From NCBI GenBank assembly GCA_000025185.1, contig CP001848.1, positions 3,630,001 to 3,662,000 on the forward strand: DNA of 32,000 nucleotides, given 5' to 3'. Shown here one piece after another: positions 1-32,000 of this stretch; positions within the stretch are counted from its first letter, which is position 1; every line of letters begins with the position of its first letter. The position numbers and the translations under genes were made by a program. The DNA comes from Pirellula staleyi DSM 6068 (GTDB taxonomy: Bacteria > Planctomycetota > Planctomycetia > Pirellulales > Pirellulaceae). Under the pieces are notes generated by a model that was not told where the DNA came from, ran no database searches, and saw nothing but the letters and a program-made list of their open reading frames with translations.

Positions 1-195
1 TCGCTGCAGCAAGCTCCCGCCGGTTTTGAGATTGGTATCTCGACCGACGATGTGCCAGCGGCTTATGCCCTGGCGATTGCTGCTGGCGCTACGCCACTGG
101 CAGAGCCCAAAACCAAACCTTGGGGGCAGGTGGTCGCATATGTACGCGACCTCGATGGGGTGCTAGTCGAGCTTTGCACCCCGATGGGCCTGTAG
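1..195 (+). CDS. VOC/glyoxalase-fold protein, C-terminal fragment (5' end outside window)
   Basis: Frame 1 is open from base 1 to TAG at 193-195. The translated tail ...TKPWGQVVAYVRDLDGVLVELCTPMGL looks like the terminal strands of glyoxalase/bleomycin-resistance (VOC) proteins (D-x-D-G-x-x-x-E-L). Confidence 0.5.
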   Translation, partial: SLQQAPAGFEIGISTDDVPAAYALAIAAGATPLAEPKTKPWGQVVAYVRDLDGVLVELCTPMGL

Positions 196-226
196 GAAGA
201 AATAGTTCGTCTTAGGAAGAACTAGA
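193..226. repeat. 13-nt direct repeat, two copies 21 bp apart
   Basis: taggaagaaatag (193-205) and taggaagaactag (214-226) differ by one mismatch. They lie in the convergent gap between the VOC gene stop and the pstB stop. Confidence 0.4.
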
Positions 227-273
227 CTGCTGTTGATTACCTGGCATTACTAAATTCCGGGCTCGTGTCTCCA

Positions 274-1140
274 CTAGCCGAAACTGCCGGTGAGATATTT
301 TTCCGTCAGCGGATTTTTGGGCGTTTGGAATATCTGCGACGTGTGACCACGTTCGATCATTTGCCCGAGGTACATGAAACTGGTGAAGTCGGCACAGCGG
401 GCCGCTTGTTCCATGTTGTGCGTGACGATCAAGATCGTCACTTTGTGTTTGAGCGCGAACATCATGTCTTCGATGCGTGATGTCGCAATCGGATCGAGTG
501 CCGAGGTCGGTTCGTCGAGCAAAAGTAGTTCAGGATCAGTTGCCAGCGCTCGAGCGACGCACAATCGCTGCTGCTGACCACCTGAAAGTTTGAACGCCGA
601 ATGATGCAGTCGGTCTTTCACTTCGTCCCACAAGGCGGCTGAACGGAGAGCAAACTCGACCCGTTCATTAAGCACCGAACGGTTATTGATAAATCGCAGC
701 CGCAAGCCATAGGCCACGTTCTCGTAGATCGACTTCGGAAACGGATTCGGTTTTTGAAAAACCATGCCGGTGCGGAGACGCATCTCCATCGGGTCGACAT
801 CGGGGCTGAGGATGTTGATGGGGGCCTGGTCGATGCCGCTTGGTTGCAGCATGATTTCCCCCTCGTAGTGATTTCCTGGGTAAAGATCGTGCATCCGGTT
901 AAAGCAACGCAGCAGCGTGCTTTTGCCGCATCCTGAAGGTCCGATTAAAGCAGTGATGGTGTGCTGCGGAATGGGCAAGCTCACGCTATGGAGCACCTGC
1001 TTGGTGCCGTAGAAGAAACTGACGTTCTTCACTTCGGCCTTGAGCTTGCTGGCGTCGATCAAACGCGGATCGCCACGCCCGGGAAAGTCGTTCGACTCAG
1101 CCGGCGGAGTGGATACTGGTTTGGTGGGAACGTTGCTCAT
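274..1140 (-). CDS. pstB: Phosphate ABC transporter ATP-binding protein PstB
   Basis: The track ORF is 274..1143, but its first codon is TTG, so I used the adjacent ATG at 1140. Walker [13 protein letters not shown] signature LSGGQQQRL and Walker [13 protein letters not shown] are present. It is the last gene in pstS-C-A-B order. Confidence 0.95.
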
Positions 1141-1183
1141 CAATCAAACTCGCAGCAAGAGCGCGAAACCGCAGGAAAAGATC

Positions 1184-2140
1184 TTACCACTTAATCTTGC
1201 GCCGCATCTGATAGCGAACATAGATCGCGATGGCATTCATGCTGAGCGTAAAAAAGATCAGCACCAGTCCTGTAGCAGCGGCTCGTGCATGGAAATCGGC
1301 GGTGGGACGCGACACCCAGTTGAACATCTGAATCGGCATCACGGTGAAGCCCGAAAACAGCCACTTGAAGCTGATGAAAGGTAATTCAGAGGTGATGGGA
1401 GAGGGGGGGATAAACGCGACGTACGAGAGTGCGCCGATGGTGATCAGCGGCGCGGTTTCACCGAGGGCTCGCGACATGGCGATGATCGTACCGGTTGCAA
1501 TACCACCGATCGAATAAGGAATGAGGTGGTAGCGAATCACTTGCCACTTCGTTGCGCCAGCAGCGTAGGCAGCTTCGCGAATCGCAGCCGGAATAGCACG
1601 GATCGCTTCACGTGTCGAAACAATCACGATGGGCAAGACGAGTGTCGCCAGCGTGAGCCCACCGACAAGAATGCAGCGCCCCAGATTGAACTGATAAACC
1701 AAAATTCCGAGTGCCATTAAGCCATAAATAATCGAAGGAACGCCCGCGAGATTCGAGATGTTGATTTCAATCAGGGTGGTGATGAAATTCTTCGGGGCAT
1801 ATTCTTCGAGATAAACGGCAGCTGCAATTCCGAGCGGAACAGCCGTGACGAGTGTCACCACAATAATGGCGAACGATCCCACGCTGGCCGAAAGAATGCC
1901 AGCACGCTCTGCTTTTCGCGAGGGAAAGTTGCGCAGAAAATCGAGGTTCAGGCTCGAGTAGCCGTCGTGAATCAAATCGCCCAGCAAGAAGATCAGCGTC
2001 AGAATCCCAACCAGCGTGCAAGCGATGCCGATCGCAACAAACCAATTGTCTTGCTGTTTGCGAAAGTTGATGATTCGCGATGCATCGAAGGTCAGCGGAG
2101 GCTGAACGTTCGTTTTTTTTTCGGAGTGGAGCGTATCCAT
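1184..2140 (-). CDS. pstA: Phosphate ABC transporter permease PstA
   Basis: 318-aa polytopic membrane ORF with an ATG start. It has a permease EAA-loop (REAAYAAGATKWQVI) and lies between the pstC-like gene and pstB. Confidence 0.9.
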   Translation of the reverse strand: MDTLHSEKKTNVQPPLTFDASRIINFRKQQDNWFVAIGIACTLVGILTLIFLLGDLIHDGYSSLNLDFLRNFPSRKAERAGILSASVGSFAIIVVTLVTAVPLGIAAAVYLEEYAPKNFITTLIEINISNLAGVPSIIYGLMALGILVYQFNLGRCILVGGLTLATLVLPIVIVSTREAIRAIPAAIREAAYAAGATKWQVIRYHLIPYSIGGIATGTIIAMSRALGETAPLITIGALSYVAFIPPSPITSELPFISFKWLFSGFTVMPIQMFNWVSRPTADFHARAAATGLVLIFFTLSMNAIAIYVRYQMRRKIKW

Positions 2141-2253
2141 AGCAAAGCGATGGGAGAGCGAGTTGAGGGGGCAGTGTGCTACTGCTGCAAAAGTGACGCT
2201 GCGAAATTGAGTAGGTGAGTCGAGTGAACCAAACAGTTTAGGTCGAGTGATAT

Positions 2254-3219
2254 TTAGTAAGCTTGGTGGTAACGACGACGCAGAACATAGCCTGCGATAT
2301 TGAACATCAGAGTCATGCTGAAGAGGACTAGGCCCGCCGCGAAAATCGATTGATAGCCAGCACTTCCGTGGGGAAGATCGCCGAGGCTCACTTGCACGAT
2401 GAACGCGGTAATGGTGGCCGCTTGTTCGGTGGGGTTGAGCGTAAGTTTCGGCTGCATGCCAGCAGCGACGGCAACGATCATCGTCTCGCCGATCGCCCGT
2501 GAGATGCCGAGGATGTACGCGGCGCCAATTCCCGAAAGAGCCGAGGGAATCACTACATTGATCGCCGTGGTGATGCGATTGCCACCCAGGGCATAGGAGC
2601 CTTCTCGCAGCAGCATCGGCACACTGCGCATGGCATCTTCACTGAGCGAACTCACGTAGGGGATGATCATGATTCCCATCACGATTCCCGCGCTCAGCAT
2701 GCTGAAGGTCGAGAGTTCAATCCCGACGAAGCTACACAAGTACTGCAGCACTGGAGCAACAAAGTTGAGCGCAAAATAGCCGTAGACCACAGTCGGCACG
2801 GCGCTCAGCAGTTCTAGTGTCGGCTTGATCGTTTCCCGCACCACGAACGGCGCGAACTCGCTGAGATAGACCGCCGCAATCGTGCCGATCGGCAGTGCCA
2901 CTGCGAGTGCCACCGCTGTCGTCACCAAGGTTCCCGACACAAGGGGCAGAATGCCGTACTTGGGGTTGGCGAATTGCGGAGTCCAGGTTGTGCCGGTGAG
3001 AAATTCAATGACCGATACGTCGCGAAAGAAGGCGATCGACTCGTAGATCAAAACGCCGACAATCCCCGCCGTGATCAAAACCGACGAACTGGCCGCCAGG
3101 AAAAGCACGATCGAGATCACCATCTCTTTCGCTTCGCGGATACGTCGTTTGGTTTTGTCCAGCTTCTGACGGGTCCGTAGGCGTTTGACCTGCGGTCGTG
3201 CGGATGCAGTTTCGGCCAA
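2254..3219 (-). CDS. pstC: Phosphate ABC transporter permease PstC
   Basis: 321-aa polytopic membrane ORF. The TTG start at 3219 is preceded by GAGGGGGA. It has an EAA-loop (LREGSYALGGNRITT) and lies immediately downstream of pstS. Confidence 0.9.
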   Translation of the reverse strand: MAETASARPQVKRLRTRQKLDKTKRRIREAKEMVISIVLFLAASSSVLITAGIVGVLIYESIAFFRDVSVIEFLTGTTWTPQFANPKYGILPLVSGTLVTTAVALAVALPIGTIAAVYLSEFAPFVVRETIKPTLELLSAVPTVVYGYFALNFVAPVLQYLCSFVGIELSTFSMLSAGIVMGIMIIPYVSSLSEDAMRSVPMLLREGSYALGGNRITTAINVVIPSALSGIGAAYILGISRAIGETMIVAVAAGMQPKLTLNPTEQAATITAFIVQVSLGDLPHGSAGYQSIFAAGLVLFSMTLMFNIAGYVLRRRYHQAY

Positions 3220-3360
3220 TTTCCATCCCCCTCATAAGCAACGGAAGCGAGAGTCACCAAAACTGCTGTTCTGGCGACACTCGCTTAGTTGTTGGTCAGA
3301 CTCGAGCGCCAGCAGAAACGATGAAACGTTCCTGGTGATGACGTCGTGCTGAGGTGTTCT

Positions 3361-4419
3361 TTACTTAGGCTCGCGAGCGAGCAGTTCTTCGATTTTCAAT
3401 CCCACTTCGGGCACACCACCGAAACCCGAACCGGTTTTCAGAGCAGCAAAGCGATCCTTTGCCATCGTGTATGCGGCGTCAGGAAGTGGCATGTATTTCA
3501 CTTCTTGCGAGAGCTCAGCCACGTTGTCGAGGTAGAACTCGACGAACTTCTTCACTTCAGGACGCTCGGCTGCTTTTTTGCTCACGTAGATAAACAGTGG
3601 GCGAGAAAGTGGATTGTAAGTGCCACCTACCACTGTCTCGAGGCTTGGTTCAATCGCGCCGAGTTCATCGTCCGACTTCCAGTCGATCTTCAGAGCCTTC
3701 ATTTTGTCTTTGTTGGGTTCGTAGTAGGCGAAGGGGATGAAGCCCATCGAGTACTTTTCGCCGACGATCCCTTGGACGAGCGTGTTGTCATCTTCGCTCG
3801 GAATAAAGTCGCTGCGGCACGACTTGGCTTTGCCGTTCACTGCTTCGGTGAAGTAGTCGAACGTTCCCGAGTCGGTGCCAGCTCCGTAAAGAACCAGTTT
3901 CTCATCGGGCCATTCAGGACGGATTTGATTCCATTTGGTGATCTTACCTTCAGCCGAAGGTTCCCAAATCTTCTTGAGCTCGTCGATCGTGATGTTTTCG
4001 ACCCAGTCGTTGGCTGGATTGACGGCGACCGTGAGAGCGTCGAAGCAGACCGGAATTTCGATGAATTCGATGCCGTTTTCTTTGCAGGCAGCGATTTCTT
4101 CGGCCAGGATGGGGCGCGATGCGTCAGCGACGTCGATTTCGCCACGGATGAACTTCTTGAAGCCGCCACCCGTTCCCGAGATCCCCACGGTCACTTGCAC
4201 GTCCGAGCTCACTTGGCTGTTGAACTCTTCAGCGACAGCTTCGGTCACAGGGAAAACGGTGCTCGAACCATCGATAGCGACGGCTCCGGTCAGTTTGGTT
4301 GCTTCGCCGCTCCCGGTTTCCCCGTTTGGGGATGGCTTGGGCGTTTCGCCACCACCGCATCCGACGACAGCCGCGACGATGACCCCGGCAAAGAGTCCTT
4401 TCCAAGAAATCCAACTCAT
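3361..4419 (-). CDS. pstS: Phosphate-binding lipoprotein PstS
   Basis: The track ORF is 3361..4458 with a GTG start. I prefer the in-frame ATG at 4419 because it gives a clean lipoprotein signal, [21 protein letters not shown] with lipobox VVGC. The periplasmic-binding-protein features [10 protein letters not shown] and GISGTGGGF are typical of PstS. It is the first gene of the pst operon. Confidence 0.9.
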
Positions 4420-4474
4420 CTGAACCACCCCGTTGCTAGATATCCAAAGTTTGTCCACTCAATGAGCAGCACGC

Positions 4475-4513
4475 TACCAGTCGATTGTTAAGAGTGTGTG
4501 AAGAAATGAGGAA
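4475..4513 (-). promoter_or_regulatory. Candidate Pho-box: 11-bp-phased hexamer direct repeats upstream of pstS
   Basis: Minus strand reads TTCCTC-atttc-TTCACA-cactc-TTAACA-atcga-CTGGTA. The hexamers sit at 4513-4508, 4502-4497, 4491-4486 and 4480-4475, exactly 11 bp apart. TT(A/C)ACA repeats with about 5-nt spacers match the PhoP/PhoB-type box. The site is 56-94 nt upstream of the ATG at 4419. I found no convincing -10 element. Confidence 0.3.
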
Positions 4514-4856
4514 TGTCGGACCGCCGGAGGTAGCGAGTTCAGTGGCGTCGATGATTCCCTTGCGACAACTTGGCTCAATGCCCGGTACGCATCAGTAAGT
4601 GCATTTCAAATAATATCTAAGGACTACGTACTTCCCTTGGACCAGTGTAGCTAATAGAGGTTAATTTCACGCTGCACTTGGCCCAAGGTAGGTTGCGGTG
4701 CGGCGAGAAAACCGTCTAAAATTCTCACCTGATGGGGCGGTTTTTGGAGCGGCCATTCGCCTCTCGAAGAATGTGCCAGCAGCGGGCCGTTTTGGAAAGG
4801 TGGGGGACGCTAGCAGCGGAGTCGGGCGGCTAGTTATGCAGGCCGCCAGCGTGAGG

Positions 4857-5270
4857 TTAAGCCTCTGTGCTGGACTTTGGAGTAGCGTCCCCTTGAAGCC
4901 ACTTGGGAAGGCGGGTGACACGCCCTTGGCGATCGACGCAGGCGACGGTCGAACTCCCTTCGGCCAGGAGTTTCTCACCACAAAAGACTTCGTACTTGTG
5001 CTCGATCCGGGCACCTTTGGCCCGCATTGCTGTCGTTCGAAGACGGATGATATCGTCGAAAACCGCTGGCCAGTAATACTTTACGTTCATCTCAGCGACT
5101 ACCAGGAGGAGCCCAGCATCTTCCAGTTCGCGGTAGCTGTAGCCGATCGAACGGAGCAGCTCGACTCGGCCTGTTTCGAACCAGCTGGGGTAGTTGGCGT
5201 GGTGCACCCGTCCTTGGCCATCAGTTTCCTGATAGCGGACGCGAAATTCGATCTCATGAAAGAGTGTCAT
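4857..5270 (-). CDS. Acyl-CoA thioesterase, YbgC/4HBT hotdog family
   Basis: 137 aa with an ATG start. The N-terminal signature FRVRYQETDGQGRVHHANY (catalytic Asp context) and the length are typical of 4-hydroxybenzoyl-CoA thioesterase/YbgC-like proteins. Confidence 0.85.
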   Translation of the reverse strand: MTLFHEIEFRVRYQETDGQGRVHHANYPSWFETGRVELLRSIGYSYRELEDAGLLLVVAEMNVKYYWPAVFDDIIRLRTTAMRAKGARIEHKYEVFCGEKLLAEGSSTVACVDRQGRVTRLPKWLQGDATPKSSTEA

Positions 5271-5339
5271 GCCGCGAATTGTACGAAGCTGATCGAGAAG
5301 TTCCAGATTGGATAGCTCCGTCGACCACGCAACCAGCGA

Positions 5340-8051
5340 CTAAGCTGTCGCGGCTTCGTAGTCTTCGCCGTCGCCGGACGATTCTTCGTCCTCTTGCTCG
5401 GCATCCTCTTCGGAGTCGAGTTCAGCCGACGCTTCTTCTGCTTCTTCTTCGGGCCAAGGTTCGGGGGTGATGCGATTGCTTCGTTTAGCCGGAGCGCTCT
5501 TGGCTGGTTTGGGGGGAGGAGCAGCTTCTGCTTCGCCAGCCTGCATCTGTTCCCACTGGTCCATCGTGAGCATCACTTCGCGAGCTTGTGAGCCGGCGTA
5601 CTGACCGACAATTCCATCCTCGGCCATGAAGTCGATCAGTCGCGCGGCTCGGCCATAGCCGATCCCTAGGGCACGTTGCAGGAGCGAAACACTTCCGCGC
5701 CCTTCGCGAATCACCACTTCGATCGCTGAGGTGTAAAGTTCGTCGCGCTCCTTCAGCGGTCCTGCTTTCCCATCGCCAGCAGGTGTTGCCACCTTCATGT
5801 TCACCAGTTCGCCGACGAAGTTCTGCTCGCCGGTGCTCACGAAATCGACCACTTGGTTGATCTCTTCGTCGCTCAGGTAGGTACCTTGGCCGCGGAGCAG
5901 CGTACTGGTGCCTGGCCAGAGGAAGAGCATGTCGCCGTTACCGAGCAGTTTGTCGGCACCCATTTCGTCGAGCACCACGCGGCTGTCGGTGCGGCTCGCC
6001 ACTTGGAACGCAATACGGGCGGGCAAGTTCGATTTGATCAGACCGGTGATCACATCGACCGTTGGTTTTTGCGTCGCGAGAATCAAGTGAATACCGACCG
6101 CTCGCGACTTTTGTGCGAGACGAATGATATGCTGCTCGACCTCTTTACCGGAGGTCATCATCAGGTCGGCCATTTCGTCGGCAACGATCACGATGAACGG
6201 CAATTGACGTGGAATGCTGTTGCGTTCGTCGTCGTTTTCAGGCTCCAGCCGATCCATCAACTCTTCTTCACCGAGTTGGTTATAGCTGCTGATGTGCCGC
6301 ACCCCTGCGCGGGCCAGCAGGGCATATCGCTCTTCCATTTTCTCGACCGCCCAGGCCAGAATCGCCTCGGCTTTGCGCATGTCGGTCACCACCGGATGCA
6401 TCAAGTGCGGCAGCCGAGCGTAGCCCGAAAGTTCGACCATTTTGGGATCGATCATCAGCATCCGGACTTCGTCGGGACGGCGCGTCATCAAGATCGACGA
6501 GATAATGGCGTTAAGGCAAACGCTCTTACCGGTACCGGTTCGACCAGCAATCAAAAGGTGCGGCAGAGCCGACAAATCGGCCACCAGCGGATTGCCCGAA
6601 ACGTCTTTGCCGAGGAAGAGCGGAATCCGCATCTTCTTGATTTTGGCAGCCGATTCTTCGATCACTTCACGCAGACGCACCGTTTGTCGCTGTTCGTTCG
6701 GAACTTCAATACCGACGGTGTTCTTACCGGGAATCGGTGCGACAATACGAACGCTCGGCACACGCAGTGCGATTGCCAAATCGTCGGCAAGGCTCGTGAT
6801 TTTCGAGAGCCGCAAACCGGCTTCCAGTTCGACTTCATACTGCGCGATCACGGGTCCCGTTTCGATCTCGACCACCTTCACGGTGAAACCGAAATCGGCG
6901 AATGTCTTCTCAAGAATCTTGGCCTTGCGACGTACTTCAGTCGCTTGCGAATCGAAGTCGATATCTTCGCTTGGCAAGAGAAGCTCGATCGAAGGGAGCT
7001 GATAGTCCTCGGGATCGCCCGGGATGTTCGTTTCGTTCAGCTTGGCAAGCAACTGATCGCGCTGCGTCGCGGCGGCGTCGCGTTTGCGATCGTTGGGGTT
7101 CTTCACGCGCAGCGACGACTCGTCCTCGGCCGACTTCTTGACAGCCGGCGCGCTGGCTGCGGCAGCTTTCGCTGCTGGTTGCATGGCGATAGTTGCTGGT
7201 GATTCTTCTTCGCTCTCTTCAAATTCATCTTCTTCGACCACCGGCGCGGGGGCTGGTTTCAGCACTTGCTTACCACGCACCTTGATGCCGAGTTCGCCAG
7301 TCGGAACCTCCGCTGGCAGGGCTGGATCTTCGAGGTCGGTCTTTGTGGGAGCGATCGAGCGGGGCCATTGCTCGCGCAGTTTCCCCAAGGCAAAAAACGC
7401 GTAGTTCAAGGCGAACAGGCACGCTTTGATCAAGGCGTAGTCGGTCGAAAGAAGGAGCCCACTGATGATGGTGGTGGTGGCGAGAATCATCCCGCCGATC
7501 GTGGCGAAATGCTTCTCGGTGGCCAAGCGACCAAGGGCACCGAGGTATCCACCGGGGCCGATCGCGGGGCCAGCGCCGGGCGCATCGATGGCGAGCGTCA
7601 GCAGTGTGCAGAGCCCTGCGAGTGAGAGGAGCCATCCGCAGGTCCGTAGCCAAACGAGGTCGATCGCGCGGCGACCGAGCAGCAGCATATCGAGCACGGC
7701 AAGCGAGAAGAGTGCGTAGTAGGTGCCGAGTCCCAGCCAGCTGAAAAGCATGTCAGCGGCCAAGGCTCCCCAGTTGCCGCACGCATTGTGAACTTCATCA
7801 CGCTGAGGAAAGACGAGCGGGTCGTGGTGATGAATCAGGCTCAGCGGGAAGCTGAGTTTCTCGATCGGATCTTGAGGATCGTAGGTGGCAATGGCAACCA
7901 CAAGAAACAAAACGACCGCCAAGAGCGCGAGCGCCAGGAGATCGAGTTTCAGGTTGCGCGGTTCAGCCATGATCAGCAGTCGCTCCAAGCGGGTGGAGGC
8001 ATATGGCACACGAATTTCGAGCCACAAGCCATGCTGGTGGGTCGATCGCAT
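5340..8051 (-). CDS. ftsK: DNA translocase FtsK/SpoIIIE
   Basis: 903 aa. It has N-terminal TM helices, an acidic/Pro-rich linker, a motor domain with Walker A GRTGTGKS and Walker B IVADEMADLMM, and a gamma winged-helix (SVSLLQRALGIGYGRAARLIDFMAEDGIVG). An alternative ATG at 7970 (MAEPRNLKLDLL...) is equally plausible. Confidence 0.95.
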   Translation of the reverse strand: MRSTHQHGLWLEIRVPYASTRLERLLIMAEPRNLKLDLLALALLAVVLFLVVAIATYDPQDPIEKLSFPLSLIHHHDPLVFPQRDEVHNACGNWGALAADMLFSWLGLGTYYALFSLAVLDMLLLGRRAIDLVWLRTCGWLLSLAGLCTLLTLAIDAPGAGPAIGPGGYLGALGRLATEKHFATIGGMILATTTIISGLLLSTDYALIKACLFALNYAFFALGKLREQWPRSIAPTKTDLEDPALPAEVPTGELGIKVRGKQVLKPAPAPVVEEDEFEESEEESPATIAMQPAAKAAAASAPAVKKSAEDESSLRVKNPNDRKRDAAATQRDQLLAKLNETNIPGDPEDYQLPSIELLLPSEDIDFDSQATEVRRKAKILEKTFADFGFTVKVVEIETGPVIAQYEVELEAGLRLSKITSLADDLAIALRVPSVRIVAPIPGKNTVGIEVPNEQRQTVRLREVIEESAAKIKKMRIPLFLGKDVSGNPLVADLSALPHLLIAGRTGTGKSVCLNAIISSILMTRRPDEVRMLMIDPKMVELSGYARLPHLMHPVVTDMRKAEAILAWAVEKMEERYALLARAGVRHISSYNQLGEEELMDRLEPENDDERNSIPRQLPFIVIVADEMADLMMTSGKEVEQHIIRLAQKSRAVGIHLILATQKPTVDVITGLIKSNLPARIAFQVASRTDSRVVLDEMGADKLLGNGDMLFLWPGTSTLLRGQGTYLSDEEINQVVDFVSTGEQNFVGELVNMKVATPAGDGKAGPLKERDELYTSAIEVVIREGRGSVSLLQRALGIGYGRAARLIDFMAEDGIVGQYAGSQAREVMLTMDQWEQMQAGEAEAAPPPKPAKSAPAKRSNRITPEPWPEEEAEEASAELDSEEDAEQEDEESSGDGEDYEAATA

Positions 8052-8378
8052 CCATGCTGATCAAACAATGTTCCTTCCTCTCGTATTCGGCTGCTGTGTG
8101 CTGATGACTTTTGTCGGAAGTTTCCCAGCCGCAGGAGTTGCCCGGTACGAATGACAGCTACAACTGGCAGTGTCGAAAACAGATTCGATAATCAGGGCAA
8201 ACTCTATTCGCAGCTGTCGGAAGTGTACCTCTTGCCGTTCGCAGTTCGGGAAGAAGTCTTGAAAAAATGTTCCAAACTTCATCAGGATTAGGGCCGGCAG
8301 TAGCAGTTGTGGCGGCTGCAGAAGATGTGACGAAGCAAGTCGCTTTTGCTAAGGAAATCTCGCAGCCAAAGCATTCGG

Positions 8379-9284
8379 TTAGTCGCCCCCCAGGGGCATC
8401 ACTTTGTGAGGCTTGAGGAGGGCTGATCCGTCGTCGCGATGGGTCAGTTCGCAGATCGCCACCAGCCGATCGCGGCTGTCGATCGCCGCCACCTCGACGG
8501 TTTGAGTGGTGTCGAGACAAAGATCGACTGGCGGAGCAGCGATCCGTTTTCCTTGCTGTAGCGATCGCACCGATTCTTCCGTCAGCAGCACTTGTGGCAG
8601 CTGCTCGGTGGCGGCAAGGAGTGGGAGAAGATGCTCGGTGATTGTCTCGCGCGAGATTGAGTCCATGGTGATGGCGCGCTCGAGTGAAAAGCTGCCGATT
8701 GACGTGCGGATCAGATCGGTCATGACGGCATGCGTTTCGAGCGCACTGGCGATATCGCGCCCGAGAGAGCGGACGTAAGTTCCACTTTCACAATCGATCA
8801 CGAGTTCGAAATCGGGATAGTCAAACCGCGTGAGTTCGAGTCGACGAATCACAATCTCGCGAGGTGCGAGCTCGACGGTTTCGCCCCGGCGAGCGAGGTC
8901 ATAAGCACGCTCCCCTTCGACTTTTAGCGCCGAGTAGGCGGGCGGTTTTTGACTGATTTTCCCAAGAAATCTCGGTAGGACACGGCGCAGATCATCGCGC
9001 GAAACTACTGGGCTTTCGTCGTGGGTGATGCAGCAGCCTGTGATGTCTTCGGTGTCGCTGGAGATCCCGAGCCGAAATTGCCCGACGTAGGTTTTGGGCA
9101 TCTGCTGTACGTATTCGACGAGCCGTGTCCCTGCGCCGATGCCGATCACGAGGACCCCGGTTGCCAAAGGATCGAGCGTACCGGCATGTCCAACCTTGGC
9201 GGGCTTCACGCAGCGCTGCACGCGATTCACCACATCGCGCGAAGTTGGCCCCGCAGGTTTGTTGACGATCAGAATTCCGTCCAT
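8379..9284 (-). CDS. truB: tRNA pseudouridine(55) synthase TruB
   Basis: 301 aa with an ATG start. It begins MDGILIVNKPAGPTS and carries the catalytic-Asp motif GHAGTLDPLATGVLVIGIG. Confidence 0.95.
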   Translation of the reverse strand: MDGILIVNKPAGPTSRDVVNRVQRCVKPAKVGHAGTLDPLATGVLVIGIGAGTRLVEYVQQMPKTYVGQFRLGISSDTEDITGCCITHDESPVVSRDDLRRVLPRFLGKISQKPPAYSALKVEGERAYDLARRGETVELAPREIVIRRLELTRFDYPDFELVIDCESGTYVRSLGRDIASALETHAVMTDLIRTSIGSFSLERAITMDSISRETITEHLLPLLAATEQLPQVLLTEESVRSLQQGKRIAAPPVDLCLDTTQTVEVAAIDSRDRLVAICELTHRDDGSALLKPHKVMPLGGD

Positions 9285-9296
9285 CAGCGACGCCGT

Positions 9297-10805
9297 TTAT
9301 GTCAGGAGTTCGAAATCGTAGAGCGAGCGGATTTGGTCGGCTGATTTCGAACCAAGGTTGCTGACTCGCGTCAGCAGGGCATCGACATTGGCTACGCCGA
9401 GGGATGCCAGGCGCCGGAATTTTTCGTCGAGGATTTTACTCAGCTGGGCAGCATCTCCGCGCGCATGACCGTCGGGATAGAGAACCATGCCGCTGCTGAA
9501 ATTCCCGAGCACGTCATGAGTGATTTCGATTGTTGTCGGAATTCCGTCGGGATATTTCGAGTCGTACTCGGGTCCGCCATGCACAAACTCGATGCGCTCC
9601 ATCAAGCTCCGCGTGACTGGGTGATTGAGCACATCGTCGGCGTAGTCGGCAGGCAGGAGCATGAGATCGCTCCAACTGGCTGCTTTCGTTTCGCAAGCCT
9701 TCCGCAGGATCGTGCTGATGATGTAAACCATCGAATGGTCCGCACTTTGGCGCGTTTGCGGATTCCGTTTGTGCGGATCGCCAATGATGCTCCAGGCAGG
9801 CTCGTAGATCGTGATCCGAATGTTGCTGATGGCCGCAGGATCGTCCATCAGCGCGGGATGAGCGGCGAGCAACTGAATCAGGCCGTGAATCGCGCCGGCC
9901 GATTGGTGTTCGTAGAGTCCGAGCTTGAAGTGCATCCCCATGATGGCGAAGTCGTTGCCAGTGGTCGACAGTGGTAGGTCGAACGGACTTTCGCCAGGCT
10001 GTTGAGGCTTTTCGAACAGGCAGAAGATCGCCTGCGGATTGCGAAAGATATCGGCTGGCCCGATAAAGCCACGCATGGCGCGACGGACAGCGGTGACTGC
10101 CATTTCGGCGGTGATTGCTGCCGAAGCTCCTTTGGAATCGCTCAGCTGATGTCCGTGGCGAATGGCGCGGAACGGAACGTGGTGCGCCACGAGTTGTCCG
10201 ATCGCCGATTCGATTTGCTCCGCTGTCGCGCCGACGAGCGCTCCATAGACGGCTGCCGAAGCGATGCCTCCATGCAGCACGTGATCGATCTTGTAGTCCT
10301 TCAGGCCAAACACTTCGGCCAAGCGTCCCCGAATTTCGTCGAGGCAGAGCATCGCGCGCAGTAGCTTGGCACCGTCGAGACCTTTTTGCATCGCGCCGGC
10401 CACACAGACGGGATAGAAGTCGTTGTGACCGAACTCGCCTCGACAGCTTCCCGTACGGGGGTTGTAGCCAAAATTTGTGCCGTTGGAATCGAGTTCGCGA
10501 GCCGCCGAACTGTCGGCCAGCACCGCTTTTTCGGCAGCAACGGTGGACTGTGATCCGAGCACAGGAACCCCCAAGGGGGGCTGCATCGGGTAGTACATCG
10601 CCTCTTGTCGCAGCACTAAGGGGGCATTGGCTTTGATTCCCAAAGCGGCAATGGCACAGCCGATGCTATCGACGAAAAATTGTTCGGTGCGCTTGAGTGG
10701 CTCGGGATCGACTTCCCCGAACGCTCCGGCAAGGAAATCGATGGCATACTTTCCGATGCCGAGGGCCTGATTGGAGTCGCGCGGTAGGAGGAGATACTGG
10801 TTCAT
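9297..10805 (-). CDS. MmgE/PrpD family protein (2-methylcitrate dehydratase-like)
   Basis: 502 aa. It is collinear with E. coli PrpD blocks as I recall them: [10 protein letters not shown] (cf. DTLGCGLEAL), [11 protein letters not shown] (cf. ADRDHCIQYMV) and [10 protein letters not shown] (cf. EYPIGHARRR). No prpB or prpC gene is nearby. Confidence 0.8.
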
Positions 10806-10879
10806 CGGTGGGGGCTTTGTCTATCGCTAGTCTCGGTAGTTCGCTAGTCGATGATCGGGTGCGAGACTATAACACAAGG

Positions 10880-11896
10880 ATGAAGAGCGAAGATTCCAAA
10901 CCGGCGTCGGGGTTTCCCATCACTCGCATGCGTCGACTGCGGTACCATCCCGCAGTTCGGTCACTCGTGCGCGAGACCAAACTGACACCAAGTCAAATGA
11001 TCCTGCCTCTTTTTGCCCGTCCGGGGAAGGGGTTGCGACAACCAATTTCGTCGATGCCGCCCCATTGTCAGCTGAGTGTCGACTTGATTGCCGAGGAAGC
11101 GCGCGAGGCGGCAAAGCTGGGGCTCGGCGGGATTCTGCTGTTCGGCATTCCATCGGAAAAAGATGGATGCGGCAGCGATTCCTATAGCGACAATGGGATT
11201 GTTCAGCAGGCGATTCGGGCTGCTAAAGAGGCTGCCCCCGATCTGCTGGTGGTCACCGACGTTTGCTTCTGCGAGTACACCAGTCATGGCCACTGCGGCA
11301 TCGTCGACGACCATACCGGCCGGATGGATGTGAATAACGATGCGACCCTCGAGATTATTGCCAAACAAGTGGTGAGTCATGCTCAGGCCGGGGCCGATAT
11401 GGTGGCACCGAGCGGGATGATGGATGGGATGATTGGCACCATTCGCTCGGCACTGGATGGAGCAGGTTTTCATCACCTGCCGATCATGAGTTATGCCGCG
11501 AAGTATGCCAGCAGCTATTACGGACCGTTTCGCGAAGCTGCCGAGAGCACCCCGCAGTTTGGCGATCGCCGCGCCTATCAAATGGACCCCGCCGTGGCAG
11601 CCGAGCAAGCGCTGCGTGAGTGCGAACTCGATCTAGCCGAGGGGGCCGACATGCTGATGGTCAAACCGGCGCTCGCTTACCTCGATATCATTCGTGCGGT
11701 GCACGAAAAATTTCCGGGCGTGCCACTAGCGGCCTATAACGTCTCGGGCGAATACAGCATGGTGAAAGCGGCGGCCGAAAAGGGTTGGATCGACGAGCGC
11801 GGCGTCGCGCTTGAGACTCTCACGGCCATTGCTCGTGCCGGCGCTAAGATCATCATCACTTACTGGGCCAAAGATGTGGCCAAGTGGCTCGCTTAA
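10880..11896 (+). CDS. hemB: Porphobilinogen synthase (delta-aminolevulinate dehydratase) HemB
   Basis: The track ORF starts at 10697, but homology-like sequence begins at the ATG at 10880 ([21 protein letters not shown]). It has the Zn-type Cys cluster [14 protein letters not shown] and active-site Lys contexts MVKPA and SYAAKYAS. Confidence 0.95.
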
Positions 11897-11984
11897 GTTT
11901 GTTGTGTTTTCAAAAAAACGCAAGAATCGCTCGATGTAATTCGATTTTAGTCTTCTCTTCCCTCCCACTGAGATCGCGACTGGC

Positions 11985-13301
11985 ATGTCCTCCACCGCTT
12001 CTGGCAACGCTCGCATGAACCGTGAAAAAAGTCAGCAGATCTTCGCAAAAGCTAAGCAGTTAATGCCGGGCGGAGTGAATAGTCCCGCGCGGGCATTTGG
12101 TGGTGTCGGTGGCGATCCGATTGTGTTCGATCGTGCGGAAGGGGCGTATCTTTACGACGTCGATGGGAACAAGTACATCGACTACATCGGTTCTTGGGGG
12201 CCAATGATTTTGGGGCACCGTCATCCACGTGTGGTGGACGCGGTGAAGCGAGCGGCTGATCGGGCATTCAGTTTTGGCGCCCCTTCGGTGGGTGAGAATA
12301 TCCTGGCGCAGCTGATTATCGACCTGGTCCCGTCGATTGAAATGGTTCGTCTCGTGAACTCTGGTACCGAAGCCACCATGTCGGCCATACGTGTCGCGCG
12401 GGGCTTCACTGGACGCGCAGGGATTGTGAAATTCGCCGGCAATTATCATGGCCACGTCGATAGTTTGCTCGTCGCAGCAGGATCAGCCGCGGCAACGCTG
12501 GGGGTGCCAAACTCACCAGGTGTGACTCCCGGAACGACGCAGGACACGCACATCGGACGCTACAACGATGTGCCCCATCTCGAGCAACTCTTTGCCCAGC
12601 ATGGCAGCGAAATTGCCGCTGTGATTTTCGAGCCGGTGGTTGGCAATATGGGATGTGTGATTCCATCGCCCGAGTTTTTGAGGTCGCTGCGAGAGATCAC
12701 GCGAAAGCACGGCGCTCTGCTGATTTGCGACGAAGTGATGACCGGCTTTCGGGTGTCGATCGGAGGAGCCCAGCAACTCTATGGGATCGAGCCCGATCTG
12801 ACGACGCTCGGAAAAATTGTTGGCGGCGGGATGCCAATCGGTGCTTACGGCGGTCGCGCCGATGTGATGAAGCATGTGCTTCCCGCTGGCAAGGTGTTTC
12901 AGGCGGGCACTTTGAGTGGAAACCCAATTGCCACAGCCGCTGGCATTGCGACGCTTGAGCAGCTTCGCGAAACGCCACCTTACGAGTATCTCGAGAAAAT
13001 CAGCGCGCAGCTCGAGGCGGGGCTCGCGCGTGAGGCAACGCAGGCCAACATTCCCCACGTCATCACGCGCGTTGGAAGCATGCTGACGTTGTTTTTCAGC
13101 AGCGTGCGTCCCCAAGATTGGGAGACTGCGAGCCAAAGCAATACGGCTCGTTATGCCAGCTACTTTTGGGGCTTGGCAGATCGTGGCATTTATATGCCAT
13201 GCAGCCAGTACGAAGCCCTGTTCATCTCAGCGGCGCATACGCCGGAAGATATCGAGGCCACGATTCGTTCCGCAGCCGAGGTCTTCAAGACACTGGCTTA
13301 A
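11985..13301 (+). CDS. hemL: Glutamate-1-semialdehyde 2,1-aminomutase HemL
   Basis: 438 aa. It has PGGVNSPARAF near the N-terminus and the class-III aminotransferase PLP-Lys context TTLGKIVGGGMP. An alternative ATG lies at 12015. Confidence 0.95.
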   Translation: MSSTASGNARMNREKSQQIFAKAKQLMPGGVNSPARAFGGVGGDPIVFDRAEGAYLYDVDGNKYIDYIGSWGPMILGHRHPRVVDAVKRAADRAFSFGAPSVGENILAQLIIDLVPSIEMVRLVNSGTEATMSAIRVARGFTGRAGIVKFAGNYHGHVDSLLVAAGSAAATLGVPNSPGVTPGTTQDTHIGRYNDVPHLEQLFAQHGSEIAAVIFEPVVGNMGCVIPSPEFLRSLREITRKHGALLICDEVMTGFRVSIGGAQQLYGIEPDLTTLGKIVGGGMPIGAYGGRADVMKHVLPAGKVFQAGTLSGNPIATAAGIATLEQLRETPPYEYLEKISAQLEAGLAREATQANIPHVITRVGSMLTLFFSSVRPQDWETASQSNTARYASYFWGLADRGIYMPCSQYEALFISAAHTPEDIEATIRSAAEVFKTLA

Positions 13302-13364
13302 CTGGAGCGGTGAGAGATAACTACAGCTTTTGGTACGAAGCTTGGACTTCGACCGTACGTCAAG

Positions 13365-13422
13365 AAAAAAATCGACGTGCGGGAAGGGCTGAAGCCTGCT
13401 CAACAGCTTCTCCCCGCACGTC
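13365..13422 (-). terminator. Rho-independent terminator candidate in the convergent gap between hemL and the small secreted protein gene
   Basis: A 10-bp GC-rich stem pairs gacgtgcggg (13374-13383) with cccgcacgtc (13413-13422). On the minus strand the stem is followed two nt later by a T7 run (A-run 13365-13371 on plus). On the plus strand the trailing sequence (ttgggtgg) is weak. Confidence 0.5.
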
Positions 13423-13578
13423 TTGGGTGGATCCTCAATGATCGCGTTTTGAATGGTAGTGAATCTTCTAGCGAGACATCTTGGCGGTCAAAGAGTCCAT
13501 GCATGAGAAGATTACGAGATCGGGTGAATGGGATGGTGCTTTATCCGATCACCCTTTGAGTACGACAGTTGAGAAGCT

Positions 13579-13902
13579 TTAGGGCTTGAGGCCGACTCTT
13601 GCCTTCACTTTGACGTCGGCTTTGACCTTCACGAGACCAAGCACTTTGACGTTGGCGTCGACGTCAACATTGGCGTCGAGCTTGAGCTTGGGAAGCTTGA
13701 TCGATGGGAGGCACAGGCAGCCACCTTCACCGCGGATAGCGTCGGCTTCGCTGGTGGTCAGAACGGTGCTGTTGTCGAGCCCCATCGCGGCAAATGCTTC
13801 TGGCATTTCCGAGGTAGCGGCTTGGTCGGCCGAGGCGATGCCAGCGGTGCCGAGGATGAGAGCGAAAGCGGCGGCGAGCCCCAGAATCTTGTTGCGGACC
13901 AT
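13579..13902 (-). CDS. Small secreted cationic protein with C-terminal hexapeptide repeats (hypothetical)
   Basis: 107 aa with an ATG start and AGGAG 11 nt upstream. It has a Sec signal MVRNKILGLAAAFALILGTAGIASA/DQ. The C-terminus carries five tandem hexads: DANVDV, DANVKV, LGLVKV, KADVKV, KARVGL. A 15-nt DNA repeat cactttgacgt(c/t)ggc occurs at 13606-13620 and 13642-13656. Confidence 0.6.
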   Translation of the reverse strand: MVRNKILGLAAAFALILGTAGIASADQAATSEMPEAFAAMGLDNSTVLTTSEADAIRGEGGCLCLPSIKLPKLKLDANVDVDANVKVLGLVKVKADVKVKARVGLKP

Positions 13903-13939
13903 AGTACGTAAACTCCTGCCACAGAACGTTTTACCTGCC

Positions 13940-13960
13940 CCCAGGAGGACATCTCCTGGG
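13940..13960 (-). promoter_or_regulatory. 5'-leader hairpin containing an SD-like AGGAG and its complement
   Basis: An 8-bp stem pairs cccaggag with ctcctggg, with a 5-nt loop. It lies 38-58 nt upstream of the ATG at 13902. The CUCCUG arm could alternatively pair with the real SD region (ggCAGGAG at 13914-13921). Confidence 0.3.
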
Positions 13961-14097
13961 TTACCCTGTGCGTTTCACTCTATCTGGGTGAAAGAGCTTC
14001 GCAACAGAATTTTTCGGCCCAGAAGGAGGCGGCAACCCGCCCGTTTGCGGTGGTCCGCGAGAGGTATTACGAGGAGTGTCAAAATGACCCAATTAGG

Positions 14098-14113
14098 CTG
14101 CGGAATTCCGCAG
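14098..14113. repeat. Perfect 16-bp palindrome ctgcggaattccgcag
   Basis: Read directly: ctgcggaa/ttccgcag. It sits in the 540-bp non-coding gap between guaA and the small secreted protein gene, about 200 bp upstream of the latter's start. It could be an operator or an RNA hairpin. Confidence 0.4.
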
Positions 14114-14443
14114 GAAAGCCCCTGAATTATTTGGGAAAACTTTTTCGACCTAAGGTGAAATGGAGTTCCAGAGGACTTGCTTTTCAGGGGCACTTCACGA
14201 CATTTCAGTCCAATCCGAACCAAAACGAAAGCTAGGGATCAGTTGTGGGCATTGTCTAGCAAACTGCTCGTCCAAGTGAAGCAAAAGAGAATGATGCCCC
14301 CGAGCATTTGAAGATGGTCCAGCGCGGATCTGCAAAACGCAGCAGATCGCACTACTATCGGCTCGAGTATCAGCTGGCGGGATGTCATGCGTGCTTTGCT
14401 GAGCACACATGAATGGCTGGTTTTCAGGCGAGTGATATCGCCA

Positions 14444-16012
14444 CTATTCCCACTCAATCGTCGCGGGTGGTTTGCTGCTGATGTCGTAGCAAACGCGATT
14501 CACACCCTTCACCTCGTTGATGATGCGTGTCGAAATTCGAGCAAGCACATCGTAGGGCAAGTGCGACCAGTCGGCGGTCATGAAATCGTCGGTATTCACG
14601 CAGCGAAGCGCTACGACATTTTCGTAGGTGCGAGCGTCGCCCATCACACCGACACTTTGCACCGGCAAGAGGACAGCAAAAGCTTGTGAGGTGCTACGAT
14701 AGAGACCAGCCGCTTTAATTTCGGCGATCATGATGGCGTCGGCTTCACGGAGTACATCAAGACGGGGCTTGGTGACCTCGCCTAAGCAGCGGACTGCCAA
14801 ACCGGGACCGGGAAACGGATGCCGCCAAACGAGATCTTCGGGCAATCCGAGTTCGAGACCCAGTTTGCGAACTTCGTCTTTGAAGAGGTCGCGCAGTGGC
14901 TCGACCAGTTCGAAGCCGAGTTCTGCAGGCAAGCCGCCGACGTTGTGATGCAATTTGATCGTGGCTGCAGGACCATCGGGCGCGGCGCCGCTTTCGATCA
15001 CGTCGGGATAGAGGGTTCCTTGAGCCAGGAACCGAGCATCCTCGATCTTTTTGGCTTCATCTTTGAAGCACTCAATAAACTCGTAGCCAATTTTTTTCCG
15101 TTTGGCTTGTGGTTCCGTTACACCGGCGAGTGCTTCAAGGAACCGTTTTTCCCCTTCCACGACGTGTAAATCGGTTTTGAAGTGGTTCGTGAACTCGGCA
15201 ATCACACCCGCTTGTTCATCTTTGCGGAGCAGGCCGTTATCGACCAGGATGCACGATAGTTTGGGGCCAATCGCGCGATAAAGCAGAGCCGCGGTGACAG
15301 CCGAATCGACACCACCCGAGAGGCCGCAGATGACCCGTGCATCACCGATTTGGGCACGCATCTTGAGGATCGCTTCTTTGGCAAAGTCGCCCAGTCGCCA
15401 CGTTCCGCTACAACCGCAGATAGCGGTGAGGAAGTTGTGGAGGATTGTTCCGCCGAGGGGAGTGTGGGTCACTTCGGGGTGAAACTGCATGGCGTAGACC
15501 GGCAGGGTCTTATGCTTCACTGCAGCGATGGGACAAGTGCCGGTTTTGGCGAGTGGAACGAAGTCGTCCGACACGCGCGACACCTGATCGCCGTGGCTCA
15601 TCCAAACATCAATCTTGTCGGGGACACCCGCAAACAGATCGGCATGCTCGGTGACGATGCATTGGCTGCGGCCATACTCGCGGGCAGGGGCACTATCGAC
15701 CTTGCCGCCCAGCGTGTCGCAGGCGAGCTGCATACCGTAGCAAATGCCTAGGACTGGAATCCCCATGTTGAAGAGGCGAGCATCGCAGCGCGGTGCTCCC
15801 GGTTCGTAGACACTCGAAGGTCCACCGGAAAGAATCAGCCCACGCGGGGCGTGATGAGCAATCTGCTCGACGGTGATATCGTGCCGCACGATCTCGCAGT
15901 AGACGTTGTTTTCCCGCACGCGGCGGGCAATCAGCTGGGCGTATTGCGAGCCAAAATCAAGTACCAGCACCCGCTGGTCGGCAATCGAGCGAAGGCCTGA
16001 ACCATCTGCCAT
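14444..16012 (-). CDS. guaA: GMP synthase (glutamine-hydrolysing) GuaA
   Basis: 522 aa. The class-I GATase domain has GICYGMQL and QFHPEV. The ATP-pyrophosphatase P-loop is GLSGGVDS. The C-terminus ...PPATIEWE is typical of GuaA. Confidence 0.97.
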
Positions 16013-16266
16013 GGAATGTACCCACCCAGTAGAAATCGCAAGTCTATCGCGACGAGCTCGGCCTACTGCCAGGCAGCAAGCTGAGAGGCGAATCGCGTAG
16101 TTTAGCCATTTTTGATCTCGGTCGCACCAGGGGTAGGGGGTGGTAAGCGACAGTTCCGTCGGCAGATTGTGGCGGCTGACAAGGTGCGTTACTCTCCGCT
16201 AAGGGCCTGCAGGAATGCTGCAGCGGCCTAATCGCACTTCCCCTCTCGCATGGATGGACTATAGGC

Positions 16267-17034
16267 GTGCTGATTCTGCTGACGAACGACGACGGTATCT
16301 ACGCCCCAGGCTTGGCCGCACTGGAGCGCGAACTTGTCAAAATTGGGGATGTTTCGGTCGTAGCGCCCGCCACTGAACAGAGTGGTGTGGGGCATTCGAT
16401 CACGTTCCTCAGCCCGCTAATTTGCAAGGAAGTTTACGACGGGGATCGGCGCCGAGGCTATGCCGTCGAAGGGAGCCCCGCTGATAGTGTGAAGCTCGGA
16501 CTTTTTGAGCTTTGCCCACGTCGGCCCGATTTGGTGGTGAGTGGCATTAACGGTGGGCTGAATGCAGGGATCAACGTTTTGTATAGCGGTACGGTGGCGG
16601 CGGCGATTGAAGGAGCCTTCTTTGGAATCACCAGCATCGCGTGCTCGCTCGAGTTCCACGAACACGCAAATTACGCTCGCGCGGCAGTGATTTGCCGCGA
16701 GTTGATCGAGCAGGTTCTAAGACAAAAAACCGAGAAGCCGCAGCTTTATAATCTCAATATCCCGACGGCGGCGATTGAGAATCCCAAAGGGGCGAAGATT
16801 GTGCCGATGGGGGTCTCGCGCTATGGCGAACATTACATCAAGCGAGTCGATCCACGCGGACGCAATTATTACTGGGCGACCAATGATCCGCCCCCTCAGC
16901 CCGAAGGTTATGACACCGATCTGACGGCGCTCAGTGAAGGTTTCGTTACGCTGTCGCCACTGCATTACAACTTGACCGATCCACCGGCGCTCGACGCTAT
17001 GAAAAACTGGAAATTAGAACTTCCTGGGCTGTAG
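16267..17034 (+). CDS. surE: 5'/3'-nucleotidase SurE
   Basis: 255 aa with a GTG start. The N-terminus MLILLTNDDGIYAPG and the SGINGGLNAG motif are present. Confidence 0.95.
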   Translation: MLILLTNDDGIYAPGLAALERELVKIGDVSVVAPATEQSGVGHSITFLSPLICKEVYDGDRRRGYAVEGSPADSVKLGLFELCPRRPDLVVSGINGGLNAGINVLYSGTVAAAIEGAFFGITSIACSLEFHEHANYARAAVICRELIEQVLRQKTEKPQLYNLNIPTAAIENPKGAKIVPMGVSRYGEHYIKRVDPRGRNYYWATNDPPPQPEGYDTDLTALSEGFVTLSPLHYNLTDPPALDAMKNWKLELPGL

Positions 17035-17088
17035 AATGCGGCCAGCGGTTGAGCAGAGCGGTGGAGACGTGGAATCCAAAAGGGGCTG

Positions 17089-17655
17089 ATGATGAAACGG
17101 TTGTGGAACTTGACGCTGTTGATCGGTGTCGTGGCGGTTGGCAGTTTGGCGGTTGGTTGTGGCAGTAATGCAACACCAACAGCAGCCGCCCCTGTAGCAC
17201 CAGCTGTGACGGCACCACCACCTCCGCCTGGTCCGCCCGCACCTCCTGCTCCGCCGACCATCGAGCCAGGAGCGCCTGTTGGTGCGGAAGTGCCATCCGG
17301 TACCGAGGCACCTGTAGATCCGGCTGCTGGAACGTCAGCCGATGAAACCGAGCGGGTGAAGGCGACCAAAGGGGTTGGCAAAGCGGGACGTAGTCTCGAC
17401 GAGCACGAGGGAATGGTTGTCACGCCAGTCAAAACGCTGTTTGCTGCTAAAGAGCGAATCGTGTTCGAAATCCAGATTCCTCAGGCACTTGCGCTGTTTT
17501 ACGGACTCGAAGGACGCTTCCCGGAATCGCACGACGAGTATATGGAGAAGGTGATTACCGCCAATCAGATTCCGCTACCAGTGCTTCCGGAAGGGCACAA
17601 ATACGTCTACGACGTCGAGACCCACGAACTGATGGTCGAGCGACCCAAGAAGTAG
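17089..17655 (+). CDS. Lipoprotein with Pro/Ala-rich linker (hypothetical)
   Basis: 188 aa with an ATG preceded by AAAGGGG. The lipobox is SLAVGC/GS. A run PPPPPGPPAPPAPP is followed by a globular C-terminal domain of about 90 aa (GMVVTPVKTLFAAKERIVFEIQIPQAL...). It starts 55 nt after surE. Confidence 0.75.
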   Translation: MMKRLWNLTLLIGVVAVGSLAVGCGSNATPTAAAPVAPAVTAPPPPPGPPAPPAPPTIEPGAPVGAEVPSGTEAPVDPAAGTSADETERVKATKGVGKAGRSLDEHEGMVVTPVKTLFAAKERIVFEIQIPQALALFYGLEGRFPESHDEYMEKVITANQIPLPVLPEGHKYVYDVETHELMVERPKK

Positions 17656-17658
17656 CGG

Positions 17659-17680
17659 TTTGGCAACGTCGCGTTGCCAA
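17659..17680 (+). terminator. Hairpin immediately after the lipoprotein stop codon (weak terminator candidate)
   Basis: ttggcaacg-tcg-cgttgccaa forms a 9-bp perfect stem starting 4 nt after the stop at 17655. It is followed by ttggcaac, a third copy of the arm, rather than by a clean T-run. Confidence 0.35.
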
Positions 17681-17944
17681 TTGGCAACAGCGGGGCTGAT
17701 TCGCAACACTTGGCCGAGAAGGGAGTAGCCACGCAAATCGGGCTAATTAGCATGAAATAGGTGCAGGTTCACACGGCGTCCGTTTTTGGCTCGCTATGTG
17801 CAATAGAGCACCTTCGCACGGAAGCGGTTCCCCGTCGGCGCTAAAGCCTGTGGCACGATAGCCATCGGCACGCCTTGGGAGTGTGCCGTCATGCTATCGA
17901 TTCCATCAAGTCCATCCAGTTGCCGCTTCGGGCGACGGCCTGCG

Positions 17945-18487
17945 ATGTCGCTACCTGCTCTGCTGCTGGTGGTGATTACTTCGGCGAATCTCGCTGCAGC
18001 TGATTGGATCACCGCACCTTCGACCTACACGCACGAGCCGCTGCAAGGTGAACGCGTTGCGCAGTACTCTCCGATCGGACCGTTCTACTACTATCAGCGT
18101 GCCGACTATCTGAAGAGTGGTTATCGCCACTATCGCAGCACGATCCAAATCGGAAACTCGGCTGATAACTATCACCAGGTGGAAGAGTGGGGACGCCCGG
18201 TTCGGCCTTACGAAGAATGGCGCTTCCCTTACCGGCCCTACAGCGTTCCCTATCAGCAATGGGGACCTCCGTTCGGCGGTCTCGGCGGCGGTGGTGGCTT
18301 TATCGGTCCCTATCCCTACGGCGGCGGCGGCTTTGGTGGTGGAGGTGGAGCGTACAACAACGGCATGCCCTATGGGGCTGTTCCACCGAACGCCAACGTG
18401 GTGCCGCAGCAATGGATGGACGGGCATTACCCGAGCTATAACCAGCGAGATCGCTCGGATTACTACCGACCCTATCGACCTGAATAA
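17945..18487 (+). CDS. Secreted Gly/Tyr/Pro-rich low-complexity protein (hypothetical)
   Basis: The track ORF starts at 17891. The ATG at 17945 gives the signal peptide MSLPALLLVVITSANLAAA/DW. The mature part has about 22 Tyr, eight P-Y dipeptides and Gly runs (GGLGGGGGFIGPYPYGGGGFGGGGGAY, about 18262-18355). Its stop lies 22 nt from the convergent C39 gene stop. Confidence 0.6.
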   Translation: MSLPALLLVVITSANLAAADWITAPSTYTHEPLQGERVAQYSPIGPFYYYQRADYLKSGYRHYRSTIQIGNSADNYHQVEEWGRPVRPYEEWRFPYRPYSVPYQQWGPPFGGLGGGGGFIGPYPYGGGGFGGGGGAYNNGMPYGAVPPNANVVPQQWMDGHYPSYNQRDRSDYYRPYRPE

Positions 18488-18509
18488 CGTGGCTTGGCTT
18501 CGTTCGCCT

Positions 18510-19226
18510 TCACTGGGGGCGAGGCTGAACTAGGTATCGCCGCGCTGCATCGAGTTCGTTCTGCACCGGCGGATCGGTATGGATTTGTAGCGGATGCGAT
18601 TGCGGCAGACCAAAGCCACGTTTGCCAACCAGCAGCGCTTCGCCGCTCCAATGCGTCATAAATTTTTCGGCCGACATGCGGACGTTGCCGCGCAGCGGAT
18701 CGGCAAGGAAAACGCGATCATCAACCGATCCTTTGAGCACCACAAAATGCTTGAATTCCTCGCGCACTAGTCGCACGATGACCGGCGCTTTGAGCCCCGG
18801 AATCTTGTCGGCAGGAAGTCGAATGACGGCTGCTAAATAACCCAATGCCTTGCAGCACAGGAACAGATCGTTCATCGAGAGACCGTTCTCCTGGCGATCC
18901 TTCACCTCATCGGCTTCCATCTTGCCGAGGATCTCTTTCAGGATCTTCGCTTCGCTAATGTCGTCTTGAAAGTAGTACTGAAAAATTGTCGCAAGCGTGG
19001 CAGCTCCGCAGGAATAGTCCTGCGCTTGCATCACGACATTTTCGCGCTGCAAGCTGGTCCAGCTACGAACCGACTTGCGAGCCAAAGGCTGTTTGGGACT
19101 TCGAAGAATCGGCACCTCGAGTGGTGTGTCGGCGAGTGTCGCTTGCGCACCTGCCAGTGGGAGCACGAGGACTACAGCGGCGAGAAATGCTCGGCGCTCG
19201 AGCCGGTCGTTGGATTGTCGGCGCAT
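18510..19226 (-). CDS. Exported stand-alone C39-family cysteine peptidase
   Basis: The track ORF runs to 19292. The ATG at 19226 gives MRRQSNDRLERRAFLAAVVLVLPLAGAQA, which contains an RRxFL twin-arginine-like signal. The C39 core is complete: Gln/Cys MQAQDYSCGAATL (Cys codon 19008-19010), His KHFVVLKG (18747-18749) and Asp VFLADP. No ABC transporter domain is fused. Confidence 0.8.
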   Translation of the reverse strand: MRRQSNDRLERRAFLAAVVLVLPLAGAQATLADTPLEVPILRSPKQPLARKSVRSWTSLQRENVVMQAQDYSCGAATLATIFQYYFQDDISEAKILKEILGKMEADEVKDRQENGLSMNDLFLCCKALGYLAAVIRLPADKIPGLKAPVIVRLVREEFKHFVVLKGSVDDRVFLADPLRGNVRMSAEKFMTHWSGEALLVGKRGFGLPQSHPLQIHTDPPVQNELDAARRYLVQPRPQ

Positions 19227-19230
19227 CGCT

Positions 19231-20802
19231 CTACTCCTCGCACTTCCAGCGTGTGTCGCGGGTCCGAATAAAGAAAACTCCGAGGAAGACATCGGGGGCG
19301 TCCTCTGTCAGGCCAAATGCGACAAACGGCTGCACGCTTCGATCGGCGCACTTGCGGCGTGTGATACTGAACTGCAGCAAAATGGGCTCTGCTGTCGAGT
19401 TCGGAATCCCCACATCATTGACGAGCGCCGCCGATGTAAACTCCCCAAAGAGTTCGGCCGAAACTGCCAGGTCGTCGTTGAGCGACATGCCCATCCCAAA
19501 GCTGTACGAGAACGTCTCGCCCGGCGTGATGATCAGACCATCAAACTCATTTTCGAATTCGTGTCGATATCCGATGCCGCCGAACAGTACGACGGGGTCG
19601 TACGACTTCACTGCGTTGAGGTTCACGCTAATGCTCCAAAACCCGCTTCCGAGCGATGCGGTATTCACGCTAGGTCCAAAAGGTGTGCTCCCTGTTGGAG
19701 CCGAGCACTGCATGCTGTAGATCAAGTCGGGCGAGCACTCAGTTTGCTGACAAATCTGCCACAGAAAACCGGCACTGATATCTCCGAGGCCACCTCGCGT
19801 GGTGAAATCGTTTGCGCCACTATTCGAGCGCTCGAAATTGGCGACACCGACCGGGAGAGTGCAAAAGATCTCCAGTTTGTCGCTCCAACCATAACGAGCC
19901 GTGAGTGGGACTTGCAGTTGACGTTCGCGAACGCGCTCGAGTTCGATCGTAGAATCGGGCAAGATCGTGATCACGTCGGCCTGCTGCCAGGAATAGGTGA
20001 AGCCATACTCGGTCTGCAGAACCCCTTGTCCGAGCAAGCTCGACGATTGACGCAAAAACACTTGGCTGATGTCGACCGGCGCTTCTCCCAGTGGCTGTTC
20101 CACAAGAGCTTCGCTGGCGACCGCAGCGGCTGTGCCCGAAGCAATTTCCGCTGCTGGTGCTGGCTGCGACACCAGCCAAGGATCGTGACGAATGCCCGGA
20201 AGTGGTGGAGGACCGAACCACCGATTGGTGGATGCTTCGGGACTCAGTTGAGGTGCCATGCTTGGTGGCACAGGTGAAATCGGGGCCCGCTGATTCACCA
20301 TCGCCTCCCAATCGGCATAGTTGGTCGGTGGTGCAGTGGTGGCGGGCGATGTGTTCGTTCGCTGGTCGTTTGGCAGCGGTTGCTCTACCACCGGAAGAGG
20401 CTGAAGGTTATCTGCCGGGTCCACCGGTGGCATACGAACCGGTTTCAGTGGATCGCTGATCGATGGAGCGTCAGATGGCGATCCGTTGCGAGCCGCTGGT
20501 CGCTCGATCCCGATTGGCCCAATTTCAGAGACCGGAGGGAGTCGTTCCAGTCGTTTTTCAGAACTCGGAATACCGAGAAACTGGCTTGAGTTTTGGGTGT
20601 CGGCTGAATCGCGAGAGGTGTCGTGTGCGGCAACTTCTATCGGCGCAAAGAGTTCAGTCGTTGGGCCTGCGCCGGAACCCAGCCCACTCGGTTCATCAAC
20701 GACGGGAGGCAAGCGTAGTATCTCGCCGTCGGCAGCAATCGACAAACTTGCCATCAGGCAAGCCGCCACCGCTGCCACGCATTGCGTGGTGAAAGAGGAC
20801 AT
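19231..20802 (-). CDS. Outer-membrane beta-barrel protein with long disordered N-terminal extension (transporter/MetA-pathway-like barrel, putative)
   Basis: 523 aa with an ATG start. A signal-like N-terminus (VAAVAACLMASLSIA/AD) is followed by about 230 aa of Pro/Ser/Ala-rich sequence carrying four RLPPV-type motifs. The C-terminal ~270 aa has an amphipathic strand pattern, a GLGD motif (TTRGGLGDISAGFLW) and a near-terminal LGVFF. Its stop lies 4 nt before the C39 gene start. Confidence 0.7.
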   Translation of the reverse strand: MSSFTTQCVAAVAACLMASLSIAADGEILRLPPVVDEPSGLGSGAGPTTELFAPIEVAAHDTSRDSADTQNSSQFLGIPSSEKRLERLPPVSEIGPIGIERPAARNGSPSDAPSISDPLKPVRMPPVDPADNLQPLPVVEQPLPNDQRTNTSPATTAPPTNYADWEAMVNQRAPISPVPPSMAPQLSPEASTNRWFGPPPLPGIRHDPWLVSQPAPAAEIASGTAAAVASEALVEQPLGEAPVDISQVFLRQSSSLLGQGVLQTEYGFTYSWQQADVITILPDSTIELERVRERQLQVPLTARYGWSDKLEIFCTLPVGVANFERSNSGANDFTTRGGLGDISAGFLWQICQQTECSPDLIYSMQCSAPTGSTPFGPSVNTASLGSGFWSISVNLNAVKSYDPVVLFGGIGYRHEFENEFDGLIITPGETFSYSFGMGMSLNDDLAVSAELFGEFTSAALVNDVGIPNSTAEPILLQFSITRRKCADRSVQPFVAFGLTEDAPDVFLGVFFIRTRDTRWKCEE

Positions 20803-21267
20803 CCGTGCGCCCCGCCGACGTCAGGTCTTATTGCGAACGATCCCCTGCCAAGGCAAGCACCGAATGCCAATTCCCATCGGCCAGCGACGTTATTCAAGAT
20901 GGAAACGTCGGCTGCAGTGCTTGTCGATCGATCGCTCCTGACGAGCGGCATCCCTTGTCGCGTTTCATCGACCGCTAGGAGCGCGTCAGATTCGCACACC
21001 GCTCAAAGTACGGGTAGTTCCGAATGGTGGTATCCAACGTATTGTTGCTATCAGTCCGCATTTGACGGATGTTCCGAGGAAGACAGCCTTATTAAAAAAG
21101 CGAAACACATCCCACAGCAGGGACTTACGTCGAATTACAATCCAGTGCAGTTCGCCACTCCCTGCTGGAAACGTCGCACGAAATGGTTGACAATACCCTC
21201 GCACATTCGTTCTAACCTTAGGCCAAATCGGTCGTTCCCCCCCAACGCACTTTGGCCGCTACTGCAG

Positions 21268-22335
21268 ATGATCATGCGTCGTCGTTCTGGCCCCGAAACC
21301 AACCTCGAGCAGAGCGACAACGTCGTTTTGTTTCCTTCGCTGGCGCATCGCACGCCCGATGGAAGCGCCTGGCAAGTGCAGGTCCATGGCGAGGTTTTTT
21401 CGATTGGGAAAGTCGGCCTCACCAAGCGATTCCTACTCTCGCTGCTAAAGCGGGCGATGGGGGCCTGCGAAGCCGAATTCCAGGGGGAAACGTTTCAGCG
21501 CCGCATCTCGCGATTCGTGGCCAACGACGGTGGAGGCAAACGTGTCGCCGTTGCCGTCGGTGACGAAACGCACTTGCTTCCCAAATCATCGCGCAGCAAC
21601 GGCCACTTCCTCGGAACCATTGTCCTTTCCGATGCGGAAATCGCGCAGCTGGCCGAGTCGGGCTATGTCCGCAACGGGCTCCTCGAACTGGGGATTCGCA
21701 GCGCAGCGGGCGAGCGTGCTCCGTTCCAAGGTCGCGTGCACCTTGTTGAGCAGCAAGGGCTGAGCGTCATTTCCGATATCGACGACACGCTGAAACACTC
21801 GGAAGTTCTCAGCCGACAAACGCTCCTTCGCAACACGTTTTTGAACACGTTTCAATCGGTCGAGGGGATGTCCGCCGTCCTGAAACGATGGGAGCAGGAA
21901 GGGGCGCAGTTTCACTATGTCTCTTCGAGCCCTTGGCAGCTCTTTTCGCACCTTCAGGAACTTTTCCTCCAGGAGGGTTTTCCGCAGGGGTCGTTTCACT
22001 TGCGAGCGTTCCGTCTGCGCGACCATTTGATTCGCCGCATTCTGATGCTGCGTCGCTCCGGCAAAGGAGCCGTCATTCGCAACATCATCAGTGTCTTTCC
22101 GCAGCGAAAATTTGTCCTGATCGGTGACTCGGGAGAACACGACCCCGAGATCTACGCCCAAATGGCCCGCAAGTTTCCCGATCAAATCACCAAGATTTTG
22201 ATTCGCGACCTCGGTGGAAAAAACAGCACACCGGCTCGTTTTCAGTACCTCGAGCGTTATCTGAAACCGGGCGTTTTTCAGCTCTACAAGCACGCGAACG
22301 AACTCCCCGATCTCTCCTCGCTGCAGCAGTGGTAG
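21268..22335 (+). CDS. App1-like phosphatidate phosphatase / DUF2183 family protein
   Basis: The track ORF starts at 20782, but the first 162 aa do not look like protein. The ATG at 21268 gives MIMRRRSGPE... It has the HAD-like DxDxT motif (VISDIDDTLKHSEV), YVSSSPWQLF and LIGDSGEHDPEIY. Confidence 0.8.
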   Translation: MIMRRRSGPETNLEQSDNVVLFPSLAHRTPDGSAWQVQVHGEVFSIGKVGLTKRFLLSLLKRAMGACEAEFQGETFQRRISRFVANDGGGKRVAVAVGDETHLLPKSSRSNGHFLGTIVLSDAEIAQLAESGYVRNGLLELGIRSAAGERAPFQGRVHLVEQQGLSVISDIDDTLKHSEVLSRQTLLRNTFLNTFQSVEGMSAVLKRWEQEGAQFHYVSSSPWQLFSHLQELFLQEGFPQGSFHLRAFRLRDHLIRRILMLRRSGKGAVIRNIISVFPQRKFVLIGDSGEHDPEIYAQMARKFPDQITKILIRDLGGKNSTPARFQYLERYLKPGVFQLYKHANELPDLSSLQQW

Positions 22336-22401
22336 TCGTTCCCCGATACGACCCTCACCGCACGCTACTGGCTATTTTCTGCTCGCGAAAGTTAGCTCCG
22401 G

Positions 22402-23139
22402 ATGACCTCCTTGCCGTTTGAGATTCTGCTGGAAGATAGCGCCGTTCTGGTGGTGAACAAGCCTGCGGGAATCCTCACGCAGGCGCCGCTCGGTATCGAC
22501 AGCCTCGAATGGCAAATCAAACGATACCTGCAATCCACGGAGAAATCGGAAGTCCCCTATCTCGGGGTTCCGCATCGTCTCGATCGACCGGTATCGGGCT
22601 GCATTTGCTTTGCGAAGAACCAAAAAGCGGCACGCAAAATCTCGCAGCAGTTCGAAGCTCGTTTAGTTCAGAAAACCTACTGGGCCCTCGTCTCGGGAAT
22701 CGTTCATCCAACCCGCAGCACTTGGGTCGACCACCTCAAGAAACTCGATGGCGAGCCACGCACGATCGTGGTCGACGAGCGTGATCCGGAGGGAAAAAAC
22801 GCGATCTTGCACTATGAACTGCTCGAGACTCGCGAAGGCCGTTCGCTCCTCGCAATCACGCTCGAAACGGGTCGAACGCATCAAATTCGAGTGCAGTGCG
22901 GTTCACGCGGATTTCCGCTCCTCGGGGATCGACTGTATGGGAGCGCTGAACCATTTGGACCACTAGCGGCTGATGAGCGCGATCAACTCATCGCGCTGCA
23001 TGCCCGCACGCTCGCGTTTCGGCATCCTGTGACAAAAGAAGACCTGATCTTTACCGCCCAGGTCCCTGCCATCTGGTCTCCATTTGGGCTCGAGACCATT
23101 GCCACCAGTCGGCCAGATTCAGGTGCAGTTGCGTCGTAA
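22402..23139 (+). CDS. RluA-family RNA pseudouridine synthase
   Basis: 245 aa. It has VVNKPAGIL, the catalytic-Asp motif PHRLDRPVSG and GRTHQIRVQ. There is no S4 domain. Confidence 0.9.
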   Translation: MTSLPFEILLEDSAVLVVNKPAGILTQAPLGIDSLEWQIKRYLQSTEKSEVPYLGVPHRLDRPVSGCICFAKNQKAARKISQQFEARLVQKTYWALVSGIVHPTRSTWVDHLKKLDGEPRTIVVDERDPEGKNAILHYELLETREGRSLLAITLETGRTHQIRVQCGSRGFPLLGDRLYGSAEPFGPLAADERDQLIALHARTLAFRHPVTKEDLIFTAQVPAIWSPFGLETIATSRPDSGAVAS

Positions 23140-23261
23140 AAACAGTTCGCACTCGCTGAAATTGAGGTATACTTTCGATTGCTGTACGAGCCCTTAAGGG
23201 GTGCTGGTTTGCCCAAGCATGGGCTAGAACGACCGTCCCGCTCGCAGTAGCCCACCTTTCA

Positions 23262-23282
23262 GGAGGCCGCACCTCCATTTTT
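23262..23282 (+). terminator. Short GC hairpin plus T-run downstream of the RluA-family gene (weak terminator candidate)
   Basis: ggagg-ccgca-cctcc followed by attttt. The stem is only 5 bp. A competing pairing ggccgca...tgcggcc is also possible. Confidence 0.3.
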
Positions 23283-23385
23283 AGCTGCGGCCGGTTTGTC
23301 TCATTTCGCTAGGATCTCGAGCCTCGCGCACGCTTAACCTCCGTGCAATGGGCACACGGCTCCTCCCGCTTGAAGGATTTTCTGA

Positions 23386-24654
23386 ATGCCATTGTCGCAA
23401 GTTTCTCGTCGATCTTTTCTCGTCACCACCGCAGCGGCTTCAACTGTTTTTGCCGCGCCGCTCGTTCTCCCACGCAGCGTGTTTGGCGCTAACGAGCGAA
23501 TCATCACCGGCCACATTGGTGTCGGTGGTCAAGGTAAATCCAACCTTGGTGGATTTATGAACAACGTCGCAGCCATTTGCGACGTCGATTCCAACCGCAT
23601 TGCTGCGGTTGCCAAGATGCTCGAAGAGAAGGGGAAGACGGTCGAAACTTTTGGCGACTATCGCAAGCTGCTCGATCGCAAGGATCTTGATGCTGTTGTC
23701 ATCAGCACCCCCGATCACTGGCACGCGCTCCACACCATCCATGCCTGCCAAGCGGGCAAAGATGTTTACTGCGAAAAGCCGCTGTCGCTCACCATCACCG
23801 AAGGTCGCAAGATGGTCGAAGCCGCTCGCGCCAACAGCCGCGTGGTACAAACCGGATCCCAGCAGCGCAGCGATGCCAAATTCCGCCAAGCCTGCGAGCT
23901 AGTGCGAAGTGGTCGCCTCGGCAAGATTTCGACCGTTCTCGTGGGTATCCCTGGCCCGAATCATCCTGGACAGCTAGGGCCCGATGGAGATCCACCTCCC
24001 GAGCTGAACTACGAAATGTGGCTTGGCCCAGCTCCGCAGCGTCCATACAACACCAAGCGAGTCCACTACAACTTCCGCTTCTTCTGGGACTACTCCGGTG
24101 GTCAGATGACCAACTTTGGTGCCCACCATATCGACATTGCTCAGTGGGGACTTGGCATGGACGAGAGTGGCCCCATCTCGACCGAAGGCGAGGCGACTTT
24201 CCATCCTCAGAAGTATCACGAAGTGACTGAAACCTGCCGCATCACGCACACCTATGCCAATGGAGTGACGGTGGTCGTCGGGCAGAAGCAGAGCGATATT
24301 CCTCAAGGGGCTACATTCATTGGCGAGAAGGGAAAAATCTTCGTCACCCGTGGCAAGATCACCAGCGATCCCGAATCGATCTTGAAAGAGCCACTAGCGG
24401 CCGACGATGTTCACCTCTACGTCAGCAAGAGCCATCACGGTAACTTCCTCGACTGCATCAAGACCCGCGAGAAACCGATTTGCGACGTCGAAATCGGCCA
24501 CCGCAGTGCGACGGTTTGTCACCTTGGAAACATTGCGGCTCGTTTAGGCCGTAAAATCCAGTGGGACCCAGCTGCTGAGAAAATCGTTGGTGACGACGAA
24601 GCTGCCGCTATGGTTGCTCGTCCTTATCGCGAGCCTTGGAAGCTCGAAGGTTAA
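23386..24654 (+). CDS. Tat-exported Gfo/Idh/MocA family oxidoreductase
   Basis: 422 aa. It has a twin-arginine signal (MPLSQVSRRSFLVTTAAASTVFAAP), a Rossmann start ITGHIGVGGQGKSN and the EKPL motif (VYCEKPLSLT). Confidence 0.9.
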   Translation: MPLSQVSRRSFLVTTAAASTVFAAPLVLPRSVFGANERIITGHIGVGGQGKSNLGGFMNNVAAICDVDSNRIAAVAKMLEEKGKTVETFGDYRKLLDRKDLDAVVISTPDHWHALHTIHACQAGKDVYCEKPLSLTITEGRKMVEAARANSRVVQTGSQQRSDAKFRQACELVRSGRLGKISTVLVGIPGPNHPGQLGPDGDPPPELNYEMWLGPAPQRPYNTKRVHYNFRFFWDYSGGQMTNFGAHHIDIAQWGLGMDESGPISTEGEATFHPQKYHEVTETCRITHTYANGVTVVVGQKQSDIPQGATFIGEKGKIFVTRGKITSDPESILKEPLAADDVHLYVSKSHHGNFLDCIKTREKPICDVEIGHRSATVCHLGNIAARLGRKIQWDPAAEKIVGDDEAAAMVARPYREPWKLEG

Positions 24655-24717
24655 GCCTTGCTACGTTCGGGCAAGTTCATCCAGCAAGGATGCTACAGAA
24701 GAGTTTGAGGAAGCCGG

Positions 24718-24918
24718 ATGAACTACTGGACGGGGAGCATTTGCAATCATTGCCGCTGGATGCGCGAAATCATCAGCGGCAAAGGTTCGCGATTCTTAAT
24801 GTGCACGCGATCATCTGTCGATGATCGCTTCTCGAAGTATCCCCCTCAGCCGATGCAGCGCTGTGTGGGGCATGAGCCGCCATTGCCTGGTGAACAGGCC
24901 GCTGAGAAACCCGAGTAG
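24718..24918 (+). CDS. Small conserved Cys4 protein (hypothetical)
   Basis: 66 aa. The ATG is preceded by GAGGAAG at 5-nt spacing. The sequence is C-x2-C...SGKGSRFLMC...FSKYPPQPMQRC. As I recall, this SG+GSRFL.C / KYPPQP pattern recurs in short uncharacterised proteins of several phyla. Confidence 0.55.
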   Translation: MNYWTGSICNHCRWMREIISGKGSRFLMCTRSSVDDRFSKYPPQPMQRCVGHEPPLPGEQAAEKPE

Positions 24919-24929
24919 CGATGCATCGC

Positions 24930-25853
24930 CTATCTCGCGGTTTGTGCCAGTAGCTGCTCGACCCGTTTTAGCTCGATCGATGCACCATCTTCCCAAGGCT
25001 TCTCTGCGTGAGCTGCTGCTGCCGCAACGCCAAACTTCAGTGCATGCGGCACGTCACGCGTGCGAAGATAGGCTGCGGTATAGGCTCCGTGCAAAACGTC
25101 GCCGCAACCTGTTGTGCGCTGTGCGATCACACGAATTGCAGGCATCTGTTTTGGCTTCGCGGTGGATCGATCGCGATAGTACAAACCTTCGTTGCCGCAT
25201 GAGATGGCGACCACCTGTCGCGCGTTGGTCCAAAGAGCATCGCAGGCCGCCGCAGGGCTTGATGTCGCAGTAATGCGCAGCGCGAATTCGCGGGCGAGAA
25301 TCAGATGATCGACGAGCGATAAAAGCTCCACGAATTCAGCGCGAGCGTCGTGCTCGAAATCTGCCACGATCGGAATCGACGCAGCTGCCGCGATGCGAGC
25401 CGCGCGAAGCATCCCCTCCATGCCAAAGTGATCGATGAGCAGCAGATCGCTGCTGCTGATCTCCTCCTCTACAGGCCACGTTTCACTCGCCGGCGCGCAG
25501 TCCTCGAGGTTGTAGAGGACGGTGCGTGAATGGGTCGCTTCGCTTTCGAGGATGACCGAGCGGATCGGCTGCGATGTTTCATCACGCTGGACGAGGCGTG
25601 TATCGACGCCCGATCGCAGCAGCGCTTGCAGCACAAGCTCTGCTTCGCTGCTTGTTCCCAGCTTTCCTGCGTACTTTACCTTCGCACCGAGCGCCGCTGC
25701 TGCTCGCGCTGCTGTTCCGATACAGCCACCGACAACGCGGTACTCGCGGACCACGCGCGATTTACTATCCTCGCGAGGAAATGCCTCAGTCACCAGCACG
25801 TGATCGACAGCCACGGCTCCCATGGCCAGGATCGTGGGCCTTGGAGTCATCAC
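24930..25853 (-). CDS. PfkB/ribokinase-family carbohydrate kinase
   Basis: 307 aa. It has GGCIGTAARAAAALG (GG/N-A motif region) and the C-terminal TTGCGDVLHGAY (DTxGAGD-type motif). Start is GTG at 25853 or ATG at 25850; both overlap the upstream gene's TGA at 25850-25852. Confidence 0.85.
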   Translation of the reverse strand: MMTPRPTILAMGAVAVDHVLVTEAFPREDSKSRVVREYRVVGGCIGTAARAAAALGAKVKYAGKLGTSSEAELVLQALLRSGVDTRLVQRDETSQPIRSVILESEATHSRTVLYNLEDCAPASETWPVEEEISSSDLLLIDHFGMEGMLRAARIAAAASIPIVADFEHDARAEFVELLSLVDHLILAREFALRITATSSPAAACDALWTNARQVVAISCGNEGLYYRDRSTAKPKQMPAIRVIAQRTTGCGDVLHGAYTAAYLRTRDVPHALKFGVAAAAAHAEKPWEDGASIELKRVEQLLAQTAR

Positions 25854-26665
25854 GCCGCCTCGCGCCGCTGTTTGGTGCTCGTTTGCTTCAGCAATCTGTC
25901 GATGGCACTTGCCGCATCACTGGTCAGGCACGGGAGCGGAAGCACAAGCTGAAACATGCCTGCGACAGCAGCCTCGACATCCTGAGGCATCGAAAACGAT
26001 TGAAACAAAACGCGGCTTCTGTTTCCGGCCACCTTCGTCGGGAAATCGCAGGTGTCGTCGAAAAATTCGATAGTCTGGCCGCTAGCCACCGCTCCAGCGC
26101 GAGGTAGCTGCCAAACGGCAGCCAAACCGCAAACAGCCGCGATATCGGCGAGCATCTCGAAGCGGATCTTCGACCGCGTATGCACCACCGCAAGCCCGCG
26201 CATCGGCGGTTGCTTCACGAGCGGCTGTGCCACGAGTCGATCGGTCATGGTCTCTAACTGCGAGGCGGGACTTCCGCGATGCGACTCCTCGAGGATGCGA
26301 GAGATACTTGTAATCTGATGCCAAGCGATTCGCGAGATTCCAGTCGGCTTACGATCGCGACGAGCAGGGCCCGAGAGCCACGGACCTTCGATGGCGATGA
26401 TCCGGAGCAAAGGCTCGCGCTGGGCGAGTTCGAACATCAGCGGCGCTTGCCAATCGATTGGCGTTTCGATCATCGCAAGGATCGCTCTTGGCAAATGCGT
26501 TTCGCTCTCGAGGCGGGCTGCAGCAGTGCTCCAGTCTGGTAGTAACTCTGCGATGCCGTCGGTGGCAATCGCCGCCTGAACTGCCTTCGCCAGAGGGCTT
26601 GGTGATCGACCGACGATCCACACATGGCGTGAAGCAGCGGTAGGATGCGTACTCAGGCGTTTCAT
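25850..26665 (-). CDS. Hypothetical protein, possibly tandem degenerate receiver-like (flavodoxin-fold) domains
   Basis: 271 aa. Its ATG at 26665 overlaps the upstream stop (ATGA), and its stop overlaps the PfkB start. Two segments show a beta-alpha alternation (HVWIVGRS...AILAMIETP...LRIIAIEG and GLAVVHTRS...TIEFFDDT...). I recognise no signature motif. Confidence 0.55.
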   Translation of the reverse strand: MKRLSTHPTAASRHVWIVGRSPSPLAKAVQAAIATDGIAELLPDWSTAAARLESETHLPRAILAMIETPIDWQAPLMFELAQREPLLRIIAIEGPWLSGPARRDRKPTGISRIAWHQITSISRILEESHRGSPASQLETMTDRLVAQPLVKQPPMRGLAVVHTRSKIRFEMLADIAAVCGLAAVWQLPRAGAVASGQTIEFFDDTCDFPTKVAGNRSRVLFQSFSMPQDVEAAVAGMFQLVLPLPCLTSDAASAIDRLLKQTSTKQRREAA

Positions 26666-27393
26666 GACGACGACTCCGAAGGACTTTCAAACAGTCCATC
26701 GAATTGCTCCATCGCCGCCAGCACATCGCCAGGCGATGTAGCTTCGCGAAGTGCGTCGAGGAATCCGTCAGCTGAGAGCATGCGGCTGAGTCGCGCGAGG
26801 GTGTTGAGATGACCCGCGTCATCGGTCGACATGATCAGGAAGTAGATGTCGGTCAGTTGTCCACCAGCAGCACCGAACGGCAGGCCTTGGGTGGTCCGTC
26901 CCATGGCCAGGAGGGGCTGAGCCACACTCGCGGTCATCGGTCGCCGAGGGTGGAGCAGTGCCACACCGCAGTCGAGCGCCGTGGGATGCAAGATTTCGCG
27001 CTGCTCGACCGCCTCGAGCACGCGGTCGATATCCCACACCAGTCCCGTTTTGGCGACAAGATCGACCATCGATCGAATGACGCTTTTACGGGTCCGTGCG
27101 GGAAGCGGAATTGCAATCGCTTCCGGCAACAAAAGTTCGTGGATGCGGAGGGGATCTTCGTCGGTAAGAGCGCGCGAAGTACGCAGCACTTGCTCCACCT
27201 GCGCTAGATCGGCGTCGTCGGCTGCCCCGATTCGATCCTCGAGCCAGTGGTGAATTTCATCGCGCGAGAAACGCCACTCCCCACCAATACGACGACCGGG
27301 AACCTTGCCTCGATCAACGAGTTTTTGCACCTGCTGCGGTGAGAGGTGCAAATACTTCGCTAGGCTTTCGAGATCGAAGTCGCGGCGTGGCAT
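26662..27393 (-). CDS. HTH (excisionase/MerR-like) DNA-binding domain fused to PTS EIIA type-2 (PtsN-like) domain
   Basis: The track start at 27411 is TTG, so I used the ATG at 27393 (MPRRDFDLESLAKYLHLSPQQVQKLVDRGKVPGRRIGGEWRFSRDEI = HTH_17-like). The C-terminal EIIA-2 pattern is REILHPTALDCGVALLHPRR, with the putative phospho-His codon at 26950-26952. Confidence 0.8.
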   Translation of the reverse strand: MPRRDFDLESLAKYLHLSPQQVQKLVDRGKVPGRRIGGEWRFSRDEIHHWLEDRIGAADDADLAQVEQVLRTSRALTDEDPLRIHELLLPEAIAIPLPARTRKSVIRSMVDLVAKTGLVWDIDRVLEAVEQREILHPTALDCGVALLHPRRPMTASVAQPLLAMGRTTQGLPFGAAGGQLTDIYFLIMSTDDAGHLNTLARLSRMLSADGFLDALREATSPGDVLAAMEQFDGLFESPSESSS

Positions 27394-27529
27394 AAAAATG
27401 AATCCGGGCAATCCATGCTCGGTCTAGCGTCGTCCTTGAGTGTCGGGCGGTGAGAATTGTCGCGAGAAATGCCTAGGAAAGTCTAGGTCAGTTCCGCTGA
27501 AAGGGGAGTCTGGCGGTAGGCAAAAATGA

Positions 27530-28291
27530 TTACGTGGTGAGCGGTGGAGGGGAGTCGAGAAAGGCTTTCAAAAGCCTCGCTGCTGTGAGCGTGTCGTTTT
27601 CGCGGGGAATCAGCCACGCCTGCACCCGACCTCGGCGAATTACCCCTTTTTCGAGAGATTCGGCAAACAGGTCGAGCGAAAAATGAGCCCCAATCAGGAG
27701 TTCGGTCGTACTTGGGTCGATCCGTGTGAGATGAGCTTTCGCCACATCCGCAGGCTGTGCGAGTTGTAGGTAGCTGACACCGGCATGCAGTTCAGGTCGG
27801 CAGAGGAGCCCAGCCGTTCGCTCGGGAATGAGGGCCGTGGTGGCTGGATTCAGGCCACGGAACTCGCCGTCGGGGCCGCTCGTCAGGACTTCGCCAATCG
27901 GCAGATCACTGAGCAAATTGCAGCGGGGATCGCTCGCCAAGAGCCAAGTTTCGATTGAGAGCATCAATTCAACGCCGCCAGCTTGGGTCTCTGGATCGGT
28001 CGACATCCGCCAGTAGATTTCGGGTCGGACTGTTAGCGGAGCGGTGCTGATGAAACTCGCCACTAGGTCGCTTCCTCGTTCATACACCTCGGCCAGTGGC
28101 GGGCGATGCGATGTGCCAGCCGACGACAAGGCGAGTGCAATCGGCGAGAGACCGGTGATGTGTTCACCATCCCACGCTAGCAGCACACCTTTCCAGGGGT
28201 GAGAAGGGCGGATGGCGAGTGTTGCGCGGCCGAGCTGCGCGACACGCATCGAATCGTCGGGGGTGATTGCTGCTGGAGGTGTTGCCGACAT
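27530..28291 (-). CDS. Hypothetical protein
   Basis: The track ORF is 27530..28306 with a TTG start, and an ATG at 28291 gives MSATPPAAITPDD... About 253 aa with coding-like composition. I recognise no motif. It is on the same strand as, and 118 nt upstream of, the HTH-EIIA gene. Confidence 0.55.
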   Translation of the reverse strand: MSATPPAAITPDDSMRVAQLGRATLAIRPSHPWKGVLLAWDGEHITGLSPIALALSSAGTSHRPPLAEVYERGSDLVASFISTAPLTVRPEIYWRMSTDPETQAGGVELMLSIETWLLASDPRCNLLSDLPIGEVLTSGPDGEFRGLNPATTALIPERTAGLLCRPELHAGVSYLQLAQPADVAKAHLTRIDPSTTELLIGAHFSLDLFAESLEKGVIRRGRVQAWLIPRENDTLTAARLLKAFLDSPPPLTT

Positions 28292-28462
28292 GGATCGCTC
28301 GATCAAAGAATCGAAAGGGGAGTTCGCGAGTTTTCGTGGCCAGTAGTCAGAAACTCACTCGACGCATCAGTATAACGCGCTCGCGTTTCGCGCGTTGCCT
28401 GTGCGATGCTTGGCCTAACACCAGAGTTGCTTGGAAAGCTGTATAAGTTCGGCCAAGAAACG

Positions 28463-28500
28463 AAAAAACCCCGCTATCAGTTCGAAAACTAACAGCGGGG
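28463..28500 (-). terminator. Strong intrinsic terminator (minus strand)
   Basis: Minus strand reads CCCCGCUGUUAGUU-UUCG-AACUGAUAGCGGGG followed by UUUUUU. This is a 14-bp stem with a UUCG tetraloop. The two non-Watson-Crick positions are G-U wobbles on the minus-strand RNA but A-C mismatches on the plus-strand RNA, so the structure is strand-specific. Confidence 0.7.
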
Positions 28501-28586
28501 CCGGAACAGAGAAGAGGCCGAATGACTTTTACAAGCCGGTATAAAAAGATGATGCCGAATATCCGAAAACTGGCTCTCTCTCGTCT
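28463..28586 (-). ncRNA. Candidate small RNA (about 124 nt) between an orphan promoter and the terminator
   Basis: A sigma70-like promoter on the minus strand reads TGGACA (28620-28615), 16 nt, TG-a-TATGAT (28601-28593). The predicted TSS is near 28586 and the terminator ends at 28463. There is no ATG downstream of the predicted TSS. The transcript has a purine-rich 5' end (GAGAGACGAGAGAGAG) and a pyrimidine stretch (CCUCUUCUCUG) before the terminator. Confidence 0.4.
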
Positions 28587-28641
28587 CTCCGCATCATATC
28601 AGGAGCAGAAACTGTGTCCACAGAAATCGTGAGAAAAGTGT

Positions 28642-28658
28642 GAATCTTCCCAAGATTC
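28642..28658. promoter_or_regulatory. 7-3-7 inverted repeat between divergent promoters
   Basis: gaatctt-ccc-aagattc is a perfect inverted repeat. It lies between the minus-strand promoter (28593-28620) and the plus-strand promoter (28703-28730). It is a candidate operator. Confidence 0.3.
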
Positions 28659-28702
28659 GACGAACGACAAAATGTGGACCAAACTGGCTCTGCTGCCGCT
28701 AG

Positions 28703-28730
28703 TTGAGGGAGTTGCACTCGGCTCTATAAT
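28703..28730 (+). promoter_or_regulatory. Sigma70-like promoter for the IMPase/SuhB-like gene
   Basis: TTGAGG (28703-28708), 16 nt, TATAAT (28725-28730). It lies about 50 nt upstream of the ATG at 28781. Confidence 0.45.
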
Positions 28731-28780
28731 CATCGGCCGATTCACCCCCATTTTCGTCACTCTTTTTCGGGTAACTCGTA

Positions 28781-29581
28781 ATGGCCGATTTTCTGACCGT
28801 CTGCGAAGCAGCAGCCCGCGCTGGCGGTCGTGTGTTGCTCGATTGGCAACATCGATTTACCCCCAAAGAAAAGTCGCCTCGCGACCTTGTGACCCAAGCC
28901 GATTTGGAATCGCAGCGGGCAATTCGTAAGGTGATTTTGACTGCCTTTCCCGATCATGACTTCCTGGGTGAAGAAGACGCCGGACTGGCCGCCGAAGGGG
29001 ATGCATCGGCGCGTAATCCCGATTCTCCCTTCCGCTGGATTGTCGACCCACTCGATGGCACAGCCAACTACGTCCATCGGCTCCAGACATTCGCCGTTTC
29101 GATCGCACTCACCTTTCATGGCGAGTTAATCGTCGGCTGCGTGCTGGATCCTGTGTCGAACGAATGCTACCTCGCCGCTCGTGGACAAGGGGCAACGCTC
29201 AACGGAAATCGCATTGAGTCAAGTATTTGCGTCGACCCCGGCCAAGCCATGGTGGCGGTCAGTTTCTCTCCGAACGTGCACCGCGAATCGATCGAGATCA
29301 GCCGATTTGTGGAAACCCTCGACGCTTGCCAGTCGGTCCGTCGGCTCGGGTCGGCTGCACTCAACCTTGCCTACGTCGCCGCCGGTCGACTCGATTGCTA
29401 CTTCACCACGAGTGTTAATGCGTGGGATGTTGCCGCTGGCTTTCTCCTGGTGGAGGAAGCGGGGGGAATAATTTGCGGCCTCGAAGGCGAAAAAGTATCA
29501 CTGGATCGTCCGCACTTCATCGCCAGTTCGACAGCCGAACTATCGGCCGCGATGCGGGGGGTGCTAGCGCGTGCTACCTAG
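28781..29581 (+). CDS. suhB: Inositol monophosphatase family protein (SuhB-like)
   Basis: 266 aa. IMPase motifs are present: DFLGEE, WIVDPLDGTANYVH and NAWDVAAG. Confidence 0.9.
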   Translation: MADFLTVCEAAARAGGRVLLDWQHRFTPKEKSPRDLVTQADLESQRAIRKVILTAFPDHDFLGEEDAGLAAEGDASARNPDSPFRWIVDPLDGTANYVHRLQTFAVSIALTFHGELIVGCVLDPVSNECYLAARGQGATLNGNRIESSICVDPGQAMVAVSFSPNVHRESIEISRFVETLDACQSVRRLGSAALNLAYVAAGRLDCYFTTSVNAWDVAAGFLLVEEAGGIICGLEGEKVSLDRPHFIASSTAELSAAMRGVLARAT

Positions 29582-29840
29582 ATCCGTGAATGAAGCGTAG
29601 CCGCTCGATCTAAAGTCAGTTGCTACAAGGGAATGCGAGTGAAGAAAAGGTGATCCACAGGGCCGGATTTCTGCTCGCAATCGCACCGAAAACGCCTATA
29701 TTCAGGTGTTAGAAAAAAACTGACAATTCTGCGTGCCGCTAACAAGCTGGTCGCAGCGAAGGGTGATGATGGTTTCCGCAAGAATGGGATGCTGATGAAT
29801 GCGGCTTTTGTGTCCGTTTGAATTCGAGGCTGTCGGACCG

Positions 29841-32000
29841 ATGTTGACCCTGCGCTGGTTGGCTAGTCTGATTTTCTGCGCGGCAATGCTGGCATTTGTT
29901 CCTCCTGCAGCCCTGGCCGACGAAGCTCACGCAGCTAAGACGGAAAACGAATATCGAACCGAGATCGTTCCGCTGATCAAAAAGTTCTGCATCGAATGCC
30001 ATGCCACCGGCAACGCGGAAGCAGAAGTCGCACTCGATCGTTACAAGACCACGCAAATGATCGTTAACGATCAAAAGACGTGGCAGCATATCGTGACGAT
30101 GATCAAAAGCGGCGCGATGCCGCCCGAAGATTCACCACAGCCTTCGTCGGCCGAGCGGACGCGTCTTGTCCAGTGGCTCGAGCAAACGATGTACTACGTC
30201 GATTGCACCGGGGCTCCCGATCCGGGGCGCGTTACGATTCGCCGCCTCAATCGCGCGGAGTACAACAACACCATTCGCGACATGCTCGGTGTAACGTTCA
30301 AGCCCGCCGATGATTTCCCCTCCGACGACGTGGGAAGCGGATTCGATAACATCGGCGATGTCCTTTCGTTGCCACCGCTGCTGATGGAAAAGTATCTCGC
30401 CGCTGCTGAGCAGATTGCCACGAGTGTGATCGTCGACGATCCCATGAAACTCGTCGGCACCATCACGCTGCAAGGTAATAAACTCGAAGGGCGTGGCGCG
30501 GCCAAACTCGATACTCGCACCAATCGCTGGGGTATGCCGTCGGCCGGTGGAGTCGGTGCAAAGTTCACCATCGAACAACCAGGAAACTACGTCGTTCGCA
30601 TCGTTGCAACCGCCACCGAAGCGGGCAACGAGCCAGCCAAACTATTGGTGCGTGTCGACAAACGTAGCGAAGAAATCAGTGTCCGGTCGCGTGGCGGCCG
30701 ACGTACGCCGATGGAAATTCGCACTCGACTTGCTGCGGGCGAACATTTCGTTTCGGCCGAATTCATCAACGATTTTTACGATCCTGATGCAAAAGACCCG
30801 ACCAAACGCGATCGTAATGTCACCCTCGAAACAATCGAAGTTGCAGGTCCCCTCGAGATCAAGCCCGATCAATATCCTGTGGCCCATCGCAAGTTGATTA
30901 CGGCCACACCTTCGTCGACAACCACCGTACTCGATGCGGCACAAACTAGTTTGCGCCCCTTTGTGAATCGCGCCTTTCGCCGGCGTGTGAACGAAGATGA
31001 AATTCGCAAGTATGCCCAGTTGGTCGATGCCAGCGTGCGTGATGGCGACAACTACGAACAAGGGATGCAGGTGGCTGTGATCGCCGTCCTCTGCTCTCCC
31101 CATTTTTTGTTTCGGATCGAACAAGATCCCAATCCCAACGATCCCAAGAACGCCCATCTCGTCGGCGACTACGAGCTTGCTACGCGGCTGTCGTATTTTC
31201 TATGGAGCAGCTTGCCCGATAACGAGCTTTTTTTGCTGGCTACCTCGGGAAAACTTCGCGAAGAGCAAACCCTCCGCGAGCAAGTCAAGCGGATGCTCGC
31301 CGACGATCGTTCGCAGGCACTGGCCGACAACTTTGCCAGTCAGTGGCTGAATTTGCGTTTGCTCGATTCGGCCTCTCCTGATCCTGGCGAGTTCAAAGAC
31401 TTTAGTCCCGAACTAAAATCCGACATGCAGCGAGAAACGCTCGCCTTCTTCATGTCGGTGGTGAAAGAAGATCGCAGCGTTCTCGACTTTATCGACGGTA
31501 AGTTCTCGTTCCTCAACGAGCGTCTTGCAAAGCATTACGGCATCAAAGATGTCAGTGGCGACGAGTTCCAGCTGGTGAGTCTCAGCGGAACCAATCGTGG
31601 CGGAGTGCTCACGCATGCCAGCATCCTCACGCTTACGAGTAACCCCGAACGAACGTCGCCGGTGAAGCGAGGGAAGTGGATTCTCGACAACATGCTAGGG
31701 GCTCCACCGCCGGAACCACCTGCCGATGTGCCGCAACTCGATGCGACCCAGAAAGCCCAACCGGGACTCTCGCTCCGAAAACAGCTGGAAATACATCGCG
31801 AAAACGCCGTTTGTGCATCGTGTCATCGCACCATGGACGCACTTGGTTTTGGTCTCGAAAACTTCGATGCCATTGGCAAGTTTCGCGAGAAAGAAAAAGG
31901 ACAGGCGATCGACTCTTCCGGCACATTGCCTGAGGGAGAGTCGTTCCAAGGGCCCGTGGAACTTGCGAAAGTTCTGCGTGGCAAACCGAATGAATTTACC
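29841..32000 (+). CDS. Planctomycete-type heme-binding multi-DUF protein (DUF1587/DUF1595/DUF1592/DUF1588/DUF1585 architecture), 3'-truncated by window
   Basis: The frame stays open from the ATG at 29841 to the window end (alternative ATG at 29799), so it is absent from the ORF track. It has a signal peptide MLTLRWLASLIFCAAMLAFVPPAALA and a heme motif CIECH. Family hallmarks are present: RRLNRAEYNNTIRDMLG, YFLWSSLPDNELF, SNPERTSPVKRGKWILDNMLG and CASCHRTMDALGFGLENFDAIGKFR. Confidence 0.9.
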   Translation, partial: MLTLRWLASLIFCAAMLAFVPPAALADEAHAAKTENEYRTEIVPLIKKFCIECHATGNAEAEVALDRYKTTQMIVNDQKTWQHIVTMIKSGAMPPEDSPQPSSAERTRLVQWLEQTMYYVDCTGAPDPGRVTIRRLNRAEYNNTIRDMLGVTFKPADDFPSDDVGSGFDNIGDVLSLPPLLMEKYLAAAEQIATSVIVDDPMKLVGTITLQGNKLEGRGAAKLDTRTNRWGMPSAGGVGAKFTIEQPGNYVVRIVATATEAGNEPAKLLVRVDKRSEEISVRSRGGRRTPMEIRTRLAAGEHFVSAEFINDFYDPDAKDPTKRDRNVTLETIEVAGPLEIKPDQYPVAHRKLITATPSSTTTVLDAAQTSLRPFVNRAFRRRVNEDEIRKYAQLVDASVRDGDNYEQGMQVAVIAVLCSPHFLFRIEQDPNPNDPKNAHLVGDYELATRLSYFLWSSLPDNELFLLATSGKLREEQTLREQVKRMLADDRSQALADNFASQWLNLRLLDSASPDPGEFKDFSPELKSDMQRETLAFFMSVVKEDRSVLDFIDGKFSFLNERLAKHYGIKDVSGDEFQLVSLSGTNRGGVLTHASILTLTSNPERTSPVKRGKWILDNMLGAPPPEPPADVPQLDATQKAQPGLSLRKQLEIHRENAVCASCHRTMDALGFGLENFDAIGKFREKEKGQAIDSSGTLPEGESFQGPVELAKVLRGKPNEFT

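Follow-up and report, generated by a model that had tools for sequence, protein, structure and literature searches.

Two adjacent minus-strand genes, Psta_2819 and Psta_2818, were analyzed in the window (the whole stretch of 32,000 nucleotides from Pirellula staleyi DSM 6068). They encode a FapF-like outer-membrane channel protein and a FapD-like C39 peptidase, with the following features:

19231..20802, minus strand: Psta_2819, FapF-like outer-membrane channel protein, 523 aa plus stop (ORF and locus tag)
20731..20802, minus strand: putative signal peptide of the barrel protein, about aa 1-24, ending ...SLSIAA before DG, read from the sequence, with a predicted cleavage position
20095..20730, minus strand: disordered Pro/Ser/Ala-rich periplasmic extension without coiled coil, aa 25-236
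20023..20094, minus strand: conserved pre-barrel motif PLGEAPVDISQVFLRQSSSLLGQG, aa 237-260, aligning with the FapF plug region
19270..20022, minus strand: twelve-stranded beta-barrel domain, aa 261-511, with GGLGD and APTG motifs
19234..19269, minus strand: C-terminal tail IRTRDTRWKCEE, beyond the usual terminal aromatic residue
18510..19226, minus strand: Psta_2818, exported stand-alone C39 cysteine peptidase, FapD-like, 238 aa plus stop
19131..19226, minus strand: putative export signal of the peptidase, about aa 1-32, with a twin-arginine-like ERRAFL, read from the sequence
18621..19043, minus strand: C39 catalytic domain, aa 62-202
19026-19028, 19008-19010, 18747-18749 and 18699-18701, minus strand: C39 catalytic codons Gln67, Cys73, His160 and Asp176

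The preliminary description of this DNA had placed the two genes 4 nt apart on the minus strand, and this was borne out to the base. The junction reads ...TGG AAG TGC GAG GAG TAG agcg ATG CGC CGA..., with the stop codon of the barrel gene at 19231-19233 and the ATG of the peptidase gene at 19226. The peptidase ORF as listed extends from 18510 to 19292 (260 aa); starting at the ATG at 19226 it yields a 238-aa product with 100% identity to the deposited ADB17484.1 (Psta_2818). A promoter and terminator scan of positions 13300-21400 gave counts no better than those of shuffled sequence.

The barrel protein contains all the elements first ascribed to it: the signal peptide, the Pro-rich low-complexity stretch, the strand-rich domain and the GGLGD motif. 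In its AF2 model the signal-peptide region forms a helix at residues 4-24, and the N-terminal extension (Pro fraction 0.16) shows pLDDT values below 50 and only two helices of 4-8 residues; a check of this region for a coiled coil found none. The barrel domain is modeled with 12 long strands at pLDDT values mostly between 70 and 90, from an MSA of only 9 sequences that is shallow because a word-based search with the barrel gave only 8 matches. Among relatives the extension measures from 35 to 752 aa and is hypervariable in length and sequence. The pre-barrel motif is kept in homologues and aligns with SNLYNEASGFFGNG of FapF, and the conserved segment FLRQSSSLLGQG aligns with FapF YNEASGFFGNG, in the region of the plug FF motif. 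The model has in this plug-equivalent region a short helix at 245-249 only, with pLDDT of about 50-70. At its end the protein continues past ...LGVFF for 12 residues, as previously noticed. Such a tail is unusual, since most relatives have an aromatic C-terminal residue directly after the last strand (...GITWTY/F); it is retained in P0002, with a similar one in P0003, and Cys-containing tails are confined to the closest clade.

Run against FapF as had been suggested, the barrel gave this protein as its best match in NCBIfam, in the PDB and by structure. The best NCBIfam matches were FapF (NF058560, 2.8e-21) and then FilC (1.2e-18), with a score of 75.8 bits that lies below the FapF equivalog cut-off of 700. 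The best PDB sequence match was FapF 5o65 (E 9.1e-19), in an alignment of residues 246-508 that spans nearly the whole crystallised FapF domain. In Foldseek the top 18 PDB matches of the model were FapF chains, with E values of 2e-19 to 5e-15, TM scores of 0.75-0.84, rmsd of 2.3-4.3 A and 22-25% identity. The COG4313 channel 4rl8 came next (E 1.7e-11, rmsd 5.2 A, 13-14% identity), and the model does not resemble a generic porin or FadL-type channel, as porins and FadL were placed well behind the FapF chains. By sequence and by model comparison, the C-terminal domain of Psta_2819 is a true FapF homologue.

The peptidase has a hydrophobic N-terminus and no ABC transporter domain. It matches Pfam Peptidase_C39 at 1.4e-22 (80.4 bits against a cut-off of 22), and its best named NCBIfam match is FapD (NF058616, 5.3e-27), at 94.5 bits and hence below the equivalog cut-off of 330; FilB matches at 1.6e-21. 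The Gln/Cys/His/Asp set is indeed intact: the residues of the motifs QAQDYSCG, KHFVV and LADP align with the C39 active site of the solved double-glycine peptidases PCAT1 and LahT150, and Gln67, Cys73, His160 and Asp176 (238-aa numbering) do not vary across 31 homologues. The AF2 model (pLDDT 87) found its best PDB matches in the peptidase domains of ComA, PCAT1 and LahT, with TM 0.84-0.85 and rmsd 2.1-2.2 A for ComA. As for the export signal with RRAFL proposed earlier, the RR-x-[FW]-L motif is present, as ERRAFL here and SRRQWL in the closest relative, only in these two; the remaining homologues have ordinary Sec-type N-termini. Judged from these N-termini, export of Psta_2818 is well supported, whereas a Tat route is only possible. 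Sequence and model identify Psta_2818 as an active-type C39 peptidase with an export signal, closest to FapD. On the NCBIfam, PDB and structure matches, the two proteins are distant relatives of FapF and FapD, in agreement with the first proposal of a FapF/FapD-like barrel with a free periplasmic C39 peptidase.

We then looked at the distribution of the pair. Barrel alignments were unusable for genome scans (one of 7 sequences had no stretch conserved enough to search, and one of 4 sequences matched 34 stretches and 0 relatives), so the peptidase alignment was taken instead. Among the 86 sources with a related peptidase collected in this way, 85 also contain the barrel, and in 79 of the 86 independent sources it lies directly upstream of the peptidase on the same strand, a recurrence beyond chance. 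The pair is thus syntenic in other genomes; among the sources are Planctomycetota, Gammaproteobacteria (Pseudomonas included), one Desulfobacula, one Nitrospirae and one Chthoniobacteraceae genome. The idea of a minimal two-gene variant in a planctomycete did not stand; the pair instead belongs to a module that is widespread, has at least three components and occurs in several phyla. We found no paper on FapF/FapD-like pairs outside Proteobacteria in a literature search of incomplete coverage, which is absence of evidence only.

The neighbours of the pair are surE, guaA, hemL and an APP1-type phosphatase gene. Convergent with the peptidase gene, at a distance of 22 nt, lies the gene for a 198-aa Gly/Tyr/Pro-rich secreted protein (17891-18487). 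This protein lacks the leader described below and has homologues only in locus L001 (0 of the 84 other sources). Neither this gene nor that of a 188-aa neighbour (17089-17655) travels with the pair, and both were therefore rejected as module parts. The six ORFs scanned next to the pair gave no Pfam or NCBIfam matches to FapA-, FapB- or FapC-type proteins, and no ABC peptide exporter or PCAT was found in the window, where the sole ABC genes belong to a binding-protein-dependent importer (274-3219); both absences had been correctly reported before. Beside the pair, 39 planctomycete loci also encode a second outer-membrane-like protein, rich in Cys, which is absent from the window.

The third component is a family of small cargo proteins, each with a Sec-type signal peptide, then a double-glycine-type leader (L/M-x3-E-x3-I/V-x-G) and then a hypervariable core. 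At least one was present in 55 of the 86 sources, a count that includes the UmoA-like cargoes of Pseudomonas and Desulfobacula and other gammaproteobacterial and Chthoniobacteraceae cargoes found by eye; none was within reach in 31 sources. The leader HMM detected 64 small ORFs in 46 sources. A test that combined a regular expression with signal-peptide prediction, independent of the HMM, found 57 ORFs within 3.5 kb of the pair versus 3 beyond in comparable ORF space (odds ratio 23.6, p 6e-17). A loose-motif scan of the remaining cargo-less loci added only L013, plus obvious false positives; five more cargoes of this group (four from Pseudomonas, one from Desulfobacula) were recovered by homology to the L049 cargo. 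In the reverse direction, starting from cargo matches, L089 has the pair and L086-L088 have no barrel or C39 gene within 7 kb, so adjacency of cargo and pair is common and not obligatory. What is directly established is that both proteins have the stated homology, that their gene pairing is conserved and that a cargo family with a common leader is co-located with it; the leader-tagged family near barrel/peptidase pairs is new here.

The family leader, with the consensus MGLxGMxVMSDxExxxVRG, keeps to the canonical double-glycine register at positions -12, -8, -4 and -2. Some gammaproteobacterial leaders end in a true GG or GA; across the family position -1 is variable (G, A, N, R, T, E, M, K, H, Q). 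Many cores are rich in Gly, Ser, Ala and Asn and show a beta-strand pattern. One planctomycete core consists of curlin-type repeats (CsgA model, 1.4e-6), and several gammaproteobacterial ones look like curlin or Fap Q/N repeats. Pfam and NCBIfam hold no family that spans the leader; the only matches of the cargo proteins were curlin, in that one core, and UmoA, in the Pseudomonas-type core. We found no paper on Sec-dependent double-glycine-type leaders, again with incomplete coverage and as absence of evidence only.

The candidate cargo in the window is annotated only as hypothetical:

13579..13902, minus strand: Psta_2813, predicted cargo precursor, 107 aa plus stop
13726..13797, minus strand: leader AFAAMGLDNSTVLTTSEADAIRGE, aa 36-59
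13582..13725, minus strand: core peptide GGCLCLPSIKLPKLKLDANVDVDANVKVLGLVKVKADVKVKARVGLKP, 48 aa

Psta_2813 has the family layout of Sec signal peptide, double-glycine-type leader and core. Its leader matches the HMM at E 8e-14, as a seed member, and the protein also passes the independent regular-expression and signal-peptide test. Arg57 and Gly58 are invariant in the family, and G41 and L42 nearly so (alignment A5). The register is L48(-12), E52(-8), A53(-7), I56(-4) and G58(-2), with Glu59 at -1, and cleavage is predicted at or just after Gly58-Glu59. The core alternates hydrophobic and charged residues in a beta-strand pattern and is cationic and amphipathic. Over its full length the protein is 39% identical to the cargo of L003, which lies 300 bp from the barrel there and whose core has a similar (K/D)ANVKV repeat pattern. 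In the window Psta_2813 is 4.6 kb from the pair, with housekeeping genes (surE, guaA) between; this proximity is weak evidence alone because the sole close relative, L001, is syntenic throughout. The two substrates first proposed fared differently: 13579-13902 gained support from its family leader and from the homologue near the pair in L003, and 17891-18487 lost it.

FapE provides a bridge to the Pseudomonas system. FapD is periplasmic and its catalytic Cys is required for secretion, mature FapE is without its N-terminal ~70 residues, and the target of FapD is described as an unresolved question (PMC5557850; PMC12822426). In 72 of 75 FapE sequences from true fap operons we found a signal peptide followed by …E(L/M)(K/N)DxE(M/L)AxLRGR. 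An HMM built exclusively from non-Fap leaders ranked FapE as the top-scoring ORF in true fap loci, with matches that are marginal per sequence (best E 0.034). Psta_2813 and FapE have in common the signal-peptide-plus-leader layout, with a marginal leader match, and their mature parts show no similarity.

Our main reading, to which we give a probability of roughly 0.6, is that Psta_2813, Psta_2818 and Psta_2819 form a Fap-type export module in which Sec transport is followed by periplasmic leader cleavage and passage through the barrel. The precursor Psta_2813 would cross the inner membrane via Sec and lose its signal peptide. Its amphipathic leader of ~25 residues (…MGL…LTTSEADAIRG-E) would then be recognised and cut in the periplasm by Psta_2818, much as ABC exporters read double-glycine leaders with their C39 domains. 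The freed 48-residue, beta-strand-prone core would be threaded across the outer membrane through the 12-stranded Psta_2819, whose long disordered periplasmic arm may aid substrate capture. Once exported, the core probably either assembles with itself or remains bound to the cell surface. We infer cleavage, its exact site, barrel passage and the fate of the product.

The same machinery could instead release bacteriocin- or microcin-like antimicrobial or signalling peptides to the medium, not fibril or matrix subunits. In favour are the double-glycine-type leader, which is the hallmark of bacteriocins and microcins, the small size and hypervariability of the cargoes, which often contain Cys and often form tandem paralogues, and the cationic, amphipathic character of the Psta_2813 core. 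This reading is unlikely, however, in view of the Gly/Ser/Ala/Asn-rich, beta-strand-patterned cores and the curlin- and Fap-like repeats; no immunity-like gene was recognised adjoining the cargoes, and amyloid subunits are the cargo of the only relative of the channel that has been characterised (PMC5557850). It is distinctly improbable that the peptidase mainly cuts the barrel protein itself, in its periplasmic extension or at the plug junction, thereby gating the channel, with the leader proteins recognised and left uncleaved, or as unrelated passengers. Rouse et al. did propose, as one possibility, that FapD cuts the FapF linker (PMC5557850), and the closest homologues carry PLGEAP (TLGEEP in L034) just before the plug-equivalent segment. 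Yet PLGEAP was rejected as a C39 site because it falls outside the leader register, with Pro at -4; the N-terminal extensions are hypervariable in length and sequence, and the conserved feature that resembles a C39 substrate is the leader of the small proteins. That the substrate is the secreted protein at 17891-18487 is highly improbable: it adjoins the pair, has a signal peptide and Gly/Tyr-rich low-complexity sequence, and resembles in composition the Gly/Tyr/Asn-rich verrucomicrobial cargo L019, but lacks the leader motif and, beyond the fully syntenic L001, has no homologues in the other 84 sources. A COG4313/MetA-type uptake channel for hydrophobic compounds, placed only incidentally beside a bacteriocin-processing peptidase, would accord with the Pfam assignment to Phenol_MetA_deg (3e-6, only 27.9 bits) and with 4rl8 as runner-up by structure, but is close to refuted by the synteny, the barrel being paired with the peptidase in 85 of 86 sources; the FapF match is also far better (E 2e-19 vs 1.7e-11, rmsd 2.3-3.5 A vs 5.2 A, identity 22-25% vs 13-14%).

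Fap serves as a model system for functional amyloid in bacteria and is a drug target in biofilms, and the envelope and surface structures of Planctomycetota are poorly understood. With the export reading preferred here, we would tentatively go further, at somewhat less than even odds, and view FapF/FapD-type pairs as a nameless, phylum-spanning outer-membrane export pathway. Its substrates would be set by a Sec signal plus an internal double-glycine-like leader read by the free periplasmic C39 peptidase; FapE would be one of them, and planctomycete cargoes, Psta_2813 included, would be unexplored self-assembling surface peptides. If this is true, FapE as a leader-bearing substrate would settle what FapD cleaves. 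Since FapE carries the bacteriocin-like leader common to the cargoes, the FapD target becomes testable: a leader found in dozens of unrelated cargoes and in FapE gives a prediction open to mutation, with the cut at or next to the invariant Gly of …E-x3-[ILV]-[RK]-G-x. The channel/peptidase pair reaches well beyond Proteobacteria and is common in Planctomycetota. The leader offers a handle for the discovery of further secreted peptides, which may form fibrils or be antimicrobial. Combined with the two-gene outer-membrane exporter, a Sec-plus-leader tag might also be put to use for secretion as a compact tool.

Among known systems, the exporters PCAT1, ComA, LahT and that of microcin V have the C39 fold and catalytic residues in common with Psta_2818. 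In peptidase-containing ABC transporters, however, the peptidase is fused to the ABC protein, whereas Psta_2818 is separate and exported, and the module, without an ATPase, is predicted to export across the outer membrane only. The cargo leader repeats the hydrophobic/acidic spacing of double-glycine leaders at -12, -8, -7 and -4, with Gly at -2, but it follows a Sec signal peptide instead of standing at the extreme N-terminus and would therefore be read in the periplasm. Its -1 position is variable (Glu59 in Psta_2813) and not Gly, Ala or Ser, so cleavage here would require a specificity unlike that of the C39 enzymes known so far.

The Acinetobacter Fil "putative pilus system" has FilB (C39 peptidase) and FilC as the second-best named families of the pair, although the window proteins score far below their cut-offs. 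Because both proteins match in this way, sequence comparison suggests that Fil may be another uncharacterised branch of the barrel-plus-C39 pairing; a literature search of incomplete coverage found no paper with FilB/FilC together with C39 or Acinetobacter. Curli resembles the predicted module in its Sec-dependent, ATP-free outer-membrane export of unfolded, beta-prone subunits and in the curlin-type repeats of the one planctomycete core, but its channel is unrelated, CsgG being a nonameric lipoprotein, and it has no leader-processing peptidase.

Fap has been reported only in Beta-, Gamma- and Deltaproteobacteria (PMC3792158), whereas the host of the window belongs to Planctomycetota. An N-terminal trimeric coiled coil with Gln layers is a feature that "all FapF homologues possess" (PMC6173795); Psta_2819 has a disordered Pro-rich arm in its place, and the module is therefore Fap-like and not a Fap system. 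The module also lacks FapA, FapB, FapC and Fap repeats, its scores lie far below the NCBIfam equivalog cut-offs, its barrel carries the extra C-terminal tail, and its gene order is barrel then peptidase, in contrast to peptidase, FapE and barrel in fap. It is a distinct variant of the Fap type, the mechanism of which we infer. The likenesses lie in the 12-stranded barrel, which is homologous and has the APTG motif and a putative plug-equivalent segment; in the C39 peptidase, likewise homologous, free, exported and complete in its catalytic residues; in the delivery of substrates via Sec (as predicted for the window module); and in FapE, which shows the same succession of signal peptide, leader (L/M-x-D-x-E-M/L-A-x-L-R-G) and mature part as the cargoes.

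The pair of adjoining genes of Pirellula staleyi DSM 6068 comprises Psta_2819, which encodes the barrel protein, and Psta_2818, which encodes the peptidase. Together with Psta_2813, a gene for one of the small leader-bearing secreted proteins here called cargoes, they are located in the window as follows.

18510-19226, minus strand: Psta_2818, C39 peptidase
19231-20802, minus strand: Psta_2819, FapF-like barrel protein
13579-13902, minus strand: Psta_2813, small secreted protein

The coordinates of the pair were as first described, and its junction, TAG-agcg-ATG, was confirmed in the sequence, with 4 nucleotides between the barrel stop codon (19231-19233) and the peptidase ATG at 19226. The 238-amino-acid peptidase is 100% identical to ADB17484.1 (Psta_2818). 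All the motifs pointed out in the preliminary description were found, namely GGLGD and the LGVFF plus IRTRDTRWKCEE ending in the barrel, and ERRAFL, QAQDYSCG, KHFVV and LADP in the peptidase. Divergent from the barrel gene lies an APP1-type phosphatidate phosphatase ORF (20782-22335, plus strand) whose 5' end is probably over-extended: it has 517 amino acids from a TTG start versus 353 in a relative, where a separate 88-amino-acid ORF occupies the place of the extension. A predicted lipoprotein of 188 amino acids with an …LAVGC lipobox and a poly-Pro/Ala linker is encoded at 17089-17655 (plus strand); it showed no family match and is conserved only in L001, a closely syntenic relative.

Family searches placed Psta_2818 clearly among the C39 enzymes (Pfam, 1.4e-22), and of the named families FapD, the periplasmic C39 protease of the Pseudomonas amyloid system (5.3e-27), matched best, followed by FilB of the Acinetobacter Fil families. 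The Gln/Cys/His/Asp set is intact, as had been proposed: none of Gln67, Cys73, His160 and Asp176 varies among 31 homologues, and all four line up with the PCAT1 and LahT150 catalytic residues. The Psta_2818 model (pLDDT 87, core 97-98) superposes on the peptidase domains of ComA, PCAT1 and LahT with TM scores of 0.74-0.85. The protein carries an export signal of its own and lacks any transporter domain. The twin-arginine-like motif noticed in this signal is present, but among the 31 homologues compared RR-x-F-L is limited to the window peptidase and its closest relative, so the Tat route is possible for this enzyme and would not be a family trait.

Residues 240-510 of Psta_2819 match the NCBIfam models of FapF, the Pseudomonas amyloid-export channel (2.8e-21), and FilC (1.2e-18), and align with the crystallised FapF beta-domain (5o65) almost end to end (E 9.1e-19); the Pfam match was Phenol_MetA_deg (3e-6). 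The AlphaFold2 model, which rests on a 9-sequence alignment, has twelve long strands with pLDDT mostly 70-90 across residues ~250-518. All 18 top PDB matches of this model were FapF chains (E 2e-19 to 5e-15, TM 0.75-0.84, rmsd 2.3-4.3 Å, 22-25% identity), the next was the COG4313 channel (1.7e-11, rmsd 5.2 Å), and porins, FadL and autotransporters ranked far behind, which favours the proposed FapF-like barrel over a generic porin or FadL-type channel. Residues 1-236, with 16% Pro, were modelled as disordered and no coiled coil was found there, whereas a trimeric coiled coil has been reported in all FapF homologues (PMC6173795). The pre-barrel segment PLGEAPxDISQxFLRQSSSLL is conserved and, in a sequence alignment, corresponds to the FapF plug region. 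Just ahead of the plug-equivalent segment stands an LGE(A/E)P motif (PLGEAP, residues 237-242, window 20077-20094), kept in the closest barrel homologues, P0001-P0006, and seen as TLGEEP in the planctomycete locus L034. It is reminiscent of GG/GA motifs that occupy the equivalent position in FapF and have been suggested as a possible FapD site; considered as a leader-type site, it was rejected because it does not fit the register of the cargo leaders. The 12-residue C-terminal tail of the barrel is common to the nearest clade only, most relatives ending in ...GITWTY/F. Cys-containing tails (RWKCEE, RWARCDP, ARCDAHAS and PRCGNCW) occur in the Pirellula-like clade, at window 19234-19269, in the barrels of loci L004 and L007 and in protein P0003. 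They begin past the position where most relatives end on the aromatic beta-signal, and a disulfide is one possibility for them.

Scanning the peptidase alignment against species-representative genomes yielded at least 560 relatives, and the 80 top-ranking loci were taken further. Together with five loci from metagenomes and the window, they make 86 sources, which represent the closest relatives of the window peptidase and no random sample. Based on HMM searches, a FapF-like barrel is present in 85 of these 86 sources (best 80 of at least 560 relatives, plus the five and the window), directly upstream of the peptidase gene on the same strand in 79 and downstream in six; the synteny of the pair is therefore kept in other genomes. 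Most hosts belong to Planctomycetota (Pirellulales, Thermoguttaceae, Bythopirellula, Blastopirellula, Bremerella), further ones being Thiotrichales, Methylococcales, several Pseudomonas, Desulfobacula, a Nitrospirae and a Chthoniobacteraceae genome. Dueholm et al. found Fap systems only in three proteobacterial classes, and their FapD and FapF models also matched 'larger protein families' left unpursued there (PMC3792158). The P. staleyi-type module is part of that unexplored remainder.

Most planctomycete versions of the module include, between the cargo genes and the barrel, a Cys-rich protein of ~400-700 amino acids for which no Pfam or NCBIfam match was found. It has a signal peptide, a stretch rich in Cys (…CCGSECDPSCSYTDPGCCSGGDCC…) and, at the C-terminus, an outer-membrane-like domain whose last residues are …TGFTW. 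This protein was seen beside the pair in 39 planctomycete loci and not in the window, which makes the P. staleyi locus a reduced version. Tad/Flp pilus genes (T2SSE, two T2SSF and TadE) were observed a few kb from the module in two unrelated planctomycete contigs, and in one of them, L003, the gene after the peptidase encodes a choice-of-anchor-A / pAdhesive_15 protein.

L034 6415-7827, minus strand: Cys-rich outer-membrane-like protein, with homologues in 39 planctomycete loci (e.g. L057, L032, L053 and L061)
L002 15297-17563: Tad/Flp neighbourhood
L003 1-3433: Tad/Flp neighbourhood

Neighbouring the pair in unrelated contigs are small ORFs that share a Sec-type signal peptide, a short spacer and a conserved stretch with the ending [IV]-[RKQ]-G-x, after which their cores are completely different. 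An iterated leader HMM with eight seeds detected 64 of these ORFs, distributed over 46 sources; the HMM consensus is TLAAMGLSGMTVLSDSEGMAVRGMG. An independent test, in which a regular expression and a crude signal-peptide rule were applied to comparable ORF space near and far, gave 57 matches within 3.5 kb of the pair versus three beyond (odds ratio 23.6, p 6e-17), these three being genuine family members from the window, L001 and L004. At least one cargo occurs in 55 of the 86 sources, counting those of Pseudomonas and Desulfobacula, which lie directly upstream of the barrel gene, other gammaproteobacterial ones and those of Chthoniobacteraceae; none was detected in 31. Numbered from the invariant Gly (-2), the leaders carry a hydrophobic residue at -12, Glu/Gln/Asp at -8, a small or hydrophobic residue at -7 and Ile/Val/Leu at -4, and they match the register of classical double-glycine leaders at -12, -8, -7, -4 and -2. 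The classical GG/GA ending is present in several gammaproteobacterial cargoes, whereas -1 is variable in most copies. The leader falls outside every Pfam and NCBIfam model, and all 72 database relatives from a leader profile search are unnamed or 'hypothetical'. The cores have 36-143 residues and are often Gly/Ser/Ala/Asn-rich and strand-patterned. Particular arrangements were observed at the following loci.

L024 11091-11807, minus strand: planctomycete cargo with a 143-residue core of curlin-type repeats (CsgA model 1.4e-6, below cut-off)
L049 8085-8588: compact three-gene unit of cargo, barrel and C39, in this order, apart from the fap operon
L086 6154-8136 and L087 6257-8062: three tandem leader-bearing cargo genes

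Curli subunits are served by the CsgG system, whereas the curlin-type core of L024 is fused to a Fap-type leader. The three-gene unit recurs in L025, L028, L041 and L084 (Pseudomonas) and L051 (Desulfobacula), with a cargo whose mature part is similar to UmoA (NCBIfam UmoA 2.9e-11), a little-understood regulator of flagellar biogenesis in Proteus. Neither a barrel nor a C39 gene was seen within 7 kb of the tandem cargoes of L086 and L087, which lie downstream of two genes without annotation (~395 and ~530 amino acids) and beside an amine-oxidase-like gene; either a pair acting in trans or other machinery may serve them.

Two substrates had been suggested in the window. Psta_2813 belongs to the cargo family, with a signal peptide at residues 1-25, a leader at 36-59 (…MGLDNSTVLTTSEADAIRG-E) and a 48-residue core of alternating hydrophobic/charged pattern (…DANVDVDANVKVLGLVKVKADVKVKARV…), and lies 4.6 kb from the pair with surE and guaA between them. 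The best evidence that it would be a member of the module comes from L003, where the peptidase is 49% identical to Psta_2818 and a full-length Psta_2813 homologue, leader and core included (39% identity, E 8e-11), is encoded 300 bp from the barrel gene. The other suggested substrate, a secreted 198-amino-acid protein with abundant Tyr, Pro and Gly runs (…GGLGGGGGFIGPYPYGGGGFGGGGGAYNNG…), is encoded at 17891-18487 (plus strand), convergent with the peptidase gene at 22 nucleotides; it showed no leader and no family match, and its conservation extends only to L001, which is syntenic throughout.

The homology of both proteins, their pairing and the co-location of the cargoes are best read, with a probability of about 0.6, as an export route: the precursor would be exported through Sec, its leader would be recognised and cleaved in the periplasm by the free C39 peptidase, and the unfolded core would cross the FapF-like barrel. 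Beyond the homology, pairing and co-location, which are demonstrated, we infer cleavage and its site, translocation and the fate of the product. Against this export route stand the non-adjacent position of Psta_2813, the cargo clusters lacking a nearby pair, the 31 sources in which no cargo was detected and the non-canonical -1 position. The main rival explanation keeps the same machinery and takes its products to be bacteriocin-like. Less favoured are processing of the barrel itself by the peptidase and the use of the leaderless Gly/Tyr-rich neighbour as the substrate. A COG4313-type uptake channel, the structural match next to FapF, is nearly excluded by the synteny of the pair.

A leader of the cargo type also seems to be present in FapE. 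Eighty true fap operons were drawn from metagenomes with a FapF sequence as query. In L092 (gene order FapA-B-C-D-E-F), FapE starts with MMNTYRWLTVLCLAASMPAYA-ASAFKPIE-MNDAELAQLRGR-FVMPG, a signal peptide and then a leader in the cargo register; FapA, FapB and FapC of this operon, the sole one examined in full, have no such leader. The motif [LIVM][KN]DxE[ML][AGS]xLRG[RK][YF] is carried by 72 of 75 FapE homologues. An ungapped HMM made from 70 non-Fap leaders only ranked FapE first in the fap loci and matched all 73 full-length FapE, the best with E 0.034 versus 4.2 for the best other ORF. The match is marginal per sequence, and it is the pattern, always FapE and always directly after the signal peptide, that is persuasive. 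This pattern agrees with the reported loss of the first ~70 residues from mature FapE and with the requirement of the FapD catalytic Cys for secretion; in that work no canonical C39 site was recognised and the FapD target was left open (PMC5557850), as it still was in 2025 (PMC12822426). The new, unreported element is the cargo family that the leader defines, together with the extension of this family to FapE, no paper describing either having been found in a literature search that was incomplete. As to the FapF/FapD-like module of the preliminary description, the Fap channel and peptidase are indeed homologous to the P. staleyi barrel and peptidase. However, the P. staleyi module has no coiled coil and no FapA, FapB or FapC, and scores far below the Fap equivalog cut-offs; therefore, by this comparison, it is not a Fap system proper, though it probably works like one.
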